Shown: piece by piece, positions 1-34,440 of the stretch
Layout of the letters: the number at the start of each line of letters is the position of its first letter
How positions within the stretch are numbered: the stretch's first letter is position 1
IMG/VR virus record: IMGVR_UViG_3300029555_000016
Location: 1-34,440 of that record
DNA length: 34,440 bases
Direction: 5' to 3' (one strand)
Origin: a virus
Translations under genes and position numbers: made by a program
The notes under the pieces: generated by a model
What the model saw: only the letters and a program-made list of their open reading frames with translations
What the model was told of the DNA's origin: nothing
Databases searched by the model: none

Positions 1-99
1 AAACCTGTTTTGTTTCCGAACTCCAACATTAAATCCTGCGTGACCACTGCACTATCAAACACCCACGCTTCATTATACGGTCCCGGAAGAATAACTCCA
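1..99. repeat. Terminal direct overlap, copy 1 (identical to 34342..34440)
   Basis: Read by eye: aaacctgttttgtttccgaactccaac...cggaagaataactcca occurs at both ends. Confidence 0.95.
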
Positions 100-1091
100 T
101 AGCTCCCCATTTCCGCATAGAAGTCGTTATACCAACGCACCATTTCCGAAACTTGCATCGTATTCGGTATCGGCTCTCCCGCCTTTTTTGGATCGAGATA
201 GAACGTTGATAGTTTAATCAGATTCCCATCAGGGAAAATCCCCCACGCACAAACGGCAGTCGGATCTTTCACTACCCCGCTGTCTACTCCGTAAATGATA
301 TACAACGGCTGGTATCCGTTACGATTTACAGCCGTTTTAAACGCATCTAATGAAATTAAGTTTCGCTCTCGATTGAACGTATAAAGCACTAATCCTTCAA
401 GGCTGATTTTCTGTCCTAAATACCAATATTTGAACTGCTGCGGATTGTCCCGCTTCATCGTCAGTATCTCATCGATAGTAGCAGAATTTAACAGCTTATA
501 AATGTCTTTATACGTCGTATAGATCCGTTTCGCCCCGTCCTCGACCATCTTTCCAAAATAGCTATGTGCCCAATGCCCAAGATTTGGGGGAGGATTGTAA
601 GCATAAATAATCTTTCCATCAGGTTTTAAAAATTTATTCGCCGTCGTTTCTGCCGCACGGATATGTTGATAACTCTTAGCCTCGTTCGCTTCGTCTAAGA
701 TGAACATAGCCAAACTTCTATCCTGCGGCACAAATCCCTTCGTAGTATTCAGATCATCCCGCGTCTTGCCGTTTATCCCTCCGAAATAGCATTTAGCGCC
801 CGTCAGTGTGCAAATCGCTTCCATAGGGTTTAATTTATATTGAAAGTATCTCTCTACTCCCAACGATTGAATCGTTGCCAAAAAAGAACTGAACACCGAC
901 GTTCTTATATCCCCTTTTTCTGCGCGGCAATACCAAATGTTGTTCTTCCTGCTTTCCATCATTTTACATACAGCCACGGTTTCATTGGTCGTAGACTTCC
1001 CCGACGTTCTGCCGCTTTCTTCTACGATCTTACGCACAGCAGGCGAAAGCAACGGAGAAAACGGCTTGGGCACAATGCTTTTAATCTCCAT
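1..1091 (-). CDS. terL: Terminase large subunit, N-terminal ATPase part (gene wraps around the window ends)
   Basis: Minus-strand frame is open from ATG 1091 to base 1; it is absent from the ORF track because it runs off the edge. My translation reads MEIKSIVPKPFSPLL..EESGRTSGKSTT (Walker A) .. MFILDEANE (Walker B-like). The ATG overlaps the terS stop (ATGGAGATTAA). Confidence 0.9.
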   Translation of the reverse strand, partial: MEIKSIVPKPFSPLLSPAVRKIVEESGRTSGKSTTNETVAVCKMMESRKNNIWYCRAEKGDIRTSVFSSFLATIQSLGVERYFQYKLNPMEAICTLTGAKCYFGGINGKTRDDLNTTKGFVPQDRSLAMFILDEANEAKSYQHIRAAETTANKFLKPDGKIIYAYNPPPNLGHWAHSYFGKMVEDGAKRIYTTYKDIYKLLNSATIDEILTMKRDNPQQFKYWYLGQKISLEGLVLYTFNRERNLISLDAFKTAVNRNGYQPLYIIYGVDSGVVKDPTAVCAWGIFPDGNLIKLSTFYLDPKKAGEPIPNTMQVSEMVRWYNDFYAEMGSYGVILPGPYNEAWVFDSAVVTQDLMLEFGNKTG

Positions 1092-1452
1092 CTTCTCCTC
1101 CGCTCATGTCCTCTATTGATAACACGACTTTGAAATCGTTATCTCCGACCGTCAGTTCGTTTTCCTTAGGTTCTTTCTGTCCCAACATCTGCTTCCCAAG
1201 CCAAATTGCCATTGAAGCGTTCGTTTTTGCTAAATTAAATTGATACCTTCTTAAAGAAATTTTGCCGCTCGCTGAATGCTTTTTATAGACCTCCGCAAAA
1301 TTCATCCCATAAATCTTTTTACACCACCGTTCTATCGTGTCCGCCGAACATTTGAACCATGACGCTATCTCCTCCAAGGGACATTGTAAACCGCATAATT
1401 TTTCAAAATCTTCCTGCTTAATCTCTATGGGCGGTCGCCCCGCTTTCGACAT
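1081..1452 (-). CDS. terS: Terminase small subunit (HTH type)
   Basis: 123 aa, MSKAGRPPIEIKQEDFEKLCGLQCPLEEIASWFKCSADTIERW. This is the N-terminal HTH seen in small terminases. It sits immediately upstream of terL and overlaps it. Confidence 0.75.
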   Translation of the reverse strand: MSKAGRPPIEIKQEDFEKLCGLQCPLEEIASWFKCSADTIERWCKKIYGMNFAEVYKKHSASGKISLRRYQFNLAKTNASMAIWLGKQMLGQKEPKENELTVGDNDFKVVLSIEDMSGGEDGD

Positions 1453-1475
1453 CTATCCTCACCGCCTTTTTTTGT

Positions 1476-2105
1476 CTATTTCAGCGATTTTACAATCTCT
1501 TTTTCTCGCTCCGACAATTTCCATGTATAATTCCGTTTTTTTTCTGCTTCCCTTCTTTCTGCTTCTTTTCTCTCGGCAACCATGGAGTCCGAAATCAAAT
1601 ACCCGGAACCGAATATGCCTTTTTTTACTTTCTTTTGTTCGTCAAGTTCGGATATTCGGCAGCAACTTTCAGGCAAAACAGAAAACGAAACGCCGTATTT
1701 TGAAAACCGAGCAAATGTACTTGACGTAACGACTTCGCTCGGATACTCATAAGCAGGCAGTTCTTTTACCATTTGTTTAAGATTTTCGTTATTTGCTTCC
1801 TCTATCTTCGCATAAAGGTCGGGTGCGCTTCGTATTTCAAATTTATCCATATTCGTGACAAAAGAAGTATTCACGTTCGCTCCGTTTTCATAAACGATAG
1901 TATTTCCGCAAATAACCTTATGCGCGGATTTTATACTCGCAATCGTAAGTGTTGGGGCGAACAGAAAAAATTTTATATTATTTTTTTGATACCATTTACA
2001 AATTTCGGAGATAATCGAAAACGGAGGATTATCTACGACGACGGAAGCGGGTGTATATTTTTCTTTCTTGTAATCACCGTTCGGAACAAACGGACGCATA
2101 AAATC
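1476..2105 (-). CDS. C-terminal part of the same amino-methyltransferase (DNPPFS catalytic motif), reached by a -1 shift from the 2033..2674 frame
   Basis: This frame is open upstream of its first Met and reads ..KKDFMRPFVPNGDYKKEKYTPASVVVDNPPFSIISEICKWY (DPPF motif IV). It overlaps the upstream ORF by 67 nt. I count a joined product of about 399 aa. Confidence 0.8.
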   Translation of the reverse strand, partial: DFMRPFVPNGDYKKEKYTPASVVVDNPPFSIISEICKWYQKNNIKFFLFAPTLTIASIKSAHKVICGNTIVYENGANVNTSFVTNMDKFEIRSAPDLYAKIEEANNENLKQMVKELPAYEYPSEVVTSSTFARFSKYGVSFSVLPESCCRISELDEQKKVKKGIFGSGYLISDSMVAERKEAERREAEKKRNYTWKLSEREKEIVKSLK

Positions 2106-2674
2106 TTTTTTTGAACACCGTAATATTTCACGACATAATCCGCCACGGTTTCATAAATATTCTCCGGCGTGTAACAGTCGTCTGTTGTTTTCTTTGCTTC
2201 AAATTTTTGCAAAAATTCCTGATATTCTTCACTGTGCTCCGAAAGCTCCCCCGCTTCCATACGTTGACGAAATTCGCGCTTTTTTTCTTCGTATTCATCC
2301 GCTTCGTTTTCCGGAATTTCCCAATCGATGTCAAAATCAGAAAAATCTAAATCGGATATATCGTTCCGTAAAAGGTCAAAATCCCACTCGCTCTCGTTCA
2401 ATTTATTATCGAGATTTCGCAGCTTTTTTACTTGATCCGATGAAAGGTCGGCGGCTATGTTACATGGCACTGTTTCTAAATTTAATAACTTTGCCGCTTC
2501 ATATCTACAATGTCCGATAATGATGACATTGTTTTTATCCAATACGATCGGCTGTCGGAAACCAAACTGACGAATACTTTCCGCAACGTTCTTTATTTGT
2601 GTCTCCGAATGCTTCTTCGCATTTCCTTTATACGGCTTTATCTCGTTTATCTTCCGCTCTATCGTGTTTAACAT
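2033..2674 (-). CDS. ParB/Srx N-terminal domain protein carrying the N-terminal part of an amino-methyltransferase domain (0-frame product, 213 aa)
   Basis: KPYKGNAKKHSETQIKNVAESIRQFGFRQPIVLDKNNVIIIGHCRYEAAKLL is a ParB-N-like motif. It is followed by an acidic linker and then TTDDCYTPENIYETVADYV. The tail after GVQKK (ILCVRLFRTVITRKK...) looks out of frame. Confidence 0.8.
   Translation of the reverse strand: MLNTIERKINEIKPYKGNAKKHSETQIKNVAESIRQFGFRQPIVLDKNNVIIIGHCRYEAAKLLNLETVPCNIAADLSSDQVKKLRNLDNKLNESEWDFDLLRNDISDLDFSDFDIDWEIPENEADEYEEKKREFRQRMEAGELSEHSEEYQEFLQKFEAKKTTDDCYTPENIYETVADYVVKYYGVQKKILCVRLFRTVITRKKNIHPLPSS
2105..2112 (-). other. A7 tract containing an A_AAA_AAG slippery heptamer in the 0 frame; site of the ParB/MTase frame change
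   Basis: Minus-strand mRNA reads GGT GTT CAA AAA AAG ATT. A -1 slip, or an eighth A, gives ..Q K K D F M R P F V P N.. A weak hairpin CCGTTtgttccgAACGG lies 11 nt downstream. Confidence 0.7.
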
Positions 2675-2699
2675 TACGCCTCCACTCCTTTTGCCCGCG

Positions 2700-2733
2700 A
2701 AAAAGGCGCCGCGTCAAGGGGATACGCAACGCC
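2700..2733 (-). terminator. Intrinsic terminator in the leader of the late (packaging) genes
   Basis: Minus strand reads GGCGUUGCGU-auccccuug-ACGCGGCGCC, a 10-bp stem with two G.U pairs, followed directly by UUUUU. It lies 26 nt upstream of the ParB-MTase ATG. Confidence 0.7.
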
Positions 2734-2788
2734 TCAGGGTGGGCTTTTGTTCGGGGAAAAGCTTTCTCTTCTCTTTTTCCACGATACC

Positions 2789-2797
2789 ATTATAGCA
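2789..2797 (-). promoter_or_regulatory. Extended -10 promoter element (TGcTATAAT) with no recognisable -35; candidate activator-dependent late promoter
   Basis: Minus strand reads ...ccgttttaataTGcTATAATggtatcg. There is no TTGACA-like hexamer at 16-18 nt. It lies between the RinA/ArpU-like gene and the late genes. Confidence 0.45.
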
Positions 2798-2838
2798 TAT
2801 TAAAACGGATAAAAACTGCAATAAAATTGCACCATTTT

Positions 2839-3261
2839 TTAAAACAAATTATACTCCTCGGCTATCATTTCCGCAGTAAAGTAGATTTCTTCTTCCCAAT
2901 ACATTGCCGTACGCTCTGAAATGCTTGATCTCAATGCGGTCTTTCGATAACTGAAACGCCGAAACCACCGATTAATTATGTATTGATACTTGCCCTTCGA
3001 ACCGTATTTTTTATCTTCGATTTTGTAATACTCTAACGTTCGACGAACTATCTCTATCTTTTTCTCATTCGCTTCCTTGCGGTCAATGTATCGAATACAG
3101 GAATTTTCCGTGCCATTGGCAAAGTTATCCGAAACGACAGAAGGGCGAGAGTAATCCACCCCGCCCAAGCCCGGTATTGTCATTTGTTCAATCCTGCGTT
3201 TATTCGTTATATAATCCCGAAACGCTAATTTGATATACTCCCGCTTTTCTTTACTCGTCAT
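2839..3261 (-). CDS. RinA/ArpU-like late transcription regulator
   Basis: 140 aa. The C-terminal ..YIINRWFRRFSYRKTALRSSISERTAMYWEEEIYFTAEMIAEEY resembles the sigma-region-4-like HTH of RinA/ArpU activators. Its position as the last early gene before terS is the canonical one. Confidence 0.55.
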   Translation of the reverse strand: MTSKEKREYIKLAFRDYITNKRRIEQMTIPGLGGVDYSRPSVVSDNFANGTENSCIRYIDRKEANEKKIEIVRRTLEYYKIEDKKYGSKGKYQYIINRWFRRFSYRKTALRSSISERTAMYWEEEIYFTAEMIAEEYNLF

Positions 3262-3273
3262 TCTTTTTCTCTC

Positions 3274-3702
3274 CTAAAACGGTATATCGTCGTCATCGTC
3301 CAAAGCCTGTAAAACGGGCTTCCTTGCGTTTTTCGCTTGTCCACGGGTGTTTCCTCGCGGAGGCTCACTTTCCTTCTCCTGCGCTTCGTGAGGGCTTAAA
3401 AACTCTATCTCCGATACCTGCACTTCCCACACTGTCTTTTTTACGCCCTGCCTATCTTCATAAGCGCGCGACTGCATACTCCCGATGACAGCGATTTTGT
3501 TGCCTTTTTTGGTATACCGCGCTACCGCATCCGCCGTCTGCCGCCAGGCTGTGCAATTGAAAAAGTCCGTTTGCTTTTCCCCGTTCTGGTCGGCGTATGC
3601 TCTCCCGACTGCAATGGAAAACTTGCACACCGCGACTCCTGCCGCCGTTTCCGAGAACTCCGGATCTCTTGTTAAATTTCCGATTAAGTGTATTCGATTC
3701 AT
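3274..3702 (-). CDS. ssb: Single-stranded DNA-binding protein
   Basis: MNRIHLIGNLTRDPEF...FFNCTAWRQTAD is an OB fold, and the C-terminus carries the acidic tip DDDDDIPF. Confidence 0.92.
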   Translation of the reverse strand: MNRIHLIGNLTRDPEFSETAAGVAVCKFSIAVGRAYADQNGEKQTDFFNCTAWRQTADAVARYTKKGNKIAVIGSMQSRAYEDRQGVKKTVWEVQVSEIEFLSPHEAQEKESEPPRGNTRGQAKNARKPVLQALDDDDDIPF

Positions 3703-4070
3703 TTCTCTATCGCCTCCAATTCTTTCAACCGTGCTTCTGCGGCTTCGCGGGTGAGGAAAGCCCTTTTATTTACGCACCCGTCACAAATCCTATAAATATT
3801 TTTTGCGGTAACTTCTGTTTTCATTATTCGCCACCCCGAAGAATGTACGGGCGTTTCATGCCCCTTTTTATCAAATTCATAGCCGTCACTGAAAACCAAT
3901 CCTACCGAATACACCGTATCTCCCACCTCGCACGGCAACTCTACCAGCTTCCCAGCTTCGAGTTTGTCCTCCAACTCGGCAAGATAGATATAATATGGAT
4001 TTGTAGTATTCCCGTTTTCTTTCATGGCTTTTGCCGTTTTACTATCCGTCAATCTCTTATACTCGCTCAT
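3699..4070 (-). CDS. Hypothetical phage protein
   Basis: Start placed at MSEYKRL (ATGA overlap with the upstream stop). Coding-like composition; no motif recognised. Confidence 0.6.
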   Translation of the reverse strand: MSEYKRLTDSKTAKAMKENGNTTNPYYIYLAELEDKLEAGKLVELPCEVGDTVYSVGLVFSDGYEFDKKGHETPVHSSGWRIMKTEVTAKNIYRICDGCVNKRAFLTREAAEARLKELEAIEK

Positions 4071-4267
4071 TCCTCTACCACCTTCGCCCCACAATTCGGG
4101 CAATACTTTATCTCAAATTCGCGGCGTGTTCTATCCTCATACCAAATCCCGTCATCAATGTCTTCATCAATTTCAGTTCGGGAAAAATCATCTGTCATAA
4201 ACCCGCATTCCGAGCAGATAAATTCGTCAACGGGATTTTCTTTCGTTAAATTCTTACAGATTTTCAT
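4067..4267 (-). CDS. Small zinc-ribbon protein
   Basis: 66 aa with CSEC...CPNC cysteine pairs. Confidence 0.6.
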   Translation of the reverse strand: MKICKNLTKENPVDEFICSECGFMTDDFSRTEIDEDIDDGIWYEDRTRREFEIKYCPNCGAKVVEE

Positions 4268-4285
4268 TTTTTCTCCTCCGACAAC

Positions 4286-4615
4286 TTAATCTATAAGAAT
4301 ATCAATGTACTCTTCTTCTGATAAATATCCGAATGGAAGATTACCGTCATCTATTATAAGCGCTTTCTCGGTTGTAGTAAGTTCTTTCGGACATTTCAAA
4401 ACACGGTAACGCGTTCTTGCATAATAGGTTCTGATTAATTCAAAAACAAAATCATTACTATTAATTACCTCTTCACGGGCGCATTCTTCTTCCTTGAATA
4501 GCCGCTTAACCGAGTATTTTGTCCTTAATTCTTTGTAAATTTCTTTATTCATTGCGGATTTTTCAGTCGAATTTTCGGTAAATGCCCAGCCCGAATAAAT
4601 TTTTTTGTCTATCAT
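4286..4615 (-). CDS. Hypothetical phage protein
   Basis: 109-aa ORF, same strand, tightly packed with its neighbours. Confidence 0.55.
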   Translation of the reverse strand: MIDKKIYSGWAFTENSTEKSAMNKEIYKELRTKYSVKRLFKEEECAREEVINSNDFVFELIRTYYARTRYRVLKCPKELTTTEKALIIDDGNLPFGYLSEEEYIDILID

Positions 4616-4917
4616 TCCTCGCCCTCCTCGATGAACGCCGTCACACCGTATCGCTCTTTGAAAAACATCTTTATTGTATCTGGCGCAACGTTTATCACAC
4701 CGCTTTTAACTATATACTCGAATATCTCCCGCGCCGTTTCTTTTCGCACTTCCTCGGCTTTCTGATAGCCTGCGTTATAGAGTATCTGCGCCCTATGGAT
4801 GTTACAAGCCCCAAAAGCTTTTACTTGTTCTTTATCCATTTTCGGGCACTTCTCACTGGGACATTCGCTTCCGTCTATAAGTTTCGCCATTTCTTCAATC
4901 TGTTCCTGTTCAGTCAT
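4612..4917 (-). CDS. Hypothetical phage protein
   Basis: 101 aa. ATGA-type overlap with the upstream gene; GAGGTG ribosome-binding site. Confidence 0.6.
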   Translation of the reverse strand: MTEQEQIEEMAKLIDGSECPSEKCPKMDKEQVKAFGACNIHRAQILYNAGYQKAEEVRKETAREIFEYIVKSGVINVAPDTIKMFFKERYGVTAFIEEGEE

Positions 4918-5107
4918 CGCACACCTCGATGTTGATAAAATCTTCCTTGGATTTTTGTTTGATTTCTTCTTGAATTTTTATATCTGCTAATTCATGAGTC
5001 CAAACGGATCTGCCCAGTTTTTCCTCAATGTATTGGTGCATATCTGCAAAGTTCCCGATTAACATTCCTGTGTAAGCCGATACAATCGCCGCTTCTCTTT
5101 TAGTCAC
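4910..5107 (-). CDS. Hypothetical phage protein
   Basis: Start moved to GTG 5107, which lies 6 nt after GGAGG. Translation reads VTKREAAIVSAYTGMLIGNFADMHQYIEEKLG... Confidence 0.55.
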   Translation of the reverse strand: MTKREAAIVSAYTGMLIGNFADMHQYIEEKLGRSVWTHELADIKIQEEIKQKSKEDFINIEVCDD

Positions 5108-5148
5108 CGCACACCTCCGTTTCAATCTCATTTATCTTTTTATAAATT

Positions 5149-6579
5149 TTATCCACGTCGTCGTCCACTACACAGCAGTTGCCGACTATATAACTTTTCA
5201 GCTTCTCTCCAAATTCTTTTACTGTATTCTCCGCTCCTTTTATGTACTCCAAAATGATATTTCGTAACTGCTATCGGGAACTCCTCAATTTCGCTCGCCC
5301 AAAGACAACTTCCTTTCCCGTTGAGTTCTTCCCAGATCAGCGGAAAACCTCCGATTCCGTCAAATAGACTTGCCATTGTCGCGTTTCTTTCGTAACACGC
5401 GCAAAGCCGCTTTATTACCCACCGCCACGGCGGCAGTGCTATCGAATTACCCAGTGCCTTATACCGCGCCGCATCGCTCGTTTTATGTACCTTTCCCGCG
5501 TCGTCCGTCCATTCGCCTATATTCGTCCAATTATCGGGATAGCCTTGCAAGCGCTCGCATTCTAACGGCGTTAAACGACGTATCCCGTATGAGTTCATTA
5601 CGGCTTGCTGGTCATGCATACAGTTTAGCGCACCTGACTTTTCGTGCAAATCCGTTTGATTTTTCTGTCCGTTTCCCACTGCATAACACACCGCTCCCGG
5701 ACCTTTCGACGTCAAAGAAAACGCTGTTCCTTTATCGTCTATTCCGACGGCGTATTTTGCATTCTTGCCTTGATTATAGGCACTTCGGTCAAGGCATATC
5801 GGCACTTGATTACCGCTCGTTCCCATTCGGTTTTGTAACGTCAGAGCATTCTCCCCGCATTCTCTGATTACTTCGTCGGCATGACTCATATCGTAGCACA
5901 CCGCCATTCCTGTACTTCCCGCGCGCAAAGTTTCGCTTCGTTCTTCTTCCGCGCCCACGCTTCCCGCCTTACTGCCCATTAAGTAGTTAAACCCGATTGC
6001 CTTTCCAACGCTTCTTTCAGTATCGGCGGCAGCTCTTTCCCGCGTTTCTCCGCCCGCCGTAACACGCCCCTGCAAGCTTTTTCGGACAAATAATATTTCG
6101 GGTGCGGATTCTCCTCCAAAATCTGCGACAAGCGCGATTCTACGGCGACGCTGGGGCACTCCCCAAAACTGTGCGTCGAGTACTCGCCAAGCAACACTCC
6201 ACCCGTTTCCCATGATACACCCGCAAGTCCGCCACTTCCAGTTCGCAGGTCGAGGAATAACGGCTCCTTTATCCGCAATTCTTGCCGTTTCTTCCAACAC
6301 GACGCGGAAATCATCTCCGTCGTTTGAACTGAACGCGCCGAGTACGTTTTCCCACACCATATATCGAGGTCTAATTTCAGCTGCTCCACTTTTCTCGCTC
6401 GCCTCCCGCATTTCCTTGATTATCCGTATCTGCTCCATAAACAGTCCGCTGCGCACACCGTTTAATCCCGCGCGTTTCCCTGCTACCGACAGATCCTGAC
6501 ACGGACTCCCGCCGATTATTACGTCCACGGACGGCGCGGCGTAACCGCTTATTTTCGTTATATCACCGAGATGTTTCAT
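5149..6579 (-). CDS. DNA (cytosine-5) methyltransferase with non-canonical motif order (III-IV-VI-VIII-TRD-IX-X followed by I-II)
   Basis: Motifs in order: MKHLGDITK, GGSPCQDLS (IV), VWENV (VI), GVPQRRRRIALVADFGG (VIII), RRLTPLECERLQGYPDNW (IX), ALGNSIALP (X), then MASLFDGIGGF (I) and WASEIEEFPIAVTKYHF (II). Confidence 0.85.
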   Translation of the reverse strand: MKHLGDITKISGYAAPSVDVIIGGSPCQDLSVAGKRAGLNGVRSGLFMEQIRIIKEMREASEKSGAAEIRPRYMVWENVLGAFSSNDGDDFRVVLEETARIADKGAVIPRPANWKWRTCGCIMGNGWSVAWRVLDAQFWGVPQRRRRIALVADFGGESAPEILFVRKSLQGRVTAGGETRERAAADTERSVGKAIGFNYLMGSKAGSVGAEEERSETLRAGSTGMAVCYDMSHADEVIRECGENALTLQNRMGTSGNQVPICLDRSAYNQGKNAKYAVGIDDKGTAFSLTSKGPGAVCYAVGNGQKNQTDLHEKSGALNCMHDQQAVMNSYGIRRLTPLECERLQGYPDNWTNIGEWTDDAGKVHKTSDAARYKALGNSIALPPWRWVIKRLCACYERNATMASLFDGIGGFPLIWEELNGKGSCLWASEIEEFPIAVTKYHFGVHKRSGEYSKRIWREAEKLYSRQLLCSGRRRG

Positions 6580-6585
6580 TTTTCT

Positions 6586-7005
6586 TTAAACCAGTTTCAA
6601 TTCCACTTCAACTCTGGCGGAATACCCGTATACCTTTTCGACCGTCAAGGAAATTACTCCGCTATCATCGTAGTAGGCGACCCCGTTTAACGCATCTAAA
6701 ATTGATTTTGCGATGTTATCCACGTCAGGCTTTCCCGAAGGCTTGATCTCGCCTCTCAGCGCCGCCTCCCGCTTCTTTTTGGAAAACCTCGCGGGAATCT
6801 CGTACACCGCTTTGATATGTACCTCGAACAGGTTTTTCCCGTAATACCCGCCCCCTGACGCCTGATAGCTCCAACGCACCAGATCTTCATAGCTTTTCGT
6901 TTTCTCAGGCGTGATACTCTGCATTTTTCCCATTCGCCGATTGTAAAATGTTCTTGCACGCGCCTTTCCCTGCGGCTTTCCTTCAACGATGAATTTCATC
7001 TCCAC
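6586..7005 (-). CDS. rusA: RusA-family Holliday-junction resolvase
   Basis: ..GKPQGKARAR.. and ..KPDVDNIAKSILDALNGVAYYDDSGV.. are typical RusA motifs. Confidence 0.88.
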   Translation of the reverse strand: MEMKFIVEGKPQGKARARTFYNRRMGKMQSITPEKTKSYEDLVRWSYQASGGGYYGKNLFEVHIKAVYEIPARFSKKKREAALRGEIKPSGKPDVDNIAKSILDALNGVAYYDDSGVISLTVEKVYGYSARVEVELKLV

Positions 7006-7232
7006 AGCCTCCGCGCTTCCTCTCGCCTTTCCATTCGGTATTCCGCATACACCATGCTCTCCCCGTTCTGAGATTTCCCTACACGCAAATACGTCTTTAT
7101 CGGATAGCCTTGCTTCTTCAAGTCGTATATCCGCGCTCCTAACCGCATAATCCCGTATCTCTCCATCGCTTCAAGGCTCGTAATACCCCCGTTATCCAGC
7201 AAATGCCTCAATACCGCCTCATTCTGCGTCAT
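6996..7232 (-). CDS. Small winged-helix DNA-binding protein
   Basis: 78 aa; NEAVLRHLLDNGGITSLEAMERYGIMRLGARIYDLKKQGYPI. Confidence 0.6.
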   Translation of the reverse strand: MTQNEAVLRHLLDNGGITSLEAMERYGIMRLGARIYDLKKQGYPIKTYLRVGKSQNGESMVYAEYRMERREEARRLWR

Positions 7233-7402
7233 GGCTTTTCCTTCCTTTGCTTTTCGGCTTTCCTGATCTCCGCTATCGCCCGATTGATTCCCGCCGCATA
7301 GTCTTCGTATAACAGCTCTTTTTCTTTATTCTCCGGTTGACGCGCCTTGTCTTTATAAAACATTGCATAGATTTCCAAGCGTTCCTGTATTTCTTTATCC
7401 AT
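7229..7402 (-). CDS. Small hypothetical protein (57 aa, below the ORF-track cutoff)
   Basis: My translation: MDKEIQERLEIYAMFYKDKARQPENKEKELLYEDYAAGINRAIAEIRKAEKQRKEKP. It fills an otherwise empty gap and has an ATGA overlap with the next gene. Confidence 0.5.
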   Translation of the reverse strand: MDKEIQERLEIYAMFYKDKARQPENKEKELLYEDYAAGINRAIAEIRKAEKQRKEKP

Positions 7403-7414
7403 TTTTTCTCCGCC

Positions 7415-7798
7415 TCAAATATAATCCCCGAACTCTTCGCTGTATCGGACTTTGAAATGCCGGCACAGCCATTTCTCTATCTTCTCCCGCATTTGCCCCG
7501 AACAGCGGCTGTCCAGCAGCAAATCCCTTGCGTGTATCATCACCGCGCAGTCCTGAATCTGCTTCAAATAACTCTCCTCGAACTCCTCCGACCAATCCGC
7601 GGGGCTGAATGTGTTTATCGTTCCCCCGTAAAGTTCAAGCTGTTCGTTCAGCCAGTTCACCAGCTTTGCGTATCGGCTTTCTTCTTCCAGAAGCTCCCCG
7701 AGCTTCTCCCGCCAAGCATAACTGAAATAAATCCCGTCGTTCTTGCGGATCTCCCGTTCTATCGCGGCACTCATGTCTTTTACGCTGTATTCTTTCAT
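7415..7798 (-). CDS. Hypothetical phage protein
   Basis: 127-aa ORF in the replication module. Confidence 0.55.
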   Translation of the reverse strand: MKEYSVKDMSAAIEREIRKNDGIYFSYAWREKLGELLEEESRYAKLVNWLNEQLELYGGTINTFSPADWSEEFEESYLKQIQDCAVMIHARDLLLDSRCSGQMREKIEKWLCRHFKVRYSEEFGDYI

Positions 7799-7809
7799 AA
7801 GCGCCCCCT

Positions 7810-8781
7810 TTAAAACGGTGTGTCCAGATCCTCCGATAACTCCGTCAACGTCACTTTTCCGATTCTGATATGCTCTTGTGTCGGACTCACGTCCCAGCCG
7901 TAGCGGATATTTTCCCCAGGATAATTCAAAAATCGCTTGGACTTCGGATCGAAATATACACCTACCATACTGTCGTCATCTCCGAACTCTCGGTCTTTTG
8001 CTATCTCGATAATATTTGAATATTCCAGCGCGGGGTGCCCTTCTTTCCATCCGAAGTACTCACCCGCACGGATTTTGAAATCTTCCGTCACTCGGTGTAC
8101 CAACAGCACCGTGTCGGCTGTATTGATTATATCTCCGCTTCCCCCTACGTCCTCGATTCTCGGCAACGTTTTAACTTTGTTCGGATGCGCTACCAAGATG
8201 ATACAGATATTTTTTCTTTGGGCGTAATGTTGAAGCTTTTTGACGATCTGGCTTTGGGACTCCCACTTACTGTCCCTCATTCCGTCCAGCTCGATCTTCA
8301 TCAGGTTATCCAGGATTACAAACTTAATCTTCGGATTTTTCTTAACCTCTTCGCTTATGTCCGCACAGATTTTTTCCGCGTCGAAGTTCGCGTTGTCGTA
8401 TACTTTCAGTTTCGCACTGATCCAATCGTCAACCGCTTTTTTGACTTCTTTCGTTCGCGGGTAGAACAGCTCTTTCCCTGTCGAGGTCGTGTATCCCGTC
8501 AAATGTTCGGGACCTAATGCCTGTAACGTCAGCCAATTCTTCAACCGCGGGTTTGCCATTTCGAAAGAGCAGATCAATCCCGAATAGCCCTTGTCGATAA
8601 AGTTACACGTCAACTGGCCTGTGAGCGTCGTCTTCCCGCCGGCTCTCGTTCCCGTCACGATCACAAGTTGTCCTAAACCTAATCCCAAAATCGCTCTATC
8701 CAGCTTTTCTATCCCTGTTTTTAAGTATTGGCTCTCGTCGATTCTGAAATCCTCTATGTCGTTGTATGTACGAAATCCCAT
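7810..8781 (-). CDS. DnaB-C/RecA-like replicative helicase ATPase
   Basis: GIEKLDRAILGLGLGQLVIVTGTRAGGKTTL (Walker A) ... FVILDNLMKIE (Walker B). Confidence 0.75.
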   Translation of the reverse strand: MGFRTYNDIEDFRIDESQYLKTGIEKLDRAILGLGLGQLVIVTGTRAGGKTTLTGQLTCNFIDKGYSGLICSFEMANPRLKNWLTLQALGPEHLTGYTTSTGKELFYPRTKEVKKAVDDWISAKLKVYDNANFDAEKICADISEEVKKNPKIKFVILDNLMKIELDGMRDSKWESQSQIVKKLQHYAQRKNICIILVAHPNKVKTLPRIEDVGGSGDIINTADTVLLVHRVTEDFKIRAGEYFGWKEGHPALEYSNIIEIAKDREFGDDDSMVGVYFDPKSKRFLNYPGENIRYGWDVSPTQEHIRIGKVTLTELSEDLDTPF

Positions 8782-8788
8782 GTTCGCC

Positions 8789-9499
8789 TCACAAAATATT
8801 TTTTATCGGCCGCCTGCTTTCGCACTTCGGGAGCGTATCGGGATATGGTTGATGCGCTTCCCATGTGATAAACTTCTGCTTCCACGCTTTCACGGGCTTG
8901 CCTTCGCTGTCGTGCCAATTTCCCGCCTCGAAGTAGTCGAAAAACTTTTTCGCCAAATCTACCCGCCCTCTCTCTTCCGCATATGCCGTTACTTCCTCTA
9001 ACGTCGGCGGTATAAATTCTTTCCGCTTTTTCCCTGCGTTTTCGTTCAAGCTGCTTTCTTCGGCTGATAAGGGGAATGTTTCCCCGCCTTCGTCGCTTTT
9101 TTCTTTTTGAGTACGTAAGTACTCTTTTTCTTTTTCATTTACATTTACATTTACATTTACATTTACATTTTCATTAGGTTTCGGGATGGTTTCGGTTGCT
9201 TCCGTTTCGGTTATGCTTTGGTTTTCGTTTGGTTTATTGTTGGTTTCGGTTTGATTTCCTTTCGCTTCCGTTTCGGTTTTCGGTCTTCCGCCTTTTTTAC
9301 CGTTTTCGTAACGGACGTTATTCGCGTCAAGCTGGGGTTTTATCAATCCGAAAATTACGCTTTCTATCACTCCGAGTTCCCCTTCCGCGCCTTCAAGTGC
9401 ATAATCAAAGATCGCTTTCATAATCGTTGCAAACTGTTCGTCGGGCAACTTGCGCAGTTGATCGGCGTAGGACTTGTAAAAAATAAAACTTTCTCGCAT
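8789..9499 (-). CDS. Replication organiser / DnaD-like initiator
   Basis: Start moved to ATG 9499 (GGAGAGGAG ribosome-binding site). MRESFIFYKSYADQLRKLPDEQFATIMKAIFDY is a typical N-terminus, and the C-terminal half reads ..FFDYFEAGNWHDSEGKPVKAWKQKFITWE. The upstream 71 codons of the track ORF overlap erf and look non-coding. Confidence 0.65.
   Translation of the reverse strand: MRESFIFYKSYADQLRKLPDEQFATIMKAIFDYALEGAEGELGVIESVIFGLIKPQLDANNVRYENGKKGGRPKTETEAKGNQTETNNKPNENQSITETEATETIPKPNENVNVNVNVNVNEKEKEYLRTQKEKSDEGGETFPLSAEESSLNENAGKKRKEFIPPTLEEVTAYAEERGRVDLAKKFFDYFEAGNWHDSEGKPVKAWKQKFITWEAHQPYPDTLPKCESRRPIKNIL
9136..9170. repeat. Hexanucleotide microsatellite (CATTTA x5.8) encoding an (Asn-Val)n linker
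   Basis: catttacatttacatttacatttacatttacattt lies inside the organiser gene and translates to NVNVNVNVNVN. Confidence 0.9.
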
Positions 9500-9516
9500 T
9501 TCTTCACTCCTCTCCT

Positions 9517-10206
9517 TCAATCCGTCATGGAAAACGGAGGCTCTACCCCGTCCGCTTGCTCTTTCAATGCCTTTCCTCGTTCCTGCTTCTCTTTCTGTTC
9601 CGTCAGTTTCGCCCGCGCTGCTTCCGTTGCGTCTTTGTCCCAATCCTGAAATGCTATCCCGAATTTCTTTTCGAACCAGGCTATCGTCGCTTCTGCATTG
9701 CTCACTCCGCACACCTGCACAAGCTCGCTTTTCGTCAATCGCTTGAACTCTTCGTTTTTTTCGACAGGTTGCACCTTCTTTTCTGCCTTCGTCGCTTCCC
9801 TGGGTGCCGTCTGTCCGTTATTTGTCGTGTCACTGTCTTTCGTATCGTCTATCGCGAACAGCCCGTTTAACGCATATTTCCGCGCGTATGACGAGCTTGC
9901 ACCCGTTACCTGACTTCCGTCCATTCCCTTCTTTTCCGCTTCCTCACGCGCATATGCCGTGTTTTCTACCACTCCGTCGCTTTCAAGATCTATCAGCCGC
10001 GCTGTGGACTTTATGTAATATCTTTCTCCGATTTGGATTACCTCGTCACCCATCACGCTTACTGCCTTGTACTTGGCACATAACGGTTTGACCGCCTCCA
10101 ATATATCCTCACAATTCCGATAGTTATATTTCCCGAATGAGTTATATTGACTTTTCGGCGCTTTCAGTTCCGACTGTATCGCCGACAGCTTTTCGTAGAT
10201 TGTCAT
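9517..10206 (-). CDS. erf: ERF-family single-strand annealing recombinase
   Basis: MTIYEKLSAIQSELKAPKSQYNSFGKYNYRNCEDILEAVKPL...GASSSYARKYALNGLFAIDD. Confidence 0.85.
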   Translation of the reverse strand: MTIYEKLSAIQSELKAPKSQYNSFGKYNYRNCEDILEAVKPLCAKYKAVSVMGDEVIQIGERYYIKSTARLIDLESDGVVENTAYAREEAEKKGMDGSQVTGASSSYARKYALNGLFAIDDTKDSDTTNNGQTAPREATKAEKKVQPVEKNEEFKRLTKSELVQVCGVSNAEATIAWFEKKFGIAFQDWDKDATEAARAKLTEQKEKQERGKALKEQADGVEPPFSMTD

Positions 10207-10721
10207 TATTCTGCCCTCCTTTCCACTTTATAGGGGCATTTCCCGCTCGGCATGGTTACCCAATGAAACAGATAATAAATCCCGTCTGCGCCGTATGTAG
10301 GCTTGTTTTCTTTCCGCAGTTCTTCTCCCGTCACACGGCATTTATGTACGTAGCCGTCGTCTTCCCATGCGATCGCTTTTTTGTAAGGGCAATTTCCGCA
10401 ACCCTCTGTACTCAATTTTTCCCAGAATTTCTCTCTGCGTTTTTCTTTCTCGGTCCTTATGCGTTCCTGCTCTATCTTTTCACTCGCCTCTTTCAGCTCT
10501 GCAAGGCGTTTATACACGCCCTCGGACACTTCCACTCCATGCCGTTCCGCATACCCTACGATCGTCTTTAATCGCGCATAATCGCTTTCCGTTCCGCTCT
10601 CGTACATCTTCAATTTGTTTCCTTGATACCCGCTGAATCTCGGATAGCAGTCATGCAAAAACTCGGCGTTCTTTTCGTCCAGCGTACACACTACTTTCCC
10701 GGCTTCTATCATCAGTTTCAT
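10206..10721 (-). CDS. Hypothetical protein with Cys clusters (CGNCPYKK..HKCRV..GKCPYK)
   Basis: 171-aa ORF with coupled start and stop codons relative to its neighbours. Confidence 0.55.
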   Translation of the reverse strand: MKLMIEAGKVVCTLDEKNAEFLHDCYPRFSGYQGNKLKMYESGTESDYARLKTIVGYAERHGVEVSEGVYKRLAELKEASEKIEQERIRTEKEKRREKFWEKLSTEGCGNCPYKKAIAWEDDGYVHKCRVTGEELRKENKPTYGADGIYYLFHWVTMPSGKCPYKVERRAE

Positions 10722-10921
10722 GCTACCACCTCGCTTTCTAAAAGCAACAGACTGTAAAGGTATTCCTCTATCGCTTCTTCGTCTGTCTGCGCTCCGTTCA
10801 AGCCCTCTATCGTAAAGAAGAGATACCTCTCGTCATCGTTCAACGGCTCTCCGTTTCTCATGCGACGGAATATACTTTCCAGCTTCACTCTCAAAAGATT
10901 TTTCTTCTCAAACTTCGTCAT
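10718..10921 (-). CDS. Hypothetical phage protein
   Basis: 67-aa ORF with an ATGA-type overlap. Confidence 0.5.
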   Translation of the reverse strand: MTKFEKKNLLRVKLESIFRRMRNGEPLNDDERYLFFTIEGLNGAQTDEEAIEEYLYSLLLLESEVVA

Positions 10922-11060
10922 AACCGTTCCTCCGAAAAATTCCTTTTAACTGTTCCCGCTCCGCTTCCTCGATAAGTCTTAATAGCTCTGCCTTGCTCAT
11001 TACAACCTTAACAGGCTTCCGCTCGATACATTTATCGACCAACTTTTCTAACCACTTCAT
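10908..11060 (-). CDS. Small hypothetical protein (50 aa, below the ORF-track cutoff)
   Basis: GAGGTGA ribosome-binding site then ATG 11060. Translation MKWLEKLVDKCIERKPVKVVMSKAELLRLIEEAEREQLKGIFRRNGYDEV. It overlaps the next start. Confidence 0.45.
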   Translation of the reverse strand: MKWLEKLVDKCIERKPVKVVMSKAELLRLIEEAEREQLKGIFRRNGYDEV

Positions 11061-11068
11061 AGCTCACC

Positions 11069-11434
11069 TCACGCGCCTTTCAACGCTCTTAAATAGTCTT
11101 CGTGTCCTCGCTGATATGGCTTCGTCCTTTGCTCTATCGTCTTATACAACTCAATGAGCATTTCTGCCGTCCACTCTACCGCTTCTCCCAGCGCATTTTC
11201 GCCCGTGAAAATTTTGTCTTTGTCGGATATGTTGTATTTCTCCTCCATATCGATATTGACCGTTATGGAATTCAGCTTTGCCGAAAAGTTCACAAACGCT
11301 TCCGTTCCGCTTATTCCCAGCCACCCGAATGTCGTAAACTGCACGCCCTGCCAATACCACCCTTGCTCGCACAGCTTCCCGCCTATCCGTTTCATCAACC
11401 TTTCTTTCATTCGTTCTTCTGCCGTCTTTCCCAT
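11069..11434 (-). CDS. First gene of the leftward early operon, hypothetical
   Basis: Start moved to ATG 11434, 8 nt after GGAGG. The track start at 11440 is a TTG. Confidence 0.55.
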   Translation of the reverse strand: MGKTAEERMKERLMKRIGGKLCEQGWYWQGVQFTTFGWLGISGTEAFVNFSAKLNSITVNIDMEEKYNISDKDKIFTGENALGEAVEWTAEMLIELYKTIEQRTKPYQRGHEDYLRALKGA

Positions 11435-11449
11435 TTTCAAGACCTCCGC

Positions 11450-11479
11450 TTGACTTTCACCAACAATTTATAGTATAAT
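11450..11479 (+). promoter_or_regulatory. Sigma-70-type promoter, rightward (TTGACT-18 nt-TATAAT)
   Basis: TTGACT at 11450-11455 and TATAAT at 11474-11479. It faces the leftward promoter. Confidence 0.6.
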
Positions 11480-11510
11480 AATTGTTACTCTATAAATTTT
11501 ATTATGCTTA

Positions 11511-11560
11511 CACTATATTTTATTAGTGTGATTGTATTATATCACTAATAATTTATAGTG
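11511..11560. promoter_or_regulatory. Two 18-bp palindromic operator candidates, CACTA-N8-TAGTG
   Basis: cactatattttattagtg (11511-11528) and cactaataatttatagtg (11543-11560) have centres 32 bp apart and cover the start site and spacer of the leftward promoter. There are also three AATTTATAG copies: 11465-11473, 11490-11498 (inverted) and 11550-11558. Confidence 0.5.
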
Positions 11561-11564
11561 TCAA
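11536..11564 (-). promoter_or_regulatory. Consensus sigma-70 promoter, leftward (TTGACA-17 nt-TATAAT), for the early operon
   Basis: Minus strand reads TTGACActataaattattagtgaTATAAT. Confidence 0.65.
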
Positions 11565-11583
11565 GCGTTTGGAGAAAATAAAT

Positions 11584-11781
11584 ATGAAAAATTTTTTATC
11601 TGAAAAACGAAAGGCATTAGGCTTGACACAACCGCAAGTAGCTGAACTTGCCCAGCTATCAAACTATACTGTTTTGCAAGGATATGAAAACGGAAGACAT
11701 GAACCCACTGTAAGCGTTGCCATTCGCCTTGCACGAGCTTTGCATACAACGGTCGAGGAATTATTCCAAGTAGAAGATTAA
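11584..11781 (+). CDS. XRE-family HTH regulator A (65 aa)
   Basis: Start at ATG 11584 after GGAG. LSEKRKALGLTQPQVAELAQLSNYTVLQGYENGRHEP. Confidence 0.75.
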   Translation: MKNFLSEKRKALGLTQPQVAELAQLSNYTVLQGYENGRHEPTVSVAIRLARALHTTVEELFQVED

Positions 11782-11963
11782 TCGCTGTATAAGGCTTCTA
11801 CTGTCGTTTCAAGGGCTTTTGCAATCTTTACTGCTGTTGAAGCAATTGGCTCATGTCTGTTTGTTTCGTAGCCTTGATATTGACTTTCCTTAATGCCGCA
11901 CTTATCTGATACTTGCTTCTGCGTAAGGTTTAATGCCTCTCTGCGGGCTTTTAACTTATTCAT
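11778..11963 (-). CDS. XRE-family HTH regulator B (61 aa), paralogue of A
   Basis: LKARREALNLTQKQVSDKCGIKESQYQGYETNRHEP. It is convergent with A, and the two stop codons share the palindrome GATTAATC. Confidence 0.75.
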   Translation of the reverse strand: MNKLKARREALNLTQKQVSDKCGIKESQYQGYETNRHEPIASTAVKIAKALETTVEALYSD

Positions 11964-11995
11964 TTGTTTACTCCTGATAAATTTGAGGTGGGGTT

Positions 11996-12499
11996 ATGGA
12001 TATTTTAGCTTTAATTATTTCTATCTTATCTGCTATCGGAACTTGCGTTGCGGCTTATTTTGCTTTTAGAGCTAATAGACCTAAAATAAAAATAACAGTA
12101 GGCTCTTATTGCTGTTTTTCTCAGGAGAAAAATTATTCATACGTTTATGTGGAATTTTATAATATTTCTCCTGCAACCGAAACAATCAGTCGTATATCTT
12201 TAATAACTAAAAGCGGTAAAGTATATCATAGTAAAAACATTACAGAAAAACAAGATACTCAATTTTTACAGTTTGCCAACCAGGATAATTTCGAAGTAGA
12301 TACTGATAAAATCCTGTTAATCACTCCTATCGTCCTTAAACCCTTCTCCTTTACTTTTGGATGTGTTATTTTCTTTAATTCCGTCCTTACTCACGGAGAA
12401 ACTCTCGCTCTTCAATTTGACCGTGTATCTTGGTTCAAACATCCCATCATAAAATCTGTTATTGCGTCCAGAAATTTTGATGACAAACAATCGAATTAA
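11996..12499 (+). CDS. N-terminally anchored membrane protein, unknown function (A+T-rich accessory gene)
   Basis: GAGGTGGGG ribosome-binding site. The TM helix MDILALIISILSAIGTCVAAYFAF is followed by a beta-rich domain. Confidence 0.65.
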   Translation: MDILALIISILSAIGTCVAAYFAFRANRPKIKITVGSYCCFSQEKNYSYVYVEFYNISPATETISRISLITKSGKVYHSKNITEKQDTQFLQFANQDNFEVDTDKILLITPIVLKPFSFTFGCVIFFNSVLTHGETLALQFDRVSWFKHPIIKSVIASRNFDDKQSN

Positions 12500-12565
12500 T
12501 ATACATATCCAAATTAAAACCGTAAATCCGTTTATCGCAAAAATTACATAATATATTGGCTTCAT
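12317..12565 (-). CDS. Possible small membrane protein overlapping the 3' end of 11996..12499 in antisense
   Basis: GGAGG, a 6-nt spacer, then ATG 12565. The N-terminal TM is MKPIYYVIFAINGFTVLIWICILI. An 82-codon open frame in stop-rich A+T-rich DNA is unlikely by chance, but the true stop is uncertain. Confidence 0.35.
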   Translation of the reverse strand: MKPIYYVIFAINGFTVLIWICILIRLFVIKISGRNNRFYDGMFEPRYTVKLKSESFSVSKDGIKENNTSKSKGEGFKDDRSD

Positions 12566-12578
12566 TACCTTCCTCCCC

Positions 12579-12601
12579 GCAGGCTTCCCGCCTGCTTTTT
12601 T
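12579..12601 (+). terminator. Intrinsic terminator for the rightward accessory gene
   Basis: GCAGGC-ttccc-GCCTGC followed by TTTTTT. On the minus strand no U tract follows the hairpin. Confidence 0.55.
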
Positions 12602-13376
12602 AGTTGTACTTCACCGCTTCGTCGCGCGTGATAAAGAAATGAATACCTGTCGAACACTCGTTCCAGCGGTTTTCATCGAAGTCTGATACACTGACCGTTT
12701 CGCCTACTTTGTAAATAAACCTTTCGTCAAGGTCTGAACAAACCTCCGTTATGCCGCTGTCGCTTCCGTCTATCTCTGTTATCGAAAGTACTTTCGCTTT
12801 CGAGCAACGGCATTTCCGAGTCGTCGCGGACGAGCGTTTCGCATTTTTCGGAATCTGCAATTTGATAATTTTTTCACCTGCTTTTTTGAAGCCGATGAAA
12901 GAGCCTTCTTCGGGGCAACACAAAGCGAAAAACGCTGTATTTTCGTTATATATTGCCCCGCTAAGGTTTGCCCAGCTAAGGTTTGCTCCGCTAAGGTTTG
13001 CTCCGCGAAGGTTTGCCCCGCTAAGGTCTGCCCCACTAAGGTCTGCCCAGCTAAGGTTTGCTCCGCTAAGGTTTGCCCAGCTAAGGTTTGCTCCGCTAAG
13101 GTCTGCCCAGCTAAGGTCTGCCCCACTAAGGTCTGCCCAGCTAAGGTTTGCCCCGCTAAGGTTTGCCCCGCTAAGGTCTGCCCCACTAAGGTCTGCCCAG
13201 CTAAGGTTTGCTCCGCTAAGGTCTGCTCCGCGAAGGTTTGCCCCGCTAAGGTCTGCCCCACTAAGGTCTGCCCCGCTAAGGTTTGCCCCGCTAAGGTCTG
13301 CCCTTTCCCCACCTTCTTCATCGTTCAGCCATTTCCTATGCTTTTCAAGGATTTCGTTCAGTTCGGATTGTGTCAT
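12600..13376 (-). CDS. Pentapeptide-repeat protein (23 A(D/N)LS(G/W) repeats) with a Cys-containing C-terminal domain
   Basis: Start moved to ATG 13376 (AAAGGAG ribosome-binding site). [25 protein letters not shown] precedes the repeats. The C-terminus reads ...[13 protein letters not shown]...[13 protein letters not shown]...[20 protein letters not shown]. Confidence 0.85.
12957..13301. repeat. Tandem 15-bp repeat array (23 units) encoding the pentapeptide repeats
   Basis: Units such as ccgctaaggtttgcc, ccactaaggtctgcc and cagctaaggtttgct differ at only 1-3 positions. All frames on both strands stay open as a result. Confidence 0.95.
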
Positions 13377-13399
13377 CTTTGCTCCTTTCCCTCCACGGG

Positions 13400-13597
13400 C
13401 TATTTCACAAAACACGCGATTACTTCGTCGGTGCTTACGCCGAAAACTTCCGCAAGTTTCGTCGTCATAATAATATCAGGCTTTGCTTTCCCGTTTTCCC
13501 AATTACTGATAGTATTTTGTTTGACTTTTAACTTCTGCGCAAGTTCCATTTGAGTAAGTTTAGATTTTTTTCTCAATTCTTCAAACACTTCTTCCAC
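13400..13597 (-). CDS. Cro-like XRE HTH regulator
   Basis: [29 protein letters not shown]. It is divergent from the repressor. The true start is probably the second GTG (13588), which has better spacing from GGAGG. Confidence 0.75.
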
Positions 13598-13620
13598 CTC
13601 CTTTTTATCTATTACACTGA

Positions 13621-13649
13621 TATTATAACCCGTTTAATTGATAAAGTCA
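13621..13649 (-). promoter_or_regulatory. Leftward promoter of the cro-like operon (TTGACT-17 nt-TATAAT)
   Basis: Minus strand reads TTGACTttatcaattaaacgggtTATAAT. Confidence 0.65.
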
Positions 13650-13717
13650 ACTGTTTTATCAGTAATTTATCAATATTTTTTCTAAAAATATCTTTTTAAT
13701 TGATTTTACTGATAAAA
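13637..13717. promoter_or_regulatory. Operator-like TGATAAA/TTTATCA repeats in the cI/cro intergenic region
   Basis: ttgataaa (13637-13644), ttttatcagt (13653-13662), tttatcaa (13665-13672) and actgataaaa (13708-13717). The last is the exact reverse complement of 13653-13662. Confidence 0.55.
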
Positions 13718-13728
13718 TGTTTTATACT
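13700..13728 (+). promoter_or_regulatory. Rightward promoter of the repressor-integrase operon (TTGATT-17 nt-TATACT)
   Basis: TTGATT at 13700-13705 and TATACT at 13723-13728. Confidence 0.55.
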
Positions 13729-13762
13729 ATCCATGTAAATGATAATATATGGAGGTTCTAAT

Positions 13763-14416
13763 ATGGAGCAATATAGGCTAAATCTTAAAGCTGCACGAAA
13801 AAGTAAAGGTTTAACCCAGCAACAAGTCGCTGATTTTATAGGAATTTCTCAAAATAACTATTCTTACTGGGAAAACGGAAAAGTAAAAATTGATAATGTA
13901 TCACTTCAACGACTCTCAAATCTCTTTGACGTATCGGTAGATTTCCTTTTAGGTCGGGAAACGCATACGAGTATAGACACCACGCCCAAAGCTGTAAAAA
14001 TAAAAGACCTCGTCATTAAAGACGAGGTTGAAATAAATGATTTTTATCCGATTCCGCTTTTGGGAAGCGTTGTTGCAGGCGTTCCTATCGAAGCCCAGGA
14101 AGATTTAGAGGGATATGTTTATATCAGTTTCAGACCGAAAGAAGAATACTTTGCCCTCCGTGTTCATGGAGATAGTATGATAAACGCGGGAATTAGAGAT
14201 AACAGTATTTTAATTGTGCATAAACAACCTTACGCTACCTGCGGTGATATTGTCGTGGCTATGTTGAACGGAGAACAGACGGTCAAAAGGTTCAAAATGT
14301 ACGGCGACAACATTTTTTTGATGCCCGAGAATCCCGAATTTGAGCCTATTCCCGTACTGAAAGGCGCGGACTTCTTGATTTTAGGCAAGGTTGTTGAAGT
14401 CAGAATGACTTTATAA
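13763..14416 (+). CDS. LexA/cI-like repressor (XRE HTH plus S24 peptidase)
   Basis: Start at ATG 13763, 8 nt after GGAGG. HTH GLTQQQVADFIGISQNNYSYWENG. S24 motifs are ..VVAGVPIEA.., HGDSMINAG (Ser) and TVKRF (Lys). Confidence 0.88.
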   Translation: MEQYRLNLKAARKSKGLTQQQVADFIGISQNNYSYWENGKVKIDNVSLQRLSNLFDVSVDFLLGRETHTSIDTTPKAVKIKDLVIKDEVEINDFYPIPLLGSVVAGVPIEAQEDLEGYVYISFRPKEEYFALRVHGDSMINAGIRDNSILIVHKQPYATCGDIVVAMLNGEQTVKRFKMYGDNIFLMPENPEFEPIPVLKGADFLILGKVVEVRMTL

Positions 14417-14418
14417 TT

Positions 14419-15627
14419 ATGGAACACGACGATATTAAATTAGAAATAGTCGATATAAACGACGGAGAAGCTCTGATCGAAGCGGCAAAGCCAAAAGGAA
14501 AACCGCTGACCGAGGAACAGAAACGCGCGCTTATCCGAGCGCAAAAGAAAAAAGAAGAAGAAAAAAGGAAATTGGGCGTTTTGCATTTCACTCAGGAGGA
14601 ATGGAAAAAAATGCCCAAGAATGTAAAAAGAGCCTTTAAAGTTCACGGAATATTCGGTCGCCCGCGCATGACCGAAGACGGATTATATCAGATTCGTACC
14701 CGCGCGCATGGGTTGAATATCCAAGTTACGCATAAAGATTTCACCGTTTGCAAAGAATTATACGTGCAAGCCTTGGAGAACGCTTTGGAGGGCGTAGAAA
14801 CGTCGAAAAGGAAAGCTCCCGTATGTTTTATCGAATATATGTGCCAATGGCTGGAAACCGTAAAGAAACCCTCTGTAAAACCCGTTACTTACGCGGATTA
14901 CAGACAAACCTTTATCGCATATATCAGTCCCGCGTTTTCCGAAAGAAAAATAAAAGATATTTCCCGTCAGGAATTGCAGGAATTTATTAACAGTTATTCG
15001 GAGTCTGGGAAAAATAGAACGGCAAAAAAGATTTACCAGCTTTTGAATGCTGCATTCGATTATGCCGTAGAGGATGAGCTTATTTCCAAAAGCCCTATGG
15101 AGCGCGTTGTTTTGCCCAAATACGAGCAGGAACACGGACAGGCGCTCACTCGTGCGGAAGAAAAAGAATTTATCGAGAGAGCTAAAAAGACGTCTTATTT
15201 CGGGGCTTTGATTTTCCTGCTTTATACGGGCTTGCGGCGTTCGGAACTCGCAAGCGTAATAATCGACGGAGAATGGATACGGCTTGTTTCCGCAAAGCAA
15301 CGCAAAGGCGCAACCTTAAAAGAACGCTCTATTCCTATTACACCCATGCTTGAAAAAGTCCTTCCCGCGCTAAATCTTTCCGAAGTTAAAACAGTAAATC
15401 CCTCCATGTTGACAAAGTGGGTAAATAAGATTATGCCAAATCACCACTGCCACGATTTAAGACATACGTTTATTACACGCTGCCAAGAATGCGGAGTGCC
15501 TACTCCGATAGTCAGCCTTTGGGCTGGACATAAAATTTCGGGGATAGATTCTTCCCTTACCGTACAGGTATATTCCCACTATTCCGAGGAAACTCAGCTC
15601 TTAGAAGCCCGAAAAGTAAGATATTGA
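14419..15627 (+). CDS. int: Tyrosine integrase
   Basis: ..LLYTGLRRSEL.., HHCHDLRHTFITR, WAGHK and VYSHY make up the R..HxxR..H..Y catalytic set. The gene lies next to attP. Confidence 0.9.
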   Translation: MEHDDIKLEIVDINDGEALIEAAKPKGKPLTEEQKRALIRAQKKKEEEKRKLGVLHFTQEEWKKMPKNVKRAFKVHGIFGRPRMTEDGLYQIRTRAHGLNIQVTHKDFTVCKELYVQALENALEGVETSKRKAPVCFIEYMCQWLETVKKPSVKPVTYADYRQTFIAYISPAFSERKIKDISRQELQEFINSYSESGKNRTAKKIYQLLNAAFDYAVEDELISKSPMERVVLPKYEQEHGQALTRAEEKEFIERAKKTSYFGALIFLLYTGLRRSELASVIIDGEWIRLVSAKQRKGATLKERSIPITPMLEKVLPALNLSEVKTVNPSMLTKWVNKIMPNHHCHDLRHTFITRCQECGVPTPIVSLWAGHKISGIDSSLTVQVYSHYSEETQLLEARKVRY

Positions 15628-15636
15628 GAGCGGTTT

Positions 15637-15688
15637 ACTACCCAATTTTACTACCCAAAAATACAAAAAATAGCCGTTTTTGGGTAGT
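15637..15688. repeat. attP arm: ACTACCCAA x2 direct (15637-15645, 15650-15658) plus one inverted copy (15680-15688)
   Basis: Read directly from the sequence. These are candidate arm-type integrase or excisionase binding sites. Confidence 0.6.
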
Positions 15689-15708
15689 AAGCACTTAACC
15701 ACAAACAT

Positions 15709-15750
15709 AAAAAAAGACCGATTTCAAGGGAAAAACCCTCAAAATCGGTC
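15709..15750 (-). terminator. Intrinsic terminator directly downstream of the tRNA fragment
   Basis: Minus strand reads GACCGATTT-tgagggtttttcccttg-AAATCGGTC followed by TTTTTTT. Confidence 0.6.
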
Positions 15751-15755
15751 AAAAT

Positions 15756-15811
15756 TGGCTGGGGTAGCAGGATTTGAACCTACGAATGACGGAGTCAGAG
15801 TCCGTTGCCTT
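15756..15811 (-). tRNA. Partial tRNA: 3' 56 nt of tRNA-Gln(CUG), i.e. D-arm 3' side, anticodon arm, T arm and acceptor plus CCA. This is the attP core, not a complete gene.
   Basis: Minus strand reads AAGGCAACGGACTCTGACTCCGTCATTCGTAGGTTCAAATCCTGCTACCCCAGCCA. The anticodon stem is ACGGA/TCCGT with loop CTCTGAC. The upstream sequence does not supply the 5' half. Confidence 0.8.
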
Positions 15812-15890
15812 ATAATATTTATTCACTATTTTTAGCGTATATATTGCATATAATATATATTTATATATAATTTTAAATAAAAATACTTTA

Positions 15891-15909
15891 ACTACCCAAA
15901 ACTACCCAA
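15891..15909. repeat. attP arm: ACTACCCAA x2 direct (15891-15899, 15901-15909)
   Basis: Same 9-mer as in the other arm, separated from the core by a very A+T-rich stretch (15812-15890). Confidence 0.6.
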
Positions 15910-15948
15910 TTTCTTTTTTCTTCTGTGCGGTTCTATGGAGCCGCATTT

Positions 15949-16929
15949 TTAATTCTTGTAAAATTCCATTGTCGTTACGTCGTCGGGCTTGGCGTTGGGT
16001 ATAGGAACCACCCGTACGCCAAGCGCGGAGAGCGGATTCTCCCTGCACCATTTCGCGCAAGCCTCCGCCTCCGAAGCGCGAAGCTCGTTTCTCTGGATTT
16101 CCTTCCGCGACATGTTCCAGCCGAACGAGGTCTTGAACGCGATATAAATCAACATCGTGATGATCTTGATCACCGCCGCTATAATCACTTCCTTCGACAG
16201 ATTCAGTACCACGTCCGACACTAGGGAACACACGAACACCGACGACACCAGCGTCGTCAATATCGATTTCGCCGTATCGAGTCTGTCCTCCCGCTCCGTG
16301 TTATACATGGACGACGGCGACTTCCCGCTGTCTATCTCGCTCTTGAACGAAAGAATGAAATTCGGGTCGTACGCTTTCACGCGCACTTTATCGCACCTGC
16401 GGATTGCCAGATACTGTTTGCGGTTGATTTCCCCGTTCGTTACCAGTCCTTTCAACTCCTTCCTTTCCAGTCCTATAAACCGCTTTTCATAGTCCGTGAC
16501 CGTCAAGCCCACGACGCTCAAATACTGCGCCCTTTCCCGTTTTATCACTTTATCCGTATACTCTGCGCAATATCCCGGCACCTGTCCCGCGTACTCCGAC
16601 CCGCTCAATTTCTCTATCGCTGCGTTGGCTTTCTTGTCCGCCTCCGCATACTCCTGCGTACTCCGTCCCTTGTTCCGGGCAATCTTCTTCGTCAGCATCC
16701 CCACCGATACCGTACCCGCCGCAAACCATACCGTATTGAACGTGATTTCCTTGACAGAGAAACTTCCCGACATATCGAACACCACCAAATACGACGCTAT
16801 CAAGGCAGTAAAAATAATAATGTCTATGATAGTTAACAGTCCGTCCACAAACGCGTTGGTATTCTTTTTCGGTTTATTGATCACGGTAACATTCGGTACG
16901 TTTTTATCTTCCACCGGCAGTTTATCCAT
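15949..16929 (-). CDS. Membrane protein (2 N-terminal plus 2 C-terminal TM helices and a central soluble domain), unknown function
   Basis: 326 aa. This is the last gene of the late operon, and its start codon overlaps the upstream stop. Confidence 0.65.
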   Translation of the reverse strand: MDKLPVEDKNVPNVTVINKPKKNTNAFVDGLLTIIDIIIFTALIASYLVVFDMSGSFSVKEITFNTVWFAAGTVSVGMLTKKIARNKGRSTQEYAEADKKANAAIEKLSGSEYAGQVPGYCAEYTDKVIKRERAQYLSVVGLTVTDYEKRFIGLERKELKGLVTNGEINRKQYLAIRRCDKVRVKAYDPNFILSFKSEIDSGKSPSSMYNTEREDRLDTAKSILTTLVSSVFVCSLVSDVVLNLSKEVIIAAVIKIITMLIYIAFKTSFGWNMSRKEIQRNELRASEAEACAKWCRENPLSALGVRVVPIPNAKPDDVTTMEFYKN

Positions 16930-17381
16930 TACTTCTCACCTCGCAAAGTTTCGTTTATGCCCATGACTTCCACCTGCCCGCAATGCCGCCAAAGCTCCTC
17001 AAACTCCTTGGACAACTTAAAACAGATTGCTCCGAGCGTATTCCCGATTGCCGCGACCGCAAAGACGAACGTCAAGCCCTCTATCGTGGATTTCTCCATA
17101 GAATTGACAAGCGCCATCAGCGCGAACAGCACCCAGCAAATCACCGCCGCGTTCGGACTCTTTATAACTTTCAGCAACGCCTTATAAAGCGGCAGCGCCG
17201 CGCACACCATGCATACCACGAACACACCCGACAGCGTACTGTCCGCGTCCTTTACCGCTATTACGGGCAATTTCCATATCCCCGCTATCAAGGTAGGCAC
17301 GACACACAGCGCCATGCCCACCCAATACGCGATCAGTCTTGCGTTGTAGTACCACTCCTTAGAGTGCTTTATCTTCTTCAT
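16929..17381 (-). CDS. Four-TM small membrane protein with a charged C-terminal tail (holin-like)
   Basis: 150 aa. I read four hydrophobic segments, and the tail is KLSKEFEELWRHCGQVEVMGINETLRGEK. Confidence 0.6.
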   Translation of the reverse strand: MKKIKHSKEWYYNARLIAYWVGMALCVVPTLIAGIWKLPVIAVKDADSTLSGVFVVCMVCAALPLYKALLKVIKSPNAAVICWVLFALMALVNSMEKSTIEGLTFVFAVAAIGNTLGAICFKLSKEFEELWRHCGQVEVMGINETLRGEK

Positions 17382-18057
17382 CGGCTTTCTCCTTCACGCT
17401 CTCGCCGTCGATCTCCCGCGCCGCACGGTTAAATTCACGCTTCACCGCTTCTTTGCTCTCCGCGCCGATATTAAACCGATCGGTCAACACCGTGAATCCC
17501 GTCAGTAAATGCGACACCGCCTTTGTCAGCGCTTCCACTTCCTGTTTTGTAGACTGTCCCGTTTCCCCGTTCGCGTTCGATTCGTCGATCAGTCCGTTCG
17601 TGCCTTTAAGCTGTAAATCCAACTTCTTCGATACCTCTTTCAACTGCTTTTTGAGTTTCCCGTTTTTGACATTTGTGTAAATCAGATCGACGAGGAACAC
17701 GACGAACAGTGCGACGGAGGCGATGGTGGAAATCGTCACCTGCTTTTCGGAAGCGGCGGCTTTAATCGCTTCGACCGCCTTTGCGTATTCGTCCCCGATT
17801 CCCGCCTCATCCGCGTACTTTTGCACCCATTCCAAAAACGCGTCTAAATCGAAGCCTATGTCCTCCTCGGGTGTTTCCCCGCCTGCGGAATTATCGTCGC
17901 TTGCAGGCGCTTCTGCGCTCTCCTGCGGGCTTTCAATAGACGTTTCCTCCGCTCTCGCCGCATAGGTATTCCCGCCGAAGATAAACCCTGCGCAGACCGC
18001 CAAAAACGCCACCAGTACCGCTATAAGCAATACGCTCCATACTCTTTTTCTTTTCAT
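17359..18057 (-). CDS. Bitopic/secreted membrane protein with an acidic region and coiled coil
   Basis: 232 aa. The N-terminal anchor is MKRKRVWSVLLIAVLVAFLAVCAGFIF, the second TM is ISTIASVALFVVFLVDLIY, and the ribosome-binding site is AGGAGGAG. Confidence 0.65.
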   Translation of the reverse strand: MKRKRVWSVLLIAVLVAFLAVCAGFIFGGNTYAARAEETSIESPQESAEAPASDDNSAGGETPEEDIGFDLDAFLEWVQKYADEAGIGDEYAKAVEAIKAAASEKQVTISTIASVALFVVFLVDLIYTNVKNGKLKKQLKEVSKKLDLQLKGTNGLIDESNANGETGQSTKQEVEALTKAVSHLLTGFTVLTDRFNIGAESKEAVKREFNRAAREIDGESVKEKADEEDKAL

Positions 18058-18072
18058 CTTTTTTGCTCCTCC

Positions 18073-18435
18073 TTACTTATTCATCGTCCCCAGCACACCG
18101 CGCTCCGCCCTGTCATCTGCACGCTTCGACATCCACATAAGAGCTTCCTCAATGTGCGTAAGAGCGCAGGCATTCTCGCGGGTTTTATATTCGCCCTGCT
18201 GAAAACACTGTAAACGATGACGGACGATCTCTAAAAGGTCGCTGTCTAAAATACCCGCCACGGCGTTTTCTTCTTTTCTCGCACCCTTTTGGAATTGAAT
18301 ATCCGCAAGTTTTTCGCCTGTGTCCGCGCGACGTATCACATAATTGTGTCTGCCGTTACCGGGTCCCGCCACATCTTCGACGAGTATATCGTTAAGGTTA
18401 CCGTTACGTTGAATTCTGAAATTGATTTTATCCAT
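18073..18435 (-). CDS. Small conserved-looking phage protein, unknown function
   Basis: 120 aa; ..IQFQKGARKEENAVAGILDSDLLEIVRHRLQCFQQGEYKTRENACALTHIEEALMWMSKRADDRAERGVLGT. I cannot assign a family name. Confidence 0.6.
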   Translation of the reverse strand: MDKINFRIQRNGNLNDILVEDVAGPGNGRHNYVIRRADTGEKLADIQFQKGARKEENAVAGILDSDLLEIVRHRLQCFQQGEYKTRENACALTHIEEALMWMSKRADDRAERGVLGTMNK

Positions 18436-18453
18436 TTTGATTTTCTCCTTTTA

Positions 18454-18942
18454 TTAAAATGTTACTTCCGCGCCGTTATCCGCGTAGTCTTTCATCTTTG
18501 CCAGGACTTCCTCTTTGGCTTTGATTTCCTCTGCCAAAGCGGTTTTGAGTTCCTTTATTTCCTCGCTCTGCGCCCGCGTGGTTTTTACCAAGCCCGCGAC
18601 GGTGTTTTCTATGTCCGTCAGCATACCGTGGGCAAAAAATTTGCCGTCGATGTCTTTTAACACCAACGGCTCTATATCGTACTCGGACACCTTGATTCCG
18701 CGCACACAATGAATCACCTTTCCGTCCAGTTGTCCCGCTTTTAATTCTTCGAGCGGTATCGTCGTTTTACAAGCCCGTAGCGTGATTTTCTTCTCCGACT
18801 GGAAGTTTATCCGATACAGCAAAACAAACTCCCCAGACAAGCCCTTAATCCCCTCAAAATCAAGTTCTAAGGACTTTTCCGCAATACAAAAGGCAGGCTC
18901 TGCAAACCTGCCTATCCCTCGGTATTTCAAATATACTTTCAT
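18454..18942 (-). CDS. Hypothetical protein (beta-rich N-terminus, C-terminal coiled coil)
   Basis: 162-aa ORF. Confidence 0.55.
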   Translation of the reverse strand: MKVYLKYRGIGRFAEPAFCIAEKSLELDFEGIKGLSGEFVLLYRINFQSEKKITLRACKTTIPLEELKAGQLDGKVIHCVRGIKVSEYDIEPLVLKDIDGKFFAHGMLTDIENTVAGLVKTTRAQSEEIKELKTALAEEIKAKEEVLAKMKDYADNGAEVTF

Positions 18943-19379
18943 TCCCTGCCCTCCGTAGATTCTTCTGCGGCTAAGAGGTGCGCAATCTTATAATTCGCTT
19001 CCAAATCGAATTTCTGTTGCCATTCCTCAATCAGGTTGCGTATGTAGTCGGGGACTTCCTCTTCTTTTTTTGCCGCATCCAGTAAAACTATAATCTCATT
19101 GAAGATTTCCTGCACGAGTTGATAGGCTTCCACTTTGGGATATTTGCGAATCGGCAACGCTTCGACGTCTTCTAAGGCTCCCGCAATAGATACTTCCGGG
19201 ATTCCTATGGAGATACCGTTTTCAATCAAACTGTCCGCGCAGTCTAATGTCAATTTATAGTATTTCTCCATGTTCTCATGATCGGAAGGAAAATTCTTGG
19301 AGATGATATTGTGGTGCAGCACTATGATGTTTTCATAGGCTACTTTTAATAATTTTTCTGCATTTTGATAATTTGTCAT
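18939..19379 (-). CDS. Four-helix-bundle protein, possibly Dps/ferritin-like
   Basis: 146 aa. VLHHNIISKNFPSDHENMEKYYKLTLDCADSLIENGISIG lines up by eye with the Dps pattern HWNV.G..F..LHE.FEE.Y....D.IAERI..LG. Confidence 0.4.
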   Translation of the reverse strand: MTNYQNAEKLLKVAYENIIVLHHNIISKNFPSDHENMEKYYKLTLDCADSLIENGISIGIPEVSIAGALEDVEALPIRKYPKVEAYQLVQEIFNEIIVLLDAAKKEEEVPDYIRNLIEEWQQKFDLEANYKIAHLLAAEESTEGRE

Positions 19380-19388
19380 CGTTTCTCC

Positions 19389-19628
19389 TTATTTTATCCA
19401 TTCAGGCTTTTTCGGGATAATCCCCGTTTCGGGCGCGTCTAACCATGCCTTTCGCCATGCCTGCACTTCTGCCTTTTGTTCGTCCGTCAGAGCGTCGTAC
19501 CACGCCGCTCTGTCCGCTATGTCGAAACATTCTAAGCGCCGCAGCTGCCGAATCGCCTTGGCTGTGTAGTCGTCGGATAAAGTATTTAAGTCTGCCGTAT
19601 TTATCTTTCTAATCGATTTAATTTCCAT
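19389..19628 (-). CDS. Tail-fibre assembly/chaperone-like small protein
   Basis: Start moved to ATG 19628 (AGGAGGG ribosome-binding site). MEIKSIRKIN...AEVQAWRKAWLDAPETGIIPKKPEWIK. It lies directly downstream of the fibre gene. Confidence 0.5.
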   Translation of the reverse strand: MEIKSIRKINTADLNTLSDDYTAKAIRQLRRLECFDIADRAAWYDALTDEQKAEVQAWRKAWLDAPETGIIPKKPEWIK

Positions 19629-22611
19629 TTGCCGTCCCTCCTGTAATTGTGAAATAGTCCTGCGTAACGGTGTTCTCCGCGCCGTATTCGCTGTTATCGA
19701 CCTCGCCCTGAACAATGGTTTCACTTCCGCCTTTCCAGGCAATATAACGGTCAGAAGAAGCGTTCAAGTCGGTTTCGGATTGTACCTCGGCTGTTTTGTA
19801 ACGTACCATTACAGGATCACCAGCGGCGTATTGTGCGGCGAGATAGGCTTTCCATTCGTCAATTGTCGAATATTGATTTTGTTTTATAAAAAAAGTTTGT
19901 CCTTCTGAGCTAAAAGATTGGCAAGGTCCTGATGTGGATAAAGCATATCCATATGCTTTATAGGGATATTTGTTGCAAATAGATTCAATACTTCCGCTTA
20001 TTCCAAGGGGAATTATGTTTTGTCGAAATACTGTATATCCCGCCTCTTCATTCCCAGTGGAAGGAACATAAATACTCCAACCTTCTGTCCCATCAAACAC
20101 TTTCGTTATCCCCTGCGAAATGTTCTTTCCCGTCTGAAAGTCCAGCGTGTTATATGCGGGATTTTCGACAGGTGCGGGAAGGGAAAGGACAGACTGCTTG
20201 TAAGGCTCGAAGGATTGTGCCGTAGTGCCGAATTGAAGCATGGGCTTAAATATAAGATTATTTACTGTTTGGTTAGGGTTAACTATAATATTTACATTTT
20301 TGTTTACAATATCATCTTGTAATGTGAAGGTTACACCATTGCCAGTTCTGTCATTTGGATCGGATGGAATATCAATATAAAATTGGCAGACACCTGCATT
20401 TTCAACATTAGCAAAGCTTCTTAAAGCATAAGTTCCTGCCTTTAAAGATATTTTCGCAAGGTTGAATATACTTGGATTCACCGTTGTCGTTCCGTTCGCT
20501 GTAATCGAGCCGTCCGAATTTACGGTAAACGTAATGCCATTTTCTGTTTTTGTGCTTTTCTCGTATGGATACGGGATTAAATTCCTTCCCGTACTAACAA
20601 TCTCCTTGAAATACGCGTTTTTCAAGCCTTTGAAATAGGGCTGATATGGAAGAGCGGTTGTGCCTGCGTTAAGCATGGGACGGAAAACGACATTACTCAG
20701 CGTCGCACCTGCATAAACGAGAACGGATAAACTTAAATTAGTACTCGCTGGGTTTATCAATTTTCCCGCACCTGCGTCCGCATATCCATATACTCCGTCA
20801 GCCGCATAAACAATATAAGTAGTGGTGCTTCCTGTGGACGGACAACCGCTTAAAAAGTAATTACTACCAATTTCAACAGTAATTGTTTTTAAGTTAAAAG
20901 TCGCCTTATCAGTTGCCGTTCCGTTTACCGTAATCGTCCCATCTCCATTATCTGTAAACGTTACACCGTTTACTGTCTTTGTCGTGTTCGCATACGGATA
21001 CGGTATTAAGTTATCACATTTGACCGTACTCCCTTCAATCGTCTTTACAATTGTTGATACTCCGTCTGCGATATTCAGATTCCCGCCTGCGGTTTCCCTT
21101 GCGGTATACGTATCCTCTACCGTCGTGACGGTGAACAACCCGCCTTGCTCTCCTAATGCGTACAAATCCTCCACCTGCTGCGCAAGATTCGAAAACTCTT
21201 TCTCCGTCACGTAGTCGGTGGGAATATCGCTCGTCAAAGCAAGCGTGCCGCTACCCGCCGGAAATATGTTTGCATGGTCATTTCCATTAGAATCCCGCCA
21301 GATTACGCCGCCGGTATAGTAGGACGCATAAACATTCCCCGTCCCCACTCGTACCGCTTGCGCGAATGTTTTTGCGCCCGTGATCTGTTGCGCGGTATTC
21401 ACGGTGACAACATTATTCGCCGCAATACCGCTGTCTACGAATCGGTACTCGGCAGCGTTCCACATAGATAAATGCCCGTTTGTCCACACAGTGCTGTCCG
21501 CACGCGTCGCCACCGCCGTCCCTTCGCCAGGATTGAATGTAAATTCATTGTTTGCGTCCAGCGTACCCTCGCCCAGCTTCACGGTATCGTCCCCGGGGTC
21601 GTACATAATCCCGTAAACCAACGTGGCGTTCGTTCGGATTCCTATGCCGCTTAACTGCGTCAACGGCGCGCCTTCCGAGTTCGTCACGATTACGTTCGCT
21701 TTCGACATGATCGTTTCCGCGTCTTCCGTGATCGTAGTCCCCTGTACTGTCAAATTTCCTATGATGATCGTATCGTCCAGCACCCGCAACTCTCCACCGA
21801 CAAGCAAATCCCCGTGAATCTCACCGCCTGTTTTATCTAATTTCTCTTGTAAGCCTTTGTCCACATAACCTTTATTTGCGGCATAATAAGATTGAGTCGG
21901 CGACGCGGGAATTCTTATTTCGCTGTCCGCCGTATATTGTGGTATAGAATTCCCCAAGCCCGTCGTTCCGTAGGGTATAATCGCCTGATTTCCGTTTTTA
22001 TCCGTACCGTACAGGGAGTACGTCAGAGTCGTTTTTTCCACCCTATTCCCCAAGTCGGTATGTACCTGTTCCAGATCCGTTTGAATCCCTGATACTTCGC
22101 CTTGCAGTCCTCTCACGCTTGTTTGTAACTGTTCCAGATCGATATTCAAGTCATCATAAAATCCTTGTAGTTGCGATAAAGTCGAAAGAATCTGCGTCAA
22201 GAGCGTGTTATAATCATCCGTCGGATCGGGTAAAGTGATAGGCACGCCTTTTTCCACCTCGAACGACGACATAGCCGAGGCGATCTGTCCGCCCGTGCCG
22301 CCCGTATCTCCGTACACAAAAAATTGTACGTTTACCGCGCCATAGTTTTCCGTCACCGTCGCGGGGATTTTATATTCCCATGTATTAAACTGTGTTCCGT
22401 CCGGCATCTGTATTCCCGGTAACTGCGCCGATAACGTCATTTTCTGCGGGACGGTCCAGACCCCGTTCGGCAATTTAAATGCCGTCGTGACCGATAAATT
22501 TGAAGCAAACGCGCCTACAAACCGTATCGTATTGGCGTTGGCGGAGCCTTGAAAAATCCGTTCAGGGTCTACGTGTAACACCACGCCTCCGCTGTCTACA
22601 TAAAAATTCAT
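19618..22611 (-). CDS. Tail fibre / receptor-binding protein
   Basis: 997 aa. It has an N-terminal baseplate-attachment-like domain, a heptad-like stretch LQGFYDDLNIDLEQLQTSVRGLQGEVSGIQTDLEQVHTDL, and two tandem C-terminal modules that each begin NLIPYPY. Confidence 0.75.
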   Translation of the reverse strand: MNFYVDSGGVVLHVDPERIFQGSANANTIRFVGAFASNLSVTTAFKLPNGVWTVPQKMTLSAQLPGIQMPDGTQFNTWEYKIPATVTENYGAVNVQFFVYGDTGGTGGQIASAMSSFEVEKGVPITLPDPTDDYNTLLTQILSTLSQLQGFYDDLNIDLEQLQTSVRGLQGEVSGIQTDLEQVHTDLGNRVEKTTLTYSLYGTDKNGNQAIIPYGTTGLGNSIPQYTADSEIRIPASPTQSYYAANKGYVDKGLQEKLDKTGGEIHGDLLVGGELRVLDDTIIIGNLTVQGTTITEDAETIMSKANVIVTNSEGAPLTQLSGIGIRTNATLVYGIMYDPGDDTVKLGEGTLDANNEFTFNPGEGTAVATRADSTVWTNGHLSMWNAAEYRFVDSGIAANNVVTVNTAQQITGAKTFAQAVRVGTGNVYASYYTGGVIWRDSNGNDHANIFPAGSGTLALTSDIPTDYVTEKEFSNLAQQVEDLYALGEQGGLFTVTTVEDTYTARETAGGNLNIADGVSTIVKTIEGSTVKCDNLIPYPYANTTKTVNGVTFTDNGDGTITVNGTATDKATFNLKTITVEIGSNYFLSGCPSTGSTTTYIVYAADGVYGYADAGAGKLINPASTNLSLSVLVYAGATLSNVVFRPMLNAGTTALPYQPYFKGLKNAYFKEIVSTGRNLIPYPYEKSTKTENGITFTVNSDGSITANGTTTVNPSIFNLAKISLKAGTYALRSFANVENAGVCQFYIDIPSDPNDRTGNGVTFTLQDDIVNKNVNIIVNPNQTVNNLIFKPMLQFGTTAQSFEPYKQSVLSLPAPVENPAYNTLDFQTGKNISQGITKVFDGTEGWSIYVPSTGNEEAGYTVFRQNIIPLGISGSIESICNKYPYKAYGYALSTSGPCQSFSSEGQTFFIKQNQYSTIDEWKAYLAAQYAAGDPVMVRYKTAEVQSETDLNASSDRYIAWKGGSETIVQGEVDNSEYGAENTVTQDYFTITGGTANGN

Positions 22612-22623
22612 ACTTTTATCTCC

Positions 22624-25600
22624 TTACTTTTCTTTCAGATATTCAAAAACATCGTGACAACCCACGATGTTAAACTTCGCTATTACGTCGCCTATGGATA
22701 TAGTCTGATTGCACCCAATCAATAGTTCGCCGCCGTATTCGGGCGTTATGGTGGAAACGTTCCCGTCCTCGTCCTCTACCGTGTACGGCTCTCCGTAATA
22801 CACAGGCGTCACCAATGCCCAGGCTTTTCCTGCCACGGTGGCTTCCAAGCCGAAACTCGCTAAATATACGGGACCGCCCTGCGAAGACGTGATCGTCATG
22901 TTCAACTCACCGCTTCCCGCACCCAATTCGTATTCTGCCAGTACGTTCCCCGTGATAATACCCGTGGATAGATTTACCTTACGGGAAAATTTATTGATTC
23001 GGTTGCGCAAAATCACCAGTTTCGCCCGAGCCTGCGCATTGACACCTGACACCATAGGATTATTCGCCGCTAACGCCGAGCCGATGATTATATTTTCCAA
23101 ATCCGTCACGTACTCGATGCCATAATTTTCTTTGATCGCTTCCCGGCTGTCTTTGCGTTTAATTATCGGGAAATTTTCGTAAGTCCCCGCTACCGCATAG
23201 GATTGTGTTCCGGGCGTTGTTTCCGTCACGTACAACGGATAAGAAAAGGGATTTGCCGCATTGACAGATCCCATTACATACAGATTAAAGTTTTCATAGT
23301 ACATTCGTCCGTAATAATCGCAATATTGCACCTCCTGCCCGAACATACCGCTGGCGCTGCCGTTCTTTGCCTCTATTGCCCGCATTCCCGCCGAATAATT
23401 GTCCTGAAATTCCCACGAAAACTCCATTACGTTCCCGAATGCCGAAGCTATCACGGGTAAAATCACTTTGGGCAATACCTCTTTTCCGTTTTTCGTTTCC
23501 CCTTGGATTATCACCGCCGATACCCTATCGCGGGACGAGTCGCTGCTTAGCGCCTGATAGAACGTATTGCGAATGTTCACAAACGTAGTCATATTCATCA
23601 ACACGTTTCTTTTAGAGGCGGTAGGCACTGTATCCGGGGAAGTGATTATCAGATAATCCGTGTAAATAGACTGTCTTTCCTGCACCATCCTTTCCGATAC
23701 TTCAAAGATTCTTTTGTAGGAATTGGCTCCGATATATTTGGATTTTCGGTTGAAATTCTTAGAAAGCCCAATCGTACATTTGAATCTGTCCGATAAAATT
23801 TCGACAGATACGGTGGATATGTAATAGCTATCGTCCCATAACTTGCCCGCCGTCGGCAAATTCGACTGGTGCATCATATAAAACGTGTAGGTCTTTTCTA
23901 TCGTCCCCAAACGTTCCGCAAGACCTTTGATATTCTCCCCGTAGTACTGCGTTTCCACCATATTCGCGGACTGATTCTGCGCAATGCTCCTCGGGTAGTT
24001 CAGCCAATCCCCGATATATTGTTTGCTGTGCCCTACCCGCGCCGAGTACGTGGGGATATACACTAACTCAAAACATAACTTTGTATAATCCGAAATGTCC
24101 AGATCGTTCTTGCCCGTAACCGCTCTCAGAATATTTACGATAGCGTAATTTTTTAACGCCCCGCCCGTCCAATCGTCTACCTTAAAGAAAAAACCGCCGA
24201 TATTCTTTTCGCCTTGCGTATAATACAAGGCAAAAGCTTTCGAAGCGGGATATACGTCCGTATACGACGATAACTGCGAGTCATAGATAGACTTTTCAAA
24301 CAGATACGGCGTAATGTCATACCGCGTCTGCGCCGCGCCCGCTATCCCGCTGTAATCCACCCAACGCAAGGCTATCGGCTGTAACACTGGAAACACTGTC
24401 GGAAATATCATATTGGACTCGGTGAAGCGTATGTACGAAGAATCCGTGCGCATGGATTGATACCCGTCCTGATACGGTTGACCTACCGTTCCTTTTCCGA
24501 TACTGATTTGATTGACCAAGTTATCCACGTAGGAATCCACGCGTGTACACGCTTGTTCTATGCCGTAGGAAACGGTCTTTCCCGTGTAGTTATATTGATT
24601 CAGTTCAAGCCGCTCCTTCTTGATGAAATCGTAATATGTCGCTATCTCCTGTTCTCCGTATCTGTCAAAATAAACGGTATTGTATTGATCTAACCTCGGC
24701 TCCGCGTGTATGAAGCCCCCTATTTCCTGTAACAGTTCTCGAAGCGTACAGCGGGTAAAAGTAAATTCGGGCGAGTACTGCGCGAATAACGCCCGCTCCT
24801 CCGCGTTCCCTAACCCTGCATTGGTTTTGTATCTGAATTTAAATCTCGGCTCTTTTACATATTCTTGCGCTTCTTTATCCCATATCAACGGCTCCGCAAG
24901 CTCTAACGCGCGGTCTATTACTTCTTTTAACGTCCATGGTTTTAACGGGTAGTAATTCGGCTGTCCGTAAATGGTAAAACTTGATTTATAATTAAGCGTA
25001 TTAGGACGTCCTCCCGCTGTAAAACTTACAGTATAGGTATAAGTAAAAATATTAATACCTGAATAAATTTCTATTGTTCCGGGCACTGTTCCTGTATGAT
25101 TAGTAGTTGTATGGCTATAAATTTCTTCTTCAATAGATGAAGCGGATGCATTAGTAAGAAATACTTTAATAGTTTGAGTGTAGTCTGTAATTCCCGATGT
25201 ATTCTCATAAGGAACTATATCGGGAAGGCTCATTTGCGTTCTTGTAGCCAAAGGAGTTTTATTATCATCAGAAAACAAAAAGCTTATTGCCGTAAAATCG
25301 GCGTAATTCTGTTGAATCGGGTCCATCATTGCATATCCTCTGCCGCTCGCATTGGTAACGCAAAGGCTTTCCACCATATAGTTTTCCAAATCTTTTGTAT
25401 TTTCTATCAACAAGAGTTCATGGCGATAGAATCCTGACCCGTTCGGCGTTTCATAGGCGGAATCCTGCGCAATTCGATAATATTTTGTTTGTGTACTCTC
25501 TCCGTCATTGACAATCACTTCCACGGGGTCGTCAGGATTAAACACCTCCGTGTTGACTCTCGATAGAGTCAGTGTCGCGGAGTCAAGTTGTTCATCGAGA

Positions 25601-25674
25601 ATCTCCTCAAATTTAAAGGGAATCACGATATTTTCGTAAGTGGTGCCGTTGATAGTAACTGTGAGTTGATTCAT
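22624..25674 (-). CDS. Large tail/baseplate structural protein
   Basis: 1016 aa, located between the virion genes and the fibre gene. No enzymatic motif recognised. Confidence 0.6.
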   Translation of the reverse strand: MNQLTVTINGTTYENIVIPFKFEEILDEQLDSATLTLSRVNTEVFNPDDPVEVIVNDGESTQTKYYRIAQDSAYETPNGSGFYRHELLLIENTKDLENYMVESLCVTNASGRGYAMMDPIQQNYADFTAISFLFSDDNKTPLATRTQMSLPDIVPYENTSGITDYTQTIKVFLTNASASSIEEEIYSHTTTNHTGTVPGTIEIYSGINIFTYTYTVSFTAGGRPNTLNYKSSFTIYGQPNYYPLKPWTLKEVIDRALELAEPLIWDKEAQEYVKEPRFKFRYKTNAGLGNAEERALFAQYSPEFTFTRCTLRELLQEIGGFIHAEPRLDQYNTVYFDRYGEQEIATYYDFIKKERLELNQYNYTGKTVSYGIEQACTRVDSYVDNLVNQISIGKGTVGQPYQDGYQSMRTDSSYIRFTESNMIFPTVFPVLQPIALRWVDYSGIAGAAQTRYDITPYLFEKSIYDSQLSSYTDVYPASKAFALYYTQGEKNIGGFFFKVDDWTGGALKNYAIVNILRAVTGKNDLDISDYTKLCFELVYIPTYSARVGHSKQYIGDWLNYPRSIAQNQSANMVETQYYGENIKGLAERLGTIEKTYTFYMMHQSNLPTAGKLWDDSYYISTVSVEILSDRFKCTIGLSKNFNRKSKYIGANSYKRIFEVSERMVQERQSIYTDYLIITSPDTVPTASKRNVLMNMTTFVNIRNTFYQALSSDSSRDRVSAVIIQGETKNGKEVLPKVILPVIASAFGNVMEFSWEFQDNYSAGMRAIEAKNGSASGMFGQEVQYCDYYGRMYYENFNLYVMGSVNAANPFSYPLYVTETTPGTQSYAVAGTYENFPIIKRKDSREAIKENYGIEYVTDLENIIIGSALAANNPMVSGVNAQARAKLVILRNRINKFSRKVNLSTGIITGNVLAEYELGAGSGELNMTITSSQGGPVYLASFGLEATVAGKAWALVTPVYYGEPYTVEDEDGNVSTITPEYGGELLIGCNQTISIGDVIAKFNIVGCHDVFEYLKEK

Positions 25675-25723
25675 ATTTTTGAATCTCCTTGGAAAATTTT
25701 TGTATAAAAATAGTAGTTGTCTA

Positions 25724-25752
25724 TTGACAGCTACTTTTTTTTGTGATATTAT
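25724..25752 (+). promoter_or_regulatory. Promoter of the plus-strand cassette (TTGACA-17 nt-TATTAT with TG extended -10)
   Basis: ctaTTGACAgctacttttttttgTGaTATTATttggg. Confidence 0.6.
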
Positions 25753-25769
25753 TTGGGCAGAGGTACATT

Positions 25770-26087
25770 ATGAAAAAACTTATTATTAAAAGTCTGTTAA
25801 ATTTGTTGCTATTATTTTCTATTGTTTTTTCACTTTATGAAGGAGTACAAGCTTTGCAACTTGTAAGAGTTTTTCCTGATGGTGTCACCGTAGCAGCTCA
25901 ATCTTATTATCGAGAAGCTATTAGTTTTTTTCTTTCCGCTATCATGCAAATTCTATTTATTGTATTCCTGAATTTTTTTGAAGTGAAATTTTTTAAGACC
26001 TCTCTACTGAAAGAGTATAAAGAAAACAAGAAACAAAAACGTATCGAAGCCCTTGAAAAGGAGTTAGCCGATTTAAAAAAGGAATAA
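25770..26087 (+). CDS. Two-TM membrane protein with a C-terminal coiled coil (accessory gene)
   Basis: Start at ATG 25770 after AGAGG. MKKLIIKSLLNLLLLFSIVFSL..FFLSAIMQILFIVFLNFF..KRIEALEKELADLKKE. Very A+T-rich. Confidence 0.65.
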   Translation: MKKLIIKSLLNLLLLFSIVFSLYEGVQALQLVRVFPDGVTVAAQSYYREAISFFLSAIMQILFIVFLNFFEVKFFKTSLLKEYKENKKQKRIEALEKELADLKKE

Positions 26088-26126
26088 TCATTTATCAATA
26101 TTAAAATTTATACACGAGGTATCTTT

Positions 26127-26627
26127 ATGAAAATAAAAAAGCTTATTTCCGTAATTGTTTTAGTTGTTTCTATAATCCTAAATATTGTGCTTTTGAGTAC
26201 AGATATTTTTAAAGGGACATATACAGCAAAAACTAGTACAGGGAAACTCTCTTTACGCTTTTATGATAACACTTTTACATTAATAGGTGAAGATGACACT
26301 TACTCTTTATATACTTATGGATTTTCCCAATATGTAAAAAAGTCAAAATATAAAAATTCTCCTACAAACGTAAAGTTAAATTATGATGCTGTAATTTTAC
26401 ATAGAGCTAATGCATCTTCTTCTGGTTCATCTTCTTATCTTCGTTTCGATAAAAAAAATATCTTTTGCCTCTCTTATAAAGAGGGATACCTCAGTGCCCA
26501 AAGCGTAAAGAACTTTTATTGTTATCCTGCCATCTTTCTACAAGTTCTATATATCGTTTTGATTATTTCTTCCACATCTTATTTAGTATATCAATATAAA
26601 AAAGCAAAGCTCTTAAAGAAGAATTAG
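26127..26627 (+). CDS. Membrane protein with N- and C-terminal TM helices (accessory gene)
   Basis: 166 aa; GAGG ribosome-binding site. KKLISVIVLVVSIILNIVLL ... AIFLQVLYIVLIISSTSYLVY. Confidence 0.65.
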   Translation: MKIKKLISVIVLVVSIILNIVLLSTDIFKGTYTAKTSTGKLSLRFYDNTFTLIGEDDTYSLYTYGFSQYVKKSKYKNSPTNVKLNYDAVILHRANASSSGSSSYLRFDKKNIFCLSYKEGYLSAQSVKNFYCYPAIFLQVLYIVLIISSTSYLVYQYKKAKLLKKN

Positions 26628-26635
26628 AGCAATTG

Positions 26636-26664
26636 AAAAAAGACGAGCGATAACTCGTCTTTTT
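26636..26664. terminator. Bidirectional intrinsic terminator
   Basis: AAAAAA-GACGAG-cgataa-CTCGTC-TTTTT. A U tract follows the hairpin on both strands. Confidence 0.6.
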
Positions 26665-26671
26665 CTTTTAT

Positions 26672-27196
26672 CTAAAATTGAGTAGCGTTCATATACCGAG
26701 AGCCTGAAACGGTTACCCGCTGTGCGGCAAGGTTACGGGAAATATCTTCGAGCTGACGTTCTGTGTTCAAGGTATTTTGCGTTTGGCTTATGGAAATAGC
26801 AGTAGAAACTACGCTCAAAGCCAATCCTGCAATGGCACCGGGTAAACCGCCGAAAGCCGCGCCGAGTGCGATATTCTCAACCGCGCTTACCAACTGCGAG
26901 CCGATAGAGTAGGCAAAGCTGGCGCGCTGGTGCTGTTCGCGGGAGCCTGTGCGAAGCTCGACCTGCGAAAGCTCATACGAGATCGCCTGATTTGCTGTGG
27001 ATTTAAGAGGTTTATATACAGACAGAACGCCGCGCAAAGCCTTTTTTGCACTCGGACTCAATCCGCTTGCCTGTTCCCCGCCTGTCGAAGCGCCGGAGCT
27101 TCCCGCTGTCTGGATACCGCCCGCGCCGCCGACTTCTTGTGCTATCCCTTCTTGGGTTTCATTTTTCAAGGTTAAAACATATTCATTCGCTGCCAT
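26672..27196 (-). CDS. Gly/Ala/Ser-rich virion protein with a hydrophobic segment
   Basis: 174 aa; ..GGAGGIQTAGSSGASTGGEQ.. and ..ALGAAFGGLPGAIAGLALSVVSTAISI... Confidence 0.5.
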   Translation of the reverse strand: MAANEYVLTLKNETQEGIAQEVGGAGGIQTAGSSGASTGGEQASGLSPSAKKALRGVLSVYKPLKSTANQAISYELSQVELRTGSREQHQRASFAYSIGSQLVSAVENIALGAAFGGLPGAIAGLALSVVSTAISISQTQNTLNTERQLEDISRNLAAQRVTVSGSRYMNATQF

Positions 27197-27197
27197 C

Positions 27198-28064
27198 TTA
27201 ACCTCCTATAACTTCCTGTGCGGCAAATGGCAACAAAGAAACTTTATATACTATGTTGCTGACTCCCGCTCCGCTTGCCGAGCATTCTCCAAACATCATA
27301 TTAAACGTTTGAGTCGTTATATCGCCTATGGTCAAAACGACTGTATGTGAAGTATTAACCGAAGTAATCCCAAGGATATGATTTAATATAGTCAGTGAAG
27401 GCGGAGAATCAGATAAGGCAGGCATTTCCAAATCGATTGTAAAGGTCGAGTTTTCGGCGTAGGCTTTCGCTTCGCCGTTCGTCGAGTTCTTATATAGATC
27501 TGCCGAAGGATTAATTCTACGCGTTAAGAGAAAGCTTGTATATGCAATCTCCGCGCCGTCTATGAGAATTTTAACGTCCGTGGCGTTCAAAGCGTTTTCG
27601 AGATACGCAAAAGTAATCGAGAAGCTATACTCCAAACTATCGCCTATTCCCTGGCGAAGATTGCGTAGCTCGGCAGAAGGTAAAGTATATGACACGCCGC
27701 CGACATACGTTTTTCCATCAGACGTAATACTTAATTTAACATTTTGAGAAAGCACCTCCGACAACGCATCCCTTATTTGCTGAACAATCCGAAGCTCCCC
27801 CGTATAGCTGGTATCACTATTATCGCCGCAAGGAATAAGAAGTTTTATATTAGTAACAAGGGCTACTGCGGTTAATCCGCCTCCCAAGCGTTGAACTTCT
27901 GATTGAGAAAGAGAAAACAATCCGTTTATGTATTCCGTAACGGTATTTTTTCTCCTGTCGGGATGGCGATAATTTCCCGCGTCCGTAAAGATCATAAATT
28001 TAAACGGTGTGCTATTTAAAAGCGGCATTACGTAATTATCTTTAAGTTGATCTAAGGTAATCAT
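27198..28064 (-). CDS. Virion structural protein (possible tail tube/major tail protein)
   Basis: 288 aa. The call is from position after the neck proteins only. Confidence 0.4.
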   Translation of the reverse strand: MITLDQLKDNYVMPLLNSTPFKFMIFTDAGNYRHPDRRKNTVTEYINGLFSLSQSEVQRLGGGLTAVALVTNIKLLIPCGDNSDTSYTGELRIVQQIRDALSEVLSQNVKLSITSDGKTYVGGVSYTLPSAELRNLRQGIGDSLEYSFSITFAYLENALNATDVKILIDGAEIAYTSFLLTRRINPSADLYKNSTNGEAKAYAENSTFTIDLEMPALSDSPPSLTILNHILGITSVNTSHTVVLTIGDITTQTFNMMFGECSASGAGVSNIVYKVSLLPFAAQEVIGG

Positions 28065-28381
28065 ATTCTTCTAAGCTCCCCGCCGAGTATATCGGCTATT
28101 TTTTTTATTGTAAATTCACAGTCATAATTCCACCATTCTTGATTCGGATTTTTCGCTCCTTTCCAACGAGGCGCAATCCAAACTTCATTTGTATAGGGCA
28201 TATAAGGCGCGATAGTCTGATCCACATAAATGATACAAACTTGTGGAGAAGGCATTGCTTTTACAATACCATTATCCTCCAAGTTTCCCGTTTCTCGCGG
28301 CGCAGGCTGTTTCATGTATACAAGGGCATCTTCGCCTAATTGGGCAAATTCTTGATTTGAAATCATGTACCTATCTCCCAA
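28061..28381 (-). CDS. Neck/tail-completion protein (HK97 gp10-like)
   Basis: 106 aa; ..APRETGNLEDNGI..IAPYMPYTNE.. resembles the DTGNL..APY pattern of gp10-type proteins. Confidence 0.45.
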   Translation of the reverse strand: MGDRYMISNQEFAQLGEDALVYMKQPAPRETGNLEDNGIVKAMPSPQVCIIYVDQTIAPYMPYTNEVWIAPRWKGAKNPNQEWWNYDCEFTIKKIADILGGELRRI

Positions 28382-28749
28382 GGGTTATCTGCCCGGATAA
28401 GGCGTATTAGATACTCGGACTGTACGACGGTTTTAAAGAAGCGCAAAGCCTCCTCTGCGCCCGGTATCTGTTCGTTGTGCACAATCTCCGCAATCGACCA
28501 AAAGGCGCCGTCCTGCGTGGAAATAAAGCCCTTTATTTTGAATCCGCAGTCCTCATTCGTTTTCAAAGCATACGTTTCGTTGTCCAAACGAACATTATCT
28601 AATACCGTACCGAAAGCACGGGAATACGGATTCACTTGCTTATAGTTAAATGTAACGCGTCCGTCCTCAGGCGTACTGGGATAATACGGGTAGTAATACC
28701 CTGTCAAATAGTATTCGGTTTTGGGATTCAGCAAATCCAGGAAATCCAT
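28363..28749 (-). CDS. Head-tail joining protein (by position)
   Basis: 128 aa, overlapping both neighbours. Confidence 0.4.
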   Translation of the reverse strand: MDFLDLLNPKTEYYLTGYYYPYYPSTPEDGRVTFNYKQVNPYSRAFGTVLDNVRLDNETYALKTNEDCGFKIKGFISTQDGAFWSIAEIVHNEQIPGAEEALRFFKTVVQSEYLIRLIRADNPWEIGT

Positions 28750-29225
28750 CGCGTTAACTCCCCCGTGAATAGTATCGTAGTGCCCAGTTCAGGCACCGTG
28801 CGTTCCAAGACCTCTTTACAGTTCTGGTCTATACCCATTCTGCGCTTCGTTTCATCCGTGGAGCGGGAAACGTCGCCGACAATGGACAGATAATAGATCT
28901 GCTCCGTCATTGCCTCCATAATCAACGGTCGCAAAGACGGGAGTTTTGCTATTAATAGGTCTTGAAAAGTATTGTTAGCATTAAAGGCGTGAATATAGTT
29001 ATACACCATATTGGAGCCTTGCCGCAATAGACGATTCACCAAGGCGGAAGGCGTGACGGCGTTGCGTTCGTTAATACGCGCCGATAGATCTATCCCCATT
29101 TTCTCGATGAGGTATTTCTCGGTCAAAATATAACGCCCCGTCGCTTTATCAAAAATCATATATTCATCGTCGTAGGGATAAATAGGCTGTGCCGGGATAA
29201 TCGGCGTAGAAGGTATTTCAGCCAT
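28728..29225 (-). CDS. Head-tail connector/adaptor (by position)
   Basis: 165 aa. It is the first gene after the capsid gene. Confidence 0.4.
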   Translation of the reverse strand: MAEIPSTPIIPAQPIYPYDDEYMIFDKATGRYILTEKYLIEKMGIDLSARINERNAVTPSALVNRLLRQGSNMVYNYIHAFNANNTFQDLLIAKLPSLRPLIMEAMTEQIYYLSIVGDVSRSTDETKRRMGIDQNCKEVLERTVPELGTTILFTGELTRWISWIC

Positions 29226-29256
29226 GATATAGTCCTCCTGATTTATTTTTGGTGTA

Positions 29257-29276
29257 CCGCTGTTAAGGCACAGCGG
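29257..29276 (-). other. Stem-loop just downstream of the capsid gene (CCGCTGT-N6-ACAGCGG)
   Basis: 7-bp stem with no U tract. It could act as an mRNA stabiliser or processing signal. Confidence 0.35.
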
Positions 29277-29293
29277 ACGAAGCCTTTGAAACT

Positions 29294-30844
29294 TTACTTG
29301 GAAGCCGCAGCCGTCAGAGCCTGCGTAGCGGCATAAGTAGCCGCCGCGGTATTAGCCGCGGTAATATTGACAGTAGCCGCCTGATAGCCAGCCGCTACAA
29401 TTCCCACTGTCGCGGTATCTCCGCGTCCTAAGACAAACGTATAGGTACCGTCGACATTATTAGCATATCCGACGGGATTGCCGTCGCCCTTCGTAATTTC
29501 CAAGGTAGCGTTAGAAATAGCCGCGCTGCCTGTACCCGTCACAGTAAGCGTAACGGTAGTTGTATTTGCGTTGTCATACACGCAAATTTTAGAAGCATTG
29601 CCGTAATCCACGTTTTTCACCCCATAAGATTTAATCGTATCGTTGAAGCTGTCGGGAGCCACAATCGAGCCGTCGGAAGTAATCGGATTCTTAAAGTCGT
29701 TTAAATTATCCGCAGTAGAAACAATTACAGCCGCAGCGGAGCCTCTGGTCATAGCGGCGCCCCAACGGAAAAGATTTTGAATTTTTGTACCGACCGCATT
29801 GCCCGGATTCGGGATCGGATTAATCGTTGCTTCGGCACGACCAAACGCGAAGCCCATTGCGTTCGCGATATATCCCTGAATCTTATCAAATTCCGCATAG
29901 GTAGCAGCCGTGATTCCCGCCAAGGCCGCCGCTTGACGCCAGTAGGAATCAGGTACAACCTTGATCCATACGCCGCTGTAAAGGCCACGAATATTGCCGC
30001 CTTTCGGTTTTCCGTCGTAAGTAAACGCACCGCCAAGCAGCATTTCCTGCGCAAGATTGGAAGCCGATACAAGCGCGCCGTTCTTAATCGAGAACAAGAG
30101 ATTGAAGAAGGACTGTTTGACTACGATCACAGAATCCTCCAAACGATACTGAACGATCCCTTCGCTCCACGAGGTTTGAGGATTGGTCATTGCGCCGATT
30201 AAAGAGTTCATAACCTGCTGTAAATATCCCTCTCCTGTATTGGTGAGGTCGACGGGGATAACGTTGCTGTTTTCCGTCCCCGCCGCTCTTGCCAGCGCGC
30301 CTTTGAGGTGCATTGCCAAAATCGTGGAATCCTCCATGTTCGCCACGGTTCCCGGAATCATTGAGGTGTATTCCGCAGCCAGCGGAAGCGAAACCATATT
30401 CTGCGAAAGCTGATAAATCACCGTCGCGTCGTCATAGACCTGATTCAACGGTAAATCTATACCATTCGTCTGAATCGCGTTGGGAAGGTTTCTGTTTTCC
30501 AAACCGTCGTTGCCGGGTGTGCCTTGCAATACGCCGTTTAAAGAAGCGTTGATGGTAATGGTTCGCATGGAATATCTGGGCGGCGCCATGATAGGCACAC
30601 GCACTATACTTGCGCCTTCCACGCCTGTCCTCGACGTTATGCCCATGCCATCCGCAAAAATCCTCGCGTCGAGGATATTCTTCAACCAAATATTGTTTAA
30701 AATTCGATCGGTAAGAATATCCGAGGCGTTCGGATAATTGCCGTTGCCTACGCCGTAATTATCGTAGGCAGTTCTTAAATTTGTCATGACCTGAGAGTAT
30801 AATACTTTATCACTCAAGCCTTCCGTGTCAATAACTGCTGCCAT
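29294..30844 (-). CDS. Major capsid protein with a C-terminal Ig-like extension
   Basis: 516 aa, following the scaffold gene. The C-terminal ..TTVTLTVTGTGSAAISNATLEITKGDGNPVGYANNVDGTYTFVLGRGDTATVGIVAAGYQAATVNIT is a beta-sandwich-like decoration. Confidence 0.7.
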   Translation of the reverse strand: MAAVIDTEGLSDKVLYSQVMTNLRTAYDNYGVGNGNYPNASDILTDRILNNIWLKNILDARIFADGMGITSRTGVEGASIVRVPIMAPPRYSMRTITINASLNGVLQGTPGNDGLENRNLPNAIQTNGIDLPLNQVYDDATVIYQLSQNMVSLPLAAEYTSMIPGTVANMEDSTILAMHLKGALARAAGTENSNVIPVDLTNTGEGYLQQVMNSLIGAMTNPQTSWSEGIVQYRLEDSVIVVKQSFFNLLFSIKNGALVSASNLAQEMLLGGAFTYDGKPKGGNIRGLYSGVWIKVVPDSYWRQAAALAGITAATYAEFDKIQGYIANAMGFAFGRAEATINPIPNPGNAVGTKIQNLFRWGAAMTRGSAAAVIVSTADNLNDFKNPITSDGSIVAPDSFNDTIKSYGVKNVDYGNASKICVYDNANTTTVTLTVTGTGSAAISNATLEITKGDGNPVGYANNVDGTYTFVLGRGDTATVGIVAAGYQAATVNITAANTAAATYAATQALTAAASK

Positions 30845-30860
30845 TTTTCTTTACCTCCTG

Positions 30861-31364
30861 TCAGCCCAATAATTTTTTTACATCTTCGTCGGAAAAGGAG
30901 CGTTTTTTCGACTCTCCCGCACTACCCGAGGACATACCGTATTTTCCCGCAGCGCGTTCCAGTTTATCTCCCGCCCGCTCTTCCCGTTTTTCCATTGCCG
31001 AGATCAACCTTTCCATAGAATCCAACAAACGATCAAAGCGATCGTCTTTCCGTTCGTCCTCTCTCTTGTCGTCCCGTCTTTCGTCGCGGTCTTCTCTGCG
31101 TTTTTCTTCCGCACGTTTTTCATCGTAGCGTTTCGTGCCTTCCGACTCGTCGATGCGTGCTTTCGCGTCCTGAGAATTTTCATTTCCCGAACGCCGTTCC
31201 TGTTCACCCACGCTTTCGTCTTCACGATCGCGTTCCGTTTGAGAATCCTTGCCCTTACGGTCAATATCTTCTCTTGCCTTTTTGATCTCTTCTTCGTCTT
31301 TGGTCATTTCTGTGACCTCCTCTTTATTTTTTTTGTCTTTAAAAAACAAGAAACGTTTTTTCAT
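30861..31364 (-). CDS. Scaffolding protein
   Basis: Start moved to ATG 31364, 6 nt after GGAGG. The protein is extremely charged (K/E/R/D) and helical, and lies between the morphogenesis and capsid genes. Confidence 0.55.
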   Translation of the reverse strand: MKKRFLFFKDKKNKEEVTEMTKDEEEIKKAREDIDRKGKDSQTERDREDESVGEQERRSGNENSQDAKARIDESEGTKRYDEKRAEEKRREDRDERRDDKREDERKDDRFDRLLDSMERLISAMEKREERAGDKLERAAGKYGMSSGSAGESKKRSFSDEDVKKLLG

Positions 31365-31416
31365 GCAAACCTCCTTTGAGGCATAAGAAAAGCGGGGTGC
31401 CATCGCACTCCGCTTC

Positions 31417-32502
31417 TTATAAAATTTTTACTCGGTCAGGATAATATGCCCGACCGTTGTCTTTGGAAAAGCGCTTGTATGCGTCATACATTTTTACAGC
31501 GTTTCCTCGCGCTTCTTTATATCGCTGCGCGTTCTCGCCCTTATATGCCAACGCTTCCTCGCGGTAATGAATCACCGCCCTTTCCATTTCTCTTTGCCGT
31601 TTGGTGATCGCGTCCTCTTTCTTGCGTTCCGCCTCCGAAACAAACGGAATCACCATCCCCGCTTTATATGGCGTCAACTTATGACGGCAGTTAAATCCCA
31701 GCAGTCCGTTCTTGTACGTCCTTCCCGCTTTTGTCGTATAGTAAATATCGGTCGCCGTTTCCAAGGGCACAAACGCTCTCCCGTCCTCGGTCGTTCCGCT
31801 CGTTCCGTCTAACGAATACACGCGCCCCTGAAACGGTGCGCATCGCTCCGAACAGTCGGCATGGACAGAACAAACCACCAACCGATTGCCCGAAGCTTTC
31901 AGCCCTGAAATCTCGTCTTGATGACGCTCATATCGCACTTGCATTTCAGCGAGATTGCGCAGGGAATTGCGCCCTGTCACGTCGTTCGGGTCTAAGGCTT
32001 TTTCGTCGGATAAACGCCCCAGAGCGTCTGAAACGCGATTTATATAGACTTTATGAAACTCTTGCAACGGGATTCCTTTGTCTTGACTTCGTATTCGTAT
32101 CTCGGACGCATTACTCACGATCTCGGCAGCCCGTATCTCACGGGGAGTTTTAGGAATAAAATAATCCGATTTTATTCCATTGGCTTGTCGTTCGGTAATG
32201 CGCCGCGTAAGTAATGCTACCGCGACTAATAGACTCTCATTCATCGGTAACTCTCTACGCAGTCGACCATAAACATTTTCCGAGAATCTCAACAACGAGA
32301 TACGGGCATCCTGCTTTAACGTAGGAGAACGAATCCGAGCAATGGCACGGGAGATAATTCTTCGCACTTCTGCGGATATAACGATAAAGGACGCGCCGCC
32401 AAGCACGCCCTTTTTAATCGCTGTTTTTATATCCGTCTGCGCGTCCACCAATACGCTCGCTTGTTCGTTCAGCGGATCGGGGACATAGGCTTTTAGTTCC
32501 AT
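31417..32502 (-). CDS. Head morphogenesis / minor capsid protein (SPP1 gp7 / Mu F-like)
   Basis: ..CSVHADCSERCAPFQGRVYSL...GFNCRHKLTPY matches the gp7/MuF pattern C..C..l.G.v......H.nCRC...P. Confidence 0.75.
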   Translation of the reverse strand: MELKAYVPDPLNEQASVLVDAQTDIKTAIKKGVLGGASFIVISAEVRRIISRAIARIRSPTLKQDARISLLRFSENVYGRLRRELPMNESLLVAVALLTRRITERQANGIKSDYFIPKTPREIRAAEIVSNASEIRIRSQDKGIPLQEFHKVYINRVSDALGRLSDEKALDPNDVTGRNSLRNLAEMQVRYERHQDEISGLKASGNRLVVCSVHADCSERCAPFQGRVYSLDGTSGTTEDGRAFVPLETATDIYYTTKAGRTYKNGLLGFNCRHKLTPYKAGMVIPFVSEAERKKEDAITKRQREMERAVIHYREEALAYKGENAQRYKEARGNAVKMYDAYKRFSKDNGRAYYPDRVKIL

Positions 32503-34083
32503 TTATTCCTCTCCTCCGTAATAATCTTTTTCATTGAATAAATTATCCCCAAACAAATTTTGAGATCGTTTATACTCATCGTCACTTGAAATTTTTTCGA
32601 GATATTCTTGCGTTTCCCCGTCTGTCAAATTATTAATTTGCTTTACTGCAATTTCTTTTGGCAATAATCCCGCGCTATAATTATCGCGGATATTGGCGTC
32701 GTATTGCAATTTGTTGCCTATATAATCTCCAAGCTGTAACTGCACGTCAGGCACGAATCCTTCTTGTTTCAGCACCTCTCTTAACGCTCTTGTCAACACC
32801 GGTAAAATGGTATTGTGTGTATCTCGAATACTCGCTCGTGTCAGATTTTCCTCCGCAGTTACTTCCGTTGCGGTTTTTACACTATTATCCGGCGTCAGAT
32901 AGGGAAAGATACTCGTCGGGGAATATCCGGCTCTGACGGCGGTCAGTCGTTCGTACATTTCCATCATCTTTCCATACTGATCCGCTCGAATGTCGAATTG
33001 TATGGGTGTAGGCGACATTTTATCCTTATCCATCACGCTCGGCATGATATAGACAAAGCTTTCATCGCTGTATCCACGCAGTTCTGCCGTAGTTACGTTG
33101 AACTGTTTGCCCGGATATTGCGATTGTAAACGGTTTAAAGTGTCCTGCAAAAATTGTTTGGGGACTAAAATTTTGCCCTCGCCGTTTAGTACGTCTATCA
33201 TCGACCCACTGAATACTACGTCGATAGACCATAACAAATCCAGGCAGCCGTATAATAAAGGATCTCCAAAAGGCGCGTCCGGCACACAGGAATTGGTAGC
33301 TGTGCGACTCAAAAGCCATACACCCAATCTATCAAAGGTAGGCAGTATAATTTCTTGATTTAAGCGCGTTATTTTTAGACGCCGCAATTCTTCCTGGACA
33401 TTCTTGGGCAGATTTTCTATCTCTGCTCCTATTTCATAGGGGGAAGGAAGCGTAGGAGAGTTTACAATTCCACCGCGTACAAATACTTTATAAATTAGTA
33501 CCGGCTTGCCGTCTTCGTTATATTTTCTTTCTTCCACCAACCAATACGTAGACTGCTGCTCGCGATTTTTTAATGTGGATAACAACGCGACAAAGAAAAC
33601 CGCGTCTGTAACTTCCCCGTTTTCGTCAGTGGAAATTAATGTTCTATCAATGCGAAAGGCAGAAAGCGTATTCCTGCCTTTTTCATCCTGATTCCACTTT
33701 ATTACCGAAGTGCCTCCGGCTAACATAAAAGAAATTGCCCGCGTAAGAAATTTATTGAAGTTAACGCCAGGCGACCATATATCGCTTAGAAACTTGCAGC
33801 TTTCATCATTCCCCAGGAAAAACAATTTATCCCCGGTGATTAAGCGCGTAGCTCCTTTTACCAATGCCATTCCGGTCGAAGTGGAAAGCGAAGAATTATA
33901 CACCCCGTCTACTGACGCCGTAGAATAGGCTATACACGGTCTTACTACCGTTTCCATATAGGAAATCCATTGCCAATTTAACTGTGCGTAATAAGTCGAA
34001 TTATTGACGAAATTTTCAAATGGTTTTCTATATTTTGTGTTTTCTAAGTATCTTTTTAAATATTCTGGTATTTGAAATCCCAT
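32503..34083 (-). CDS. Portal protein
   Basis: 526 aa, immediately downstream of terL and upstream of the gp7-like gene. The call rests on size and position. Confidence 0.7.
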   Translation of the reverse strand: MGFQIPEYLKRYLENTKYRKPFENFVNNSTYYAQLNWQWISYMETVVRPCIAYSTASVDGVYNSSLSTSTGMALVKGATRLITGDKLFFLGNDESCKFLSDIWSPGVNFNKFLTRAISFMLAGGTSVIKWNQDEKGRNTLSAFRIDRTLISTDENGEVTDAVFFVALLSTLKNREQQSTYWLVEERKYNEDGKPVLIYKVFVRGGIVNSPTLPSPYEIGAEIENLPKNVQEELRRLKITRLNQEIILPTFDRLGVWLLSRTATNSCVPDAPFGDPLLYGCLDLLWSIDVVFSGSMIDVLNGEGKILVPKQFLQDTLNRLQSQYPGKQFNVTTAELRGYSDESFVYIMPSVMDKDKMSPTPIQFDIRADQYGKMMEMYERLTAVRAGYSPTSIFPYLTPDNSVKTATEVTAEENLTRASIRDTHNTILPVLTRALREVLKQEGFVPDVQLQLGDYIGNKLQYDANIRDNYSAGLLPKEIAVKQINNLTDGETQEYLEKISSDDEYKRSQNLFGDNLFNEKDYYGGEE

Positions 34084-34097
34084 GTGTGCTCACTTCC

Positions 34098-34440
34098 TTA
34101 TCCGAAATTGTTTAAATAGGCATAATAATAATGTGCCGTCGCGTATTTATCCGCATCAATCGTATGATCATCCTGCCCGTCGGGTATCTCGTTTTTTTCG
34201 TCATAACAAAATGTGCCGAGTTCTCTAAGACTCGGCGCATTCGACGGTATATCTAAAATTTTGAAAACCCCGCGGAAATATCCGTTTTGCAAACGTTTTA
34301 TATCTCGTTCTATGCTTTTATTTTCCACCGCTTTGCAGAAAAAACCTGTTTTGTTTCCGAACTCCAACATTAAATCCTGCGTGACCACTGCACTATCAAA
34401 CACCCACGCTTCATTATACGGTCCCGGAAGAATAACTCCA
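34098..34440 (-). CDS. terL: Terminase large subunit, C-terminal nuclease part (continuation of 1..1091)
   Basis: Same frame continues through the 99-bp overlap. The ...DGQDDHTIDADKYATAHYYYAY end is typical of terminase nuclease domains. I count about 444 aa in total on the circle. Confidence 0.88.
   Translation of the reverse strand, partial: GVILPGPYNEAWVFDSAVVTQDLMLEFGNKTGFFCKAVENKSIERDIKRLQNGYFRGVFKILDIPSNAPSLRELGTFCYDEKNEIPDGQDDHTIDADKYATAHYYYAYLNNFG
34342..34440. repeat. Terminal direct overlap, copy 2 (identical to 1..99)
   Basis: Same 99-mer as 1..99. The length is typical of a k-mer overlap from circular assembly. Confidence 0.95.

Follow-up and report, generated by a model that had tools for sequence, protein, structure and literature searches.

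Circular permutation is the accepted model for the diversification of DNA methyltransferase classes. For C5-cytosine methyltransferases (C5-MTases), only one natural breakpoint class was known in prokaryotes, and this uniformity has been read as evolution favouring pathways that keep both domains intact. A 34,440-nucleotide stretch of viral DNA (IMG/VR record IMGVR_UViG_3300029555_000016, hereafter the window) raises the question of whether nature also uses a second breakpoint, between motifs II and III. We consider it probable that the product of an ORF in the window is a working DNA cytosine-5 methyltransferase, made as a single chain and circularly permuted by nature, and that it belongs to a temperate phage of gut Clostridia.

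Motif order and domain completeness

The ORF has an ATG start and encodes 476 aa, as described by an earlier reading of the window made without database searches (the sequence-only reading). Its profile scores exceed the curated thresholds of both Pfam PF00145 (134.6 bits, cut-off 22) and TIGR00675 (138.2 bits, cut-off 100.65). The motifs are arranged in the order III-IV-VI-VIII-TRD-IX-X-I-II (Table 1) and not in the canonical linear I-to-X order of C5-MTases. This arrangement is a feature of the topology, not of the fold or the chemistry.

Comparison with M.HhaI using phmmer yields non-collinear blocks, with query residues 4-86 aligned to HhaI 58-128 (motifs III-VI), 128-151 to 146-169 (VIII), 333-382 to 271-308 (IX-X), and the C-terminal residues 403-444 to 15-54 (I-II). 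The N-terminus of the ORF enters the Pfam profile at position 46, while its C-terminal piece covers positions 4-43. The sequence-only reading had claimed exactly such a permutation, III to X followed by I-II, with a II/III breakpoint; it had named two non-collinear matches to a C5-MTase HMM as a check, and all of this is borne out, together with its coordinates for the internal Met codon. The break at 43/46 is clean, indicating that nothing has been lost or duplicated. When the sequence is re-permuted into canonical order it matches Pfam in a single collinear stretch and the score rises to 148.3 bits. Against the canonical-order enzyme of Streptococcus phage Javan102 the re-permuted sequence produces one HSP (1-444 to 7-495, E = 9e-84).

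Table 1. Positions in the window of the permuted methyltransferase gene, its motifs and associated features
Feature	Position	Strand	Remarks
Permuted C5-cytosine DNA methyltransferase ORF, 476 aa	5149..6579	-	conserved enzyme is residues 1-444
Motif III HLGDITKI, the new N-terminus	6550..6573	-	G5 invariant, D6 nearly invariant
Motif IV GGSPCQDLS, catalytic Cys27	6487..6513	-	
Motif VI VWENV	6343..6357	-	
Motif VIII GVPQRRRRIALVADF	6118..6162	-	
Variable region, residues 166-330: linker and four target-recognition-like cassettes	5590..6084	-	
Motif IX RRLTPLECERLQGYPDNW	5527..5580	-	
Motif X YKALGNSIALP	5431..5463	-	
Junction of old C-terminus to old N-terminus, PWRWVIKRLCACYERNAT	5377..5430	-	fixed length
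Motif I MASLFDGIGGF, AdoMet loop, near C-terminus	5344..5376	-	internal Met codon 5374-5376
Motif II LWASEIEEFPIAVTKYHF, S429 and E430 invariant	5251..5304	-	
C-terminal extension, 32 residues and stop, non-conserved	5149..5247	-	overlaps small ORF 5100..5252
RusA-like resolvase gene, directly upstream	6586..7005	-	stop 6 nt before MTase ATG
Nested +1-frame ORF B, 136 aa, GTG start	5979..6389	-	overlaps MTase codons 64-201 (VI-VIII and linker)
GGGAGG Shine-Dalgarno-like hexamer within MTase codons	6402..6407	-	12 nt upstream of ORF B GTG

The enzyme ends unusually in the window copy. Most family genes carry 4-12 aa after the residues AVT, and the 37 found here are the longest such tail; near-identical members of the cluster are 451 aa long. 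The 32-residue extension is probably read-through without function.

Depth of the alignment affected the AlphaFold2 prediction, which reached a pLDDT of 51 with 68 close homologues and a well-modelled core with 114 sequences (core pLDDT 70-98, pTM 0.65). The C-terminal I-II segment is modelled as a beta-alpha-beta-alpha unit with a pLDDT of 87-94, residues 402-405 forming the motif I strand, and the variable region falls below 50. Foldseek matched the model best to M.HhaI, M.MpeI and M.HaeIII (probability 1.00) and to DNMT1, aligning approximately 160 collinear columns. The predicted structure is thus a Rossmann-like fold with a C5-MTase catalytic domain. The sequence-only reading had called for a structural model to test whether the I-II segment docks next to motif X. 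From the confidence values only, we infer that it does.

A widespread and conserved phage family

The same permuted order, in one intact ORF, is found in 77 of 82 related loci. At 50% identity there are 776 representative clusters with E <= 1e-30; the best 150 of these span the X-to-I junction, nearly all in a single stretch, so that the junction is seen in at least 150 and the permuted order probably extends to about 776. Species-representative genomes (GTDB) contain 292 junction-encoding stretches, mostly in Clostridia, and the family is carried by prophages of about 290 gut Clostridia species genomes. The junction also occurs in cultured Faecalibacterium phages and in IMG/VR contigs, and the 476-aa protein itself is found, identical, on several independent contigs. 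Public database entries label family members simply as cytosine methyltransferases.

Motifs IV (PCQ), VI (ENV) and VIII (QxRxR), which are catalytic, and motifs I, II (acidic), III (D) and X (GN), which bind AdoMet, are all present, with residues that are invariant or at least 90% conserved among 114 members. Invariant positions are G5, P26, E77-N78-V79, Q143, R145, R147, G377-N378, F406-D407-G408 and S429-E430, and those conserved in at least 90% are D6, C27, Q28 and G410-G411-F412. In 59 of 60 genes the GN of motif X and the residue preceding SLFDG are separated by a distance of 25. Third-position entropy in the I-II region is 1.3-1.6 bits, which is normal coding-type variation.

The variable region ranges from 73 to 478 aa (238 members) and is modular and mosaic, with cassettes occurring in many combinations. 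The window copy contains GFNY..TLRAG, DMSHAD..TLQNRMGTSGNQVP, DRSAYNQG..SLTSKGPGAV and GNGQ..ALNCMHDQQAV. No homology was detectable between the cassettes and characterised target-recognition domains, including those of the Bacillus multispecific enzymes. M.SPRI, M.Phi3TI and M.H2I, from Bacillus phages, are likewise orphan enzymes. Motifs VIII and IX of these multispecific enzymes flank a tandem series of recognition modules, to which the cassettes may correspond in layout; however, they have the canonical motif order and their cassettes show no detectable sequence relationship to those described here. The permuted enzyme may recognise several target sequences.

In the mechanism that we propose, the surface loop separating motif II from motif III is where the chain starts, and the fixed-length junction attaches the AdoMet-binding beta1-alphaA-beta2-alphaB unit (I and II) after the motif X helix. 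Cys27 of PCQ would be the nucleophile, with ENV and QxRxR contributing the catalytic pocket, and the variable cassettes would read the DNA sequence. The surrounding genes encode RusA, a DnaB-like helicase, Erf, SSB and an integrase, and no restriction endonuclease was identified among ten annotated neighbouring genes. Given this placement in a replication and recombination module, the enzyme most likely methylates phage DNA. It would generate 5mC, probably at several target sequences, and in this way host restriction may be evaded. The short gap to the RusA-like stop lacks a Shine-Dalgarno sequence, which makes translational coupling of the methyltransferase likely.

Comparison with known permuted and canonical enzymes

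In their 2018 search of REBASE, Albert et al. identified 27 permuted C5-MTases of natural origin, and in every one the break falls within the variable region (PMC5944983). The same authors engineered Type B permutants, in which the break lies between motifs II and III, and reported this pattern to be absent from nature; none of their permutants surpassed the II/III forms of M.MpeI and M.SssI in activity, that of M.MpeI being about equal to wild type, and they speculated that AdoMet binding may be weaker in the Type B topology, a possible reason for its absence (PMC5944983). A 2025 classification of topologies recognises only canonical and M2.Eco31I-type m5C classes, and our literature search for a natural II/III permutant found nothing. 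The suggestion that this breakpoint had not been described in nature therefore stands, supported by the REBASE survey and the 2025 classification. It is not unique to this phage, however, as a large family was already present in databases.

The N-terminus of the ORF lies between motifs II and III and its native termini are joined, and by sequence it belongs to a large family of natural Type B enzymes. The engineered Type B forms of M.MpeI and M.SssI and the directed-evolution permutants of M.HaeIII have the same topology, with the N-terminus in the II/III loop and direct joining of the native termini, and the high activity of the engineered forms shows that catalysis tolerates this topology. 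They were built in the laboratory from enzymes specific for CG or GGCC, whereas the phage family is natural and abundant, has long modular variable regions and shares about 23-25% identity with solved enzymes. The zeta or Type H enzymes (M.BssHII, M.Alw26I, M2.Eco31I, M.Esp3I and M2.BsaI) are also permuted versions of the same fold with motif X before motif I. However, their break is in the variable region, producing the order IX-X-I...VIII, whereas in the phage family only the beta1-alphaA-beta2-alphaB unit has moved, so that III-VIII precede and IX-X follow the variable region. Plant DRM2 carries motifs VI-X followed by I-V, with the break between V and VI. It is a natural rearranged C5-MTase with a non-collinear phmmer match to the ORF, but it is eukaryotic and acts in RNA-directed DNA methylation.

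Canonical-order orthologues in related phages, another check suggested by the sequence-only reading, do exist. Javan102 gp32, the C5 domain of P1 Dmt, Vibrio phage 1.171.O gp80 and mycobacteriophage Porcelain gp116 belong to the same clade and share with the ORF the GVPQRRRR / EILF signature and a nested +1 ORF. Identity is 35% after re-permutation and 57% in the I-II piece. Unlike the ORF, these enzymes have motifs I-II at the N-terminus, and the unbroken II/III junction of Javan102 reads ...TTKRMPEVKHLGDV.

An abundant, conserved II/III family in gut phages removes the puzzle of why the most active engineered permutant was missing from nature. The natural sequences are a resource for the design of split or targeted methyltransferases. 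In addition, annotation and classification pipelines that assume a motif order, or that take a single Pfam match, will mis-describe II/III enzymes.

Alternative readings and a nested reading frame

The sequence-only reading had also considered a split enzyme, in which translation from the internal Met yields a separate I-II piece that associates in trans with the III-X polypeptide. There is precedent for such complementation, since M.MpeI fragments [1-61] and [62-395] complement in vivo (PMC5944983), and ATG occupies the internal position in the window, as it does in 49 of the 60 unique genes of the family. In the other 11, however, the position is Leu, and its codons, CTC or CTT, do not serve as starts. 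No Shine-Dalgarno sequence precedes the internal Met in the window, and even a weak one does so in only 18 of 64 family sequences; moreover, a single frame without any stop always holds both parts, at a fixed 25-residue spacing. The non-conserved Met and the missing ribosome-binding site favour a single chain, and we regard separate production of the I-II piece as quite improbable. Two-polypeptide C5-MTases such as M.AquI and M.EcoHK31I distribute their motifs over two separately translated chains, whereas all motifs are in one ORF in the 77 intact loci.

It is less probable still, to the point of being hardly credible, that the ORF is an assembly chimera or the decaying, functionless leftover of two methyltransferase genes in tandem. 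Collapse or trimming of a tandem duplication would produce such a motif order, the window copy has its odd C-terminal read-through, and a few relatives are broken (4 of the 82 loci, and FP_Toutatis). Against this, the same junction recurs in hundreds of independent assemblies, the functional residues are conserved, evolution follows a coding pattern and no relic motif copies lie beside the gene. Recurrence of the arrangement across samples rules out an assembly artefact. For the single-chain permuted enzyme, tandem duplication followed by trimming, as proposed by the sequence-only reading, is a plausible origin and would have taken place in a canonical-order ancestor of the Javan102/P1-Dmt clade, although relic I-II or III-IV copies flank the gene in none of the 82 loci.

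A second ORF, designated ORF B and missed by the sequence-only reading, is nested in the +1 frame of the methyltransferase gene. Over the core region of ORF B this frame is free of stops in 59 of 60 genes, compared with 0 of 60 for the +2 frame, and 57 of the 59 copies are equipped with a start codon and a Shine-Dalgarno sequence of their own. Across the family the methyltransferase codons at the hexamer are biased toward AAGGAG/AGGGAG. ORF B is under purifying selection. A predicted peptide of it is LSQILEENPHPK, and the conserved tail is ...GECPSVAVESRLSQILEENPHPKYYLSEKACRGVLRRAEKRGKELPPILKEALERQ. Streptococcus, Mycobacterium, Vibrio and P1-like phages also carry ORF B within their related methyltransferase genes. 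All 7 of the 7 distant phages checked have it, never alone and exclusively within a methyltransferase gene of this clade.

ORF B has no match in Pfam or NCBIfam, and no PDB chain was matched by either profile or sequence search of the full set (E = 0.92 and 1.7). These PDB searches gave no support to a resemblance to the Dcm-type segment following motif VIII. The sole match is that of nested peptides from distant phages to PHROG 16143, which has 139 positions and is labelled 'DNA methyltransferase'. A literature search turned up no description of a gene nested within a phage methyltransferase gene.

The arrangement recalls M.EcoHK31I, whose beta subunit is encoded in another frame inside the alpha gene (PMC2836561). 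In both cases a C5-MTase gene contains a second ORF in an alternative frame; however, the M.EcoHK31I beta subunit supplies the motif IX that alpha is missing, whereas here the main chain has motif IX and ORF B has no recognisable methyltransferase motif. One possibility is that the permuted chain similarly needs the ORF B product as an accessory subunit. The selection on ORF B, its own Shine-Dalgarno sequence and start, its confinement to methyltransferase genes of this clade and the EcoHK31I precedent all speak for such a two-protein complex. We nevertheless think it rather unlikely, as the main chain already has all ten motifs and the peptide matches no Pfam or NCBIfam family, solved structure or methyltransferase motif. 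Such a complex would add to the single-chain explanation and does not exclude it.

A broader proposal is that the natural Type B family is joined to a dual-coding gene, whose ORF B product of approximately 140 aa would be an obligatory partner of the enzyme (e.g. an accessory subunit or an adaptor coupling methylation to replication), retained within the motif VI-VIII region in phages from Bacillota, Actinomycetota and Pseudomonadota, P1 dmt among them. We put this forward tentatively, as a conjecture somewhat short of probable. If expressed, ORF B would represent a case of gene overlap in dsDNA phages that is deeply conserved yet was overlooked even in phage P1, and it may bear on how phage methyltransferases work.

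In FP_Toutatis and a few database proteins the N-terminus of the methyltransferase is fused to the nested frame. Programmed frameshifting between the frames was considered and rejected, as the fusion junctions differ (at about methyltransferase residues 48, 67, 74 and 112). Together with the separate start of most ORF B copies, the differing junctions make the fusions look like indels and not recoding. About half of the ORF B copies begin with Q-x-S-L-F, which resembles a sliding-clamp-binding motif.

The permuted methyltransferase and its predicted fold

The 476-aa methyltransferase ORF matches Pfam PF00145 with 134.6 bits (curated threshold 22) and TIGR00675 with 138.2 (curated threshold 100.65) in profile searches, and its alignment to M.HhaI is non-collinear. 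When the canonical order was rebuilt in silico by placing residues 402-444 before 1-401, the Pfam match became a single collinear stretch (profile positions 4-129) and the score rose to 148.3 bits. The break is clean, since the N-terminal part alone enters the profile at position 46 and the tail alone covers positions 4-43. The permutation claimed in the sequence-only reading is real, and the interpretation given there is largely right. That reading had also proposed looking for canonical-order relatives, and the enzyme of Streptococcus phage Javan102 is one: it aligns with the re-permuted protein in one block (1-444 to 7-495, E = 9e-84) and with the native order in two non-collinear blocks, and the unbroken II/III junction is visible in it (...FPIRVTTKRMPEVKHLGDVSEIKG). 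By all tested features but linear motif order, the window ORF belongs to the C5-cytosine methyltransferase family. Topologically it represents a natural case of Type B, the permutant class with a new N-terminus between motifs II and III.

Coordinates of features in the window and in related loci (L-numbers), with motifs as residues of the methyltransferase
Feature	Position	Strand	M.HhaI residues
Methyltransferase ORF	window 5149..6579	-
Nested ORF, +1 frame, within codons 64-201 (motifs VI to VIII and linker)	window 5979..6389	-
Variable region with four cassettes	window 5590..6084	-
C-terminal extension	window 5149..5252	-
50-aa ORF	window 5100..5252
RusA stop to methyltransferase ATG	window 6579..6588	-
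Tyrosine-type integrase	window 14419..15627	+
Motifs III to VI	residues 4-86		58-128
Motif VIII	residues 128-151		146-169
Motifs IX, X	residues 333-382		271-308
Motifs I and II	residues 403-444		15-54
Methyltransferase of FP_Toutatis	L001 2501..3912
Toxin-antitoxin pair	L083 and L085, 4594..5105
gp116/gp117 of Porcelain	L087 1089..2289
dmt of phage P1	L088 1861..3879

Across 114 permuted members, G5 (motif III), P26 (IV), E77-N78-V79 (VI), Q143/R145/R147 (VIII), G377-N378 (X), F406-D407-G408 (I) and S429-E430 (II) are invariant, and conservation is at least 90% at D6, C27, Q28 and G410-G411-F412. In 59 of 60 unique genes, the spacing between the GN of motif X and the residue that precedes SLFDG equals 25. 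Variation in the IX-X-I-II region falls chiefly on the third codon position (1.3–1.6 bits), as would be expected of a coding sequence under purifying selection.

An AlphaFold2 model built from the alignment of 114 diverse members has a pTM of 0.65. Averaged over ten-residue blocks, pLDDT is 71–98 across 1-20, 51-130 and 331-445 and dips in the blocks of 21-50 and 131-170, near the catalytic loop (27-43) and motif VIII (140-142). The I-II segment (pLDDT 87–94) is predicted to form a beta1-alphaA-beta2-alphaB unit (strand 402-405, helix 411-420, strand 425-428, helix 433-443), and from the confidence values of the model we infer that it docks beside motif X. The top PDB matches in Foldseek are M.HhaI, M.MpeI, M.HaeIII, DNMT1 and MET1 (probability 1.00), with only about 160 aligned columns because the alignment is sequential.

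Recurrence, origin and integrity of the permuted gene

Every close homologue begins M[KRI]HLGD[IV]TKI and has a C-terminus reading ...SLFDGIGGF...WASEIEEF..AVT.. before the stop. The whole permuted gene is one intact ORF in 77 of the 82 related loci taken from IMG/VR and GenBank phages. A 116-aa junction query spanning motifs IX and X, the junction, and motifs I and II found 776 clusters (E ≤ 1e-30) among 1.84 billion representative proteins. Topology was verified for the best 150 of these, where nearly all matches are single-stretch and most end at or a few residues short of the protein C-terminus. The same query found 292 stretches in species-representative genomes, and the best 80 are almost all from gut Clostridia (Oscillospiraceae, Lachnospiraceae, Ruminococcaceae, Christensenellales, Acutalibacteraceae). 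The identical 476-aa protein is present on several independently assembled contigs, and one cluster member is named 'Cytosine specific methyltransferase [Caudoviricetes sp.]' at NCBI. An assembly artefact is ruled out by this recurrence in related loci, clusters and independent contigs. The window enzyme is a natural and abundant Type B circularly permuted methyltransferase.

Albert et al. (2018; PMC5944983) constructed permutants of M.MpeI and M.SssI, and their REBASE search returned 27 natural permuted C5-methyltransferases, all broken in the variable region. The topology classification updated in 2025 divides m5C enzymes into a canonical and an M2.Eco31I-type class only, and no natural Type B enzyme is apparent from the titles and abstracts of those papers citing Albert et al. 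that were available. The suggestion that a II/III breakpoint may be undescribed in natural enzymes holds against these REBASE permutants and 2025 classes. The proposed origin by tandem duplication and trimming is plausible; no tandem-duplication relics were found near the gene.

The sequence-only reading also allowed that motifs I-II might be made as a separate subunit from an internal Met, which is present in 49 of 60 unique genes. The other 11 have Leu (CTC, CTT and one CTG), the window lacks a Shine-Dalgarno sequence before this Met, only 18 of 64 relatives have even a weak one, and the III-X and I-II parts invariably form one in-frame fusion. A split enzyme therefore appears unlikely, and a single chain is favored.

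The window protein has an atypical 32 residues beyond motif II. Most relatives stop 4–12 residues past AVT, and its near-identical cluster members are 451 aa. The extension overlaps the start of a 50-aa ORF.

A nested ORF in the +1 frame

More surprising than the permutation is a nested +1 gene. This ORF is open in all related loci (39–94% identical), and with about 140 codons it occupies the equivalent position in L001-L089 and L170-L172. No stop interrupts the +1 frame between codons 72 and 190 in 59 of 60 unique genes, the corresponding count for the +2 frame being 0 of 60, and +1-frame stops cluster immediately outside the ORF. Third-position entropy in the methyltransferase frame is about 1.5 bits outside the overlap, drops to 0.54 bits across codons 166-180, and returns to 1.6–1.7 bits right past the nested stop. 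The first position varies more than the third in codons 166-195, so the +1 frame is the more constrained there. This codon pattern indicates that the nested ORF is under purifying selection.

An ATG, GTG or TTG follows a Shine-Dalgarno sequence in 57 of 59 unique copies. The site is built from methyltransferase Lys/Arg-Glu codons, reading AAGGAG or AGGGAG in 48 of 58 genes (elsewhere AAG makes up only 40% of Lys and GAG only 42% of Glu codons), with the +1-frame start 7–13 nt 3' of it in 54 of 58. About half of the peptides (32/59) open with Q-x-x-L-F or Q-L-x-L-x-L, which we speculatively take to resemble a sliding-clamp-binding motif.

Database searches give about 865 matches to the peptide, almost all of them short 'hypothetical proteins', and 142 phage records contain its tail, LSQILE..P.KYYLS.KAC.GILRRA..RGK.LP..L..AL. 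Seven distant phages were examined (Javan102, mycobacteriophage Porcelain, P1 dmt, Vibrio 1.171.O, Cronobacter JK004, Enterobacter CobraSix, Aeromonas PhAER-6). In every one the peptide lies in the +1 frame inside an annotated methyltransferase gene, and the first four, whose sequences were examined for motif order, are all canonical. PHROG 16143 matches the peptides of Porcelain and Javan102; no relatives were found in Pfam, NCBIfam or PDB. For the 'DNA methylase' of Porcelain, the annotation gives two overlapping CDS in different frames, of which gp117 shares the +1 frame of the nested peptide, and P1 dmt contains a 165-codon +1 ORF bearing the conserved tail. M.EcoHK31I is the only precedent that could be confirmed: its beta chain is read from a different frame within the alpha gene (PMC2836561). 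However, that chain supplies motif IX and the nested product does not.

In a few relatives (Faecalibacterium phage FP_Toutatis and proteins P0322, P0365 and P0411), an in-frame fusion joins the methyltransferase N-terminus to the nested peptide, with the rest of the enzyme in a second ORF; phage Lelie gives the same two-piece match. Programmed frameshifting is disfavored. Because the junctions differ from case to case, the fusions look like indels or pseudogenes.

Variable region and genomic context

The variable region spans 73 to 478 aa in 238 family members. It is built from short cassettes, each closing with a TL / GG..VP-like or AVCY-like element, that are shuffled, gained and lost from relative to relative, and the four of the window occur in many combinations. 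The arrangement recalls the tandem target-recognizing domains of multispecific Bacillus phage enzymes. Matches to the cassettes are confined to gut Clostridia phage genes, so a role in multispecific self-protection against host restriction can only be inferred. The permuted protein P0492 (666 aa) also has a PF13392 domain, which we take to be of an HNH endonuclease family, suggesting a homing-endonuclease insertion.

The methyltransferase lies in the replication and recombination module of a temperate phage, near genes for a RusA-like resolvase, a DnaB-like helicase, Erf and SSB; its ten annotated neighbors include no restriction enzyme. The RusA stop is 6 nt ahead of the methyltransferase start (TAAAGAAAAATG), there is no Shine-Dalgarno site, and a stop codon lies 3–6 nt 5' of the start in many relatives, which suggests translational coupling to the upstream gene. 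The 34.4-kb window resembles an almost complete temperate phage genome. It carries a tyrosine-type integrase on the plus strand, with the majority of other genes on the minus strand, and a near-identical protein is also found on a 34,468-bp contig. Two related Clostridia prophages (L083 and L085) have, roughly 1 kb downstream of this gene, a toxin of YoeB/ParE type paired with a Phd/YefM antitoxin.

Follow-up and report, generated by a model that had tools for sequence, protein, structure and literature searches.

What does a phage gain from a gene that directly follows a cro-like gene and encodes a long, almost monotonous pentapeptide array joined to a second, conserved domain? We examined this question in the window, by which we mean the whole stretch of DNA analysed here (34,440 nucleotides, IMG/VR record IMGVR_UViG_3300029555_000016), where ORF calling and translation yield a 258-aa protein encoded on the minus strand between positions 12600 and 13376 (Table 1). 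Translation starts at an ATG at 13376, preceded by a GGAG-type ribosome-binding site, and ends with a TAA at 12602-12600. A longer GTG start at 13415 was rejected, given that it is unused in the homologs, all of which share the ATG-type N-terminus, and ORFs in other frames across the array (12751-13470 on the plus strand and 12779-13321 on the minus strand) were set aside as by-products of the repeat. The exact protein had no record in the contig index and its relatives were gathered via 90%-identity clusters, while a search of GenBank phages for near-identical DNA gave no match. The source is a temperate gut phage; a genome scan for its host gave best identities of 57-67%, in Christensenella and Clostridia MAGs.

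Table 1. Features of the repeat gene and its surroundings in the window.
Feature	Position	Strand	Basis or remark
GC hairpin followed by a T-run, just beyond the stop codon	12579..12595	+	Terminator scan and sequence
Pentapeptide-repeat and DUF5758 gene	12600..13376	-	ORF; Pfam PF00805 (3e-58) and PF19062 (2e-40); homologs begin alike
DUF5758 domain, aa 150-254	12615..12929	-	Full-length Pfam match, AF2, conservation, BFVD
Array of 23 x 15-bp units, aa 26-140	12957..13301	-	TRF, unit typing, codon homogeneity, AF2
N-terminal cap, aa 1-25	13302..13376	-	AF2 and homolog conservation
Intergenic spacer, 23 bp	13377..13399	-	Ribosome-binding site GGAGGGAAAGGAGCAAAG ahead of the ATG
cro-like HTH_3 gene, 65 aa, operon gene 1	13400..13597	-	Pfam HTH_3 (2e-16), phrog_8
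Candidate sigma-70-like promoter, TTGACT-17-TATAAT, 11/12 matches	13622..13650	-	Consensus scan alone
cI/LexA-like repressor gene, HTH_3 and Peptidase_S24	13739..14416	+	Pfam
Integrase-like gene, after the repressor gene	14419-15627		

The protein opens with a cap in which a predicted alpha-helix (aa 3-17, AF2 pLDDT 94-98) carries a conserved ILEKHxKWL motif and is followed by a GGER linker; among 88 homologs H13 never varies, and L10 and W16 hardly do. Behind the cap, TRF reported a 15-bp period at 12953-13303 (23.4 copies, 87% matches, score 499), which in codon register resolves into exactly 23 uninterrupted pentads of the form A(D/N)L(S/R)(G/W). The initial annotation had placed 23 near-identical repeats at 12957-13301 (345 bp), and in codon register both the count and the borders hold, whereas its figure of about 24 pentapeptides is one too many, aa 141-145 (AIYNE) being a degenerate cap after the last pentad; its consensus A(D/N)LS(G/W) describes 21 of the units, the other two reading ANLRG. 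The array is composed of eight distinct 15-mers in the order ABCADEFCABFCGEFHFCADHFB, with a mean pairwise identity of 0.88.

This similarity exceeds the 0.62 expected for the same peptides under the codon usage of the window, and 500 simulations drawn from that usage reached a maximum of 0.665. Alanine is encoded by GCA and leucine by CTT in every one of the 23 units, against backgrounds of 23% and 16%, respectively, and the codons chosen are specific to the lineage (GCA-xAC-CTT-AGC-GGG here versus GCC-xAC-CTG-TCC-GGG in a Dysosmobacter prophage). Because identity at the DNA level goes beyond what the peptide needs and because lineages differ in their synonymous codons, we conclude that the array evolves in concert, which agrees with the recent expansion or concerted evolution proposed at the outset. 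The differences that do exist between units are concentrated at two outward-facing positions and arise via single-base changes. An array acting as a DNA-level element, such as iterons, an origin or a CRISPR-like array, was rejected, since relatives keep the peptide with other codons and spacers are absent. A diversity-generating retroelement was likewise discarded: neither a reverse transcriptase nor a template repeat was seen, and the variable bases (G/A, A/C and G/T at several codon positions) are not adenine-specific. With its near-identical 15-bp units, the array behaves as a hypermutable locus in which slipped-strand mispairing or unequal recombination would permit in-frame gain, loss and reshuffling of pentads and could keep the units homogeneous within one lineage.

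The predicted variation in repeat number was indeed found: three assemblies of essentially one phage, at least 99.6% identical to each other, carry 14, 23 and 24 units, with breakpoints at identical units. A 135-bp deletion lies between two identical C units with a 29-nt exact match at the junction, and the 24-unit variant has one extra unit within 8.2 kb of 99.6% identity. Moreover, proteins of more than 90% identity have 10 to 24 units, and the family as a whole spans 3 to 35. The features of contingency-type in-frame repeats, namely a unit that is a multiple of three, excess identity, polymorphism and breakpoints at unit borders, are therefore all present, as seen in assemblies rather than reads. 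The length could, on the other hand, be biologically fixed, with the differences in count, and possibly the unit order in the window, created by the assembly of a 345-bp low-complexity array. Such an explanation would fit the systematic shortness of cluster members from Logan assemblies (148-198 aa, compared with ENA members of up to 263 aa), and Logan is assembled at k=31. However, contig L010 bears a name that implies k=119, far longer than any exact internal repeat of the window array (65 bp at the longest) or than the 29-nt match at the deletion junction, and an identical 29-unit protein (P0045) occurs in six contigs, including an NCBI-deposited Flavonifractor plautii genome assembly. In addition, a one-pentad, 15-bp indel in a similar gene, orf-232, separates the fully sequenced Salmonella phages L and ST64T, whose identity exceeds 99.9% (PMC8022706). 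We regard assembly as a most improbable source of the variation as a whole; some unit-number variants may nonetheless be artefacts, and the length that a short-read assembly gives for the repeat gene deserves trust only when reads confirm it. The array provides a clean natural case of a cytoplasmic phage protein whose repeats evolve in concert and vary in copy number.

At the protein level, the array matches PF00805 with 193 bits (cut-off 20.2), and the AF2 model (pLDDT 92.5) places one beta-bridge every five residues from residue 27 to 142. The model supports the right-handed quadrilateral beta-helix of the initial annotation, with four pentads per predicted coil, and solved pentapeptide-repeat proteins that match it in sequence and structure also back this fold; at four units per coil, the 23 units would form about 5.75 coils. 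Foldseek matched the structures of NP275/276, HetL, MfpA and Qnr at E-values of 1e-12 to 1e-6, the closest solved relatives being cyanobacterial consensus-type repeat proteins, ahead of the gyrase protectors. The repeat domain of the window variant is acidic (net charge -9, pI 4.05, 11 Asp versus 2 Arg). Over 250 homologs, however, the net charge of this domain ranges from -24 to +6 and is zero or above in 24%, and close orthologs with common N- and C-terminal domains have solenoid charges from about -10 to +1 (for example +1, 0 and -1 in P0006, P0019 and P0004).

The C-terminal region was initially described as a separate domain resembling one of unknown function that accompanies pentapeptide repeats, and this description was correct, since PF19062 (DUF5758) matches it over the full profile (positions 1-105 of 105, aa 150-254, 137 bits versus a cut-off of 26.9). 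The two-domain architecture PF00805 plus PF19062 thus belongs to an already catalogued, uncharacterised family. AF2 models the domain as mostly beta with a short terminal helix at 251-256 (pLDDT 87, pTM 0.78). Among 150 diverse representatives of 50%-identity clusters, C154, K164, R181, C189, R190, Y222, R237, C241, G244 and H246 are 95-100% conserved, and the domain also has a conserved basic patch, KRSSATxRKCR; the Cys3-His set (C154, C189, C241 and H246) probably forms a metal site. A sequence search of the C-terminal domain against the PDB returned nothing at E<=10, and a Foldseek search of the model against the PDB gave no meaningful match (best E 1.3, TM 0.25). In BFVD the same model has 37 matches at E<1e-3 (query-normalised TM 0.49-0.73), which belong to phage and giant-virus proteins annotated as MORN-, HEAT- or pentapeptide-repeat or RING-finger proteins, and DUF7666 gave a weak sequence match below threshold (E 0.019). 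The domain is therefore a confidently predicted fold that has no solved analogue and recurs in proteins of giant viruses. A profile search retrieved 6639 50%-identity clusters at E<=1e-3, and among the best matches listed the domain always follows a pentapeptide-repeat region. Our literature searches found no paper mentioning DUF5758 and no functional study of phage pentapeptide-repeat proteins.

As initially annotated, the repeat gene is the second gene of the operon headed by the cro-like gene, from which it is separated by 23 bp; because the terminator scan found no terminator-like site on the minus strand of this spacer, the two genes are probably co-transcribed. The pair diverges from the repressor and integrase genes, identical copies of which are annotated Peptidase_S24 and Phage_integrase in contigs L009 and L010, and the promoter-like site (13650 to 13622) lies upstream of cro inside the divergent switch region. 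At the other end of the gene, the hairpin has the orientation of a terminator that would serve the convergent plus-strand gene at 11996-12499, and since no U-run follows it on the minus strand, early transcripts may read through. A 45-bp stretch that includes the hairpin (12561-12605) is kept in relatives without the repeat gene. Gene order and position suggest that the repeat gene is expressed early.

Comparable positions are found elsewhere. Prophages of Oscillospiraceae carry the gene for the two-domain protein between the immunity switch and ERF, SSB and DnaB genes; the counterpart in mycobacteriophage Cjw1 is gp59, third in an operon that diverges from the repressor gp56; and in the T7-like Ralstonia phage BOESR1 the homolog is one of the early genes that precede the RNA polymerase gene. 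At the same time, of 80 viral contigs that carry a related ERF gene, only one has DUF5758 within 6 kb. In contig L092, whose ERF is 91% identical, the repeat gene is missing and cro abuts the conserved hairpin, and in L001 the breakpoints of homology coincide exactly with the gene borders. The repeat gene is accessory and sporadically distributed. The family is large, and its members are placed in the presumably first-expressed operon of temperate and lytic phages of Firmicutes, Actinobacteria and Proteobacteria, which is the usual place of Ocr, Ral, Gam and similar host-takeover genes.

We believe that the protein is best explained as an accessory, early protein that interferes with the host, most plausibly in counter-defence or host takeover, and that has two modules of which DUF5758 does the work, an explanation to which we give slightly less than an even chance. 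In such a protein, the virus-associated DUF5758 would be the constant module and would either be biochemically active itself or bind a conserved partner such as a nucleic acid, a nucleotide or a core enzyme. The solenoid would be a compact, pseudo-symmetric scaffold or a surface for binding rather than a DNA mimic of precise shape, with a length and outward residues that are free to change. We infer both this division of labour and the host-interference role from the earliest-operon position in unrelated phages, the accessory distribution, the constancy of DUF5758, the variability of the solenoid and the precedent of the NleL and SopA effectors. The variable solenoid could also mean that a real binding surface is engaged in an arms race, rather than being free of constraint, and the data fit both a scaffold and a variable recognition surface. 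A bolder version, which we consider quite unlikely, is that DUF5758 is an unrecognised metal-dependent viral effector or anchor, common to phages and giant viruses and mounted on interchangeable pentapeptide, MORN or HEAT scaffolds and that the phage array is a true contingency locus which retunes or disguises an immediate-early counter-defence protein; if so, unit shuffling and changes at the outward positions could help the phage escape host sensors that recognise phage proteins.

The initial annotation proposed a different function, that of a DNA mimic like Qnr, MfpA and McbG. In such a mimic the acidic beta-helix would imitate B-DNA and sequester a host DNA-binding enzyme early in infection. 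Candidate targets would be gyrase or topoisomerase IV (as for Qnr, MfpA and McbG), restriction or BREX-type systems (as for Ocr and ArdA) and AddAB/RecBCD (as for lambda Gam and T7 gp5.9). The pentapeptide fold, the low pI of the window variant's repeat domain and the early operon upstream of ERF recombination genes all speak for this idea, as do the analogous orf-232 of ST64T, which lies beside ral and upstream of erf and abc1/abc2, and a study of a Listeria phage that noted an HHpred likeness of an uncharacterised phage protein to gyrase-inhibiting repeat proteins (PMC12282133). Nevertheless, the solenoid charge is not conserved, and the number of units varies from 14 to 24 within the same phage. 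Qnr and MfpA models score only 38-50 bits against cut-offs of 240-450, the Qnr loops are missing and the dimerisation helix is replaced by DUF5758, whose strong conservation a mimic would leave unexplained. A pentapeptide beta-helix rises 4.8 Å per coil. The monomer of about 5.75 coils would accordingly span roughly 28 Å, or about 8 bp. Moreover, neither McbG nor QnrB inhibited BREX (PMC7261183), and linkage to ERF is absent in all but one of the 80 related loci, a rarity that also lowered the weight given to a Gam-like pairing with the ERF recombinase. We consider a DNA mimic unlikely, and the data argue against labels such as "Qnr-like" or "quinolone resistance" for phage genes of this kind. 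A purely internal role, in which DUF5758 binds nucleic acid and the protein serves as a regulator or works on the DNA of the phage or on its replication and recombination machinery, with no host target, would fit the location of the gene, which in the window as in related phages directly precedes ERF, DUF6291, DnaB, RusA and SSB genes, and the basic patch of DUF5758. The gene is, however, absent from 79 of the 80 phages with related ERF modules, including the one whose ERF is 91% identical, and therefore lies outside the replication and recombination core; it is also found in T7-like and giant-virus contexts with different replication systems. We regard this internal role as very unlikely. The role of the protein is directly testable, because tractable members exist in phages of M. 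smegmatis (Cjw1 gp59 and other mycobacteriophage matches).

How, then, does the protein compare with known systems? With Qnr, MfpA, McbG and AlbG it shares the predicted right-handed quadrilateral beta-helix of A(D/N)LXX pentads and, in the window variant, an acidic surface. It differs from them in that loops A and B and a C-terminal helix for tail-to-tail dimerisation are absent and the extra DUF5758 is present, in that length and charge vary among orthologs, and in that structural matches to these proteins are weaker than those to the cyanobacterial repeat proteins. Its scores also stay below the cut-offs of the curated NCBIfam models (Qnr 38 bits versus 240, QnrA 50 versus 450, MfpA 49 versus 360). 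Anti-restriction DNA mimics of the Ocr, ArdA and Arn type were not among its Pfam, PHROGs, NCBIfam or PADLOC matches; its PHROG matches are all annotated as unknown function, and PADLOC gave no match for the protein. Closer in setting is orf-232 of the Salmonella phages ST64T and L, an early pentapeptide-repeat protein of a P22-like early-left operon that has a similar cap motif (ILEEHKVW) and is encoded between the immunity region and erf, beside ral, but has GADLR-type units and an unrelated C-terminal domain with no DUF5758 match. The type III effectors NleL and SopA likewise join an N-terminal pentapeptide solenoid, which matches structurally, to a C-terminal effector domain; their C-domain is a HECT-like E3 ligase and they are secreted bacterial proteins acting in eukaryotic cells, so that the resemblance is best treated as an analogy. 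The giant-virus and phage proteins in BFVD have the predicted DUF5758-like fold in common with the window protein at a sequence identity of only 12-38%. The closest counterparts are the PF00805 plus PF19062 proteins themselves (Cjw1 gp59, BOESR1 HIBIKMCM_00009 and those of Flavonifractor plautii and Dysosmobacter welbionis prophages), an assignment that tells us what the protein is, not what it does. As here, they combine cap helix, A(D/N)LXX array and DUF5758 in the same layout, with both Pfam models above threshold, a location in the earliest operon beside the immunity switch and a C-terminal domain 46-67% identical to that of the window protein, which stands apart from them in the unusual uniformity of its array and in the polymorphism of 14, 23 and 24 units.

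The repeat gene is an intact open reading frame whose product belongs to an already catalogued two-domain family and joins a short N-terminal cap, a solenoid of pentapeptide repeats (pentads) and a DUF5758 domain. Read in codon register, the pentads give exactly the array coordinates put forward in the initial annotation; 21 of the 23 are of the form A(D/N)LS(G/W) and two are ANLRG, while TRF reports a period of 15 with 23.4 copies and 87% matches. The separate C-terminal domain that had been proposed was identified in an HMM search as PF19062, matched over its whole length. The AF2 model of the full-length protein is confident (pLDDT 92.5) and spaces its beta-bridges five residues apart between residues 27 and 142, the pattern that marks a quadrilateral pentapeptide beta-helix, in agreement with the right-handed quadrilateral fold claimed earlier. 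The closest solved structures to the solenoid are cyanobacterial NP275/276, synthetic solenoids and HetL, compared with which Qnr and MfpA match with far weaker E-values. Across homologs, H13 of the cap motif is invariant and L10 and W16 are nearly so. Long open reading frames also cross the array in other frames (12751-13470 on the + strand, 239 aa; 12779-13321 on the - strand, 180 aa), with products containing repeats such as LRFAP and QTLAG; we reject these as genes, since the 15-bp periodicity gives rise to them, and they carry a risk of miscalling.

Features of the repeat gene and its surroundings in the window
Feature	Position	Strand	Remarks
Repeat gene, intact 258-codon ORF	12600-13376	-	ATG at 13376, preceded by a GGAG-type ribosome-binding site
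Cap	aa 1-25	-	AF2 helix at 3-17; motif ILEKHxKWL
Pentad array	aa 26-140 (12957-13301)	-	23 pentads without interruption
DUF5758 domain	aa 150-254	-	Pfam PF19062 end to end, 137 bits (cut-off 26.9)
cro-like HTH_3 gene, 65 aa	13400-13597	-	23 bp upstream of the repeat gene
cI/LexA-like repressor gene, HTH_3 + Peptidase_S24	13739-14416	+	Other side of the switch region, as is the integrase gene
Two small convergent HTH genes	11569-11781; 11778-11963	+; -	Within 11118-12582
Sigma-70-like promoter, 12/12 matches	11564->11536	-	Within 11118-12582
Sigma-70-like promoter, 11/12 matches	11450-11479	+	Within 11118-12582
167-aa protein gene	11996-12499	+	phrog_4989; N-terminus resembles a transmembrane helix by eye
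Terminator of the 167-aa protein gene	12579-12595	+	

At the nucleotide level, the 23 units comprise eight 15-mer types (A to H) in the order ABCADEFCABFCGEFHFCADHFB, and their mean pairwise identity of 0.88 exceeds the 0.62 expected for the same peptides encoded with the phage's own codon usage (maximum 0.665 in 500 simulations). Every alanine in the array is encoded by GCA (23/23, background 23%) and every leucine by CTT (23/23, background 16%). Arrays in other lineages are equally homogeneous and use other synonymous codons; a Dysosmobacter prophage, for example, has GCC, CTG and TCC/TTC where the window has GCA, CTT and AGC. Homogeneity within arrays together with divergence between them indicates concerted evolution through repeated gain, loss and conversion of units, which bears out the recent expansion or concerted evolution suggested previously. 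As a hypermutable repeat within a coding sequence, the array is a clear-cut case. Because different codons specify the same peptide, it is the peptide and not the DNA that is conserved between lineages, which excludes an iteron-like or other DNA-level role.

The description of the repeat gene as the second gene of a cro-like operon is fair because the 23 bp separating the two genes contain no terminator, cro is preceded by a TTGACT-17-TATAAT site, and the repressor and integrase genes are divergent. From this position we infer that the repeat gene is expressed early. The window looks like a complete, circularly permuted genome of a temperate phage: a 34,319-bp contig (L010) is 99.8-99.9% identical to it across 20.6 kb, and L009, a 594-kb bacterial scaffold, carries the same phage as an integrated copy adjoining AddAB-like genes. 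Homology to L009 stops near window 15812, likely an att boundary; positions 15634-15658 contain a 13-bp direct repeat. Relatives of the repeat protein come from Flavonifractor plautii and Dysosmobacter welbionis prophages and from MAGs of Christensenella and Clostridia; a gut-dwelling member of the Clostridia is the probable host. A comparison of the window with the related phages L001, L002 and L003 showed no nucleotide homology in L001 and L002 to the module of cro, repressor and integrase genes (13397-15700), although the early and late sequences on either side of it are 94-99% identical. Relative to these phages the module has been swapped, with the breakpoint exactly between cro and the repeat gene.

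The repeat gene itself is accessory. DUF5758 occurs within 6 kb in only 1 of 80 viral contigs bearing a related ERF gene; in a relative with a 91% identical ERF (L092), the cro-like gene directly adjoins a conserved hairpin that in the window follows the repeat gene, and the points at which homology to L001 breaks off match the ends of the gene. The family is nevertheless large. In a protein search 7953 of 8000 scored candidates reached E<=1e-20, and all 120 matches listed carry PF00805 and PF19062; a C-domain profile search returned 6639 50%-identity clusters at E<=1e-3. Among deposited phage genomes, the two-domain architecture is found in 152 Mycobacterium phage records (e.g. Cjw1 gp59) and in Ralstonia, Rhizobium, Synechococcus, Thiohalocapsa and human-gut phages. 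At every locus whose context was examined the gene lies in the earliest operon: between the switch and the ERF/Gp157-SSB-DnaB genes in Oscillospiraceae prophages, third in the operon divergent from the repressor in Cjw1, and among the genes that precede the RNA polymerase gene in a T7-like Ralstonia phage.

A 120-aa late-region product (18073-18435, - strand), of which L010 has an identical copy with the same precomputed match, matches the Pfam Acb2/Tad1 hairpin domain PF24729 (E 1e-6, 29.2 bits, cut-off 27) and is by sequence a candidate cyclic-nucleotide sponge against CBASS or Thoeris. The 1.46-kb segment 11118-12582, with its convergent HTH genes, promoters on both strands and 167-aa protein gene, is missing from L001 and L002, phages otherwise 94-99% identical. 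It has the look of a moron or of a second switch cassette and may serve superinfection exclusion. Another product of the early operon is a 476-aa C5 DNA methylase (5149-6579, - strand; PF00145 in the 99.4% identical L001 copy), and an incompletely aligned region at about 1225-2822 is homologous to L001 16433-17938, where one gene joins ParB_N to an N6/N4 methyltransferase. Both methylase functions are likely to provide self-methylation guarding against restriction.

The repeat-number variation that had been predicted was observed in assemblies of essentially one phage, our cleanest comparison, with counts taken from the assemblies. The window has 23 units, L009 has 24 (an additional F unit; 99.6% identity over 8.2 kb with one gap), and L010 has 14, lacking units 4-12, with the junction lying between a pair of identical C units that have 29 nt of exact sequence in common. 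L001 has 23 units in a different order and L002 has 10, in phages that are 94-99% identical to the window over large parts of the genome. More broadly, proteins with identical N- and C-terminal domains differ in length in 5-aa steps. A published precedent comes from the >99.9% identical Salmonella phages L and ST64T, whose early-left gene orf232 differs by a 15-bp deletion that takes out one pentad (PMC8022706). We regard assembly artefacts as a very improbable cause of the length differences, although Logan-derived proteins are systematically short compared with ENA members of their 90%-identity clusters; in those of P0002, P0027 and P0081, Logan members have 148-198 aa and ENA members up to 268 aa. 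Logan assemblies use k=31, and this gap likely reflects small-k assemblies collapsing the array, which suggests that some short variants are collapsed and calls for caution over array length in any repeat protein from that collection. The longest exact internal repeat in the window array is only 65 bp, so that it is plausibly resolvable by modern assembly and plausibly as given.

Conservation within the protein is concentrated in DUF5758. Among 150 representatives of 50%-identity clusters, C154 (99%), C189 (100%), C241 (95%) and H246 (99%) suggest a Cys3-His metal site or a catalytic Cys/His pair, and K164, R181, R190 and G244 (100% each) with Y222 and R237 (99% each) include basic residues suggestive of a putative phosphate-binding patch. 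The AF2 model of the domain (pLDDT 87, pTM 0.78) has no PDB analogue (best match E 1.3, TM 0.25) and matches 37 BFVD models at E<1e-3, from phages and from giant viruses such as Mimivirus and Klosneuvirus, annotated as MORN-, HEAT- or pentapeptide-repeat or RING-finger proteins; a sub-threshold Pfam match to DUF7666 (E 0.019) points in the same direction. On the modeling evidence, the DUF5758 fold appears to occur across viruses, and no structure of it has been solved. The solenoid, across 250 homologs, ranges from 3 to 35 units and from -24 to +6 in net charge, being neutral or positive in 24%; even orthologs sharing cap and C domain range from about -10 to +1. Solenoid variation centres on the two outward-facing positions and is produced by single-base changes (for example AGC to CGC; GGG to TGG, AGG or GAG; TCC to TTC).

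The eye-catching claim that the protein is a DNA mimic of the Qnr/MfpA/McbG type, inhibiting gyrase or a host defence, is not supported and is the least secure element of what was proposed. Scores of 38-50 bits from the curated Qnr and MfpA models fall far below their cut-offs of 240-450, the AF2 model lacks the Qnr loops and has DUF5758 in place of the dimerisation helix, neither the size nor the charge of the solenoid is kept among orthologs, and mimicry would leave the best-conserved part of the protein unexplained. Moreover, McbG and QnrB did not inhibit BREX (PMC7261183), so DNA mimicry alone does not predict anti-defence activity. We consider mimicry by this acidic variant unlikely, and a phage-internal role in DNA metabolism less likely still. 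We lean instead, while judging it a little short of probable, toward an accessory early host-interference factor in which the work would fall to DUF5758 as the constant module, with the solenoid serving as a scaffold or surface that varies. Our literature search found no reported function for DUF5758, which could be tested directly in tractable mycobacteriophages.

A related arrangement is seen in orf-232 of P22-like phages (11086-11784, - strand, in ST64T, L091), an early-operon pentapeptide-repeat protein whose gene has ral as a neighbour and erf and abc1/abc2 downstream; its cap motif is similar to that of the window protein, whereas its C-terminal domain is unrelated. The resemblance points to a wider class of early phage repeat proteins whose C-terminal domains can be exchanged. 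For the two-module reading of the window protein, the effectors NleL and SopA, in which a pentapeptide beta-helix is joined to a catalytic domain at the C-terminus, offer an architectural precedent.
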